DNA of 64,000 nt from Trueperaceae bacterium (GCA_034520945.1 JAXHNB010000005.1:736001-800000); one strand, 5' to 3'; positions 1 through 64,000 are shown, numbered from the stretch's first letter. The notes: generated by a model from the sequence alone, not told the origin. A program made the numbers and translations.

Positions 1-1
1 C

Positions 2-2008
2 CCGCTGAAGCTGGTCACCGACGACGAGGGGCAGGCGCGCGTCGTCAAGGTCCAGGCCTTCGGGCGCGAGCTGGCCATCCGGGCCTGGCGGGCCGACGTG
101 GGGCGCGTGCCCGTCTACCTGTTGGACGTGGACCTGCCGGCCAACGCGCCCCAGGATCGCGCGTTGGCGCGCCGCCTGTACGGCGGCGACCAGCGGACGC
201 GCATCGCGCAGGAGATCGTGCTCGGCATCGGCGGGGTGCGGATGTTGCGCGCCATCGGGATCGCCCCCACCAGTTGGCACATGAACGAGGGGCACAGCGC
301 CTTCATGGCGTTGGAGCGCTGCCGCGAGTTGGTGGCGCAGGGGCACGGCTTCGCGGCGGCTCGGGAGGCGGTGGCGGCCGGGACGGCGTTCACCGTGCAC
401 ACGCCGGTCGCGGCGGGCAACGACGCGTTCCCCTTCGAACTGGTCGACGAGGCGTTCGGAGGGTGGTGGAACGCGCTCGGCGTTCGTCAGCACGACTTCC
501 ACGGGCTCGGCCACGCGGACCACGGCTGGGGCCCGGTGTTCAGCATGCCGGCCTTGGCGTTGCGCATGTCCACGGCGCGCAACGGCGTGGCGCGCCTTCA
601 CGGTCAGACCAGCCGGCGCATCTGGAACGACCTGTGGCCGGAGGTTCCGAGCGAGGAGGTGCCGATCTCGCACGTGACCAACGGCGTGCACGCCGCCACC
701 TGGCTGAGTTTCGAGGTGGATGCGCTGCTGGACGAGCTGCTGCCGGAGGGGTGGCGGGTGGACCTGTCCGACGCCGACATGTTCGCGCCGGTGCGCGAGG
801 TCGACCCCGTTCGCCTGTGGAAGGTGCGACGCACCCTCAAGGCCGGTTCGGTCCGCTTCCTGCGCCGGCGCGTGCTGCGCCAGCTGGAGCGGCAGGAGGC
901 CAGTCCCACCGCGAAGCACGGCAGCCGTGAACTGTTCGACCCGGAGGCGCTCACCATCGGCTTTGCCCGGAGGTTCGCCACCTACAAGCGGGCGACCCTC
1001 ATCTTTCACGACCTCGACCGGCTGGCGGGGATTCTGTCGGATCCGGACCGGCCGGTCCAACTGGTGTTCGCCGGCAAGGCGCACCCGGCCGACGGGGACG
1101 GCCAGGCGCTGATCCAACGCATCGACGAGCTTTCGCGCGATCCGCGCTTCGCCGGCCGGATCCTGTTCATCGAGGACTACGACATGGCGGTCGGGCGTGC
1201 GCTCACGCGCGGGGTGGACGTGTGGCTGAACACGCCGCGCCGTCCCCTGGAGGCGTCGGGGACGTCGGGACAGAAGGCGGCGATGAACGGCGTGCTGAAC
1301 CTGTCGGTGCTGGACGGGTGGTGGCCCGAGGGGTACGACGGCGAGAACGGGTGGGCGATCGGCAACGGCGCCGGCTTTGAAAACGCTTCGCGCGCCGACG
1401 AAGCGGACGCCGATGCGCTGTACGACCTGCTGGAGCGCGAGGTGGTGCCGCTGTACTACCACCGCGACGGCGACGGCGTGCCGCGCGCGTGGATGGCCCG
1501 CGCCGCCCAAGCGATCGGCACCGTGCTTCCCCAGTTCAACGCACAACGCATGGTCAAGGACTACGTGCGGCAGGCCTACGCCCCCACGTCGCAGGCGTCG
1601 GCGCGGATGGCGCAGGACGGGTACGCGCCCGCCACGGCGTTGGCCGCCTGGAAGAAGCACGTGCGGGAGCACTGGGGTGACGTGTTCTTCGACGCCGAAC
1701 CGGCCGAGGGCGGCGTACGGCGCGTCGGGGATCAGGTGGAGGTGACGGCGGTGCTGAACCCCAGGCAGCTGTCGGACGTCGAGCTTCGCGTCGAGGTCGT
1801 GTACGGACCCGAGTCGGGCAGTCTGTCGACCGGCCTGCGCCGCGTCTCGATGGAGGAGGTCGAGCGCTACGACGACGGCGGCGTCCTCTACCGCGCCCGC
1901 TTCCGCCCCGACTTCAGCGGGCGCGTGGTGTACGGCGTGCGGGTGCTGCCGGTCCACGAGGACCTGGCCAGCCCGTTCGACGCCGGCGCGATCCGCTGGG
2001 CCAGCTGA
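2..2008 (+). CDS. glgP: alpha-glucan (glycogen/starch) phosphorylase, 5'-truncated by window edge
   Basis: Frame is open from position 2. Motifs HMNEGH, TNGVH, FARRFATYKR and the PLP-lysine motif EASGTSGQKAAMNG. Confidence 0.95.
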   Translation, partial: PLKLVTDDEGQARVVKVQAFGRELAIRAWRADVGRVPVYLLDVDLPANAPQDRALARRLYGGDQRTRIAQEIVLGIGGVRMLRAIGIAPTSWHMNEGHSAFMALERCRELVAQGHGFAAAREAVAAGTAFTVHTPVAAGNDAFPFELVDEAFGGWWNALGVRQHDFHGLGHADHGWGPVFSMPALALRMSTARNGVARLHGQTSRRIWNDLWPEVPSEEVPISHVTNGVHAATWLSFEVDALLDELLPEGWRVDLSDADMFAPVREVDPVRLWKVRRTLKAGSVRFLRRRVLRQLERQEASPTAKHGSRELFDPEALTIGFARRFATYKRATLIFHDLDRLAGILSDPDRPVQLVFAGKAHPADGDGQALIQRIDELSRDPRFAGRILFIEDYDMAVGRALTRGVDVWLNTPRRPLEASGTSGQKAAMNGVLNLSVLDGWWPEGYDGENGWAIGNGAGFENASRADEADADALYDLLEREVVPLYYHRDGDGVPRAWMARAAQAIGTVLPQFNAQRMVKDYVRQAYAPTSQASARMAQDGYAPATALAAWKKHVREHWGDVFFDAEPAEGGVRRVGDQVEVTAVLNPRQLSDVELRVEVVYGPESGSLSTGLRRVSMEEVERYDDGGVLYRARFRPDFSGRVVYGVRVLPVHEDLASPFDAGAIRWAS

Positions 2009-2029
2009 GCCAGCTGAGCCAGCTGAGCC
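2000..2029 (+). repeat. 9-bp tandem repeat (GCCAGCTGA)x3 spanning the glgP stop codon
   Basis: gccagctga gccagctga gccagctga gcc read directly from the sequence. Confidence 0.95.
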
Positions 2030-2038
2030 CGCCGCGGT

Positions 2039-2743
2039 TCAGGCCGGCGGGGCGTCGGTGTAGACGCGAAGTTCGTCCAGGGCCCGGATCGACGTGGCGG
2101 GCAGGCGCTCCGGATCGCCCCCCGCCAGGGTGGCCTGCAACGCCGCACGCTTGCCGTCGCCCGCCACCAGGAACCACACCTGCCGCGACGCCGACAACGC
2201 CTCGGGCGTGAGCGACAGGCGGGGGGTCGGCGTCGAGGTGGGTCGCGTCGCCACGGCCAGGCCGGCCGCGCGGGTGCCGCCCGTGCCTGGAAACAGGCCG
2301 GCGGTGTGCGCGTCCTCGCCGAGGCCGAGCAGCGTGACGTCGAACCAGGGCCCCTCGCCGGGATCGCCCAGCGTGCGCCGAAGCTGCAGCGCGTAGGCGT
2401 CCGCCAGGTCCTGGGGGTCGGCGTCCGGCACGTACGGCCACGGCAGGATCTGGTCTTCCGGGATCGGCACGTGGTCCAGCAGCGCGTCGCGGGCCGCCCG
2501 TTCGTTGCGATCACCGTGGCCCGGGGGCACCATGCGCTCGTCCCCCCAGGCGATCCACATGCGCCCCCACGGCAGGTCACGGTGGTCCCGCAGCGCCCGG
2601 TAGATCGGGGTCGGGGTGCCGCCGCCGGACAGGCAGAGCACCGTTCGTCCGCGCGCCGCGTCGGCGTCGCGGATGGCCTGGAGCAGGTCTTGGGTCGCGG
2701 CGCGCGCGACGTCGGGTACGGGGCGGAGGTCGCTCGGTCGCAT
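2039..2743 (-). CDS. pgl: 6-phosphogluconolactonase
   Basis: LSGGGTP, WGDERMVP and LLGLGEDAHTAGLFP motifs. Confidence 0.93.
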   Translation of the reverse strand: MRPSDLRPVPDVARAATQDLLQAIRDADAARGRTVLCLSGGGTPTPIYRALRDHRDLPWGRMWIAWGDERMVPPGHGDRNERAARDALLDHVPIPEDQILPWPYVPDADPQDLADAYALQLRRTLGDPGEGPWFDVTLLGLGEDAHTAGLFPGTGGTRAAGLAVATRPTSTPTPRLSLTPEALSASRQVWFLVAGDGKRAALQATLAGGDPERLPATSIRALDELRVYTDAPPA

Positions 2744-2790
2744 AACTGCAGCGTACCTGGAGGCGCCCAGGGCACGTGGTAGCCTCCGTC

Positions 2791-3378
2791 ATGACCCCGA
2801 CAGCTCCCATGCGCGACCGTGCCTATGCGCTCATGACCGAGTGGACGCGCAACGACGGCCTGCGCCGGCACATGCTGGCGGTCGAGGCGGCCGTCGACGC
2901 CTACGCCTTGGAGGAGGGTGCCGACCGGGACCTTTGGGCCGCCACGGCGTTGTTGCACGACTTCGACTACGAAGCCTACCCGGACCCGAGCGAAGAGGGA
3001 CACCCCTTCGTCGGCGTGCGGCACCTACGGGCCGAAGGTTGGCCCGAGGAGGTGTGCGAAGCGATCCTGGGTCACGCCGACTACACCGGCGTTTCGCGCG
3101 CAAGCCGCTTGGCGAAGGTGTTGTACGCCTGTGACGAAGTGACCGGCCTGATCACGGCGGCGGTGCTGGTCCGGCCGGACAAGGACGTCCGCGAGCAGAC
3201 CCCCAAGAGCCTGAAGAAGAAGTTCAAGGACAAGGCGTTCGCCCGGGGCGTGAACCGTGACGACGTGCGGCGCGGCGCGGAGGAGCTCGGCGTCGACCTG
3301 TGGACGCACGTCACGTTCGTGCTGAGCGCCATGCAGGGGCGGGCCGAGGCGCTGGGCTTGGACGGCTCGCAGGCCTGA
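2791..3378 (+). CDS. HD-domain phosphohydrolase (HDIG-like)
   Basis: LRRHMLAV, LLHDFDYE, ILGHA, LKKKFKDKAFARGVNR. Start put at ATG 2791, just after TAGCCT (-10-like). Confidence 0.85.
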   Translation: MTPTAPMRDRAYALMTEWTRNDGLRRHMLAVEAAVDAYALEEGADRDLWAATALLHDFDYEAYPDPSEEGHPFVGVRHLRAEGWPEEVCEAILGHADYTGVSRASRLAKVLYACDEVTGLITAAVLVRPDKDVREQTPKSLKKKFKDKAFARGVNRDDVRRGAEELGVDLWTHVTFVLSAMQGRAEALGLDGSQA

Positions 3379-3423
3379 CGCCGCCGGCCGGGCTGGGCGA
3401 GGGCGCCGCCGCACCGCGGGCGG

Positions 3424-4383
3424 TCAGTCGCTCGTGCCGGCGTTCGTCGCCGGCTCGGGCGGCGGGATCTCCTCGAAGGCGGGGGGCGGGACCAGCCGGC
3501 GCCAGTTCCAGGCGCCGTCCCGGCGGGGCGGCCAGATGACGGCGGTGGCGCGTCCCGCGACGGTGATGCCGTCGACGGTGCCGAAGTAGCGCGAGTCCTC
3601 GCTGCCGCCCGCGGACGACTGCCGGTTGTCGCCCATCACCCAGTAGTCGCCCTCCGGCACGATCAGTTCGTGCACGAACGGCTCCCCCTCGGGCGCGTTC
3701 TCCGGGAACGGCGCCAGCGCATCCAACATCTCGCCGTAGTACAGCTCCACGCGAGGATCGCTGGCCGGCACGGGCGGCGGGTACGACCCGTCGTTCGGCA
3801 GCTGCGGCACCGCCGTGCCGCCGAGCGTGGTCGCGAAGCGGACGTGGAGCCCGTTCAGCTGGCTGTCGCGAAGGCTGATCACGGGGAAATCGATGGGGTC
3901 GGGCGTGATCTCGCCGCTCTCGGTGAGGTAGCGCTGATCGATCGCCACCCCGTTCACGAACACCCGCCCGTCGTCGATGCGCAAGCGGTCGCCGCCGCGG
4001 GCGATCACCCGCTTGATGAAGAACGGGCGCCGGTCCCGCTCCTGCGCGGTCGGGGCGTTGGCCGGTTCGCGTACCACCACGATTTCGCCGCGGCGGTAGG
4101 GGCCGAGGAGGCCGGCGCGCCGAAGCCAGGTGTCGTACTTGGGGATGAACACGCGGTCGCCCGTCAACAGGCTGCGGAGGACGTTGCTGCCGCCGACGCC
4201 GCCGTCCAGGTTGGGGCGCATGGAGCTGCCCACCACACCGACGGTATTGAACACGAAGGTGACCACCAGGTAGGCGATCGCCAGCGCTTCTGCGTAGCCG
4301 CGGACCTCGGTCCAGAAGCGCTGGGCGAAGGTCTTGCGGCCCGTGTTTTTGCCGGCGGGGCGAGCGGAACGCTTGTCGGACAT
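3424..4383 (-). CDS. lepB: signal peptidase I
   Basis: GSSMRPNL (catalytic Ser), FIKRVIA (catalytic Lys), YWVMGDNR...DSRYFG, single N-terminal TM segment. Confidence 0.93.
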   Translation of the reverse strand: MSDKRSARPAGKNTGRKTFAQRFWTEVRGYAEALAIAYLVVTFVFNTVGVVGSSMRPNLDGGVGGSNVLRSLLTGDRVFIPKYDTWLRRAGLLGPYRRGEIVVVREPANAPTAQERDRRPFFIKRVIARGGDRLRIDDGRVFVNGVAIDQRYLTESGEITPDPIDFPVISLRDSQLNGLHVRFATTLGGTAVPQLPNDGSYPPPVPASDPRVELYYGEMLDALAPFPENAPEGEPFVHELIVPEGDYWVMGDNRQSSAGGSEDSRYFGTVDGITVAGRATAVIWPPRRDGAWNWRRLVPPPAFEEIPPPEPATNAGTSD

Positions 4384-4399
4384 GCCGGCGAGTGTACCC

Positions 4400-5299
4400 C
4401 TAGCCGCGGTCGCTGGACGCTGTCGCCTCGCGCGCCGGCGCGTCCCACGTCGGGGGCAGCGCGTCGGGCCGGTCCCGAGCGATCGCGTCGAGGGAACGTT
4501 CGGCCACCTCGCGCCCGGTGCTCACGATGCTGCGAAAGGCACGGAACGACTCCACGCGGTATTGCGGCATGTCCAGGACGATGCGCACGTTGGCGGGGTG
4601 GAGGGCGTACTGCAACTCGGTCAGCATCGCCTGCATCACATCGGTCGAGCGCAGCATCATGCCGAGCATGGGGTTGCGTCGCTCCAGGCGCAGGGTCTTG
4701 GCCATTCGTTGCCACCAGCTCTCGGCGGCGTCCTCGTCGGACGGCAGCACCGAGCGGCGCGGCGAGGTCGTGTCGGAGGCGATGATGAAGTCGCAATCCA
4801 GAAGCGAGACCGCCTGCACCGGAAGATTGTTGACGATGCCGCCGTCGGCGAGCGTGCGGCCGTGCAGTTCGACGGGTTCGAACGCGCCGGGAAAGCTGGC
4901 CGACGCGCGGACGGCGCGGACGAGGTCGCCCTCCAGGAGCACATGCTCGTCACCGCTCTCGATGTCGGTGGTGGTCACGGCGAAGGGCTTGCGAAGCTGT
5001 TCGAAGCGTGCGGGAAGATGCTCGGCGAGGTACGTCTGCAGCTTCTCGCCCTTCATCAGGCCGGTCTGCAGGCTGAAGTCCAGCACGTCGCGCATGCTGA
5101 CGTCATCGGCCAGCTCATAGACTTCGTCCGCCGTCATGCCGTTGGCGTACAGCGCCCCCAGGATCGCCCCCATCGAGGTGCCGGCGATGACGTCGACGCG
5201 CATGTCGCGCGCCTCGAGCGCCTGCAACACCCCGATGTGGGCGAAGCCTCGGGCGGCACCCCCGGATAGAACCAGTCCCACGCGTGGGTGACGTGTCAT
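4400..5299 (-). CDS. patatin-like phospholipase (RssA/NTE family)
   Basis: LSGGAARGFAHIG, GTSMG nucleophile elbow, DGG motif. Confidence 0.92.
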   Translation of the reverse strand: MTRHPRVGLVLSGGAARGFAHIGVLQALEARDMRVDVIAGTSMGAILGALYANGMTADEVYELADDVSMRDVLDFSLQTGLMKGEKLQTYLAEHLPARFEQLRKPFAVTTTDIESGDEHVLLEGDLVRAVRASASFPGAFEPVELHGRTLADGGIVNNLPVQAVSLLDCDFIIASDTTSPRRSVLPSDEDAAESWWQRMAKTLRLERRNPMLGMMLRSTDVMQAMLTELQYALHPANVRIVLDMPQYRVESFRAFRSIVSTGREVAERSLDAIARDRPDALPPTWDAPAREATASSDRG

Positions 5300-5345
5300 G
5301 CCGGCACGCTAGCACGCGCTACGCCGGCGAGCGGAATCGTTCCGC

Positions 5346-5384
5346 ACGCGTCGGGCCGGGGCGTGCAGCCCCGGCCCGACGCGT
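5346..5384 (-). terminator. 17-bp perfect hairpin downstream of htrA, probable terminator without U-tract
   Basis: acgcgtcgggccggggc-gtgca-gccccggcccgacgcgt. Confidence 0.6.
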
Positions 5385-5405
5385 TGTGCGGGCGATGGTT
5401 CCAGA

Positions 5406-6689
5406 TCATTCCTCCTCGGTCTCGGTGGGCACCACCGCCAGCTCGACGTCGATCTCGAGCGTCTCGTCGCCGCGCAGTACGCTCAGCGTGACCACGTCCC
5501 CTTCGGAGCGGGCGAACACGTGGCGTTGCAGCTGGTCGGCGCTGGTGATGGGGTCGCCGTCGGCGGCGGTGATCACGTCGCCCGGGACCGGCACCGTCTG
5601 GCCGCCGATTTGCACCGCGAACTCGCTGCCACGGAGGCCGGCCTCCTCAGCGGCGCTGCCCGGCTGGACCTGAAGCACGCCGACGCCCTCGTCGGGAATG
5701 CCGAGCCGCTCGCGAATCGCGTCGGGGTAGGCGCTCACGTCGCGGATCTGGATGCCCAGCCTGGGCCGCGTGTCGATGCTGGTGAAGCCGCCGTCGCGCA
5801 GGTCGTCCAGCACGCTGGACAGCGTCGAGCTCGGGACGGCGAAGCCGATGCCGAGCGAGCCGCGCTGCCCCCCGGCGCCCAAGCTGGGGATGATGGCGGT
5901 GTTCACGCCGATCAGGTCGCCGCTGGAGTCCAGCAGCGGCCCGCCGGAGTTGCCGGGGTTGATGGCGGCGTCGGTCTGGACCAGGGGGACGTTCACCTCG
6001 CCGACGCCGGGCAGGGAGCGGCCGATGCCGGAGACGATGCCGGTGGTGACCGTCGACTCGAAGCCGAAGGGGTTGCCGATCGCGATGGCCTTCTGGCCGA
6101 CCATGGGCGCTTCGCCGTTCCCCAGCTCGATCGGCCGCAACGTCTCCGGCAGCGCGGAGGGGTCTTCCAGCTGCAACAGGGCGAGGTCGTACAGGGCGTT
6201 GGCGCCCTGCACGGTCGCCGGGTGCGTGCTCCCGTCGGGGAAGCTCACGGTGAGTTCGGCGCCCTCGCGCAGGTCGACCGAGCCGTCCTGCAGCGCCTGG
6301 GCGACCACGTGGTAGTTGGTCACGACCCCGCCGTCGGCGTCGACGACGAATCCGCTGCCGGAGCCGCGCCGGGGTGCCTGGCGTTCCTCGAACTCGGGCA
6401 TGAACTCGCGGAAGAAGGGCGGGATCTGGTCCTCGGGGATGTCCTCGAACGGGCTGGTGATGCGGCCTTCGACCGAGACGTTGACCGCCACCACGGCGGG
6501 CCCGTAGGTGTCGACGATGTCGACGGTGTTGCGTTCGTCTGGCAGCAGCGCGTCCGCGGGACGTGTGGCGTCCTGGCTCTCGGACTGGGCGCCGACCGGG
6601 CCGATCGGCACCAGCAACACCAGGGCGGCGACGCTCAGAAGCGCGGCGAGGGCGTAGGTGGCGCGACGGAAGGTGTGATGCAAGGGCAT
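5406..6689 (-). CDS. htrA: HtrA/DegP-family serine protease with PDZ domain
   Basis: GSGSGF, TNYHV, DLALL, TDAAINPGNSGGPL and a C-terminal PDZ. ATG 6689 follows a GAGGAGG SD. Confidence 0.92.
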   Translation of the reverse strand: MPLHHTFRRATYALAALLSVAALVLLVPIGPVGAQSESQDATRPADALLPDERNTVDIVDTYGPAVVAVNVSVEGRITSPFEDIPEDQIPPFFREFMPEFEERQAPRRGSGSGFVVDADGGVVTNYHVVAQALQDGSVDLREGAELTVSFPDGSTHPATVQGANALYDLALLQLEDPSALPETLRPIELGNGEAPMVGQKAIAIGNPFGFESTVTTGIVSGIGRSLPGVGEVNVPLVQTDAAINPGNSGGPLLDSSGDLIGVNTAIIPSLGAGGQRGSLGIGFAVPSSTLSSVLDDLRDGGFTSIDTRPRLGIQIRDVSAYPDAIRERLGIPDEGVGVLQVQPGSAAEEAGLRGSEFAVQIGGQTVPVPGDVITAADGDPITSADQLQRHVFARSEGDVVTLSVLRGDETLEIDVELAVVPTETEEE

Positions 6690-6818
6690 TGGATCCTCCT
6701 CGTTCCTGGCGGGCAAAGGCCCGCCGAAGATTCTTGCCTACAGGATAGGACGAAGACCTGAGTGTCTAGTCGTGTGGGAATGAACCGTATGAGCGTGCGG
6801 GCCGAGGCTTGGACCGGC

Positions 6819-7739
6819 CTACGCTTCGCGGGCGCGGTCCCCCTCGGGCGGAGAGGCATGCTCGCGCGAGGCGCGCTGCAGGCCCCACACCAGCGCGCCC
6901 GCCGCGCCCGCCAGCAGCAGGGCCCCGAGCAGCTCGGCGACCCCCGGCGGGGTAGCGGCGACCGTGCGGCCGTCCGCGTCCACCTGCCACGGCCACACCT
7001 TGCGGAGCGCCCCCAGCAGCACGCCGATCAGCACCCCCATGGTGACGTCGTGGTGGCGGCGCAACAGAACCGCCAGCACCCGCGAGAACGCCAGCAGCCC
7101 CACCGCCATGCCAGCGGCCAGCGGCGCCAGCACGGCGAGGTCGGCGCGCGACAGCGCGTCCAGCACCAGTTCGTACTTGCCCAGCAGCACCAGCACGAAC
7201 GCCCCCGACACCCCCGGCAGCAGCAGCGCGCTGACCGCCAGCAGCCCCGAAGCCGCCAGCACCCAGGGTGCGTCCGGCGTCACCGCCGTCGGCAGGCCGA
7301 CCAGCACGAAGGTGGCGGGGGCCGCCACCGCCGCCCCCAGCAGGGGCCGGGCACGGTCGCCCCGGATCCGCATCAGCACCGACACCGCCGACGCGGCGAT
7401 CAGGCCGAAGAAGAACGCGTACACCGCTGCGCGGTACGACGCCAGCAACGCGCCGAGCAGGGGGGCCAGCGTCACGATGGCCACCGCGATCCCGAGCGCG
7501 AGCGTCGCCAGGAACCTCCCGTCGACCGCCCGCCAGGCGTCCCCCCACCGCCCTGCCCGTACCGCCCGCCACAGCGCCTTCCGAGTGAACGCGCCGAGGC
7601 TGGCGATCAATCGGTCGTACACGCCCAGGACCAGCGCCATCGTCCCGCCGGACACGCCCGGCACGAGGTCGGACGCGCCCATCGCCACGCCGCACGCCGC
7701 GGTGTAGACGAAGCCCCGCCTTGCAGGTTCGGCGTTCAC
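6819..7739 (-). CDS. DUF368 membrane protein (undecaprenyl-phosphate translocase family)
   Basis: GASDLVPGVSGGT and LLPGVSG repeats with multiple TM helices. GTG 7739 preceded by TACCTT. Confidence 0.88.
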   Translation of the reverse strand: MNAEPARRGFVYTAACGVAMGASDLVPGVSGGTMALVLGVYDRLIASLGAFTRKALWRAVRAGRWGDAWRAVDGRFLATLALGIAVAIVTLAPLLGALLASYRAAVYAFFFGLIAASAVSVLMRIRGDRARPLLGAAVAAPATFVLVGLPTAVTPDAPWVLAASGLLAVSALLLPGVSGAFVLVLLGKYELVLDALSRADLAVLAPLAAGMAVGLLAFSRVLAVLLRRHHDVTMGVLIGVLLGALRKVWPWQVDADGRTVAATPPGVAELLGALLLAGAAGALVWGLQRASREHASPPEGDRAREA

Positions 7740-7819
7740 GCCCGCGAAGGTAGCACGTCCCGTGCCCGTGGCTCGCGTCTGCGCCGCCCGCGTACGGTAG
7801 GCTGCGGGCGGGGAGGCCC

Positions 7820-8098
7820 ATGGACGAATTCCACGACACGGACCGGGACGAGCGGGCGGCGCAGGTGGACGGCGCCGGCGTGGACGGGGCCGCGCTGGAC
7901 GCGTTGGCGGGGCAACTGGTGTGGCGCATCGGCCGGGTGTCGGACGAGGGGCCCGTGACCGTGCGCGTCGGCCTGGCGCGCAGCACCCCCGCGTTCGCCG
8001 ACCTGCCACGCCTCCGCAGCGCCAGCGAGGGCGAGCTCGAAGAGGCGCTGGCGCAGGGGCGTGTCCGCGTCGAGTGGGTCGGCGGGCGGGGTCGCTGA
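7820..8098 (+). CDS. DUF3248-like small protein (Deinococcota)
   Basis: LVWRIGR...VRVGLA...FADLPRL...VRVEWV; GGGAGG SD. Confidence 0.75.
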   Translation: MDEFHDTDRDERAAQVDGAGVDGAALDALAGQLVWRIGRVSDEGPVTVRVGLARSTPAFADLPRLRSASEGELEEALAQGRVRVEWVGGRGR

Positions 8099-8100
8099 GG

Positions 8101-8601
8101 ATGATCTCGACGCACGCCGTCTCCTTCGATCTGCCGGTCGCACTGAGCAGGACCGAATCGGTCGCGTTCGTGCGCGACGTAGAGCACAGCCTGGCGTACG
8201 CCGACTTCCTGTCCGACCTGCACGTGGGCCCGGGCGGCGTGGTGCGGGCCGAGTTGCCCGTCAACGCCTCGCTGTTCGGGCAGCGCCGCCTCCGCTTCGA
8301 GAGCCGCCTGGAACCCACAGTGCACGGCGCGCGCCTGGTGGGGCTGCCGCTGGACGAGCGGCCCGGCTGGGCCCGCGTGTCGGGCGAGGCCGAGGTGATG
8401 CCGCACCCGGACGGCAGCCTGTTGCGGTATCGCTTCGAGATCGAGATCCATCTGGCCGTCCCGGAACCCGAGCGGTGGGGGGGACGCGCCCTGGTGAAGA
8501 TGATCCGATTGACGGCCGAACAGGTGCTCGCCCGCGTCAGCGCGCGCTTCCCCGGCGCCGTGCAGCGCGCCGCCCGGGCCCGCGAGGCCACCTTCGTCTG
8601 A
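8101..8601 (+). CDS. DUF3809-like protein (Deinococcota)
   Basis: ATG 2 nt after the DUF3248 stop; LFGQRRLRFESRL and ERWGGRALVKM. Confidence 0.7.
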   Translation: MISTHAVSFDLPVALSRTESVAFVRDVEHSLAYADFLSDLHVGPGGVVRAELPVNASLFGQRRLRFESRLEPTVHGARLVGLPLDERPGWARVSGEAEVMPHPDGSLLRYRFEIEIHLAVPEPERWGGRALVKMIRLTAEQVLARVSARFPGAVQRAARAREATFV

Positions 8602-8634
8602 CCCGGGCGTGCCTCTCCCGTTCGGCGCAGGGCG

Positions 8635-9981
8635 CTACTTGCCGACGCAGAAGTTCTCGAACACGTGCGCCAGGGTGTCCTCCGCGATCTCGCCGCGCCC
8701 GGTGAGGCCCGCCAACACCTCCAGCGCTTCCTGAAGGTCCAGCGCCATCAGGTCGTCCGGCGCGTCCGCCGCGCGGGCCAGCAGCGCTTCGGTCCGGCGC
8801 AGCGCATCCGCGTGCCGCTCGTTCGAGATCCACAACTCGGTGCCGGCCGCGTCGCCCAGCAGGGCGTCCCGGATACGCCCCCGCAGGACGTCCAGACCGT
8901 CGCCCCGCGTGGCGCTGATCGGGATCGTCCGCGGGTGGGCCTCCTCGGGCGACCAGGCGGCCGGCAGATCGGCCTTGCTGGCGATCACCAGCGTGCGCGC
9001 CTGGCCCAGCCGGTCGAGCAGGGCACGATCGGCCGGCTCCAACGGTTGGGAGAGATCCAGCAGGCACAACACCAGGTCGGCGCTCTCGGCCAACGTCAGG
9101 GCCCGCTGCACCCCCGAGGCCTCGATCTCATCACTGGCGTCGCGCACGCCTGCGGTGTCCACCGCCGTCAGGGGCACCCCCTCCAGCTCCAAGGGGGCTT
9201 CCAGGTAGTCGCGGGTGGTGCCCGGAGACGCCGACACGATGGAGCGTTCGAAGCCCAGCAGGGCGTTCAGCAGGCTGGACTTGCCCACGTTGGGACGCCC
9301 CACCAGTGCCAGCCGCGCGCCCCGCTCCGCCAGGCGGCCCGCCTCGGCGGTGGCCAGCAGTTCGGCGATGCGGCTCCGCACCTGCGCCAGCGCGGGCCTG
9401 GGATCGCGCAGCTCGACCCCCTCCTCCGGGTAGTCCAGCACCGCGGTGAGGTCGCCGTACGCCGCGGTGAGCCGATCCTGCAACGACGTCAGCTCGTCCG
9501 ACAGGCGCCGCGTCAGGCCGGCCGCGGCGGTGCGGCGCGCACGATCGGTCCGGGCGCGCACGACCGCCAGCACGCTCTCGGCCTGCACCAGGTCCATCTT
9601 GCCGTTCAGGTACGCCCGCAGCGTGAACTCGCCCGGGCCCGCCGCGCGCGCGCCGGCCCGCAGGCAGGCGTCCAACACCCGGCGGAGCACCGCGGCGCCC
9701 CCGTGGGTCTGCACCTCCACGGCGTCCTGGCCGGTGTAGCTGTGCGGCGCGCGGAAGGTCAGCAACAACCCCTGGTCGACGGTCTCGCCTTGGTCCTGGA
9801 CCCGGCCGAACGCCACACGGCGGGCGGGCAGGCGGCTGGGCCGTTCGCCCGAGGCGGGCACGAACACCGCGTCGGCCACGGCGTAGGCGTCGGGACCGCT
9901 GACGCGCACCACGCCGATGGCCCCTTCGCCGGGCGCCGTGGCGATGGCCGTGATGGTGTCGCCGGGCGGCGGGAGCGGCAC
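8635..9981 (-). CDS. mnmE: tRNA modification GTPase MnmE
   Basis: DTITAIATAPG, GRPNVGKSSL, GTTRD, DTAG and C-terminal FCVGK. Confidence 0.96.
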   Translation of the reverse strand: MPLPPPGDTITAIATAPGEGAIGVVRVSGPDAYAVADAVFVPASGERPSRLPARRVAFGRVQDQGETVDQGLLLTFRAPHSYTGQDAVEVQTHGGAAVLRRVLDACLRAGARAAGPGEFTLRAYLNGKMDLVQAESVLAVVRARTDRARRTAAAGLTRRLSDELTSLQDRLTAAYGDLTAVLDYPEEGVELRDPRPALAQVRSRIAELLATAEAGRLAERGARLALVGRPNVGKSSLLNALLGFERSIVSASPGTTRDYLEAPLELEGVPLTAVDTAGVRDASDEIEASGVQRALTLAESADLVLCLLDLSQPLEPADRALLDRLGQARTLVIASKADLPAAWSPEEAHPRTIPISATRGDGLDVLRGRIRDALLGDAAGTELWISNERHADALRRTEALLARAADAPDDLMALDLQEALEVLAGLTGRGEIAEDTLAHVFENFCVGK

Positions 9982-9982
9982 G

Positions 9983-11281
9983 TCAGGCGGCGAGCTCCGC
10001 GAAGGCGTGGGTCGCCGCCTGGACCATGCGGGCCACGTCGCTCTCCTCGTGCGCATAGGACAGGAACGCCGACTCGAACTGGCTGGCCGGCCAGTAGACG
10101 CCGCGCGACAGCATGCCGTGGAACCAGCGGCCGAACGCCTCGGTGTCGCTGGCCTTGGCGGTCACGTCGTCGTGGACGGCCTGGTCCGTGAAGAACGGCG
10201 TGATCATCGAACCGACCCGGTTCACGACCAACGGCACCCCTTCGCCGCGGGCGGCGGCTTCCAGGCCGACCTGCAGCTGCGCGCCGCGCGCCTCGAGGAC
10301 GTCGTACAGGTCCGGCGTGTCGTCGATCACGCGCAGCATCGCCAGCCCGGCCGCCATCGCCAGCGGGTTGCCGGACAGCGTGCCCGCCTGGTACACGGGC
10401 CCGCCGGGCGACAGCTGGTCCATCAGCGCGGCCGACCCGCCGAAGGCGCCTACCGGCAGCCCTCCACCGATGATCTTGCCCCAGCAGATCAGGTCGGGCG
10501 CCAGCCCGTAGCGTTCGGTCGCCCCGCCGCGCGCCACCCGGAAGCCCGTCATCACCTCGTCGGCGATCAGCACGGCGCCGTGCGCCTTGCTCAGGCGCTG
10601 CAGGGCCTCCAGGAACGCCGGCTCGGGCGGCACCACGCCCATGTTGCCCGCCACCGGCTCGAAGATGACGGCGGCGATCTCGTCGCCGTGCGCGTCGAAC
10701 AGCGCCTCCAGGCCGGCCACGTCGCCGTAGCGCACGACGCTGGTCAGGGCCGCGGTGGCGTCCGGCACGCCGGCGCTGGAGGGCACGCCCGTCGTCATCG
10801 CGCCCGAACCGGCCGCGACCAACAGCCCGTCGACGTGCCCGTGGTAGTTGCCGGCGAACTTGACCACCCGGTCGCGTCCGGTCGCCCCCCGAGCCAGCCG
10901 GACGGCGCTCATGGTCGCCTCCGTGCCGCTGTTCACGAAACGGAGCCGCTCCACATTGGGGTGACGGTCGATGACCGCCTCCGCCAGCTCGACCTCGGCG
11001 CGGATGGGTGCGCCGAAGCTGGTGCCCTTGCTCAACGCCTCCTGAACGGCGCGCACCACCGCGGGGTGGGCGTGCCCCAGCAGCAGGGGCCCCCACGAGC
11101 CCACCGCGTCGACGTAGGCGTTGCCGTCCTCGTCCCACACGCGCGGCCCCTCGCCGCGCTCCAGGAACGGCGGGGTGCCGCCCACGCTGCCGAACGCCCG
11201 GACGGGCGAGTTCACCCCGCCCGGGATGCGGGCGCGCGCACGTTCGAAGAGGTCGGCGGATCGTGTACGGTTCATGTCCAT
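9983..11281 (-). CDS. hemL: glutamate-1-semialdehyde 2,1-aminomutase
   Basis: IPGGVNSPVRAF, NSGTEATMSA, DEVMTGFR, GKIIGGGLP, YQAGTLSGNP. Confidence 0.96.
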   Translation of the reverse strand: MDMNRTRSADLFERARARIPGGVNSPVRAFGSVGGTPPFLERGEGPRVWDEDGNAYVDAVGSWGPLLLGHAHPAVVRAVQEALSKGTSFGAPIRAEVELAEAVIDRHPNVERLRFVNSGTEATMSAVRLARGATGRDRVVKFAGNYHGHVDGLLVAAGSGAMTTGVPSSAGVPDATAALTSVVRYGDVAGLEALFDAHGDEIAAVIFEPVAGNMGVVPPEPAFLEALQRLSKAHGAVLIADEVMTGFRVARGGATERYGLAPDLICWGKIIGGGLPVGAFGGSAALMDQLSPGGPVYQAGTLSGNPLAMAAGLAMLRVIDDTPDLYDVLEARGAQLQVGLEAAARGEGVPLVVNRVGSMITPFFTDQAVHDDVTAKASDTEAFGRWFHGMLSRGVYWPASQFESAFLSYAHEESDVARMVQAATHAFAELAA

Positions 11282-11379
11282 GGCGGCATGTTCGCATGCC
11301 CGGCCGGCGCGCGGCGTCGCGAATCGCGGCTGCTACCATTCAAGCTCGAGGTCGGACCCAACGGGGCGAGGAGGAGACG

Positions 11380-12240
11380 GTGCCCATCATTTCGGTGCTT
11401 CAGAGCGTGGCGAGCCCCTGGCTCGACGCGGTCGCATTGGCGCTCACCCACGGCGGGTCCGAGCAGGCCTACGTGGCGTTGCTCCTGGTCGCGTACCTGG
11501 CGGTGGACGCCCGGGCCGGCCGGCTGCTGGGCATGTCGGTGCTGATCAGCTACTACCTGAACCAGCAGGCCAAGGCGTGGTTCGACACCGCACGGCCGTT
11601 CGTGGACGATCCTGCCCTGCTGCGCTCCGAAGCGGCCCGTCTGACCGCGCCGGGCGCCGCGTTTCCCAGCGGTCACGTGCAGACCGCCACCACCTTCTGG
11701 GGGCTGGTGGCCGCCCTGGTGCGGCGCCGCTGGGTCACCTGGGCGTGCGCCTCCGTGATCACCGTGATGGCGGCCACGCGCCTGTACCTGGGCCTGCACT
11801 GGCCGATCGACGTGCTGGGCGGCGTGCTGCTGGGCCTGGCCGTGGTGGCGGCGGCGCTGGCGCTGGCGCGGTGGCGGCCGCGGCTCGGCTTGCCCCTGCG
11901 CATGGCGGGCTGGGTGGCGGGGCCCCTGGCCGTGCACCTGGTGTGGCCGACGACGGACAGTGGCTTGATCGCAGGCGCGCTGGCCGGGTTCGCGACGGGG
12001 CCCGAGGTGGTGCGCTACCGGCCCACCGGTTCGGCCTGGCGCCGGGCGGGCATCGCCGCGCTGGGGTTGGCGCTGGTGTTCGCGTGGCTGCTGGGCACCA
12101 GCGTCGCGCTGCCCGAGGCCGCGAAGGACCACGCGTTGGTGGCGCCGCTGCGGTACTTCGTGCTGGCCTGGATGGGCGTGGTGGCGGCCCCGTGGCTGGC
12201 GATGCGCCTGGGCTGGATGCCGCGGCCGCGGCCCGCGTGA
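11380..12240 (+). CDS. PAP2-family membrane phosphatase
   Basis: KxxxxxxRP, FPSGH and TRLYLGLHWPIDV motifs. GTG after a GAGGAG SD. Confidence 0.88.
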   Translation: MPIISVLQSVASPWLDAVALALTHGGSEQAYVALLLVAYLAVDARAGRLLGMSVLISYYLNQQAKAWFDTARPFVDDPALLRSEAARLTAPGAAFPSGHVQTATTFWGLVAALVRRRWVTWACASVITVMAATRLYLGLHWPIDVLGGVLLGLAVVAAALALARWRPRLGLPLRMAGWVAGPLAVHLVWPTTDSGLIAGALAGFATGPEVVRYRPTGSAWRRAGIAALGLALVFAWLLGTSVALPEAAKDHALVAPLRYFVLAWMGVVAAPWLAMRLGWMPRPRPA

Positions 12241-13076
12241 GCGCCGACCTGCCGGCCGCGTTTCGGCGCGTGGCCCTCACCCTGGAGTTCGACGGCACCG
12301 ACTTCCGCGGCTGGCAACGCCAACCCACCGAGGAACGGACCGTTCAGGGCGCGATCGAAGCGGCGTTCGCGGCCCTTCCCGGCCCCCACGGCGCCGTTCA
12401 CGGCGCGGGACGCACCGATGCCGGCGTGCATTCTCTGGCGATGGTCGCGCACTGCGACACCGCCAGCCGCATCTCCGACGAGAAGCTCCGGCTGGCGCTG
12501 AACGCGCACCTGCCGGGGGACGTGGCCGTGCTGGCGGTGCGCACCGTCCCCGCGTCGTTCGAGGCGCAGTTCTCGTGCCGCTACCGCCGCTACCTGTACC
12601 GGATGCGCTTGGCGCGCGACCGGCCGCGCGGGGTGGCGTTGGACCGCGACCGGGTCCTGATGCTGTTGCGGCGCCTGGACGTGGACGCCATGACGCGTGC
12701 CGCCCCGGCGTTCGAGGGCACCCAGGACTTCTCGAGCCTGGCGACGCAGGAGACCCGCAGCCGCGTCCGCACGGTCCACCTGTGCCGCCTTCGCCGGCGC
12801 GGCGACGACCTGTCCCTTCACGTCGCCGCCGACGGGTTCCTCCGCGGGATGGTGCGCGCGATCATTGGCACGCTGATCTGGGTGGGGCAGGGGACGTTGG
12901 CGGCCGACGAGGTGCCGGCCGTCCTGGCCGCCCGGGCGCGCATGCGCGCCGGTCACGCCGCCAAGGCGCACGCCCTGTACTTCGTCGAGGCCGGCTACGA
13001 CGCCTGGGACGAGGCGCGCAGCGACGCGCACGTGGCCGACATCTGGGCCGGTCGCGGTAGCATCGCGGCATGGTGA
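12237..13076 (+). CDS. truA: tRNA pseudouridine(38-40) synthase
   Basis: FDGTDFRGWQRQ, GAGRTDAGVH, GFLRGMVR. GTGA overlap with the upstream gene. Confidence 0.94.
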   Translation: MSADLPAAFRRVALTLEFDGTDFRGWQRQPTEERTVQGAIEAAFAALPGPHGAVHGAGRTDAGVHSLAMVAHCDTASRISDEKLRLALNAHLPGDVAVLAVRTVPASFEAQFSCRYRRYLYRMRLARDRPRGVALDRDRVLMLLRRLDVDAMTRAAPAFEGTQDFSSLATQETRSRVRTVHLCRLRRRGDDLSLHVAADGFLRGMVRAIIGTLIWVGQGTLAADEVPAVLAARARMRAGHAAKAHALYFVEAGYDAWDEARSDAHVADIWAGRGSIAAW

Positions 13077-13525
13077 ACGAGCGGACCGTGGTCCAGGCCC
13101 GACCGCTAGATCCTGACGACGCCGAGGCCCTGGCGGCCATCGACCTGCGCGATGCCGCGCGGACGGGTCGGGCCCCGGCCTTGAACCGGGGCGCCCTCGC
13201 GTTCTATGGGCGGAGCGGGCACGCCTTCACCGCCTGGCGTGACGGGACGCCCCAGGGCTTCGCCCTGGCGCAGGCGGTCTGGGACGGGGATCAGGCGACG
13301 GTTCGGTTGGCGACGTTGGCGCTGGCGGACGCCTCCGACCACGAGGTCCGTGCCGCCCTGCTCGAAGCGGTCACCAAGAGCGCCTACGACGCTGCCGTCT
13401 ACGCGTTGGCCGCGGACGTTCCCGACGCCGATCCGGAGGCGCGCGCCCTGTTCGAAGCCGCCGGTTGGCGCCCCCTGGCCGCCCGCCCGTACCGCCGCAC
13501 GCTCGGCTCGCGGGGAACGCCGTGA
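13070..13525 (+). CDS. DUF1999-like GNAT-fold protein
   Basis: ALAFYGRSGHAF, GFALAQAVWDGD, VTKSAYDAAVY. Confidence 0.75.
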   Translation: MVNERTVVQARPLDPDDAEALAAIDLRDAARTGRAPALNRGALAFYGRSGHAFTAWRDGTPQGFALAQAVWDGDQATVRLATLALADASDHEVRAALLEAVTKSAYDAAVYALAADVPDADPEARALFEAAGWRPLAARPYRRTLGSRGTP

Positions 13526-13743
13526 GCCAGGAGGCGGCCCGCATCCTGCTCGGGGTGCGAGGCATGACGACCGCGGAGTCCCGCACGCGCGTTCACGAGG
13601 CGTTGCGTGGCCTGCCGGGCGTGCACGGGGTCGAGGCGGGGGACACCGAACAGGTGGAGGTGCGCTACGACCCCACCGAAGCGACCGTGATGGACATGAT
13701 CCGAGCGCTCAGACATCTCGGCTTCCTGGCCGGTATGGAATGA
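13522..13743 (+). CDS. HMA (CopZ)-like small protein lacking the CxxC motif
   Basis: LGVRGMTTAES...ALRGLPGV...VRYDP...IRALRHLGF follows the HMA pattern. GTGA and ATGA overlaps on either side. Confidence 0.75.
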   Translation: MSQEAARILLGVRGMTTAESRTRVHEALRGLPGVHGVEAGDTEQVEVRYDPTEATVMDMIRALRHLGFLAGME

Positions 13744-14063
13744 GGCACCAGCCGGCCGGCCAGGGCGAGGCGCCCGTCTGGATCGGCGTCCTCACCATCA
13801 CCGCGGAGACGCCGAGCGCGCGCTCGCGCAAGCACAAGCGCGGCATGATCGCACCCCTGGTCGAGCGCCTCCGAACACGGTTCCCGTTCACGGTCGCGCG
13901 CGTCGGCGGACAAGAGGCGCTGGATCACGAGGTGCTGGTGGCGGTCACCGTCAGCGGCGACCCGGAGGTGTGCCGCGCATTGCTGCAGCGCGCCACCACC
14001 TTCGCGGAGGGGATGGGCCTCACCCTGCGCGACGTCCGCAGCGAGGTGGAGCGGTGGGACTGA
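13740..14063 (+). CDS. DUF503 (YlxP-like) protein
   Basis: IGVLTI...ARSRKHKR...ERLRTRFPFTVARVG; ATGA overlap. Confidence 0.75.
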   Translation: MRHQPAGQGEAPVWIGVLTITAETPSARSRKHKRGMIAPLVERLRTRFPFTVARVGGQEALDHEVLVAVTVSGDPEVCRALLQRATTFAEGMGLTLRDVRSEVERWD

Positions 14064-14197
14064 TCGCCACGGGCGGCGCGAAACGGCCTCTGCGCGCGCG
14101 GCGGGTACAATGCCCGGAGGAAACGTCGTTCGCCGGCGCGCGGCCGTGCCGGCGGCGGCCCTGACGCTACGATCCCGCAGCGCCCGAGGAGGCCGCG

Positions 14198-14665
14198 ATG
14201 CGCGACGAGCTGCACGACGAGGTTCACGAGGACGCGCCCCAGAAGGAGGACGTCCCGCGACCCCAGAAGAGCGGCGGACCGGCTCGGTCCCGGCGCAAGC
14301 CCGCCCGCCCGGCCCCCGTCACGTACGGCGACGCGACGCACGTCACCGACGCGGCGCTGGCGACCTTGATCGGCCTGGCGGCGCACGAGGTGCCCGGCGT
14401 GGTGGGCATGGCGCCCGCCAACCTCGGCGAGGGGCTCCGCCGCATCCTCGGCGGCGCGCAGGCCAATGAAGGGGTCGAGATTCATCGCAACGACGACACC
14501 CCCGATCGCGCCGAGGTGGTCCTGCACGTGGTGGTGGCCTACGGTGTCAACATCCCCGTGGTCGCCGAATCGATCTCGGAGCGCGTCCGCTACATCGCGC
14601 GCCACGACGCGGGCGTCACGTTGGACGACGTCCGGGTGCACGTCGCGGGGGTGTCCCGTGACTGA
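14198..14665 (+). CDS. Asp23/Gls24 family protein (YloU-like)
   Basis: AAHEVPGVVGM and VVVAYGVNIPVVA; directly upstream of the DAK2 gene, as in yloU-yloV. Confidence 0.88.
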   Translation: MRDELHDEVHEDAPQKEDVPRPQKSGGPARSRRKPARPAPVTYGDATHVTDAALATLIGLAAHEVPGVVGMAPANLGEGLRRILGGAQANEGVEIHRNDDTPDRAEVVLHVVVAYGVNIPVVAESISERVRYIARHDAGVTLDDVRVHVAGVSRD

Positions 14666-16265
14666 GGTCGCGCAGGAAGCGCCGCGCGCCTTGGCCGCCA
14701 AGGCGCTGAGCCGCGCCTTCGTGTTCGCCACCGACTGGCTGGGCGTGCACGTCGACGAGGTCAACGCGCTCAACGTCTACCCGGTGCCCGACGGCGACAC
14801 CGGCACCAACATGCACCTCACCATGCAGTCGGTGCGGCGCCAACTGAACGACGAGAACCCCCGCACCATGGAGGGACTGGCGCACGCCCTGTCGTACGGC
14901 TCGCTTCTGGGGGCGCGCGGCAACTCCGGCGTGATCCTGAGTCAGGTGTTGAAGGGCTTCGCCGAGGTGATCCGCCACGAAAACGAACTGGACGCCGGCG
15001 GCCTGCGCCGCGCCCTGACGCAGGCGACCAGCAGCGCGTACGCGGCGGTGATGAAACCGGTCGAGGGCACCATCCTCAGCGTCTCGCGCGCCGTGTCGGA
15101 ACGGGCCGAGGCGGGCAGTGAGACGACGCCGTTGGAGCTGCTTCGCGCGGCGCACCAGGCCGGACACGACGCGCTGGCGCGCACGCCGGAGCAACTGCCG
15201 CTCCTCAAGCAGGCCAATGTCGTGGATGCAGGGGGACTGGGGCTGCTGCGCGTGATCGAAGGGGTGCTGGCGTACTTCGACGAGCGCGATCTTCCCCCAC
15301 CGCCGAAGGTGGAACGCCGCGCGCAGCTCGGCTTCGACGAGGAGGCGTTCGGGTTCTGCACCGAGTTCCTGTTGCGCGACGCGACCGTCCCCACCAAGCA
15401 GATCCAGAAGCTGGTCGCGCCGTACGGCGATTCGCTTCTGGTGGTGGGGGCCGAAGGGTACGTCAAGGGGCACATCCACACCGAGGAGCCGGAACGGTTG
15501 TTGGCCGAGGTGGGGCGCTACGGCCACATGGTGCGCTCCAAGGTCGAGGACATGAGCGAACAGCACAGCGAGATCCTGGCCAGCGTCGACATGTCGGAGG
15601 CTGAGCCGCCCCGCGTCGCGCTGGTGGCGGTCGCCGACGGGTACGGCGTCACCAAGGCCTTCCGTAGCCTGGGCGCCCGCGTGGTCGGTGGGGGCCAGAC
15701 CAACAACCCCTCCGTGCAGGACATCGCCGATGCCGTGCGCAGCGTAGGCGCGGAGACGGTGATCGTGATGCCGAACAACAAGAACGTCGTGCTGGCCGCC
15801 GAACGCGTCGACGAACTGCTGCCCGACCACGACGTTCACGTCCTGCCCACCCGCACCATGGGCGAGGGGCTGGCGGCGGCGGTGTCGTTCCGCGACGATG
15901 CCGACGACGTAGGCGCCCTCCTGAGTGAAATGCGCGCTGCTGCGGAAAACGCCGTGACGATCGAGGTGACGATCGCCAGCCGCGACGTCACCATCGACGA
16001 CGTCTCGGTCGCCGAGGGACAGTTCATCGGGCTGGTCGACGGCGCCCTCCGTAGAAGCGGCGACGACCCTGCCGAGGTGCTGCGCCACCTGGTCGCGGCC
16101 TGCGCCAGTGAGGCGGAGATCGGCACGCTGTTCCACAGCAGCGCCGTCGGAGAGGACGAGGCGCGGGCCCTGGCCGACGCGTTGATGGCGGACGTCGAAG
16201 AGCTGGAGGTCGAGGTTCACCCCGGCGCGCCGGACCTGTACCCGTTTCTGATGGTGCTGGAGTAG
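14658..16265 (+). CDS. fakA: DAK2-domain fatty acid kinase subunit A (YloV/FakA)
   Basis: LNVYPVPDGDTGTNM, GARGNSGVILSQ, FGFCTEF, GGQTNNPS, PNNKN. Confidence 0.9.
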   Translation: MTEVAQEAPRALAAKALSRAFVFATDWLGVHVDEVNALNVYPVPDGDTGTNMHLTMQSVRRQLNDENPRTMEGLAHALSYGSLLGARGNSGVILSQVLKGFAEVIRHENELDAGGLRRALTQATSSAYAAVMKPVEGTILSVSRAVSERAEAGSETTPLELLRAAHQAGHDALARTPEQLPLLKQANVVDAGGLGLLRVIEGVLAYFDERDLPPPPKVERRAQLGFDEEAFGFCTEFLLRDATVPTKQIQKLVAPYGDSLLVVGAEGYVKGHIHTEEPERLLAEVGRYGHMVRSKVEDMSEQHSEILASVDMSEAEPPRVALVAVADGYGVTKAFRSLGARVVGGGQTNNPSVQDIADAVRSVGAETVIVMPNNKNVVLAAERVDELLPDHDVHVLPTRTMGEGLAAAVSFRDDADDVGALLSEMRAAAENAVTIEVTIASRDVTIDDVSVAEGQFIGLVDGALRRSGDDPAEVLRHLVAACASEAEIGTLFHSSAVGEDEARALADALMADVEELEVEVHPGAPDLYPFLMVLE

Positions 16266-16382
16266 CCGCCGCCCGCCCGGGGTTCGCGAACGTGAACGTG
16301 AAGGTGCCCTGAAGATGTGGGCCGCGGTCGTTCACGGCGGCCGGCGCCGAAGCGGCTATGATGAAACGCAAGGAGGCTTCAC

Positions 16383-17204
16383 ATGATGAACCTACGTACC
16401 GGACTCGGTCTTGCTCTATTGGCGCTGTTGCTAGGGGCGTGCAATGGGTTGGATGGGGGATTGGTGGACTTCGATATTTCAGCCAGGACGTCGACGGAAC
16501 CTGCGATCGGCGATGAGGCACCGCAACTCACGGAACGCCTGGCTCCGGGCGAAACGGTTGTTCGCAGTGTCGAGGTTTCGTCTCAGGGGGGCGATGCCCT
16601 GTACCTGTATCTCGACGAATCCCTCGAGTTGAGCGTAGAGAACGGCTTCGGTTCATTGCTCGCGTTCAGCGCGAGACCCGATTACTTCACATCGCATAGA
16701 GTCGTCGGTCTCGATGCCGATGCGGCTGCACTGCGACCGGCCGACATCGGTGTCAACCAGACCTGCCCTGGTTCGTGCGTGATCCTGCCCAACCGGGGAG
16801 CCAACCGGTACCTGGAGATTCACAATTCGACGTCGTCGACCGTAACGGTGGGCGTCTACGCCGTACTGCGCGACTTCGAGGACGGCAATGAGTACCAGTC
16901 CCATCCCATCGCGTTGCCCGGTGGCGTAACGCGCGGAGCGATCGAGACATTGGGGGACGTTGACGAGTTCGAGGTCCAGACGAGCGGGACGTTGTTCTTG
17001 GATCCTGGCCAACAAGATTCAGCGATCCCCTACGAAGCACGCATTTCCGATCCAACTGGCGTTAATCCGACACGGACGATCACGGCCGGAGAAAGTGAAC
17101 AGGTTTCGACGTTCGAAATTGTTCGCGTCCAGTCAGGCGGTTCGACCGAACGCGCCGGTGTGTCGGGTGCGAGCAAGTACACGCTAGACCTCCAGACGGA
17201 CTGA
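16383..17204 (+). CDS. hypothetical lipoprotein
   Basis: AAGGAGG SD, lipobox LLGA-C, CPGSC, GAIETLGDVDEF. Visibly more A/T-ending codons than neighbouring genes. Confidence 0.8.
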   Translation: MMNLRTGLGLALLALLLGACNGLDGGLVDFDISARTSTEPAIGDEAPQLTERLAPGETVVRSVEVSSQGGDALYLYLDESLELSVENGFGSLLAFSARPDYFTSHRVVGLDADAAALRPADIGVNQTCPGSCVILPNRGANRYLEIHNSTSSTVTVGVYAVLRDFEDGNEYQSHPIALPGGVTRGAIETLGDVDEFEVQTSGTLFLDPGQQDSAIPYEARISDPTGVNPTRTITAGESEQVSTFEIVRVQSGGSTERAGVSGASKYTLDLQTD

Positions 17205-17216
17205 TTCACGCCGTTC

Positions 17217-18098
17217 GTGGCAACGTTGCGTAGACCGCCAATGCCAGAGCGCGGTCGCGAAGTGCCGGTCAGGACCGCGCGCGCCGCGGTCCTGACCTTC
17301 GCGTTGGCGCTGCTAACCGCCGGTTGGGCGTGCGAGGCGCCGCCCGAGGGCCCGGCGCGCTTCGCGCAGGCGGTGGAGGCCCTCGATCCGGACTTGGCGG
17401 CCTGGTCGGCGTTACGCCTCGGCGACGACGCGCGGGCGGTGCTGACATACCGCGAAGCCCACGCCGTCCCGAACGCGGAGGGGAATCCAGAGCCGCCGCC
17501 GTGGGAGGCGCTGGCGCGGGCGTACGACACGCCCTGGGAGGAAGCGGTCCAGGACGGCGGCGCGGGCCCCAGTGACGCGGCGTTGCGCCGCTGGCAGCGG
17601 GCCGCAGCCGAGCGCGTGCGTCCCTACGCCATCCTCGTCGAGGAGGAGGGGGACGAAGGCCGCCTGGCGTTCCTGGGGGCGTATTGGACCTCGCCCGTGA
17701 TCGATCGCTTGCGGGTGGTGCGCCCGCCGGGCGACGGGTCGGTAGCGACCACGCCGGGCGCCATCCTCGACGCGTTGGAGACCTGTGCCGTGGAGGTCGA
17801 GGAGTGGATCGTGGGGGGTCCTGCGTTGGCGCGGCGCCTGCTCTCGGCCAGCGACGGGCCCACCATGCTGGTGGTCGGGCGGCGTCAGGAGGGGGGGATG
17901 GTTCGGGCCTGGATCGGACCGGACGAGGTGCTGGCGGCGCTCCAATTCGAGCACCCCGCGACGCGCGAGCTGACCTCGTTCAGCGCCTGGTTCTCCGGCT
18001 CGGGGCCCGGGCCGGTGGCGTTGGCGCGGGCGCTGCCCGGGGTTCGGAGCAGCATGGGGCCTCGCGCGCTGCTGCGGCTGGTGCGAGGGATTCGCTGA
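17217..18098 (+). CDS. hypothetical exported protein (start uncertain)
   Basis: Fills the gap between the lipoprotein and pyrF, has host-like codon usage and a hydrophobic N-terminal segment (AAVLTFALALLTAGWAC). Confidence 0.6.
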   Translation: MATLRRPPMPERGREVPVRTARAAVLTFALALLTAGWACEAPPEGPARFAQAVEALDPDLAAWSALRLGDDARAVLTYREAHAVPNAEGNPEPPPWEALARAYDTPWEEAVQDGGAGPSDAALRRWQRAAAERVRPYAILVEEEGDEGRLAFLGAYWTSPVIDRLRVVRPPGDGSVATTPGAILDALETCAVEVEEWIVGGPALARRLLSASDGPTMLVVGRRQEGGMVRAWIGPDEVLAALQFEHPATRELTSFSAWFSGSGPGPVALARALPGVRSSMGPRALLRLVRGIR

Positions 18099-18140
18099 GC
18101 AGGACCGGCGGCCGGTGGCGCGGGAAGGGGCCCCGGTTCC

Positions 18141-19087
18141 TCAGGCGCGCACGGCGGCCAGGGCGTCCCGCATCTCGCGGGCGGCGCGGGCCGCTTCGGC
18201 GGGCGGATCGTCGCCGCCTACGTAGGTGAGGCTGCGGCTGGCCGACACGACCGCACCAAGGCCGCCTGCGTCGAACGCGCCGGCGACGTCGCCGGCGCGG
18301 GCGCCCTGCGCGCCGTAGCCGGGCACCAACAGCAGCGCGTGCGGCAGGCGCGCCCGCAACGCCCGCAGCTGCGTGGGGTCGGTGGCGCCGACCACGGCGC
18401 CCAGCGGCCCGTAGCCGCGCGCGTCCACGCCCAGGTCGCGGGCGCGCTCGGTCAAGAGGTCCGCCAGGCGTTCCGACACGGTGCGGGCGCCGGTGGCGGT
18501 GGTCTCCAGCGCCAGGTCTTGCAGGTCGGCCGCGCCGGGGTTGCTGGTGCGGACCAGCACGAACAGGCCGCGGCCGTGGCGCGTCGCGGCCGTCACGAAC
18601 GGTTCCAGCGCGTCCATGCCGAGGTAGGCGTTCACGGTGAGGGCGTCGGCGGCGAACACCCCGTCCTCCAGGTAGGCGCCCGCGTACGCCTCGGCGGTCG
18701 CGCCGACGTCGCCGCGTTTGGCGTCGAGGATGCTGGGGATGTCGCGCTCGCGTAGGTCGGCCAGGAGCTGCGCCATGCCGATCATGCCCGGCACGCCCAG
18801 GCGCTCGAAGAAGGCGCTTTGCACCTTGACGCAGGCCAGGTAGGGCGCCGCCGCATCGATCAGGTCACGGAAGTAGACGGTCACGGCCCGCGCCACCTGG
18901 GCGGGGTCGCCGCCGTGCGTGTCCGGATGGGTGGCGGGGTGGCGTTCGGGGCGGGGGTCGACGCCCAGGCACACGGCCGTGCCCAGCGACGCGATGCGGT
19001 CCAGAACGCGTGCGTGGAACGGCGCGCCTTCCGCGTCCGCGCCGTCGCGCCCGCCGGCCGGGGCGTCCGGCCGGTCGCTGCCTGGGC

Positions 19088-19091
<4 letters not shown>
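18141..19091 (-). CDS. pyrF: orotidine-5'-phosphate decarboxylase (type 2)
   Basis: [43 protein letters not shown]. Confidence 0.95.
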
Positions 19092-21880
<2,789 letters not shown>

Positions 21881-22010
21881 GCGTATGGGACTCCCTATCG
21901 ACGGAACGCCGTTCCGGCGGGTCGCCGGCGCGTACGCGGCGACCCGCCGGGGGCCGCCTGGCAAATGCGCTTCAGTCTACCACCCGTGCGTCCCTGGCCC
22001 GTCGGCCGTT

Positions 22011-22577
22011 CTACGCGCCGGGGACGTCCACGCGCGTGATCGCGTTGTTGCCGTAGCGCCGCACGGAGGCCACCTCGTCGCCCGCCCCGGCGAGCGACGC
22101 CAACTCCGGCGCCAGCGCGGCGCGCACGTTCAGATGGGACGGGTGCTGAAACAGGTAGCGACCGCCCGCTCGGGCCGGTCCCGCCTGAAGCACGGCGCGG
22201 AACACCTCCACCACATCGGTGGGGTAGGGGGGTGCCGCGAACACCAGTTCGAACGCGGCGGGGTGGGTGCGTACGTAGGCCAACGCGTCCGCGCGCACGA
22301 CCTCGGCGTCCAGCCCCAGCCGCCGGGCGTTGCGGCGCACCACCTCGGCGGCGCGGCGGTCCCGCTCGACGCAGACGGCGGGAAACCCGCGGCTGGCCGC
22401 TTCCAGGCCTACGGCGCCCGAGCCGGCGTACAGGTCCAGGAACGGGCCCCGCGGGCGGAACTGCACCATGTCGAACACCGCCTCGCGGAGGCGGGCGGGG
22501 CTGGGGCGCGTGCCGCGGGTGGGCGTTTCCAGGACCTGGCCCTTGGCGGAGCCGGACAGGATGCGGGGGCGGGCCAT
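22011..22577 (-). CDS. rsmD: RsmD-family 16S rRNA methyltransferase
   Basis: RILSGSAKG, TRPSPARLREAVF, LDLYAGSGAVGLEAASRG, APPY. Confidence 0.88.
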   Translation of the reverse strand: MARPRILSGSAKGQVLETPTRGTRPSPARLREAVFDMVQFRPRGPFLDLYAGSGAVGLEAASRGFPAVCVERDRRAAEVVRRNARRLGLDAEVVRADALAYVRTHPAAFELVFAAPPYPTDVVEVFRAVLQAGPARAGGRYLFQHPSHLNVRAALAPELASLAGAGDEVASVRRYGNNAITRVDVPGA

Positions 22578-22664
22578 GGCGTCATGTTCCCACGTCGTGG
22601 CACCAGGGGGCGCCGCGGTCAAAGGAACGGCGTCGTGGCGGCCGCCGGCTGCTATCGTCGCGCC

Positions 22665-23027
22665 ATGAGTCTGCTGATTCGATGGGCGTTGAACGCCCTG
22701 GCGCTGTGGTTGACGGTGCAACTGAACGTGGGCGTGTCGTTGGCGGCGCAGGGGCTCGGCCCGCTGCTGATCTCGGCGTTGGTGCTGGGCCTCGTCAACG
22801 CCGTCGTGCGTCCGATCATGATCGTGCTGACCCTGCCGCTGACGGTGCTCACCATGGGCCTGTTCCTGCTGGTGGTCAACGCGCTGGCGCTCGGGGTGGT
22901 CGCTGCGTTGACGCCGGTGACGCTGTCCGGCTTCGGCGGAGCGGTGCTCGGCGCTCTGGTGCTCACCGTGATCAGCGCGTTGCTGTCCCGCCTGTTCCAG
23001 GACGAGCGCCCGGTGCGGCTGCGCTGA
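22665..23027 (+). CDS. YvlD-like 4-TM 'phage holin family' membrane protein
   Basis: LGLVNAVVRP...LTLPLTVLTMGLFLLVVNA. Confidence 0.85.
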   Translation: MSLLIRWALNALALWLTVQLNVGVSLAAQGLGPLLISALVLGLVNAVVRPIMIVLTLPLTVLTMGLFLLVVNALALGVVAALTPVTLSGFGGAVLGALVLTVISALLSRLFQDERPVRLR

Positions 23028-23044
23028 GCCCGCCGCGCGCCCGC

Positions 23045-25432
<2,388 letters not shown>

Positions 25433-25528
25433 GCCCGAGTAGACACCGCGTTCCGGGCGGGACCCGTAAGCCGGCCGACGTCGCGCAGGCGACGATGATT
25501 CGTCCCCGACGCCGTTTTCGGACGCGCG

Positions 25529-26398
25529 TCAGTCGCGCTCGCTCCGCCCGCCCTGATCAACGCCTGGGGCCAGCGCGGCGGCGTCGCCCCGCATGCCGGC
25601 GTCACGGGCGGCCGCCAGGAGCCGTACCCGCCCCGGCTCGTCGGGATCGAGGCGCCAGGCGTGCAGGCGCGCCCGCAGGGCGAGGGGTCGGTGCGGCGCG
25701 CGCTCGGCGGCCTCCGCGGCCCGCAGCAGTTCCGCCGCGTCGCCCGTGATCCGGGCGGCCGCCATGCGGGCGCGGGCCTCCCCGGCAGCGTCGCCGACCC
25801 GGAGCGCGCGCTCCAGCGCCCGCTCGGCCAAGCGGGCGGCCTTCTCCGGCACGCCGCCCTCGGCGTGCGCGGTCGCGAGCCCCGCCAGCGGCGCGATGGT
25901 GGGGCCGTCGCCGGGCGAGAACTCGGTGATGCCGAGTGCCTCGCCGAAGGCGGCGCGGGCACGGTCGGGTCGGCCGCGCCAGGTCCAGACCTCGCCCCGG
26001 CCGCACAGCGCGCTGATGGCGAGCGTCCCGTCGCGGGCGCGGCGGGCGTGCGCCAGGGCCCGGTCGAAGTGCCCCTCGGCTTCGTCGATGGAGGGTGCGT
26101 CGCCGTACCACTGCAGCGCGTTGCCGAGCTGCAACGCCAGGTAGCCGTCGTCGGCGATGGCGAGCGCGTCGTACAGCCGCCGCAACGCCTGGTCGATCCG
26201 CCCCGAGAACACCGCCAGTTGCCCCGCGCGGGCCCACAGCCGGACCCGCACCTCGGGCCTCGGGGCGGCGTCCTTCTCCAGAATGCGCACCCCCTCTTCG
26301 AACGCGCGCAACGCCTCGTCCGGGTCGGTCGCGAAGTCGCGGGCGACCTGCCGGAGGAGCGCGTCGGCGCCGGGGCGTCCTTCGTGGGTGGCGTCCAT
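25529..26398 (-). CDS. TPR-like helical hypothetical protein
   Basis: Ala/Arg-rich helical repeats (AEGHFDRALAHAR, ARAAFGEALGI) between rsmB and lon. Confidence 0.7.
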   Translation of the reverse strand: MDATHEGRPGADALLRQVARDFATDPDEALRAFEEGVRILEKDAAPRPEVRVRLWARAGQLAVFSGRIDQALRRLYDALAIADDGYLALQLGNALQWYGDAPSIDEAEGHFDRALAHARRARDGTLAISALCGRGEVWTWRGRPDRARAAFGEALGITEFSPGDGPTIAPLAGLATAHAEGGVPEKAARLAERALERALRVGDAAGEARARMAAARITGDAAELLRAAEAAERAPHRPLALRARLHAWRLDPDEPGRVRLLAAARDAGMRGDAAALAPGVDQGGRSERD

Positions 26399-26456
26399 GG
26401 ACGCACCATATCCGGCGGCGGCCGTGCCGTTCGGCGGCTCGGCCGGCGGGCGGCAT

Positions 26457-27719
26457 CTAGGTGGAGCCCCGTCGCAGTTGGGCCAGGTAGAAGCCGTCGA
26501 GCCCGCCTAGGGGCAGGATCGTCACGCCGGTGTCGTGGGCATGGTGGGGGAGGGGCGGATCGAGCGGCGCCAATGTGAACTCGGGGTGGCGCGCCAAGAA
26601 GGCCTCCATGCGTGCCGGGCCCTCCGCGCGCAGCAGCGAGCACACCGCGTAGGTGAGGGTGCCCTGCGGCGCCGTCAGCGTGGCGGCGGTGTCGAGGAGG
26701 CGGTCCTGCAGCTCGGTCAGGCCGGCGACGTCCTCCTCGCGCAATCGCAAGGGGATCTCGGGGTGCGCGCGAAGCGTGCCGGTGCCGCTGCAGGGCGCGT
26801 CCAGCAAAACGCGCGGGGCGGGGGGGAGGCCGGCCGGCACGGTGCGGAGGTCGGCGCGGTGGTGCCGGACGTGAAGGCCCAGGCGGGCCAGGTTGCGCTC
26901 CGCGCGCGCGATCTTGTCGGCGCCTTGCTCCACGGCCGTGACGTCGGCGCCGGTGGCGGCCAGGAGGGCGGCCTTGACGCCGCGCCCCGAGCAGAGGTCC
27001 AGGACGCGCGTACCGGCCAGCGGCGCGACCGTGCGGGCCACCTGCGCGGAGGCGGGGTTCTGCGGCTGCACGGCGCCGTCCTGATAGGCGCGCAGCTCGG
27101 CCAAGGGGGCCGACGGTCGCACCCGCAGCGTGTTCGGGAGCGGGCCGGGCGTCACCTCGCACCCCTCGTCGCGGAGGCGCTCGGCCGCGTCGTCGGCGTA
27201 CGCCAGCAGCCACAGCGGGGCGGGCGCGCGCATGGCGGCGGTCGCCGCGGCGGCGTCCTCGCCCAGCAGGTCCTCGAAGCGGGCGTAGAGCCAGGGGGGA
27301 AGCGAGGCGGCCGTGGCGGGGTCGGGCGCGCGTGGCGGCGCCACCCGGCGCAGCACGGCGTTGGCCAGGCCGCTGAGGCCGGGACGCCTGCGGCGGATCT
27401 CGCCGACCCACTCGTTGGCGACGGCGTGGGCGGGCGTGCCGCGGACCAGGCGTTCGTAGGCGCCCAAGCGGAGCGCCTCGCGCACGTCGAGGGGCAGGCC
27501 TCCCGGGTCGCGGAGGTTCGGCGCCAACGCCGCGTCCAGCCACGTCCGGTTGCGCACCGCCCCGTAGGCGAGGTCGGTGACGAGGGCGCGTTCGCGGCGC
27601 GACAGTTCGGCGCCCCGGAGGGCGCCGTCGAGGGCGGGCGTGAGGTAGGCGCCGCGGGCGACGCGGATCACGACGTCCAGGGCCAGCGAGCGCGGGCCGG
27701 TCGCGACGCGCGGCGCCAC
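26457..27719 (-). CDS. rsmB: RsmB/Fmu RNA m5C methyltransferase with NusB-like N-domain
   Basis: VLDLCSGRGVK, LLDAPCSGTG, TYAVCS, DGFY, and N-terminal TDLAYGAVR. Confidence 0.88.
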   Translation of the reverse strand: MAPRVATGPRSLALDVVIRVARGAYLTPALDGALRGAELSRRERALVTDLAYGAVRNRTWLDAALAPNLRDPGGLPLDVREALRLGAYERLVRGTPAHAVANEWVGEIRRRRPGLSGLANAVLRRVAPPRAPDPATAASLPPWLYARFEDLLGEDAAAATAAMRAPAPLWLLAYADDAAERLRDEGCEVTPGPLPNTLRVRPSAPLAELRAYQDGAVQPQNPASAQVARTVAPLAGTRVLDLCSGRGVKAALLAATGADVTAVEQGADKIARAERNLARLGLHVRHHRADLRTVPAGLPPAPRVLLDAPCSGTGTLRAHPEIPLRLREEDVAGLTELQDRLLDTAATLTAPQGTLTYAVCSLLRAEGPARMEAFLARHPEFTLAPLDPPLPHHAHDTGVTILPLGGLDGFYLAQLRRGST

Positions 27720-27727
27720 GGGGCCGC

Positions 27728-28387
27728 TCAGTTGCGCGCGGCCATGATGAAGAACAGCAGGTACATCACGCTGCCGGCGGCCGCGGCGACGTAGGTGAGG
27801 GCGGCCGCGTTCAGCACGCTGCGGGCGCCGTCCGAATCGTTCGGCGTGACCAGGCCCAGCTCGTTCAGCTGCACCATGGCGCGGCGAGAGGCGTCGAACT
27901 CGACGGGAAGCGTGACCAGTTGGAAAAGGACCGCCGCCCCGAACAGCACGATGCCCACCTGCAACAGGCCCGTGGCACCCAACAGGAGGCCGAAGATGGC
28001 CAGGTAGGGGCCGAACCGACCGCCGATGTCGGCGACGGGGACCAAGGTGGAGCGCCACTGCAGCGGGGCGTAGGCGCGGTCGTGCTGGATGGCGTGCCCC
28101 ACCTCGTGGGCGGCGACCGCCATGCCGGCGACGGAGGGCCGGTCATGGATCGCCTCCGACAGGCGGACGACCCTCTTGGTGGGGTCGTAGTGGTCGCTGA
28201 GCTGGCCGCCGACCTTCTCGACGCTCACCTTGTCGGTGAGGTTCGCGTGGTCGAGGATCGCCAGCGCGACCTGCTTGCCCGTCAACTCACTGGCATTGGC
28301 CTTCTTGCTCCAGGTGCCGAAGGTCTGCCTGAGGTACCACTGCGCCCCCAGGGTCATCACCATCATCAGAATGAAGATCGCGAACAT
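27728..28387 (-). CDS. membrane zinc metallopeptidase (YugP family)
   Basis: LSDHYDP, AAHEVGHAIQ, TLPVEFDASRRA, AAALTYVA. Confidence 0.92.
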   Translation of the reverse strand: MFAIFILMMVMTLGAQWYLRQTFGTWSKKANASELTGKQVALAILDHANLTDKVSVEKVGGQLSDHYDPTKRVVRLSEAIHDRPSVAGMAVAAHEVGHAIQHDRAYAPLQWRSTLVPVADIGGRFGPYLAIFGLLLGATGLLQVGIVLFGAAVLFQLVTLPVEFDASRRAMVQLNELGLVTPNDSDGARSVLNAAALTYVAAAAGSVMYLLFFIMAARN

Positions 28388-28510
28388 CGTGTCAGGGTTC
28401 TCCTTCTCCGTAGGGTCGGTTTCCGTAAGGTCGGGTGCCGCGTCCGGGCGGCACGGATCGGGCGTCGCGTCGGGGCGGAGGGACGAGCCCCCGCCGGACC
28501 TGAGTCTATC

Positions 28511-28813
28511 TTACGCAGAAGTCTTGAGCGTTTCGTGAGCTTCCGAGGCCCGCCGCACCGCGCAGACGTGAAATCGCAGCGCCGTACGCTCCTCGTCCTG
28601 CAGTTGCAGCTTCACGAACGACGGCACGGCCGTGAGGTCGAGCTCGTCCTCCGCGAGGTAGTTGCGGGCCACCGCGATCGCCTTGGCGGCCTGGTTGACG
28701 GCCTGCGGGCCGATGGCCTGCACCTCGACCTCGCCGGCGTGCCTGAGAAGGGCAGCGATCGCGCCTGCGACCGAGTTGGGCCGGGAGGTTCCGGAGACGC
28801 GCAACACTTCGAT
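28511..28813 (-). CDS. spoVS: SpoVS family protein, probable ATC start
   Basis: EVLRVSGTSRPNSVAGAIA...AIGPQAVNQAAKAIAVAR. SD AAGGGGGTG lies 7 nt before ATC. Confidence 0.9.
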   Translation of the reverse strand: MEVLRVSGTSRPNSVAGAIAALLRHAGEVEVQAIGPQAVNQAAKAIAVARNYLAEDELDLTAVPSFVKLQLQDEERTALRFHVCAVRRASEAHETLKTSA

Positions 28814-28918
28814 GGTCGAACACCCCCTTGCCCCGGAGGTCGTTCGGGGCACCCCCACGCACGGCCGGTCGTCCGCAGGGGACGCCCGGAGAACGGCCGA
28901 CGGCGCGTTCCCCGTTCG

Positions 28919-28947
28919 TTGACATCGAGTCTACCACCTCGTATACT
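28919..28947 (+). promoter_or_regulatory. sigma70-type promoter of the ilv-leu operon
   Basis: TTGACA (28919-28924), 17-bp spacer, TATACT (28942-28947). Confidence 0.85.
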
Positions 28948-28955
28948 CCTTCACA

Positions 28956-29072
28956 GTGAGCGACGACGCACACACCCCCGTCCAGAACGTTGCCGGCCGC
29001 CGCACGTCGTGCGGCCGCGTGCGTATCATTCGGGTTCACGAGCTAGTATCGCTCGGGGGTGCCCCCGCGTAG
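28956..29072 (+). CDS. putative ilv leader peptide (38 aa, or 17 aa from GTG 29019)
   Basis: MSDDAHTPVQNVAGRRTSCGRVRIIRVHELVSLGGAPA*; the V/I/L cluster uses rare ATT, GTT, CTA and GTA codons. Confidence 0.6.
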   Translation: MSDDAHTPVQNVAGRRTSCGRVRIIRVHELVSLGGAPA

Positions 29073-29096
29073 TCGTTCACCGACGCGTACGTGGTC

Positions 29097-29131
29097 CGCG
29101 CCCCGCCGTTCCAAAAGATCGGCGGGGCGCG
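29097..29131 (+). terminator. 12-bp hairpin in the ilvB leader (attenuator candidate)
   Basis: cgcgccccgccg-ttccaaaagat-cggcggggcgcg; no long U-tract. Confidence 0.6.
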
Positions 29132-29170
29132 TTACGTCGCATTCCAGGCCAAGGGCCGATGGAGGATGCC

Positions 29171-30883
29171 ATGAACGGTGCGGAAGTGTTGATGCACGCG
29201 CTCGAACGCCAGGGCGTCGAGATCGTGTTCGGTCACCCCGGCGGCGCGATCATGCCGGTATACGATGCGTTGTACGACGCCAAGCTCCGGCACATCCTCG
29301 TTCGGCACGAGCAGGGCGGGGCGCACGCGGCCGACGCCTACCACCGTGCCTCGGGCCGGCCGGGGGTCGTCTTCGCCACCAGCGGCCCCGGCGCCACCAA
29401 CCTGGTGACCGGTCTGGCCACCGCCATGATGGATTCGAGCGCCGTCGTGGCGATCACCGGCAACGTCGCGACGGACCTGATCGGCACCGACGCCTTCCAG
29501 GAGGCGGACGTGTACGGCATCACCGGGCCGGTGACCAAGCACAACTACCTGGTCAAGCGCGTCGCGGACCTGCCGCGCATCGTGGCCGAGGCGTTCCACA
29601 TCGCCACCACCGGCCGGCCGGGACCGGTGCTGATCGACATCCCCAAGGACGTCCAGAAGGCGGCGTTCGAGGGGGGGCCGCAGGCGTTCGACGTCGAGAT
29701 CGACCTGCCCGGCTACCGCCCGAACTTGGTGGGGCATGCCGGACAGATCCGCAAGGCGGCCAAGGCGATCCGCGAGGCGAAGCGCCCCATCATGATGGTG
29801 GGGGGCGGCTGCCAGGGCGCGGCGGAGGCGGTCATGGGCTTCGCCGACCGCACGGGCGTGCCGATCATCACCACGCTGATGGGCATCGGCGCCTACCCCG
29901 CGGGCGGACCGCAGGCGCTGGGGATGCCCGGCATGCACGGCACGGTCACCAGCAACCGCGCGATCACCGAGTGCGACGTGCTCATCGGGGCCGGACTCCG
30001 GTTCGACGACCGGGTGACCGGCAAGATCAGCCGCTTCGCACCGAACGCGACCGTGGTGCACATCGACGTCGACCCCGCCGAGATCAGCAAGCTGGTACGC
30101 GCCCACGTCCCCGTGGTGGGGGACCTCAAGGACGTGCTGCCACGCCTGGGGGCCGAGCTCGATCGGCTCGAGATCGACGACTGGTGGGACAGGCTGAACG
30201 CCTGGAAGGCGACGTACCCCGAGCGCTACGAGACCGACAAGCCGCTGGTCACCCAAGAGGTCATCCAACTGCTGCAGCGCGAGACCCGGGGCGACTGCAT
30301 CGTCACCACCGAGGTCGGCCAGCACCAGATGTTCGCTGCGCGCCTGTTCCCGACCCACGAGCCACGGACCTGGATCACCTCGGGCGGGCTGGGGACGATG
30401 GGCTTCGGCCTACCCGCCGCCATCGGCGCGTCGTTCGCCCGGCCGGACAAGCAGGTGGTCTGCGTCGCGGGGGACGGCAGCGTGCAGATGAACATCCAAG
30501 AGCTGGCCACGATCGCCAAGAACCGCCTGCCGATCCTGATCGCCATCGTGAACAACGGGGTGTTGGGCATGGTCCGCCAGTGGCAGGAGCTGTTCCACGC
30601 CGAGCGGTTCAGCGAGATTCACCTCGCCGACTCGAACCCGGACTTCGCCAAGTTGGCCGAGGCGTACGGGATCGAGGGCCACACCGTGTCCGACCGTGAG
30701 ACGGCGCAGCGGCTGGTGCCCGAGGTGTTGAGCCGGCGGGGCCCCGCGGTGATCAACTTCATGGTCCACGAGAGCGACAAGATCTACCCGATGGTGCCCG
30801 CGGGCGCCGGCAACGACGAGATGATCATCGGCGATCAGGAACCCGTCATGGCGCCCGCCGCCAAAGAGGAGACCCCGGCATGA
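29171..30883 (+). CDS. ilvB: acetolactate synthase large subunit
   Basis: FGHPGGAI, VRHEQG, TSGPGATN, SGGLGTMGFGLP, GDGS...NN; GGAGG SD. Confidence 0.96.
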   Translation: MNGAEVLMHALERQGVEIVFGHPGGAIMPVYDALYDAKLRHILVRHEQGGAHAADAYHRASGRPGVVFATSGPGATNLVTGLATAMMDSSAVVAITGNVATDLIGTDAFQEADVYGITGPVTKHNYLVKRVADLPRIVAEAFHIATTGRPGPVLIDIPKDVQKAAFEGGPQAFDVEIDLPGYRPNLVGHAGQIRKAAKAIREAKRPIMMVGGGCQGAAEAVMGFADRTGVPIITTLMGIGAYPAGGPQALGMPGMHGTVTSNRAITECDVLIGAGLRFDDRVTGKISRFAPNATVVHIDVDPAEISKLVRAHVPVVGDLKDVLPRLGAELDRLEIDDWWDRLNAWKATYPERYETDKPLVTQEVIQLLQRETRGDCIVTTEVGQHQMFAARLFPTHEPRTWITSGGLGTMGFGLPAAIGASFARPDKQVVCVAGDGSVQMNIQELATIAKNRLPILIAIVNNGVLGMVRQWQELFHAERFSEIHLADSNPDFAKLAEAYGIEGHTVSDRETAQRLVPEVLSRRGPAVINFMVHESDKIYPMVPAGAGNDEMIIGDQEPVMAPAAKEETPA

Positions 30884-31407
30884 GCGCGCGCCGTCACGTC
30901 ATCTCCGTTACCGTTCGCGACCAGCCGGGGGTGCTGGTCCGCATCGCAGGGCTGTTCGCGCGGCGCGGCTTCAACATCGAGTCGCTGTCGGTCGCGCAGT
31001 CCGAGTCGCCCGGCCTGAGCCGCACGACCTTCGTGGTCAACGGCGACTCGGACACGATCGAGCAGGTGAAGAAGCAGCTGCAGAAGCTGATCGACGTGAT
31101 CCGCGTCAATGACCACACCGAGACCCACTTCGTCGACCGTGAGTTGATGCTGATCAAGGTCGCCGTCCGCCACCCCGAGGATCGGGTCGAGATGCGCCAG
31201 ATCGCGCACGACTTCCGGGCCCGCATCGTCGACGTGAGCCGCCGCGCCCTGATCTTCGAGGTGACCGGCGACGAAGGCAAGATGAACGCGTTCATCGAGC
31301 AGATGCGCGACTTCGGCATCGTCGAACTGATCCGTACCGGCCGCGTGGCCCTGCCGCGTAGCGCCGAATCCACCGAAGCGCCCGAACGCCGCGCCCGCGT
31401 GGCGTGA
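30880..31407 (+). CDS. ilvN: acetolactate synthase small subunit
   Basis: [23 protein letters not shown] and ELIRTG. Confidence 0.95.
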
Positions 31408-31433
31408 CCCGACCCCCTTCAGGAGGCCCCCGC

Positions 31434-32429
31434 ATGGCAGACATCTACTACGACGACGACGCGAACCTGCAACTGCTGGAGGGCAAGACCATCGCCATCC
31501 TCGGCTACGGCAGCCAGGGGCACGCCCACGCCCGCAACGCCCAGGACTCCGGGCTCGACGTGGTGGTGGGGTTGCGGGAGGGCTCGTCCTCCCGCCGCGA
31601 GGCGGAAGCCGCCGGCCTGAAGGTCACCTCGGTCGCCGAGGCGGCCGCGGCCGGCGACATCGTGATGGTGCTGCTCCCCGACGAGGCCCAGGGCGAGGCG
31701 TACCGCGAGCAGATCGCCCCCGGCCTGCGCGAGGGCGACATGCTGATGTTCGCGCACGGCTTCAACGTGCACTTCCATCAGATCGTGGCCCCAGACGGCG
31801 TGGACGTCGCCATGGTGGCCCCGAAAGGGCCCGGCCACCTGGTGCGCCGTGTGTTCGAGCAGGGCGCCGGCGTGCCGTGCCTGCTGGCGGTGCACGTCGA
31901 CGCCACCGGCGAGGCGACGGGGCGCGCGCTGGCCTACGCCAAGGCGATCGGCGGCACCCGCGGCGGCGTGCTGGGGACGACGTTTCAGGAGGAGACCGAG
32001 ACCGACCTGTTCGGCGAGCAGTCGGTGCTGTGCGGCGGCGTGACCGCGTTGATGCAGGCGGGGTTCGAGACGCTGGTCGAGGCGGGCTACCAGCCCGAGA
32101 TCGCCTACTTCGAGTGCGTGCACGAGATGAAGCTGATCGTGGACCTCATCTACGAGGGCGGGTTCGAGCGGATGCGCTACTCGGTCAGCAACACCGCCGA
32201 GTACGGCGACTACCGAACCGGTCCGCGCATCGTGACCGAGAAGACCCGCGACGAGATGCGCCAGGTGCTGGCCGAGATCCGCAACGGCCAGTTCGCGCAG
32301 GAGTACCTGCTCGAGAACCGCGTGGGCCAACCCCGCCTCCGCACCCAGCGCGCCGCGACCGACCGCTCGCAGGTGGCCGAGGTGGGCAAGCGCCTCCGCA
32401 AGATGATGGCCTTCATCGAGGACGGATGA
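31434..32429 (+). CDS. ilvC: ketol-acid reductoisomerase
   Basis: [45 protein letters not shown]. Confidence 0.97.
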
Positions 32430-32536
32430 ACGTGAACACGCCGCGCCCCCTCCTTCCCTCCGTGCTCGGCCGGCGTCTACGGCGCGGCCTCGTCGCGGCC
32501 CACCCGCGACTACCGGGCCAGCTGCGGCTTTTCTGA
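32426..32536 (+). CDS. putative Leu-rich leader peptide upstream of leuA (36 aa)
   Basis: ATGA overlap with the ilvC stop. [36 protein letters not shown] has 8 Leu, including 2 CTA and 2 CTT. Confidence 0.6.
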
Positions 32537-32583
32537 CCGACCGCGGTCCGCGCACGCCCCCTCTTCGGGAAGGAGATAGGAAC

Positions 32584-34143
<1,560 letters not shown>

Positions 34144-34152
34144 GGAGCCCCC

Positions 34153-35751
34153 ATGCGACCGGTCGAGATCTACGACACCACCCTACGCGACGGGACGCAA
34201 GGACAGGGATTCACCCTGACCAGTGCCGACAAGGTCGCCATCGCCCAGCGGCTGGACGCCTTCGGCGTGGACTTCATCGAAGGGGGCTGGCCCGGCTCCA
34301 ACCCCAAGGACGTCGAGTTCTTCGCCCGCATGCGCGACGTGCCGTTGGTGCAGGCGCGGCTGGCGGCGTTCGGAAGCACGCGCCACAAGGGCCGACGCGC
34401 CGAGGACGACCCCAACCTCGGCGCGCTGATGGAGGCGGGCACCTCGGTGGTCACGGTGTTCGGCAAGTCCTGGACGATGCACGTCACTGAAGCGCTCGGC
34501 GCGACGTTGGACCAGAACCTCGACATGATCCGCGACTCGGTGGCGTACCTGGTGTCGCAGGGACGCGAGGTCGTCTACGACGCCGAGCACTTCTACGACG
34601 GCTGCGCGGCCGACCCGGACTACGCATTCCAGACGCTGGCCGCCGCGGTGGAGGGCGGCGCGTCGCGGCTGGTGCTGTGCGACACCAACGGTGGCACATT
34701 GCCCGAGGAGATCGCGGCGCGGGTGCGGGAGGTCGCGCGACGCTTCGACGCCCCGGTCGGCATCCACACCCACAACGACGCCGAGTTGGCCGTCGCCAAC
34801 GCGCTCGCCGCCGTTCAGGCCGGTGCCGGGCACGTGCAGGGGACCATCGGCGGCTACGGCGAGCGTTGCGGCAACGCCAACCTGGTCTCGGTGCTCGCCA
34901 ACCTCACGCTGAAGCTGGGCTGCCCGCAGCCCCAGAACCTGTCGCAGCTTCGTGAGCTGGCGCGGTACGTGGACGAGCGCGCCAACCTGCAACCCGACCT
35001 GCGCGCCCCCTACGTCGGCGACGCCGCCTTCGCGCACAAGGGCGGCGTGCACGTCTCCGCCGTCGCGAAGCTGCCCGAGACGTACGAGCACGTCGTGCCC
35101 GAGTCGGTCGGCAACGAGCGCCGCATCCTGCTGTCCGACCTGTCGGGGCGCGCCAACGTGCTGGCCAAGGGCGATGGCGACGCCGGCGGCGAGGCGAGCG
35201 AAGGCGCGCGCGACGTGGTGATGCGCATGAAGGAGTTGGAGCACCGGGGGTACGCCTTCGAGGGGGCCGAGGCGTCGTTCCAGCTGATGGCGCGCAAGGT
35301 GCGCGGCGAGCACCGCGCCTACTTCACGGTGCACGGCTATACCGTGGTGATCGACAAGCGCGACCACGAACGGCAGCCCCGCAGCGAGGCCAGCGTCAAG
35401 GTCGAGGTCGACGGCATGATGGAGCACACCGCCGCCGACGGCGACGGGCCCGTCAATGCGCTCGACCGGGCCCTCGGCAAGGCGCTGCGCCGCTTCTACC
35501 CCGAAATCGCCGACGTGTACCTGACCGACTACAAGGTGCGCGTGCTTGGGGGCGACGAGGCCGGCACCGCCAGCGTGATCCGCGTGCAGGTCGAGTTCAG
35601 CGACGGAGGCGAACGCTGGGGCACGGTCGGGGCCAGCACCGACATCATCGACGCCTCCTACGAGGCGCTGATCGACGCCATCGAGTACAAGCTGGTCAAG
35701 GACGGCGTCGCCCCGCGCGACGCCTCCACGGAGGCGACCGCGGCCCCCTAG
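34153..35751 (+). CDS. cimA: citramalate synthase
   Basis: YDTTLRDGTQG, EGGWPGSNPKD, YDAEHF, AFAHKGGVH, GYAFEGAEASF. Confidence 0.92.
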   Translation: MRPVEIYDTTLRDGTQGQGFTLTSADKVAIAQRLDAFGVDFIEGGWPGSNPKDVEFFARMRDVPLVQARLAAFGSTRHKGRRAEDDPNLGALMEAGTSVVTVFGKSWTMHVTEALGATLDQNLDMIRDSVAYLVSQGREVVYDAEHFYDGCAADPDYAFQTLAAAVEGGASRLVLCDTNGGTLPEEIAARVREVARRFDAPVGIHTHNDAELAVANALAAVQAGAGHVQGTIGGYGERCGNANLVSVLANLTLKLGCPQPQNLSQLRELARYVDERANLQPDLRAPYVGDAAFAHKGGVHVSAVAKLPETYEHVVPESVGNERRILLSDLSGRANVLAKGDGDAGGEASEGARDVVMRMKELEHRGYAFEGAEASFQLMARKVRGEHRAYFTVHGYTVVIDKRDHERQPRSEASVKVEVDGMMEHTAADGDGPVNALDRALGKALRRFYPEIADVYLTDYKVRVLGGDEAGTASVIRVQVEFSDGGERWGTVGASTDIIDASYEALIDAIEYKLVKDGVAPRDASTEATAAP

Positions 35752-35939
35752 GGGTGTCCGCCGCCGGCGGCGTTGCGGGGGGCGCCCGGCCGTGGCACCG
35801 GTGGCCCTGCGCGGCGACCGCCGCGGCCGGGTCGTACGCGCTGACGCGACGAGGCCTACGAATCGTAGGCGTGCGCCTCCTGGCGCAAGGGATCGGAAAG
35901 CTTGGGCGGGGTCTTGGCCCGTCACAGACACGACTTTGA

Positions 35940-35968
35940 TTGACACGGTCGGGCGTGGGGGATATTCT
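35940..35968 (+). promoter_or_regulatory. sigma70-type promoter upstream of gltB
   Basis: TTGACA (35940-35945), 17-bp spacer, TATTCT (35963-35968). Confidence 0.75.
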
Positions 35969-36115
35969 TTCCGCCACGGCGCGCGACGCGCGCGCCGTCC
36001 GCGCACCCGATTCCTGACTTGCGATTCCCGATCATCCACGTCGCGTGCGTGCACGGGCCCCGTCCCTGCACCCGCCTCTTCGTTTCCGCGCGTTGCCCAT
36101 CCCGGAGGATCCACC

Positions 36116-40685
<4,570 letters not shown>

Positions 40686-40758
40686 GGCGGCGCGCCGCCT
40701 CGAAGCTCCAGCGGGCCGTGCGGGTCGGTTCGGCGCCCCACGGGGTTCCGGCCCGCGC

Positions 40759-42612
40759 TCAGCGGTAGGCCACCACCGTGCCGTCGGTGGCCGCCACCAC
40801 CAGGGTGTCGTGCACGGGCAGGGGCGGCGCTTGGATCGGCGCGGCGCCCAGGCGGGCGCGGGCGCGCGGCGTGCCGTCCCGCGCGTCGAACCCGAGCACC
40901 TCGCCGCCCTCCGTCACCACCCACGCCACGCCGGACGCCACCACCGGGCTGGCGGTCACCGCGGCCGGCAACGGCTGGCTCCACACGTCGTCGCCACTCG
41001 CCAACGACAGGCAGTGCAGCGTGCGGGCCCAGGAGGCGGCGTACACCCGCCCGTTCCAGATCGCGGGGCCGCCGTAGGCGTCGCCCTCCAGGCCGTAGCT
41101 CCACACCGTGTCGCGCTCCGCCAGCGAGAAGCCGTGCAGTTCGCCGCTGCGCTCCAGCAGCAGCACCATGCCGGACGACGCGGCGGGGGGGCTCGGGGGG
41201 ACGCCCAGGTCGGCCCGGAAGCGGGTGGTCCCGTCCCCCAGGGAGACGGCCACCAGGCCCCCGTCTGCGTCCAGCGCGATCACCTCGCCCCGGTGGATCA
41301 GCGGCGGGGTGGCGGCCGGCGCGTTCAGATCGACGTGCCAGCGTAGCTCGCGTTGCGCCGTCCAGCGCTCGATGCTTCCCTCGCGCCGCGTCAGCAGCAG
41401 GCCGTCCTGGACCAGTGCCAGGCCGACGGCGTCCACCCCCTCGCCCTGCCACACCGTCTCGCCGCGCGGCCAGGCGATCTCCGCCAGCGCGCCGTCGCGG
41501 CTGGCCACCCAGATGCGGCCGTTCGCGTAGGCGGGGGGCAGGCTGACCTCGTCGCGCAGCTCGAAGCGGTCGTGCACGCCGCCGTCCGCGGGCCGGAGCA
41601 CGGCCAGCGTGTCGCTGCGAAGGCCGGCCAGCAGAAACCCCTCCGCCGCGGCCAGGCCCGCCGGCCATTGCGGGCCTTGGTCCAGCCGGACGCGCCACCG
41701 CTCGTGCAGGCTCCGGGGCGCGGCCGGGCCGCTGGGGTAATACCCGCAGCGGGCCGCCCCGGCGGCGGGCAGCTGCGTGGCGGACAGGCGCACCTCGCCC
41801 ATGACCGAGCGCAACGCCTCCGCCACCTCGTACCCCGAGGAGGGGCGCTGCGCGGGCGCCTTCTCCAGCAGGGTCGAGATCAGGTCCGACAGGGACGGGG
41901 GGACCAACGGGTTACGTTCGATCGCGGGCACCACGTCGCCGTACACGTGCTGGTACAGCACCGCCTGGTCGTTGTCGGCGTCGAAGGGGGCGACGCCCGT
42001 CACGGTGCGGTACAGCACCACCCCGAAGGCGTACAGGTCGGTCGCCCCACCGGTCGCCTCGCCCGTCGCCTGCTCGGGCGCCATGTACTGCGGTGTGCCC
42101 AGCGTGAAGCCGGTGCGGGTGAGCTCGCGGCTGCTCTCGGTCAGTTGGACCAGGCCGAAGTCCATCACCTTGGGGCTGCCGTGCGGCGGGAGCAGGATGT
42201 TGCGGGGGGTGAGGTCGCGGTGCACCATGCCGAGCTCGTGCACGTAGCCCAGCGTCTCGGCGACGCTGATCGCGGCGCGCAGCAGGCGCCCCTGCGATGC
42301 CACGTCGCCCTCCCAGGGGCCGAGGTCGGTGAACGGGCCGCCCTCGATGCGTTCCATGGCGAAGTAGACGTGCTCGCCCTGTCCCAGGTCGAAGATGGTG
42401 ACGATCCCGGGATGGGACAGTTGCGCCAAGGCGCGGATCTCGCGGCGAAACCGCTCGCTGTCGGCCTCGGTCAGGTGGGGCCGAAGGACCTTGAGCGCGA
42501 CCTGCCGTTCGAGGTGGAGATCCCGCGCCGCGAATACGTGCGCCATGCCGCCCTGCCCGAGCGGCCCCTCGATCTGGTAGCGGTCGCCCAGGACGTCACC
42601 GGGTTCGAACAT
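40759..42612 (-). CDS. Hanks-type Ser/Thr kinase with C-terminal PQQ-like beta-propeller (RqkA-like architecture)
   Basis: LGQGGMA, VALKV, HRDLTPRNI, DFGL, GTPQYMAPE, followed by repeated Trp-ending propeller blades. Confidence 0.9.
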   Translation of the reverse strand: MFEPGDVLGDRYQIEGPLGQGGMAHVFAARDLHLERQVALKVLRPHLTEADSERFRREIRALAQLSHPGIVTIFDLGQGEHVYFAMERIEGGPFTDLGPWEGDVASQGRLLRAAISVAETLGYVHELGMVHRDLTPRNILLPPHGSPKVMDFGLVQLTESSRELTRTGFTLGTPQYMAPEQATGEATGGATDLYAFGVVLYRTVTGVAPFDADNDQAVLYQHVYGDVVPAIERNPLVPPSLSDLISTLLEKAPAQRPSSGYEVAEALRSVMGEVRLSATQLPAAGAARCGYYPSGPAAPRSLHERWRVRLDQGPQWPAGLAAAEGFLLAGLRSDTLAVLRPADGGVHDRFELRDEVSLPPAYANGRIWVASRDGALAEIAWPRGETVWQGEGVDAVGLALVQDGLLLTRREGSIERWTAQRELRWHVDLNAPAATPPLIHRGEVIALDADGGLVAVSLGDGTTRFRADLGVPPSPPAASSGMVLLLERSGELHGFSLAERDTVWSYGLEGDAYGGPAIWNGRVYAASWARTLHCLSLASGDDVWSQPLPAAVTASPVVASGVAWVVTEGGEVLGFDARDGTPRARARLGAAPIQAPPLPVHDTLVVAATDGTVVAYR

Positions 42613-42618
42613 CCCCGC

Positions 42619-42831
42619 TCAGCGCTCGTCGTCCAGGTCCTTCAGCAGCCTCGGATCCAGCTGCCCGTCCTCGACGGCCTTGTTCAGCATCTCGATGCCG
42701 AGCCGGACCACCTCGGACTTGGACACCAAGCGTTCGGGGTTGGACAGTTGGTAGGCGGTCTTGGTCAGCAGCGAGTCCTGTTCCTCGCTGAGAACGACCT
42801 GAAGGCGCTTGCTCTTTTCGCGTTTGGGCAC
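42619..42831 (-). CDS. small ribbon-helix-helix-like regulator (70 aa)
   Basis: MPKREKSKRLQVVLSEEQDSLL...VSKSEVVRLGIEML has a beta-strand then two helices. GTG after GGAAGGA. Confidence 0.7.
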   Translation of the reverse strand: MPKREKSKRLQVVLSEEQDSLLTKTAYQLSNPERLVSKSEVVRLGIEMLNKAVEDGQLDPRLLKDLDDER

Positions 42832-42888
42832 GTCAGGGTCCTTCCACCACGACTGAGGTGGCGTCAGTGTAGCACTGAACGCATATGC

Positions 42889-42917
42889 TTGACAATCATG
42901 ACGTGTGTGGCTATGCT
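42889..42917 (+). promoter_or_regulatory. sigma70-type promoter of murA
   Basis: TTGACA (42889-42894), 17-bp spacer, TATGCT (42912-42917). Confidence 0.8.
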
Positions 42918-42981
42918 CCTCGTGAGCATCGTGTGTAAGATGCGTACGTATGCCCGACCTCTTCCCGATGGGACCGACCCC

Positions 42982-44283
42982 ATGACCAGCATCCCCCACG
43001 ACGCGCTCACGATCACCGGAGGTCGCCCCCTCGAGGGGCGCGCCCGCATTCAGGGCGCCAAGAACTCGGCACTGTACCTCATCCTCGCCTCGCTCCTCAC
43101 CGACGAAAAGGTCGTCCTCCGCGACGTGCCCCGCCTCAGCGACGTGCTGGTCGGGCTCGAGATCCTCTCGCACGTCGGCGTGGACGTGCGTTGGAGCGGT
43201 CGCGACCTGCACCTGCACGCCCGAAACGTCGTCCGCTCCGACGCCCCCTTCGGCCTGGTCCGCAAGATGCGGGCCAGTTTCGTGGTGATGGGCGCCCTGC
43301 TGGCGCGGACCGGCGTGGCGCGGATCGGGGTGCCGGGCGGGTGCACCTTCGGCCCTCGGCCCGTGGACCGGCACATCCGCGCCTTCGAGGCGCTCGGCGT
43401 CCGCATCATCGAGCAAGAGGGCGACTTCGTCGCCGAACGGCACGGGCCGCTGGAGGGCCACGTCGCGTTCGACGCCCCCACCGTCGGCGGCACGCAGAAC
43501 GTGCTGCTGGCCAGCGCGTTGGGCAGCCGCCGCGTCGTGATCGAGAACGCCGCGCTGGAGCCCGAGGTGGCCGACCTGATCGAGCTTCTCACCGCCATGG
43601 GGGCGCGCATCCAAGGGGCGGGCACCCGCGTGCTGAGCGTGCAGGGGGTTCCCCGCCTCGGCGGGGCGACCTTCGCGCCGATCCCCGACCGCATCGAGGC
43701 CGGCACGTTCCTGCTGGCCGCCGCGGCGACGCGGGGACGGGTGCACCTCGACGGCGTGCGCCCCGAACACCTCGAGGCGGTCCTGGCCGCGCTCCGCGCC
43801 ACCGGCGTCCTGATCGAGACGCAAGGCCGCACCGTCGGCTTGGACGCCGCGGGGCCCCTGCACGCCATCGATGTGACCGCGACGCCCTACCCCGGCCTGC
43901 CGACCGACCTGCAGGCGCCCTTCGGCGCCTACCTGGCGACGCTTCCGGGCACCTCCACCGTGCGGGACGAGGTGTACCCCGACCGCTTCACGCACGTCGA
44001 GGAGTTGCGCAAGATGGGCGCCCGCCTGTCCCTGGACGAGCGCACGCTGACCATCGAGGGCGGCACCCTGGCCGGCACCGACATCCATGCCGCCGACATT
44101 CGCGCCGGGGGCGCCCTGGTCGTCGCGGCACTCGCCGCGGAGGGCACGTCGCGCCTGACCGGCACCGAGTACCTGGACCGGGGCTACGAGAACCTCGCCG
44201 CGCGCCTCCGCGGCCTGAACGCCCGCGTGGGGGAGGGTGAACCCGCCGCGCGCGTCGCGGCCTCCGGCGCGCGCACGGCCTGA
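42982..44283 (+). CDS. murA: UDP-N-acetylglucosamine 1-carboxyvinyltransferase
   Basis: GAKNS, KMRAS, PGGCTFGPRPVDRH, PDRIEAGT, YPGLPTDLQ, DRGYE. Confidence 0.95.
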   Translation: MTSIPHDALTITGGRPLEGRARIQGAKNSALYLILASLLTDEKVVLRDVPRLSDVLVGLEILSHVGVDVRWSGRDLHLHARNVVRSDAPFGLVRKMRASFVVMGALLARTGVARIGVPGGCTFGPRPVDRHIRAFEALGVRIIEQEGDFVAERHGPLEGHVAFDAPTVGGTQNVLLASALGSRRVVIENAALEPEVADLIELLTAMGARIQGAGTRVLSVQGVPRLGGATFAPIPDRIEAGTFLLAAAATRGRVHLDGVRPEHLEAVLAALRATGVLIETQGRTVGLDAAGPLHAIDVTATPYPGLPTDLQAPFGAYLATLPGTSTVRDEVYPDRFTHVEELRKMGARLSLDERTLTIEGGTLAGTDIHAADIRAGGALVVAALAAEGTSRLTGTEYLDRGYENLAARLRGLNARVGEGEPAARVAASGARTA

Positions 44284-44377
44284 ACCGGGCCGAGGCGCCG
44301 GCCGGCCGCCTGTCGCACCCCGCCGGCACGGACCCCGCCCCGGACGCACGGCCGGCGGCGCATCGCGTAGGCGTGCG

Positions 44378-45620
44378 TCACGTGCGGGCGTCGGGATCGT
44401 TCGGGTCGGGCGCATCGGGGTCGGCGTCGGGTGCGCCCTCGGATTCGCCCGCGTCTTGCACCGGATCCGCGGCCGTGTCGTCGGCGTCCGTCGCGCCTTC
44501 GTCGCGGGCGGCCGGCGCGGGGGGCGCTGGCGTCCAGGCCGGCTCGTCGTCCTCGTTGCCATGAAGCCAGGTGTCGTCGTCCGCGTCCGGCCAGGGGTGC
44601 TGGACGCCCCCCTCGTGCGGGGGCGTGGCTGCGTGGGACGGTACGCTCCGGTCGCTCGCTGGCGTCGGGGAGGTCGGGGTCGGCGCCGTCGGTGCCTGCC
44701 GCGGGGGAGGACTCCGGTGCCGCGGCCAGGTCGCTCTCCTCGATCGTGTCGCTCTCCTCGATCGTGGCGCCCTCAGCGTCGTCGGCGTCCGCGCTGCCGG
44801 GTCGCAGCGCCTCGCCGCCGCTGGGCGCCTCCGGTTCGCTCGCTGAGGGGATCGCCTCGCCGTGGGCCGGAGCGCCGGCGCGCCGCGCGATACGTTGGCG
44901 AAGGACCAGCCCGGCGGTGGCGACCCCGAGTCCGAGCACCATCATGACGAGCCAGGGCGCGCCCGGCGTGCCCGAGCGGCCGGCCGGCAGCACGCCCGAG
45001 CGCCACGCCTGGGCCTGCGCCGCTTCATCCGAGGCCAGCAGGTCGACCACCGGGGGGCCGCCGCCGGGGTGCGAGAACGCCCACGGGCTCGGTCCGTCTG
45101 CCAGGGGCCGCCACCCGTCGAGCCGGAACGGGTCGTACACGCCCGTCAGCGCCTGCACGCGGAGGCGTTCCGGCGTGCGGAACGGCGTGCGGATCACCAG
45201 CCGATCGCCGTCGCGGGCGACCCGGACCGGATACTCGGTGTCCTCCTGGTCGCTGGCCAGACGGGCGAAGGCACGATCGCCCGTCAGCCGCACCGCGATG
45301 TTCCACGCGCGGTCCGAAGGCATGCGCATGTCGGGGCCGGGCAGCAGCGTCTCGCGGCCGCCCTCGTCGGTATCGAGGTACAGATCCACCACCGCCAGGG
45401 TGAGGCCGAGGGGCAGGTCGCCGGGGTTCGGCGTCGCCGCCAGCGTGACCTGCAAGGTGAGCGTCTCGCCCTCGAGCCATGCGATCTCGGTCAGGTCGAA
45501 CGGGGCCAGCGAGGAGTACACCGCCGCCGTCGGCGGCGTAAGGTCGCCGGCGCCGTAGGTGTCGCCGCCCGGGTCGGACCAGGTCGCCAGGGCCGCCAAT
45601 GCGAGCAGTTCGAGGGTCAC
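44378..45620 (-). CDS. glucodextranase DOMON-like domain membrane protein with acidic tail (apparent +1 frameshift near 44640-44710)
   Basis: WSDPGGDTYGAG...FDL...NPGDLPLG...VDLYLD and a TM helix. The acidic tail continues in the +1 frame to TGA at 44378-44380. Confidence 0.7.
44731..44766 (-). repeat. 18-bp in-frame tandem duplication (TIEESD x2)
   Basis: tcgctctcctcgatcgtg occurs twice in tandem. Confidence 0.9.
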
Positions 45621-46978
45621 GCCAGCACCTCGCCGCTACGCGCCGCCCAGGCCAGGCCGATCAACTCCCCTGCCAGCCGCTCCGGGTCGTGCTGCGCGTG
45701 CGGTCCGGGGCCCAGCAGGGGAAGGGCACGGACGGGTACGCCCTGATGCGCGAACGACGCCAGGTCGGGGTCGACCGGTTCGGCCCCCTCGCCGTGGTAG
45801 GCCTCCCGCCGTGCCGCGTCGATGGGCGCGTCGTTGAGGAGCACCAGGTCGGGCCAACGCCCCAGGTGGTCGAAGATGGCCCGTGCGTGCTCGAACGCGG
45901 TCATGCCGTCCGTCTCGCCCGCCTCCGTCATGATGTTGCACACGTACACGACCGGCGCCTTGCCCCGCCTGAGCGCCGTGCGGACCTCGTCGACCACCAG
46001 GGGGGCCAGCACCGAGGTGTACAGGCTGCCGGGTCCCAGCACCACCAGGTTCGCGTGGTGCGTGGCCTGCACGACCTCGGGCAGGGCGCGCACGTCCGCC
46101 GGTTCCAGCGCCAGTTCTCGCACCCGACCCGGCACGGTGCGGAGGTAGCTCTCGCCCCGCGCCACCACGCCCCCATCCTTGTGGGCCACCAGGCCGACGG
46201 GTTGCGCCGTGACCGGCCACACGGCGCCCGAGAGGTTGAGGAGGCGGTTCAGGACCCGCGTGGCCTGCCCGAAGTCGCCCTCCACTTCGGACAGCGTGGC
46301 GATCAAGAGGTTGCCGAAGGTGTGGCCGCGCAGCTCGTCCCCACGCGCGAAGCGGTAGTCCATCAGCCGGCTGACCTCGACCTCGTGGTCGGACAGTGCC
46401 GCCAGGCAGTCCGACAGGTCGCCCGGGGCGGGCATGTCGAACGCGATCCGGAGGCGGCCCGACGACCCGCCGTCGTCGGCGACCGTGACGACGGCCGTGA
46501 GGTTGCTCGTCGCCTGGCGCAGGCCGCGCAAGGCGTTGGCCAGCCCCGTACCCCCGCCGAACGCCACGATGCGGGGCCCGCGCGACAGCGAAAGGCGCCG
46601 GTGCAGGAGCATGGCGGCGTCGCGGGGCCGCGGCATCCAGTTGGACAGCAGCGAACGGTTCAGACGGGCGATCGCCTCGATGGCGAAACCCGCGCCCACC
46701 ACCCCCACCAGCAGGGAGATCCACCCACCGTACGTGCGCCACCGATCGCCGACCAGCACCTCCTCGATGGGGGCCGCGATGGCCCGGCGTTCCTCGCCCA
46801 GCAGCCACAAGGCCCCGACCACCGTCGCGACCATCACAATGATCACGCCCAGCACGGCCATGAAGACGTAGCGCTTCACGCCCATGCCCGGCGCCAACCA
46901 GAAGCGGAGGCGGCCCAGGGGCCCGACCGGCGTGGCGCCGACGTCCCGCGCCGCGCCCGGCTCGTACCGTTCGTTCAC
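45617..46978 (-). CDS. yvcK: YvcK/GlmR family protein with N-terminal TM extension
   Basis: FGGGTGL, VADDGGSSGRLR, GHTFGNL, GPGSLYTS, NIMTEAGET. Confidence 0.92.
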   Translation of the reverse strand: MNERYEPGAARDVGATPVGPLGRLRFWLAPGMGVKRYVFMAVLGVIIVMVATVVGALWLLGEERRAIAAPIEEVLVGDRWRTYGGWISLLVGVVGAGFAIEAIARLNRSLLSNWMPRPRDAAMLLHRRLSLSRGPRIVAFGGGTGLANALRGLRQATSNLTAVVTVADDGGSSGRLRIAFDMPAPGDLSDCLAALSDHEVEVSRLMDYRFARGDELRGHTFGNLLIATLSEVEGDFGQATRVLNRLLNLSGAVWPVTAQPVGLVAHKDGGVVARGESYLRTVPGRVRELALEPADVRALPEVVQATHHANLVVLGPGSLYTSVLAPLVVDEVRTALRRGKAPVVYVCNIMTEAGETDGMTAFEHARAIFDHLGRWPDLVLLNDAPIDAARREAYHGEGAEPVDPDLASFAHQGVPVRALPLLGPGPHAQHDPERLAGELIGLAWAARSGEVLA

Positions 46979-47850
46979 GGTGTCCCCGCGTCGTCCTCGT
47001 GCGCGTCCGGACGTTCCGCCAACGCCGCCGCCAAGTCCCGGTGGGCCGGTTCCACCGTGAACTCGCCGGCGAGGTCGTGCGCCAAGCGCTCGACCACCGC
47101 GACCGAGCGATGCTGCCCCCCGGTGCAGCCGATGGCCACGGCGTACGAACCGCGCCCAGCGTGCCGGGCGGCGGCGGCGAGCTCGCGCGTGACGTGACGC
47201 AACGGCGCGTACGCGTCCAGTCCCCCCTGCTCGAACACGTGGGCCTGCACGCGTGCGTCGGTGCCCGGCAGGGGCCGCAGCGCCTCGTCGTAGAAGGGGT
47301 TGGGGAACCCGCGCACGTCCAACACCGTATCGACGTCCGTGGGCAGGCCGCGCTTGTAGCCGAACGAAACCAACCGCACGTGAAAACGGTCGTCGCCCGC
47401 CATGCGTTGCATGCGTGCGCGCAGGTCCCGCTCGGCCAGCGCGGTGGTGTCGACCACCACGTCGGCGCGCGAACGCAGCGGGGCCAGCAGGCGCCGCTCT
47501 TCGCCCAGGTCCTGCTCCAAGCGGCCTTGGCCCAACGGGTGGGTGCGGCGGGTGAAGCTGAAGCGGCGCACCAGCACGTCGTCGCGGGCGTCGAGGTACA
47601 CCACGCGCACCATCGCGCCCGCGGCGGACAGCGCCGCGAGGGCCGCGTTCAGACCCGGCAGGAACGGGGCGGTCCGCACGTCGATGCCGATCGCCAGCGT
47701 CTCGCGCCCCGCCGCGTGGGCAGCACGTGCCATGTCCGCCCACAAGGCGGGCGGCAGGTTGTCCACGGCCAGAAACCCGGCATCCTCCAGCGCGTGCAGC
47801 GCCGTGGTCTTGCCGGCGCCGCTCATGCCGGTCAGGACGACGACCGTCAC
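46975..47850 (-). CDS. rapZ: RapZ/YvcJ P-loop nucleotide-binding protein
   Basis: TGMSGAGKT, VDNLP, TRRTHPL, SFGYKRG, IGCTGGQHRSV. Confidence 0.94.
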   Translation of the reverse strand: MTVVVLTGMSGAGKTTALHALEDAGFLAVDNLPPALWADMARAAHAAGRETLAIGIDVRTAPFLPGLNAALAALSAAGAMVRVVYLDARDDVLVRRFSFTRRTHPLGQGRLEQDLGEERRLLAPLRSRADVVVDTTALAERDLRARMQRMAGDDRFHVRLVSFGYKRGLPTDVDTVLDVRGFPNPFYDEALRPLPGTDARVQAHVFEQGGLDAYAPLRHVTRELAAAARHAGRGSYAVAIGCTGGQHRSVAVVERLAHDLAGEFTVEPAHRDLAAALAERPDAHEDDAGTP

Positions 47851-48545
47851 CGGGCCCCCTGCGGGGCGCTGCCCGGCGTCCAGATGCAGGCGACGACCAC
47901 GCCGCCCTGTTCCACGATGGCGGCGCGCGCCACCTGGGCCAGCATGCGCCCGGGACACACGATCCAGGTGTCGCGTTCTTCCCGCACGCGCACGAACGCC
48001 GGGTCCGCGTCCGCGACCTGCGCGAAGCGCGTGGACGCCCCCGGACGCGTCGGCGCCAGCGCCTGCGCCGCGGGCTCTTGCAGCAGCTCCCAGCGACCGT
48101 CGCGGAACCGGATCATGCCCCGCATGTCGCCCACGTCGACCACGAACGTCGCCGAGCCGGGGATCGGCTGGTGGTACGACTCGGGGGCTCTGAACCCTAC
48201 GTTGCGCCTCACGCACCCCGCCGCCGGAGCCCCTGGGGTCCGGGAGACCGCCACCGCTTCGTCCGTGGCGCGCGTGCGCAACAGCTCCGCCAGGGCCTCG
48301 GCGTCGCGCCGGGCGTGGTAGCACCCGACCCGCACGCGGGTGTACTGACGCCCCTCATTCATCGCGAACTCGGTGTAGGCGTCGAACTCCATCCGTTCGA
48401 GGTCCGCCGCGACGGCGCGTGCCTCCTGGTAGTCGCGCAACGCGACGGTCTGCACGGTCCACGTCTGCGCCCAGGCGGTCCCGGCCAGCAGCAGGGCGCA
48501 CGACCAGGCCACAGCGCGTAGGAACGCCGGCGCGTGCCCGCTCAC
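47847..48545 (-). CDS. exported SPOR-domain protein
   Basis: Signal peptide ending AWA, then WTVQTVALRDYQEA...YTRVRVGCY...DAEALAELL. Confidence 0.7.
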   Translation of the reverse strand: MSGHAPAFLRAVAWSCALLLAGTAWAQTWTVQTVALRDYQEARAVAADLERMEFDAYTEFAMNEGRQYTRVRVGCYHARRDAEALAELLRTRATDEAVAVSRTPGAPAAGCVRRNVGFRAPESYHQPIPGSATFVVDVGDMRGMIRFRDGRWELLQEPAAQALAPTRPGASTRFAQVADADPAFVRVREERDTWIVCPGRMLAQVARAAIVEQGGVVVACIWTPGSAPQGAR

Positions 48546-49177
48546 GGCGTCCCCGGGACCGTCGCGCCGGCCAGGCGTCCGAACGTCCGGAGCAGGTGCA
48601 GGCCGGCGCGTTGGCTCTTTTCGGGATGGAACTGGGTGGCGTGGAGCGTGCCGAGACTGATGGCGCTCAGGAACGATGTCTCGCCGTAGCGGGTGCGCCC
48701 CCCCACCAGGTCGGGCAGGTCGAAGTCGACGTAGTACGAGTTCGCGAAGTAGGCGTGAACCCCGTCCGGCAAGCCCGCCAGCAGCTCGGGATCGCCGACC
48801 TTCCACACGCGGTTCCAGCCCATCTGCGGCACGCTGGGCCCGCCGGCCGGGAACCGTCGCACCCATCCCGGCAAAAGGCCGAGCCCCGGCACGTCGGGCG
48901 CCTCGTCCGAGCCTTCCATCAGCAATTGCAGGCCCACGCAGATCCCCAAGAACGGCCGCCCGGCCGCCAGGTGGGCACGCACGACCGGCTCGAAGCCGCT
49001 GTCCGCGAAGGAACGCATCACCTGGCCGAAGTGACCCTGCCCCGGGAGAACCAGCACGTCGGCGCCTTCGGCGTCGGCCGGATCCCGCTGGGCCTCGGCC
49101 GGGAGTCCGGCCACCGCGAGGGCCTTCGAGACGCTGTGCAGGTTGCCGGCCCCGTAATCGATCAGGACCGTGCGCAC
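48542..49177 (-). CDS. hisH: imidazole glycerol phosphate synthase glutaminase subunit
   Basis: IDYGAGNLHSV, LGICVGLQLL, VPQMGWN, QFHPEKS. Confidence 0.95.
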   Translation of the reverse strand: MRTVLIDYGAGNLHSVSKALAVAGLPAEAQRDPADAEGADVLVLPGQGHFGQVMRSFADSGFEPVVRAHLAAGRPFLGICVGLQLLMEGSDEAPDVPGLGLLPGWVRRFPAGGPSVPQMGWNRVWKVGDPELLAGLPDGVHAYFANSYYVDFDLPDLVGGRTRYGETSFLSAISLGTLHATQFHPEKSQRAGLHLLRTFGRLAGATVPGTP

Positions 49178-49178
49178 G

Positions 49179-49760
49179 TCAAAGGACCCCCTTGGTGCTG
49201 GGGAGGTCGCCCCCCGTGACGCGCACGGCGTCGCGAAGGGCGCGCGCGAACGCCTTGGTGACCGCTTCGCAGACGTGGTGTGCTTCGCGACCCGCCAGGA
49301 CCCGAACGTGGACGGTCGCGCCGGCATGGTTGACGAGTCCGCGCAGCAGTTCGCGCAGGTGATGGACGCGGAATCCATGGGCGTCCCCCTCGAAGCCACC
49401 TGGGTCGAACGCCAGGAACGCGCGGCCCGAAAGGTCCACCGTGACGTGCGCCAGCGTTTCGTCCATCGGCACGAAGGCGTCCCCGTAGCGTTCGATGCCC
49501 TCGCCGTCGCCGAGGGCTTCGCGCAGGGCGCCGCCCAGCACGATGCCGACGTCCTCGGCGAGGTGGTGCACGTCGACGCTGGCCACGTCGCCGCGCCCCT
49601 CGAGCTCGAGGTCCAAGCGGCCGTGCCGCGCCAGCTGATCCAGCAGATGCGTCAGGAAGCCGTGATCGGTGTCGAGCCGTGCGGTGCCCCCGTCCAGGTC
49701 CAACGTCAGGCGCACGTCGGTCTCGAAGGTGGCCCGGTGGCGCTGGGCGCGCCTAGCCAT
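49179..49760 (-). CDS. hisB: imidazoleglycerol-phosphate dehydratase
   Basis: DVHHLAED, VPMDETL, DLSGR, HHVCEA, PSTKGVL. Confidence 0.95.
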   Translation of the reverse strand: MARRAQRHRATFETDVRLTLDLDGGTARLDTDHGFLTHLLDQLARHGRLDLELEGRGDVASVDVHHLAEDVGIVLGGALREALGDGEGIERYGDAFVPMDETLAHVTVDLSGRAFLAFDPGGFEGDAHGFRVHHLRELLRGLVNHAGATVHVRVLAGREAHHVCEAVTKAFARALRDAVRVTGGDLPSTKGVL

Positions 49761-50829
49761 GGACGGTCTCGCCGACCAGCGCGTGCGGGAGCGCTTGCAG
49801 GAACGCGTCGTTCTCGTCGCTGCGGCCCATGGTCACCCGGAGGCAGCCTGCCAGGCCGGGCAGGTGGTCCTGCCGGCGGATCAGGATCCCCTGCTCCAGC
49901 AGGCGGCGGTGCACCGCCGCCGGGTCATCGACGCGGAACGTCACGAAGTTCGTGTCCGAGGGGAACGGGTGCACGTCGCCCAGCTCCGCCAGCGCGCTGC
50001 GGATCCGCTCGCGCTCACGCACCACATGGCGAATGCGCGCGTCGCGGGCCTCGGCGCCGGCCTCCAGCACCGCTTCGGCGACGGCCACCTGCAGGGCGGA
50101 GAGGCGGAAGGGCAGCAACACCTTCTCCAACTGACGTGCCGTGTCGGGGCTGCAGAGCGCGTACCCCAGGCGTGCCCCGGCCAGCCCCTCCGCCTTGCTC
50201 AGCGTGCGGAGCGAGACGCGCTCATGGCGGCCCCGCACCAGGTCCAGCCGGTCGCGCCCGTCGAACGGCGCGTACGCTTCGTCCACGAAGGCCGTCCAAT
50301 CATGCTCGGAGGCGGCGTCCAGCACGGCGCCGACGTCGTCGTCCGCCAAGCGGTTGCCGGTCGGCGCGGCCGGGTCGGCCAGGAACAGGGCGCCGGGCCC
50401 GTCGGCCAGCACTGCGCGAAACGCGGCGACGTCCAAGCCGAAGTCCTGCGTCCGCAGCGGAACCTCGTGCACCGGCACGCCCAGCACGCGCGCCTGATCG
50501 CCGTACACCGCGAAGGTGGGGGAGGCGGTCGCCACGCGGCGGCCCAGCCCGGCGGCGAGGATCGCCCCCTGGATGAGGACGTTGGAGCCGTTCGCCACCA
50601 CGACGCCGTCGGGGTCCCACCCGTCGCGCGCCGCCAATGCGCGGGCGACGGAGTGGCCGTGCAGGGACGGGTAGCGGTTCCAGGACCTCGCCTCGATCTT
50701 GGCGAGCGCGCGCGCCCGCACGTCGCGCGGGAGGTCGTCCGGCGCCTCGTTCTGATCGAGCTTGACGCGGTAGGGATGGGCGGAAAAGCGGTAGCCGGGT
50801 GCGTGACGCACCTCGTCGCGGATGCTCAT
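49753..50829 (-). CDS. hisC: histidinol-phosphate aminotransferase
   Basis: KLDQNE, NRYP, NGSN, DEAY, RTLSKAEGLAGARLGY. Confidence 0.93.
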   Translation of the reverse strand: MSIRDEVRHAPGYRFSAHPYRVKLDQNEAPDDLPRDVRARALAKIEARSWNRYPSLHGHSVARALAARDGWDPDGVVVANGSNVLIQGAILAAGLGRRVATASPTFAVYGDQARVLGVPVHEVPLRTQDFGLDVAAFRAVLADGPGALFLADPAAPTGNRLADDDVGAVLDAASEHDWTAFVDEAYAPFDGRDRLDLVRGRHERVSLRTLSKAEGLAGARLGYALCSPDTARQLEKVLLPFRLSALQVAVAEAVLEAGAEARDARIRHVVRERERIRSALAELGDVHPFPSDTNFVTFRVDDPAAVHRRLLEQGILIRRQDHLPGLAGCLRVTMGRSDENDAFLQALPHALVGETVHG

Positions 50830-50851
50830 GACGTCATGCTAGCAGGGGCCC

Positions 50852-53011
50852 TCATTCGCCCGCGCCGCCGGCGCGCTGCTGGGCGCGCTCACGGACGTCG
50901 GCGATCGAGGAGGCCAAGGACGGGTCGAGCTCGGTCGCGCGGTCCCACGATGCCAGGGCGTCCTGGTAGCGGGACAGGCCGTAGTAGGTCAGGCCGAGGT
51001 TGAGGTGCGCGCGGGCGTTCTCGGGCGACGCGTCGACCGCGTCGCGCAACGTGGGTAGGGCACGGTCGTAGCGGCCGAGCTGCAGGTGGGCGAAGCCGAC
51101 GTTGTTCAGGACGGTGCCGCTGTCCCCGAACGCCTCCAGCGCCGGGGCGTAGGCGTCCAGCGCCTCCTCGACCGACCCGGCCCGCTGCAGCGCGTTGGCG
51201 AGGTAGAAGGCGACGATCGGCCGGTCCGGGGCCGCGTCGTACGCGCGGCCGAACTCGGTCGCCGCCTCCTGGAAGCGGCCCTGCTCCAGCGCGGCCAAGC
51301 CGCGGTCGAACGGGGCCTGCGCCCCCCTCGGCAGCGGGTCGGCACCCTCGCCCGCGATCCGTTCCCGTTCCTCCAAGCGCCGCTGCGTGCGCTGCGCCAG
51401 CGGTTGTTCGGCGTCGAGCGAAAGCGCGCGGTCCAAGGCCTCCTGCGCCTCCTCCAGGCGGCCGGCCCCCGCCAACGCGGTGCCGTACACCGCCCATGCT
51501 TCGGCGTCCTCCGGGTCGGATTCCATCAACGGCCCCAACTCCTCGGCCGCGGCCGAGGGGCGTCCCGCCTCCAGAAGCGCCTGTCCCAGGTTGAAACGCA
51601 CCGTGGCGCTGCCCTCCGCCGCGGCCTGGAGCACCTCCCGCGCCTCGCCGGGCCGGTCCTGCGCGGCCAACGCCAGCGCCAGCTCGTTGGCCACCCGCGG
51701 ATCGTCCGGCGCCGCCTCGAACGCGGGCCTCAGGACCTCCTCCGCCGCCGCGGGGTCGTCGCGGTCCAGCAGCATGCCGGCCTCCGCCACGACCAGGGCG
51801 GTGTCGTCTGGGAACGCCTCGCGACCTTCGCGGAGGAACGCCAGCGCACCGTCGGACACGGAGCTGGGCAGGCGCGCCGCCAGGCCGTACAGGCCCGGCC
51901 GCCTCGCCAGCGGCTCTTCCGCCGCCTGGCGCAGGTACGCCAGCGCCCCACCTGCGTCGCCGGCGCGCAGGACGTGGGCGACCACCTCGGCGTGCAGCGT
52001 CACCGAGTCGGGCAGCACCTCCGCGGCGGAACGCAACGACCGTACGCCGCGGGCGCCGCCCAGGGCGTCCGCCAGCGCCAGTTGCGCGTCCAGCATGCGC
52101 GGGTAGGCGTCGATGGCCCGCTCCAGCTCGCGGATCCGGTCCTGGCCCGAGCGGAGTTGCGCCATGCCGGTGCGCGCCGTGGCGTGCACGGCGTTGCGGG
52201 AGAGCGCCTCCTGGTACGCCCGTTCCGCCTCAGCGTCCTCGCCGGCCTGGAGGTGGACCGCGCCACGCACCGCCCACGCCTCGACGTCGCGCGGTTCGGC
52301 GTCGGTGGCGGCCACGGCGCTCTCGCGCGCCACGTCGGGCATGTCCTCGCCCGACGTGACGCGCGCCCGCTCGCTGGCCACCCAGCTGGAGTCAGGGTCG
52401 AGCTCCTGCGCCGCGCGCAACTCGGACGGTCCCGGTCCGGGCAGGCGCGACATCGACAGCGCCACCGCTTGGAGGGACGGCACCGAGGGGGCCTGCGCGG
52501 CGGTGGCCAGGGCCGCCTCGCGCGCGTCCGATCCGGGTGCCAGGCCAAGCACCTCGATGGCGAGCTCCACCGCGCGCGGGAACGCCTCCGCCGGCGCCTC
52601 GGGGAGCGTAATGGTCTCCGATGCCTGAACCCCGCCATTGCCGTACCGTTCCAGCGTGAGGTCGATCCCGCTGGGGGCGGAGGCCACCCGGCCGCCCAGC
52701 ACCGAGGCGGCCCGGAACCGCTCGTGGAGCACCGCGGCGGTGTCGAGCCCCGCCTCGGAGGCTCGGTTCGCCAGGATCAACGCGTCGCCGATGGGGGGCG
52801 CGTACACGCCGTCGATCGCGTTGAGGCTCCGGCCCAAGCCGGCCGACAGGCCCAACGACCAGGTCGACAACTCGCTGGGGCCCTGGAGGGGGACGATCAC
52901 GATACGGGTGGGTTCGGCCTGCGCCGCCGCGGCGGAGAACGCCATCAGCACGGTCGCTAGGAATACGGCCAGGATGGGGCGGACGGTGCGGTGCGTACGG
53001 GACGTCATCAT
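50852..53011 (-). CDS. exported tetratricopeptide-repeat protein
   Basis: Signal peptide and many TPR units (VLNNVGFAHLQLGRYDRA, AHLNLGLTYYGLSRYQDA). Confidence 0.85.
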   Translation of the reverse strand: MMTSRTHRTVRPILAVFLATVLMAFSAAAAQAEPTRIVIVPLQGPSELSTWSLGLSAGLGRSLNAIDGVYAPPIGDALILANRASEAGLDTAAVLHERFRAASVLGGRVASAPSGIDLTLERYGNGGVQASETITLPEAPAEAFPRAVELAIEVLGLAPGSDAREAALATAAQAPSVPSLQAVALSMSRLPGPGPSELRAAQELDPDSSWVASERARVTSGEDMPDVARESAVAATDAEPRDVEAWAVRGAVHLQAGEDAEAERAYQEALSRNAVHATARTGMAQLRSGQDRIRELERAIDAYPRMLDAQLALADALGGARGVRSLRSAAEVLPDSVTLHAEVVAHVLRAGDAGGALAYLRQAAEEPLARRPGLYGLAARLPSSVSDGALAFLREGREAFPDDTALVVAEAGMLLDRDDPAAAEEVLRPAFEAAPDDPRVANELALALAAQDRPGEAREVLQAAAEGSATVRFNLGQALLEAGRPSAAAEELGPLMESDPEDAEAWAVYGTALAGAGRLEEAQEALDRALSLDAEQPLAQRTQRRLEERERIAGEGADPLPRGAQAPFDRGLAALEQGRFQEAATEFGRAYDAAPDRPIVAFYLANALQRAGSVEEALDAYAPALEAFGDSGTVLNNVGFAHLQLGRYDRALPTLRDAVDASPENARAHLNLGLTYYGLSRYQDALASWDRATELDPSLASSIADVRERAQQRAGGAGE

Positions 53012-53064
53012 CGCGGCGCAGTCTAGCGTGGCGCCGGGTGAAAAGCCTGAAGCCGTCGGGCGGC

Positions 53065-53502
53065 TCACCGTTCGGGGCGCAAGGTGAAGGCGTACGGCAG
53101 CAACGACCGCACCGTGTGTCGCTGCACCGCCTTGCTGGGCGCTACCAACCACACCGTCGCGTCAGGGGCGAATTCGAACAGGATCTGGCGGCACGCCCCG
53201 CACGGCGTCGCCGGCTCGTCCCCGTCGGACACGACCACGATGGCCTCGAACGTCCGCGCCCCTGCGCTGGCCATGGCCTGGATCGCCGACTGTTCGGCGC
53301 AACGACCCAGCCCGTACGACGCGTTCTCGACGTTGGCGCCGGCGTACGTCCTGCCGTCCGGGGTGCGCAGCGCCGCGCCGACCGCGAAGCGCGAGTAGGG
53401 GACGTACGCGTGGGCGTGCGCCTCCCAGGCGGCGTCGACCAGGTCGGTGGGGGGCCGCGGGGAGGCGGCCCCGCCGGGCGAGGCGTCGTGGGGTGGAGTC
53501 AT
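53065..53502 (-). CDS. cdd: cytidine deaminase
   Basis: AYVPYSRFAVGAA, NVENASYG, CAE, PCGACRQ. Confidence 0.95.
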   Translation of the reverse strand: MTPPHDASPGGAASPRPPTDLVDAAWEAHAHAYVPYSRFAVGAALRTPDGRTYAGANVENASYGLGRCAEQSAIQAMASAGARTFEAIVVVSDGDEPATPCGACRQILFEFAPDATVWLVAPSKAVQRHTVRSLLPYAFTLRPER

Positions 53503-53867
53503 GGGGTTCCCTTCGCGAGGCGGTCCAACAGCGGCGGGCCCAGCACCACCAGGCCGACCAGGACGGAGGTACCGGCCGCCACCAGCACCGCCGCCGCGGC
53601 CACGTCCTTGGACGCGCCGGCGGCGGGGTGCGCGCCGGGTGACGCCAGGTCGACGGCCGCCTCGGTGGCCGTGTTGACGAGTTCGGCGACGAGGACCAGC
53701 CCGCAGCTCAGCAGGATCGGTGCCAGGGGCGCGTTCAGCCACGCCGCGGCGGCGACGGCGGCGACCGCGCAGGCCGCCTCGATGCGGACGTTGCGCTGCG
53801 TCCGGAAGGCTCGACCGAGCCCGCGGAGCGCGTAGCGCAGGCCGATGCCGGGCGGTCGGCGGCTCAT
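53499..53867 (-). CDS. dgkA: diacylglycerol/undecaprenol kinase
   Basis: YALRGL...QRNVRI, ELVNTATEAAVD, SKDVAAAAVL. Confidence 0.9.
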   Translation of the reverse strand: MSRRPPGIGLRYALRGLGRAFRTQRNVRIEAACAVAAVAAAAWLNAPLAPILLSCGLVLVAELVNTATEAAVDLASPGAHPAAGASKDVAAAAVLVAAGTSVLVGLVVLGPPLLDRLAKGTP

Positions 53868-54301
53868 TCGGGCGCCAGCTCCAGGATGCGCCGTTGCGCC
53901 GCATGGAACGGGGCCCATGCGGCCTCGGTGGCGTGGTCCAAGCCGCGGAGGTGCGTCAGCCCATGGGCGGCCAACACCAGCACCTCGGCGGCCAGGTCGT
54001 GGCCGTGATGGGCCGCTTGCCGTGCCGCGACGTCGACGCCGATGAGCACGTCGCCGAGGTGCGCGACCTCGGGCACGCCCCGGCCGACGTCGTCCGGTTC
54101 GAAGCTAGGGTAGGAGAGGACGTCGGTGGGGCCGGACGCACCCCGGTCGCGCTCGTTGTGGCGCGTCATCGCTGCGTCGTCCAGCAGCACCACCGTCACC
54201 TCCTTGCTGCTCAGGCCGCCCTCGTCCAAGAGCGCCTGAAGAGCGTTGCGAAGCCGTTCAGGCGCCGGAAACCGCTCGGTTTCGTCCAGGATCTCCACCA
54301 C
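53864..54301 (-). CDS. ybeY: rRNA maturation endoribonuclease YbeY
   Basis: PTDVLSYP, LGDVLI, HGLTHLRGLDH. Confidence 0.93.
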   Translation of the reverse strand: MVEILDETERFPAPERLRNALQALLDEGGLSSKEVTVVLLDDAAMTRHNERDRGASGPTDVLSYPSFEPDDVGRGVPEVAHLGDVLIGVDVAARQAAHHGHDLAAEVLVLAAHGLTHLRGLDHATEAAWAPFHAAQRRILELAPE

Positions 54302-56222
54302 GTTTCAGCCTCGAAATCTCCTCTTCGCTGGGGTACTTCACGCGCCGGTGCATCGACGCGGTCATGACGCGTTCGAACACGTTGGCGATCACGTTCAGGT
54401 CCCGTAGGTTCAGCGGGCTTTCCGTCAGTTGTTCGTCTTGGAGGCGCTGTTCGAACAGGCGGTCGATCATGGCGCGGATCGAGCCCTGCGTCGGGTCGCT
54501 CAGCGAGCGGCTGGTCGATTCGACGGCGTCGGCCAGCATCAGCACCGCCGTCTCCTTGCTGCGCGGTTTCGGCCCCGGATAGCGGAAGTTCAGCTCGTCC
54601 AGCTGTTCGGTGTCCTCCAGGGCGCGCTTGTAGAAGTACGCCAGCACGGTGGTGCCGTGGTGTTCGGCGACGAACGGTTCCAGGGCGGGCGGGAGGTTGT
54701 GGTCGCGGAGCATCTCGATGCCGTCGCGAACGTGACTGGTGATGATCAGGTAGCTCAGGTGCGGGCTCAGTTTGTCGTGCGGGTTGTCGCCGCTGGCCTG
54801 GTTCTCGGCGAAGAACTCCGGCCGCTGCAGCTTGCCGACGTCGTGATACAGCGAGCCCACGCGCGCCAGCAGTGCGTTCCCCCCGATCTGTTGCACCGCC
54901 TGTTCCACCATGTTGGCGATCACCTGCGAGTGTTGGTAGGTTCCGGGCGCTTCCAGCACCAGTCGCTGCTGCAACGTGTTCTGCGGCGAGGACAGCTCCA
55001 CCAGGCGGAAGTCGGTCAGGAACTCGAACACCCCTTCCGCCAGCGGAACCAGGCCCAGCGCGACGATTCCGGCCAGCAGCCCGCCCCCGAGGAAGCCGGC
55101 CATGTTGGTGGCGGCAGGGAGCGGCGCCACGCCGCCGTTCATGAGTTGCAGGAAGATCAGCGTCGCCCCGCTGGCGAACCCGCCGGCCGTGCCGGCGATC
55201 AGCAGGGCGATCCGGTTCTTCACCACCCCCGCCAGCAGCGTCGCGGCGAGGCCGCCCACCAGCACCGCAGCGGCGGACTGAAGCGGCGCCCCCGGCACCA
55301 GCAGGCCCACCGCCATCGCCAACCAGCCGGCCCACAGCAGCGCGGCGACCTCGCCCAGCAAGGTGGCGACCAGGAGGGGGGCCAACAGCACGAACACGAA
55401 CTCGCTGGACGCATCGAGGGCGGCGCGCTGTATCGCCAGGGTCGTGAGGGTGACGCCCACCATGAATGCGAACTGCCGGGCGGTGAGTCGGCGCCGCAGG
55501 GCGCGCGCCGCGTACGGGATCGGGGAGGCCAGCAACGCGCCGACCAGCAGGCACCCCAGCACCACCACCGCGGTCTGGCGCAACTGGCGGCTGCGTGGGT
55601 CGTACAACCCGACCGCTTGCAGGGCGCGCAGTTGTTCCTCGGTGACGGCCTCGCCGGCGGCGACGATGGTCTCGCCCTCCGCCAGCCGTCGCAGCACCGG
55701 CGCGACCGCCCGCGCGGCCGCGTCCCGCGCGGCGGCGGTCAGGCGCTCGTCCGTGAATGCGGTCGGCATCAGCTGCTGCTGAAGGATCAGCCGGACGTTG
55801 CGCCCGCGCGGAGCGGGCGCGCGCGCCACGGCTTCGTCGATCACGTCGGCGAGGTCCTCCTGCGTCACCCCGGCCGCATTCTGGTAGCGCCCCAACAGGT
55901 AGGTGGTGACCGATTCGGGCAGGTTGGCCGAGGTGATGGCGGACAGGACCAGTTCCTGTGCGTTCGAGTCGACGCTGGTGATGGGGGAGACCTGCGCGCG
56001 CGCCGCCTGTCGGCGCCGTTCGGTCGCGACGGGGTCCCCGACCTGGAGGTCGGTCGGGGCGGTGAACGTCTCCGGACTGGGCTCGCCCGCGCTGAGGGGG
56101 ATCGCCTGGCGCTGGCCGTACACGCTGTACATCAGCGCCGATAGCACGACGAGCGCGACCACGAACGGCCACGTCTGGCCGGGCGGGCGACGCTCGCGCT
56201 TGCGCCTCAGCGGCCGTGCCAC
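54258..56222 (-). CDS. pgpH: 7TM-HD phosphohydrolase (PgpH-like c-di-AMP phosphodiesterase)
   Basis: Extracellular domain, TM bundle, APGTYQHS, YHDVGK, EHHGT, FRYPGPKP, MLADAVE. Confidence 0.88.
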   Translation of the reverse strand: MARPLRRKRERRPPGQTWPFVVALVVLSALMYSVYGQRQAIPLSAGEPSPETFTAPTDLQVGDPVATERRRQAARAQVSPITSVDSNAQELVLSAITSANLPESVTTYLLGRYQNAAGVTQEDLADVIDEAVARAPAPRGRNVRLILQQQLMPTAFTDERLTAAARDAAARAVAPVLRRLAEGETIVAAGEAVTEEQLRALQAVGLYDPRSRQLRQTAVVVLGCLLVGALLASPIPYAARALRRRLTARQFAFMVGVTLTTLAIQRAALDASSEFVFVLLAPLLVATLLGEVAALLWAGWLAMAVGLLVPGAPLQSAAAVLVGGLAATLLAGVVKNRIALLIAGTAGGFASGATLIFLQLMNGGVAPLPAATNMAGFLGGGLLAGIVALGLVPLAEGVFEFLTDFRLVELSSPQNTLQQRLVLEAPGTYQHSQVIANMVEQAVQQIGGNALLARVGSLYHDVGKLQRPEFFAENQASGDNPHDKLSPHLSYLIITSHVRDGIEMLRDHNLPPALEPFVAEHHGTTVLAYFYKRALEDTEQLDELNFRYPGPKPRSKETAVLMLADAVESTSRSLSDPTQGSIRAMIDRLFEQRLQDEQLTESPLNLRDLNVIANVFERVMTASMHRRVKYPSEEEISRLKRGGDPGRNRAVSGA

Positions 56223-56223
56223 C

Positions 56224-57170
<947 letters not shown>

Positions 57171-57186
<16 letters not shown>

Positions 57187-57893
57187 ACCTTCCTCCTTGG
57201 GCGAAACCGTCGCGAACTGGGCTCGCCGAGGACGAGGCTCCACACGAAGCCGCGTACGACGTCGCGCCGGTCGCGCCCCAGGCCCTCGGCCGCGCGCAGT
57301 CTAGCCGACCCCTTGCGGGCGCCACGTCGCTCGACGACCGGAACGGTCGATTCGCCTTTCATGCGGGAGGCGATGGTCTCCCGTCCGGGCTCTTGGGAGC
57401 GTTGCTGGCCCGGGGCCGACCCCGACTGCCCTTCCCGGCCGAGGAATCCCTGCGGCGGGGCGGCGTGGGGCCGTTGGGGCGAGGGGCCGGCCGCACCGGA
57501 GGGACGCTGCTGGCCCTGCCGGCCGGACACCGGCGCCGCTTGGCGACCGCCGGGCGAGGCCTCTGCCGAGGGCGCCCGCCTCGCGGGGGGCGCGTCGCCT
57601 GACTCCTCCGCCATCGCTTCCCGGACGCGCCTTCGCGCTTCCTCCAGAACGTTCGTGGGGCGGTCCCCCTGCGCCGTCGAGGCCGAGCCGCCTGCGGTGC
57701 GCTCGGCCGAACCGTGGGCGGGGTCCGGCCCCGCTTCGGGGCGTGGCGCGGGGCGCTCGCCCGGCCGGGAGGTGGGGCGTCCCGGCCGGGTCGGCTCGGA
57801 GCCCCCGCGCTGCCGTTGACGCCGAGCACGCACGACGATGTTCAGTACGAACGCCGCCAACAGCAGCAGGGGAAGCAGGTCGTTCAGGCTCAC
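57171..57893 (-). CDS. membrane-anchored low-complexity protein (YqfB position)
   Basis: N-terminal TM, disordered middle, C-terminal [11 protein letters not shown]; lies between floA and phoH. Confidence 0.7.
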
Positions 57894-58891
57894 GTGTTGG
57901 GGGGACCCTCGTCCTCGTCGGCTTCGCTGGCCCGGGCGATGTTGCCGCGCATGGTGGTGTCGGATTCGATGTTCCGGAGCTGGTAGTAGTCCATCACGCC
58001 CATGTTGCCGGCGCGGAACGCCTCGGCCATGGCGAGGGGCACCTCGGCCTCGGCCTCGACCACCTTGGCGCGCATCATTTCGACCTGGGCGCGGTTCTCC
58101 TGTTCGGCGGCGACCGCCATGGCGCGGCGCTCCTCGGCCTTGGCCTGGGCGACGCGCTTGTCGGCGTCGGCCTGGTCGGTCTGCAGCTGCGCCCCGATGT
58201 TGCGGCCCACGTTCACGTCGGCGATGTCGATGGACAGGATCTCGAACGCCGTCCCGGAGTCCAGGCCCTTGGACAGCACCGTCTGACTGATGCTGTCGGG
58301 GTTCTCCAACACCTTCTTGTGCGTGTCGCTGGAGCCGATGGAGGAGACGATCCCCTCGCCGACGCGCGCGATGATGGTCTCCTCGCCGGCGCCCCCGACC
58401 AGGCGCTCCAGGTTGGCGCGAACCGTCACCCGCGCGGTGCTGATCAACTCGATGCCGTCCTTGGCCACCGCGCTCACGTTGGGCGTCTGGATCACGCGCG
58501 GGTTGACGGACACCTTCACGGCGTCCAGCACGTCGCGGCCGGCCAGGTCGATGGCGGCCGCCCGATCGAACGGCAACGCGATCCGCGCCTTGTCCGCCGC
58601 GATCAAGGCGTCGACGACGCGATCGACGTTCCCGCCCGCCAGGAAGTGCGCCTCGAGTTGGTTCTGTTGGCTATCCAGCCCCGCCTTGTGCGCCTTGATC
58701 AACGGGTTGATGATCTTGGCCGGCGGGACGCGCCGCAACCGCATGGCGACGAGGCTGATCAGGCTGACCTGCACCCCGGCGGAGATCGCGGCGATCCACA
58801 AACCGACCGGAATGAAGGTGAACAAGACGATGAAGAACAGGATGACTGCGCCGGCGATGACCAGCACGGTGGCGTCGATGCCGATACCCAT
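57890..58891 (-). CDS. floA: flotillin-like protein FloA (YqfA)
   Basis: [44 protein letters not shown]. Confidence 0.95.
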
Positions 58892-58900
58892 GAAGTGCTC

Positions 58901-60304
58901 CTAGGAGGTGCTGCCGGACGCGTCCGCGTCCGGTGAGGGGTCGTCGGGTTCGACCGCGCGCACGGTCACGCGGTTCCCTTCCGTACGTAACACGCGAATC
59001 GCCTGGCCGTGACCGATGTAGTCACCCTCGGTGACGACGTCGACACGCTCACTGCCGATGCGGGCCACGCCGGCGGGGCGCAGATCCGAGAGGGCCACGC
59101 CCGTGCGGCCCTGCAAATCGCTGCGGTCCGCGACCAGCTTGGCGTGCTCTGGGTCCACCGTACCGCCACCCGCCCCGGCCGCCGCGGGCGTCCCACCGAT
59201 CCGCTCGCTCAAGGTCAGCATCCGCCCGATCCGGCTGTTCGGCAGCAACCACAGCATCAACCCCAGCACGATGCCACCGCCCAACGCCGAGGTCGCCAAC
59301 ACGGTGACGGCGTCCCCTTGGAAGATCCGGATCACCGCCACGATGATCATGGCGATCCCCAGCAGGCCCGCCACCCCCGTGCCGGGGATCACGAACGCCT
59401 CCAACGCCAGCAACAGCAGGCCGCCCATGATCAGCAGCAGGTCCATCGTCCCCGCCGGCGTCGCGACGAAGGTACTGGTGGCGAACAACGCCAGGGCCAG
59501 CACGCCGATCGCGCCCGGGATGCCGAAGCCCGGCGTGAACAACTCCAGCAGCAACCCCCCCACCCCCAACACCAGCAGCACGCCCGCCACGATGGGGCCG
59601 GCCAGCCAGGTGCCGATGGTCTCGGTCAGGTTGCGTTCCAGCACCACCGTGCGCGCCCCGCCGTACCCGAAGATGCGCAGTGCGTCGGGCAGGTCCCGCG
59701 CCACCACGTCGGCAATATTGTTGTCGACCGCCTCGTCGGCGGTCAGCGTCACCAGCTCGCCGCGGGCGGACAGGCCGGGCAGCTCGATGCTGGGGTCCAC
59801 CATCGCCTCCGCCACCTGCGGGTCGCGGCCGCGGGCGGAGGCCACGCTGCGGAACTGCCCGCGGACCGCCGAGGCGAACTTCTCGTCCACGGGGCTGGCG
59901 CCGCCGGCGCCCACCATGATCGGCAGCGCCGCCCCGATCGAGGCGCCTGGCAGCATGGCCAACTGCTCCGCCGACATCGCGATCAACGCGCCGGCGCTGA
60001 AGGCGTTCTCGACCACCGCCAGCACGGGGACACGCGCGTCGTTCATCACCGCGTTCACGATGCGCTGCATGCTGTCGACGCGGCCGCCCGGCGTGTCGAT
60101 GCGCAGCAGCAGCGCCAACGGCCGCTCCTCGTTGGCCCGTTCGATGCGGGAGGCGACGAATTGGGCGGTGGCGGGCATGATCTCGGTGTCGATCGGGAGG
60201 ATCCACACCGCGTCCGTATCCTGCGCGTGCGCGGGACCCGGCCAGGCCATCGCCAGCAGCGCCGCCACGGCGACCAGACATCCTCGCAGCGAAGCGTTTC
60301 TCAC
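58901..60304 (-). CDS. nfeD: NfeD-family membrane protease (YqeZ-like)
   Basis: IDTPGG, AFSAGALIA, TM domain and C-terminal DLRPAG...VDVVTEG. Confidence 0.9.
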   Translation of the reverse strand: MRNASLRGCLVAVAALLAMAWPGPAHAQDTDAVWILPIDTEIMPATAQFVASRIERANEERPLALLLRIDTPGGRVDSMQRIVNAVMNDARVPVLAVVENAFSAGALIAMSAEQLAMLPGASIGAALPIMVGAGGASPVDEKFASAVRGQFRSVASARGRDPQVAEAMVDPSIELPGLSARGELVTLTADEAVDNNIADVVARDLPDALRIFGYGGARTVVLERNLTETIGTWLAGPIVAGVLLVLGVGGLLLELFTPGFGIPGAIGVLALALFATSTFVATPAGTMDLLLIMGGLLLLALEAFVIPGTGVAGLLGIAMIIVAVIRIFQGDAVTVLATSALGGGIVLGLMLWLLPNSRIGRMLTLSERIGGTPAAAGAGGGTVDPEHAKLVADRSDLQGRTGVALSDLRPAGVARIGSERVDVVTEGDYIGHGQAIRVLRTEGNRVTVRAVEPDDPSPDADASGSTS

Positions 60305-60473
60305 ACCGGGGACTGTAGCACGGGCACGTGGTGCGCCAAGGCGCCGTGGACACGCGGTTTCGGGCGCAGGGACGTTCGTCTCTACGAGCCGCGGGGCGAC
60401 CTCGGACATCCTGATCCGGGAATCGCGCCTCGGACCGCAGCCGCGGCGTGCCACCACGACGGGAGCCTGCCGC

Positions 60474-61853
60474 ATGCCCGACACGGACGACCTGGCCACG
60501 CTGCTCGCGCGGCACGACAAGCCAGGGCCTCGCTACACCTCGTACCCCACCGCCACCCTGTTCCACGACGGCGTGGACGAGGCCGCCTACCAGCGGGCCC
60601 TCGCCGACGCCGCCGCCGTGGACGCGCCCCTGTCCCTGTACGTGCACCTGCCGTTCTGCGCCGAGCGGTGCCTGTACTGCGCCTGCAACGTCGTCATCAC
60701 CCAGCACCCCGAGGTCAGCGAGCCCTACCTCGAGCACCTGCGCCGCGAGATCGACCTCGTGGCGACGCACCTCGGCACGGCCCGTCCCGTGCGGCAGTTC
60801 CACTTCGGCGGCGGCACGCCCACCTACTACGCCCCCGCGCAGTTGGCCGAGTTGATGTCCTACCTGCGGGCCCGCTTCGCGTTCGAACCGGGGGCCGAGG
60901 TGGCGCTGGAGGCCGACCCGCGGGTGACCACCACCGAGCATTTGGAGGTCCTCGCCGACCACGGCTTCAACCGACTGTCGCTCGGGGTGCAGGACTTCGA
61001 CCCCCGCGTGCAGGAGGCCGTCCACCGCGTACAGGGCTTCCAGGACACCATGCGCCTGGTCGAGGCCGCCCGGCGCTACGGCTTCACCTCGGTCAACGTC
61101 GACCTGATCCACGGCCTGCCGTACCAGACGCCGAGCTCCTTCGCCCGGACGGTCGACCAGGTGCTGCGGATGGCCCCCGACCGGCTGGCGGTGTACTCCT
61201 TCGCGCACGTGCCGTGGATCGCGCCGCACCAGAAGCGCCTGCCCGAAGACGCCATCCCCCGCGGCGAGGAGAAGTACCGGCTGCTGGCCACGGCGCGCGA
61301 GCGCCTCACCGGCGCCGGTTACCTCGACGTCGGCATGGATCACTTCGCCCGGCCCGACGACGAGCTGGCCCAGGCGCAACGCGAGGGCCGCCTGTCGCGC
61401 AACTTCATGGGGTACACGCCGGTCCGCGCCGGCGACGTGATCGGCCTGGGCCTGTCCGCCATCGGCGAGGTGCAGGGCCGCTTCGTGCAGAACCACCGCA
61501 AGCTGAACCGCTACCAAGATGCGGTGGCGGCGGGCCGGCTGCCCACCGCGCGCGGCTACGAGTTGAGCGACGACGACCGCGTGCGGCAGCACCTGATCCG
61601 CGAGTGGATGTGCAACCTGCACCTTCCCGTCCGCGACCTCGAAGCGCGCTTCGGCATCGCGTTCGACGCCTACTTCGCCGAAGAACGAGGCGAGATCGAC
61701 GCCCTGGTGCGGGACGGGTTCCTGGAGCCGAACGAGGACGGCTTCCGCGCCGGCCCGCTGGGACGCATGTTCCTCCGCAACGTCGCCATGGTGTTCGACC
61801 GGCACCTGCGCGAGCGCACGCCGGACCGGCCGACCTTCTCACGAACGGTGTGA
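60474..61853 (+). CDS. hemN: oxygen-independent coproporphyrinogen III oxidase
   Basis: GPRYTSYPTA, YVHLPFCAERCLYCAC, GGGTP, GMDHFA, RNFMGY and C-terminal FSRTV. Confidence 0.93.
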   Translation: MPDTDDLATLLARHDKPGPRYTSYPTATLFHDGVDEAAYQRALADAAAVDAPLSLYVHLPFCAERCLYCACNVVITQHPEVSEPYLEHLRREIDLVATHLGTARPVRQFHFGGGTPTYYAPAQLAELMSYLRARFAFEPGAEVALEADPRVTTTEHLEVLADHGFNRLSLGVQDFDPRVQEAVHRVQGFQDTMRLVEAARRYGFTSVNVDLIHGLPYQTPSSFARTVDQVLRMAPDRLAVYSFAHVPWIAPHQKRLPEDAIPRGEEKYRLLATARERLTGAGYLDVGMDHFARPDDELAQAQREGRLSRNFMGYTPVRAGDVIGLGLSAIGEVQGRFVQNHRKLNRYQDAVAAGRLPTARGYELSDDDRVRQHLIREWMCNLHLPVRDLEARFGIAFDAYFAEERGEIDALVRDGFLEPNEDGFRAGPLGRMFLRNVAMVFDRHLRERTPDRPTFSRTV

Positions 61854-61891
61854 GTGGGGGGCGCGCCGGTCGGTCCTGCGTTCGCGGCATG

Positions 61892-61921
61892 TTGGCAGCC
61901 GCGGCGCTGGCCGGGTATACT
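61892..61921 (+). promoter_or_regulatory. putative tRNA promoter
   Basis: TTGGCA, 18-bp spacer, TATACT, then a GC-rich stretch. Confidence 0.55.
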
Positions 61922-61945
61922 TCCCGCCGGCTTCGGCCCGCGTGT

Positions 61946-62021
<76 letters not shown>

Positions 62022-62033
62022 CCGTGAGGGAAT

Positions 62034-62066
62034 GGACGCGCGAACACGGTTCGCGCGTCCGATTTC
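62034..62066 (+). terminator. hairpin terminator after tRNA-Trp
   Basis: ggacgcgcgaac-acg-gttcgcgcgtcc followed by gatttc. Confidence 0.7.
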
Positions 62067-62592
62067 GTGTGGGGTCGCCGCACGGGAGATGCAACATTTC
62101 GCAGGCTCCATACCCTCGAGGAAGACGCCGACCGCTCGGTCGGTCGTTGCGTGGGCACTTGTCCCCGACACGCAGGCCGTCCTGAGCAATACCCCAGTGT
62201 TGGGTGGTGGCGCCCGTGCACCACATGGAACTCCGCACAAAGTGACGAATGCACGTTGGATTTTTCACGTCGCTATGATCATGGGCTCCGACGGACATCC
62301 GAGATGGCCCAACGCGCGTGCCTCTACGCGAGCTCCGTTGGAGCATTTCGAATCTCCGTCCCGTGGAAGCCTCCGGCTTGCACGAGTCAGCATCGAGGTG
62401 GCATTGACGCCGGGACCCGTAGATTGGGCGCTGATCGGGACGGCCGAGCCAGTGGCGCAACCGACCAAAGATGCATCCATATTGGTGCTGGGATGGCGCA
62501 GCGCGCCGTAGACCCAGATCGTTCGAGGCGCCCTCGCGACCTTCGAGCGAACACTCCACGCTCTTCGAGGGGCAAAGGAGAGGGATGCAGAT

Positions 62593-64000
62593 ATGAAGCG
62601 GTTAGGACTGGCAGTACTTTTCGTTCTCTTGGTCGCCGCGTGCGGCACGCAACCGCAGGTGGCGTCATGGGTCGGAAGTGTGACCTTGGACCCCGCCGAC
62701 GGCGCGGTGGACGTTCCCGTCGACACCGACATCACGGCCACCTACGACTTCAGTCAAGGCGACATCGCGGACGCCGACATCGTGTTCACGGTGACGGCGG
62801 CCGAGTCCGAGACGGCCGGCGTGCACACCGCACAGGTCGCGGGCCAAACCACCGTAAACGTCGCGGCCGGCCAGGTAATCTTCGAGCCGGACGACGACCT
62901 GGCGCACGGCACCACCTACCAGGTGACCGCGCAAGGGAGCGTGACCCTCGACAACGGTGACACGCCCGAGGGCGAAGCGACCTGGAGCTTCACGACCGTC
63001 GAAGCAGAGCCCGAACCCGAGGAGCCCGCGTTCGACGTCACCCCCCCAGGGGACGACCCGATCGTGATCGACGACGCCTCGGGCGAAGGCTCGCCGGACG
63101 TTCAGGTCGACAACGCGTCCGATGGGCCAATCGACGTGAGCATCGTGTGCACGGACGAAGGTGGCGCCGACGCGGCCGGCTTCAGCGTGCAGCCGTCCAC
63201 CGTCGACCCCGACAGCGCGGCCCAAGTGACCGTCGTCGCGGGCGCCGCCGTTTCCGACGGGACCTACACCTGCGTCATCACTGTCAGCGACGGCGAGCAG
63301 AGCGTCGAGACCACCGTCGAGGTCGTCGTGAATCGCGACGATGACGGGCCGAGCGACGTCGACGGCTTGGGTCTACCCGACGATGGGTCGATCACCTTCA
63401 CCATCGACGACAGCGACCAGGGCTCGGCGGATTTCTCCGTCACGCGCGTGGATGGCTTCGGTGGGAACGTCACGCTGGTGGGCGAATGCTCCCAGGGCGG
63501 CCTGCAGGTCGAGAGCGTGACGAGCCCCCTGGTCGATCCCGCGACGGACGCCACGTTGGTCGTGAGCCTGGTAACCCCCGCCAACGGATTGGCGAACGGG
63601 ACGTACCCAGGGGCGTGCGAGATCACGGCCAGTGCGGACGGCTCGACCAATGCGACGACCACGGTGGACGTGGTGGTGGATCGCACCATCGACGGCTTCC
63701 AGCTTCCGGGCAGCGACGGAACCGGCATCACCGTCACCGTCGACGACGGCAACGATCCGGCCACGCATGCCTTGAGCATCGCGCGCGCGAACAACTTCGA
63801 TGAGGAAGTGACGCTGAGCGTAGAATGCTCCGCGACCGGCGACGGCAGCGACATCGCGGCCTCGCTTCAGCCCGAGGCCACGACCGAAGACAGCAGCACC
63901 TTGACCGTCGACGCACCGGGCGTGCCGAACGGCACCTACACGGACGCATGCACCGTGACGGGGACCGCACAAGGCTCGACCGACTCCAGTACGAACGTGA
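62593..64000 (+). CDS. large acidic Ig-like repeat surface lipoprotein, 3'-truncated (absent from the ORF track)
   Basis: MKRLGLAVLFVLLVAA-C lipobox. Big_5-like first domain (PADGAVDVPVDT...LAHGTTYQVT...WSFTT), then Cys-paired repeats. No stop before the window end. Confidence 0.88.
   Translation, partial: MKRLGLAVLFVLLVAACGTQPQVASWVGSVTLDPADGAVDVPVDTDITATYDFSQGDIADADIVFTVTAAESETAGVHTAQVAGQTTVNVAAGQVIFEPDDDLAHGTTYQVTAQGSVTLDNGDTPEGEATWSFTTVEAEPEPEEPAFDVTPPGDDPIVIDDASGEGSPDVQVDNASDGPIDVSIVCTDEGGADAAGFSVQPSTVDPDSAAQVTVVAGAAVSDGTYTCVITVSDGEQSVETTVEVVVNRDDDGPSDVDGLGLPDDGSITFTIDDSDQGSADFSVTRVDGFGGNVTLVGECSQGGLQVESVTSPLVDPATDATLVVSLVTPANGLANGTYPGACEITASADGSTNATTTVDVVVDRTIDGFQLPGSDGTGITVTVDDGNDPATHALSIARANNFDEEVTLSVECSATGDGSDIAASLQPEATTEDSSTLTVDAPGVPNGTYTDACTVTGTAQGSTDSSTNV

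Follow-up and report, generated by a model that had tools for sequence, protein, structure and literature searches.

The spacer between ilvC and leuA in the ilvB-ilvN-ilvC-leuA-cimA operon of a Trueperaceae bacterium appears to contain a leader peptide that serves as a ribosome-read leucine sensor, a reading which we hold with moderate confidence and which follows from the combination of an invariant rare dicodon, a conserved reading frame and the reuse of this dicodon in front of leuS. The sensor codon is read here as the CGA-CUA dicodon (32507-32512) located towards the end of the leader ORF, and not as the adjacent Leu-Leu pair that an initial inspection of the DNA (hereafter the sequence-only reading) had singled out; this choice is founded on the conservation of the leaders, on the leaders of leuS and on the CUA control codon of Salmonella, each of which is considered below. 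The leader probably tunes the production of LeuA, the first enzyme of the leucine pathway. Throughout, the window refers to the whole stretch of 64,000 nt that was analyzed (Trueperaceae bacterium, GCA_034520945.1 JAXHNB010000005.1:736001-800000), with positions counted from its first letter.

The leader ORF at the ilvC-leuA junction

The gene order in this part of the window is ilvB-ilvN-ilvC-leuA-cimA, the gene names being derived from NCBIfam profiles (Table 1). The spacer between ilvC and leuA measures 154 nt and, as the sequence-only reading had proposed, a 36-codon ORF starts within the ilvC stop codon: its ATG (32426-32428) overlaps the TGA (32427-32429), and the ORF ends at 32536, its stop being located 47 nt ahead of the leuA start. 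Also confirmed were its eight Leu codons (CTC, CTT, CTC, CTA, CTC, CTA, CTG and CTT, i.e. two CTA and two CTT), the rarity of CTA and CTT, which represent 1.3% and 4.2%, respectively, of the Leu codons in 1493 long ORFs of the window genome, and the exact 9-nt reverse complementarity between CTCCTTCCC (32450-32458, corresponding to the codons CTC-CTT-CCC) and GGGAAGGAG (32567-32575), which forms the SD region of leuA.

Table 1 Coordinates of the leader, its elements and the surrounding genes (positions in the window unless otherwise indicated)
Feature	Position	Strand	Remarks
ilvB	start about 29156, frame ending at 30883		upstream of ilvN
ilvN	30880-31407		NCBIfam
ilvC (ketol-acid reductoisomerase)	31404..32429	+	NCBIfam NF004017, E=4e-161
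Leader ORF	32426..32536	+	36 codons plus stop; ATG in ilvC stop, ATGA 32426-32429
Anti-SD CCCTCCTTCCC	32448..32458	+	leader codons 8-11, with Leu-Leu CTC-CTT
CTA, leader codon 18 (CGT-CTA)	32477..32479	+	second rare Leu codon; not conserved in other leaders
CGA-CTA (Arg28-Leu29), putative family-wide control dicodon	32507..32512	+	
C-rich untranslated tail	32537..32566	+	from leader stop to SD arm
SD-side arm GGGAAGGAG	32567..32575	+	SD AAGGAG at 32570-32575
leuA (2-isopropylmalate synthase), proposed regulated gene	32584..34143	+	NCBIfam NF002086, E=8.8e-226
cimA (citramalate synthase)	34153..35751	+	9 nt past leuA; TIGR00977, E=2.3e-206
leuS leader	G000 contig C5, about 166641-166830	-	outside the window (L291, L292)

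The neighbouring junctions overlap too, that of ilvB and ilvN through ATGA and that of ilvN and ilvC through GTGA. Across 28000-36500, promoter-like sites are present only at 28919-28947 (before ilvB) and at 35940-35968; none was found between 28947 and 35940, thus including the ilvC-leuA junction, and terminator-like sites in 28000-36500 numbered 0. The notion of a mid-operon leader probably coupled to ilvC is supported, its ORF starting in the ilvC stop and the junction being free of any promoter-like site. The cimA gene is possibly co-regulated with leuA.

As regards the two ends of the operon, the promoter-like site located after cimA (35940-35968) reads TTGACA-17-TATTCT. The site ahead of ilvB (28919-28947, within the region 28919-29155) reads TTGACA-17-TATACT, and downstream of it, at 28956, is a GTG-initiated and possibly leaderless ORF of 38 codons. 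This ORF reads ...VRIIRVHELVSL..., contains the rare codons ATT, GTT, CTA and GTA, and is followed, still ahead of ilvB, by an 11-bp GC hairpin (GCGCCCCGCCG...CGGCGGGGCGC) without a T-run. Based on these features, it constitutes a candidate Ile/Val/Leu leader of the whole operon.

No second copy of the spacer was found in the genome, and its interpretation as a repeat or mobile element was dropped on account of this single copy. Rfam searches returned 0 matches at E<=1 in 27000-37000 and, for ten related loci, only a sub-threshold snoRNA match and no match to Leu_leader; a T-box or riboswitch was ruled out because the reading frame is conserved and Rfam is silent. DNA contigs of four runs contain 23 variable positions in 32426-32583, 0 of which represent a substitution in the anti-SD, the CGA-CTA or the SD arm, an observation of little weight since the strains are related; in one low-depth contig from a relative, a C is inserted behind 32569, within the SD-side arm.

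Taken alone, the window constitutes weak evidence for a leader, and the case rests on comparison across relatives. The open frame tells little by itself, because it is already open for 219 codons back into ilvC in a genome of 70.8% G+C, where long open frames are common. The SD/anti-SD duplex, with a predicted energy of -19.6 kcal/mol, attains z=-2.2 and p=0.04 against 200 dinucleotide shuffles, and p=0.08 when wider windows are used. Folding of 32420-32600 lent partial support to the sequestration proposed by the sequence-only reading: the MFE structure pairs 32448-32458 with 32567-32575 and 32579-32580 (11 pairs) and has three internal hairpins in the spacer, but the overall stability of this 181-nt fold is no better than that of shuffled sequences (z=-0.61; 50 of 200 shuffles fold equally well). 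The leader is therefore accepted as real because of the comparative data and not because of window statistics.

Conservation of the leader and of its CGA-CUA dicodon

The 3' end of ilvC was located in 120 of 128 Trueperaceae genomes, a tally that counts G118, whose junction was left out. Of the resulting 119 junctions examined, the 113 with leuA or a paralogue downstream form the basis of the counts reported here, while a metagenome scan provided two informative extra junctions (L213 and L215). A leader was defined as a short ORF directly upstream of leuA, containing an in-frame Arg-CTA and ending 14-163 nt before the leuA start. Such a small ORF precedes leuA in 42 of the 113 junctions, representing 15 of the 36 Trueperaceae genera, and the in-frame Arg-CTA is present in all 42, as CGA-CTA in 37 and as CGG-CTA in five; the window ORF falls within this definition, with its CGA-CTA at codons 28-29. 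Five further junctions carry variants: two have Ala-CTA, one each has CGA-CTT and CGA-CTG, and the fifth is a frameshifted copy.

In 18 of the 42 leader loci, belonging to four genera, the ilvC stop and the start of the ORF overlap as NTGA, and the conserved CTA is always in frame, which bears out the expectation that the stop/start overlap would be conserved. The distance from the start to the CTA in these 18 leaders takes nine values, from 30 to 87 nt, every one of which is a multiple of 3. Leaders of the other genera possess their own SD and start, again with the CTA in frame. In two genomes of genus g8 (L067 and L210) an extra ORF of about 163 codons is positioned between ilvC and the leader, and the leader, equipped with its own GGAGG and start, adjoins leuA; the occurrence of the leader behind an inserted gene indicates that it travels with leuA. 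The leader frame of these two genomes extends into overlap with the leuA start. Leaders of low-GC genera have the common peptide (R)RL[G/T]NNxRL, in which the codons for Gly (GGC/GGT/GGA/GGG) and Asn (AAC/AAT) vary synonymously and CGA-CTA is invariant, and no terminator was seen in the leuA leaders of these low-GC relatives. Conservation of the frame and at the level of codons suggests a translated ORF whose function lies in its decoding. Of the 113 junctions, 50 lack both the leader and a CTA in the tail of ilvC (see below), and the device is therefore dispensable.

Two attributes emphasized by the sequence-only reading are not shared by the relatives. The abundance of Leu codons did not hold up as a conserved trait, since same-genus leaders contain three to four Leu codons each and a close strain has Leu35 replaced by Arg, and two of eight sequences from the genus, as well as every other genus examined, lack the overlap of the Leu-Leu pair with the anti-SD. 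The trait common to every leader is an Arg-CUA, nearly always CGA-CUA, near the end of the ORF. In the window genome, where CTA is rare as stated above and CGA represents 6.6% of Arg codons, CGA-CTA accounts for 11 of 7447 Arg-Leu pairs, yet it is found in 37 of the 42 leaders. This genome has one gene for tRNA-Leu(UAG), and CGA is presumably read by tRNA-Arg(ACG) with A34 modified to inosine.

The sequence CGACTA is present in short frames upstream of genes at 31 places in the window genome, leuA and leuS being among the genes concerned. The leuS leader of this genome comprises TTGACA-17-TAGGAT and, seven bases on, a leaderless ORF with CGA-CTA (MDPRTRRLPRSGPRLR, ending at a stop codon), followed by a hairpin (CGCCCCGAC/GTCGGGGTC) and GTTTCTT in the layout of an attenuator. 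Among 30 leuS loci of the family, a short ORF with CTA precedes the gene in 17 (CGA-CTA in 11 of them), while nine have none and four were cut too short. A hairpin with a T-rich tail is located behind nine of the 12 leuS leaders examined, and in three of ten that were modelled the pairing probability of the terminator collapses when the ribosomal A site is at or beside the CTA, the other seven being uninformative on the terminator response. One codon, CUA, would thus act within one family as the leucine control codon for two unrelated outputs, namely leuS leader ORFs that are followed by terminators and leuA leaders that are terminator-less.

Where the leader is absent, a CTA may be situated inside ilvC. 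In 21 of 71 leaderless junctions, as against one of the 42 junctions with a leader, CTA is the Leu codon of the conserved ilvC motif G-x-R-L-R-K-M-M, located 10-14 codons ahead of the stop (Fisher p=2e-4, calculated for related genomes with kinship ignored); within the last 69 ilvC codons, CTA represents 22 of 118 Leu codons at the motif site versus 15 of 559 at other Leu positions. This CTA, often in the form of CGA-CTA, is found in eight genera without a leader (for example in L008, L009, L012, L017, L053 and L159), and all four leaderless members of the window genus have it, each as CGA-CTA; the window counterpart (32390-32395) is CGC-CTC. Six loci from other Deinococcales families were examined and do not have it, nor do the five scorable loci among six Trueperaceae loci without leuA after ilvC. 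Folding models of the loci with an in-ilvC CTA did not consistently connect it structurally with the SD of leuA. We advance tentatively, and with less than even confidence, the idea that the sensor is the rare codon itself, which may be able to sit in a structural gene, such that the ilvC tail would double as leader and would have swapped with the leader ORF in evolution. If the in-gene CTA is functional, pausing-based amino-acid sensing needs no dedicated leader ORF, and the range of places in which to look for such control becomes wider.

The helix at the leuA SD, the proposed mechanism and its alternatives

Pairing between the anti-SD and the SD among same-genus sequences was counted from anchored pairs tabulated by script, a MAFFT alignment of the eight spacers having misplaced the anti-SD and having been left unused. 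A 7-bp core, CUCCUUC/GAAGGAG, is common to five of the eight sequences, with a sixth retaining 6/7 core pairs, and the two positions flanking this core show three pair types each (C-G, G-C and U-A for one; C-G, U-A and G-U for the other) and are unpaired in two sequences and one sequence, respectively. The anti-SD is missing in two sequences, G006 and the metagenome-derived L213. The compensatory changes that the sequence-only reading had led one to expect are thus visible as two covarying flanking positions in five to six of the eight sequences, but the pairing is absent in two. Adjacent Leu codons number two in the window (CTC-CTT) and three in L004 (CTC-CTT-CTT), with none in G006 or L213.

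A base helix between the 5' region of the leader and the 45 nt before leuA attains p<=0.05 in 16 of the 42 leader loci and is not significant in the other 26, bearing in mind that the sequences compared are related, so that the p-values overstate the case. Its 5' arm corresponds to codons 8-11 in the window genus, lies across the leader start in g43, where a compensatory change is observed (UUG/CAA versus UCG/CGA), and in g27 and g4 is placed just upstream of the leader's own SD, which it takes in. Because the 5' arm sits elsewhere in other genera, the dual use of Leu codons as anti-SD appears to be confined to one clade, the more general theme being a base helix that surrounds the leader and closes at the ribosome-binding site of leuA, a layout also published for the LEU element. 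In L051, L052 and L027, which belong to low-GC genera, the base helix is about 15-17 bp long, the upstream flank and the leader SD pairing with the pre-leuA stretch, including the leuA SD; according to the folding, both ribosome-binding sites would be closed together in these loci.

The stretch from the leader stop to the SD arm, an untranslated tail, is distinctive in base composition, with C at 0.52 and G at 0.27 versus 0.38 and 0.40, respectively, in the ORFs of 21 pooled GC-rich leader loci. Being C-rich and G-poor, this tail (32537-32566 in the window, and its equivalents) is rut-like. Tails of low-GC relatives are U-rich, not C-rich.

According to the mechanism that we propose, ribosomes ending ilvC would restart at the overlapping ATG and read the 36-codon ORF, as suggested by the conserved NTGA overlap and frame. 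The CUA of the CGA-CUA dicodon would be read by a single tRNA-Leu(UAG), and poor charging of this tRNA may cause a pause at the CUA, a parallel being drawn here with the CUA control codons in the leu leader of enterobacteria and with the ORFs that precede leuS. In the window genus, codons 8-11 are predicted from the sequence, and from modest covariation, to form a helix of 9-11 bp with the leuA SD region. When leucine is plentiful, the ORF would clear fast, the helix would re-form and leuA initiation would be low; a pause at the CUA, and also at CUC-CUU and CUA18, may cause queued ribosomes to cover the anti-SD, thereby leaving the leuA SD free. Followers stacked roughly ten codons apart behind codon 29 would be positioned near CTA18 and near CTC-CTT at codons 9-10. 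More speculatively, untranslated leuA RNA with its C-rich tail may also be exposed to Rho.

The effect of ribosome position was modelled by equilibrium folding with a 30-nt footprint placed at each codon, considering single ribosomes. In the window, the modelled accessibility of the SD increases from 0.35 to 0.55-0.59 when a ribosome occupies codons 5-15, and stays at 0.35 when the ribosome is at CTA29. Across 15 modelled loci the CTA was not a favoured position (ranks of, for example, 20/37, 32/34 and 29/40), with L031 alone attaining a CTA rank of 2/17. The earlier claim that a stall frees the leuA SD is consistent with this model as far as codons 5-15, including CTC-CTT, are concerned, but not for a ribosome at CUA29. 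As a single ribosome at the CUA is predicted to leave the SD closed, the link between the stall and leuA would need a queue, kinetics or sterics.

These modelling results suit the switch as it had first been proposed, in which CUC-CUU within the anti-SD is the sensor, a stall there uncovers the leuA SD and the CGA-CUA is incidental: a ribosome on codons 5-15 is predicted to open the SD in the window, with a similar effect in L002 and L007; five of the eight same-genus leaders have CTC-CTT in frame, and L004 has CTC-CTT-CTT; and the layout matches that of the LEU element (PMC1262725). We nevertheless consider this version unlikely, given that the pair is missing from G006, L213 and every other genus while Arg-CTA is present in 42 of 42 leaders, that a common frame in five close relatives amounts to one inheritance and not five, and that CTC, representing 25.7% of Leu codons, is common and therefore a poor starvation sensor. 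It is very unlikely, in our estimation, that the ORF simply ferries ilvC ribosomes over a long spacer and melts the SD helix in a constitutive manner, such that the output of leuA would track translation of ilvC, with no sensing of leucine. Such coupling would agree with the conserved NTGA overlap, with the ATGA/GTGA couplings that also join ilvB, ilvN and ilvC, and with the prediction that the SD opens only with ribosomes on the 5' part of the ORF, yet it leaves unexplained the invariant rare CGA-CUA and its reuse in leuS leaders, as well as leaders that have an SD of their own and stand well away from ilvC, for instance those behind the inserted gene in L067 and L210.

Leucine might also be sensed with a transcriptional output, the C-rich tail functioning as a Rho loading site and the behaviour of ribosomes on the leader determining, in a tna-like logic, whether termination by Rho takes place before or within leuA. 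The composition of the tail in the 21 GC-rich loci and the absence of an intrinsic terminator from the junction agree with this scheme, and Rho has been proposed by Seliverstov et al. for other terminator-less leaders (PMC1262725). With 1-16 codons left before it reaches the stop, a stalled ribosome would, however, cover little of the tail, and a simple model therefore predicts more termination in starvation, which is the wrong sign; moreover, the U-rich tails of the low-GC relatives do not fit, and we rate this scheme as quite unlikely. That GC-rich sequence gave rise to the ORF by chance, and that the 9-nt complement is equally fortuitous, can hardly be entertained: the fold (z=-0.61), the frame open for 219 codons and a duplex p of only 0.04-0.08 would allow it for the window, but it is contradicted by the conserved frame and dicodon across relatives.

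Relation to known leader-peptide systems

The arrangement had been regarded by the sequence-only reading as undescribed in Deinococcota, which requires qualification: Deide_16869 of Deinococcus deserti is annotated as 'putative leuA leader peptide' (de Groot et al. 2014, PMC4007540), while the mid-operon form was not found in print. Literature searches yielded no Trueperaceae leader peptides, and neither a mid-operon leuA leader nor a CGA-CUA control dicodon was found in the literature covered, which did not extend to subscription journals. Although terminator-less leuA leaders (the LEU element) were recognized from their sequences in 2005, there is still no consensus on how they work, and the Trueperaceae leaders add three handles, these being a single invariant rare dicodon open to synonymous replacement, a start tied to termination of the upstream gene, and natural variants with and without the anti-SD helix. 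Short ORFs of this kind are rarely annotated and are therefore likely missed by genome annotation.

Within the order, two loci of another family (L022 and L024) have leuA not beside ilvC and preceded by the leaders MSARGLLLLSLPPVE and MTAFSLLLNRPPVE, each ending at a stop codon, in which a run of CTG/CTT-CTT-CTT is followed by a GC hairpin and a T-run; judging by this layout, they represent classical transcription attenuation and match the D. deserti leuA leader. The window leader resembles Deide_16869 and the L022 and L024 leaders in phylum, in the gene regulated and in consisting of a short leader ORF, but those leaders are promoter-proximal and leaderless whereas that of the window is mid-operon.

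The control codon of the Salmonella leu leader is CUA, and its replacement by CUG lowered sensitivity (PMC1183508, citing Carter, Bartkus and Calvo 1986). As in this enterobacterial leuL attenuator, the Trueperaceae leader is proposed to be read by the ribosome with the rare Leu codon CUA as control. In leuL there are several CUA codons in succession, a promoter belonging to the leader, and an intrinsic terminator plus antiterminator, whereas the Trueperaceae leader has one CUA, preceded by CGA, and that of the window is without promoter or terminator. A short ORF with control codons for the amino acid of the pathway is present, and it is presumably translated.

In ermC and cat, the nascent peptide is arrested in a drug-dependent manner, and the ribosome stalls right on the helix arm. 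The leader proposed here resembles such translational attenuation in that a ribosome stalled on a leader ORF would free the sequestered SD of the next gene, and in the window the SD is predicted to be held in a helix with leader sequence. Melting of that helix by the paused ribosome is not reproduced by the model at CTA29 (0.35 both ways), and about 50 nt separate the conserved pause codon from each of the helix arms, unlike the ermC/cat stall on the arm.

The closest relation is to the LEU element, located upstream of leuA in Actinobacteria (Seliverstov, Putzer, Gelfand, Lyubetsky 2005, PMC1262725), the base stem of which is formed by Leu codons paired with the leuA SD box. The same article cites earlier work in which mutation of the Leu codons in an actinobacterial LEU element left regulation unchanged, a result that calls for caution with the leucine-sensing reading. 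Common to both are a short ORF with Leu codons upstream of leuA, the lack of a terminator, and the pairing of Leu codons with the leuA SD; the likeness is one of architecture, there being no Rfam model for the LEU element. The LEU element occupies the 5' end of the operon and has a run of Leu codons, whereas the Trueperaceae leader is mid-operon, started by the overlap with the ilvC stop, and that of the window has two adjacent Leu codons; also unlike the LEU element, its conserved core consists of one rare dicodon, CGA-CUA, situated well away from the anti-SD. We thus file the Trueperaceae leader as a variant of the LEU-element/leader-peptide kind, new in its mid-operon CGA-CUA form.
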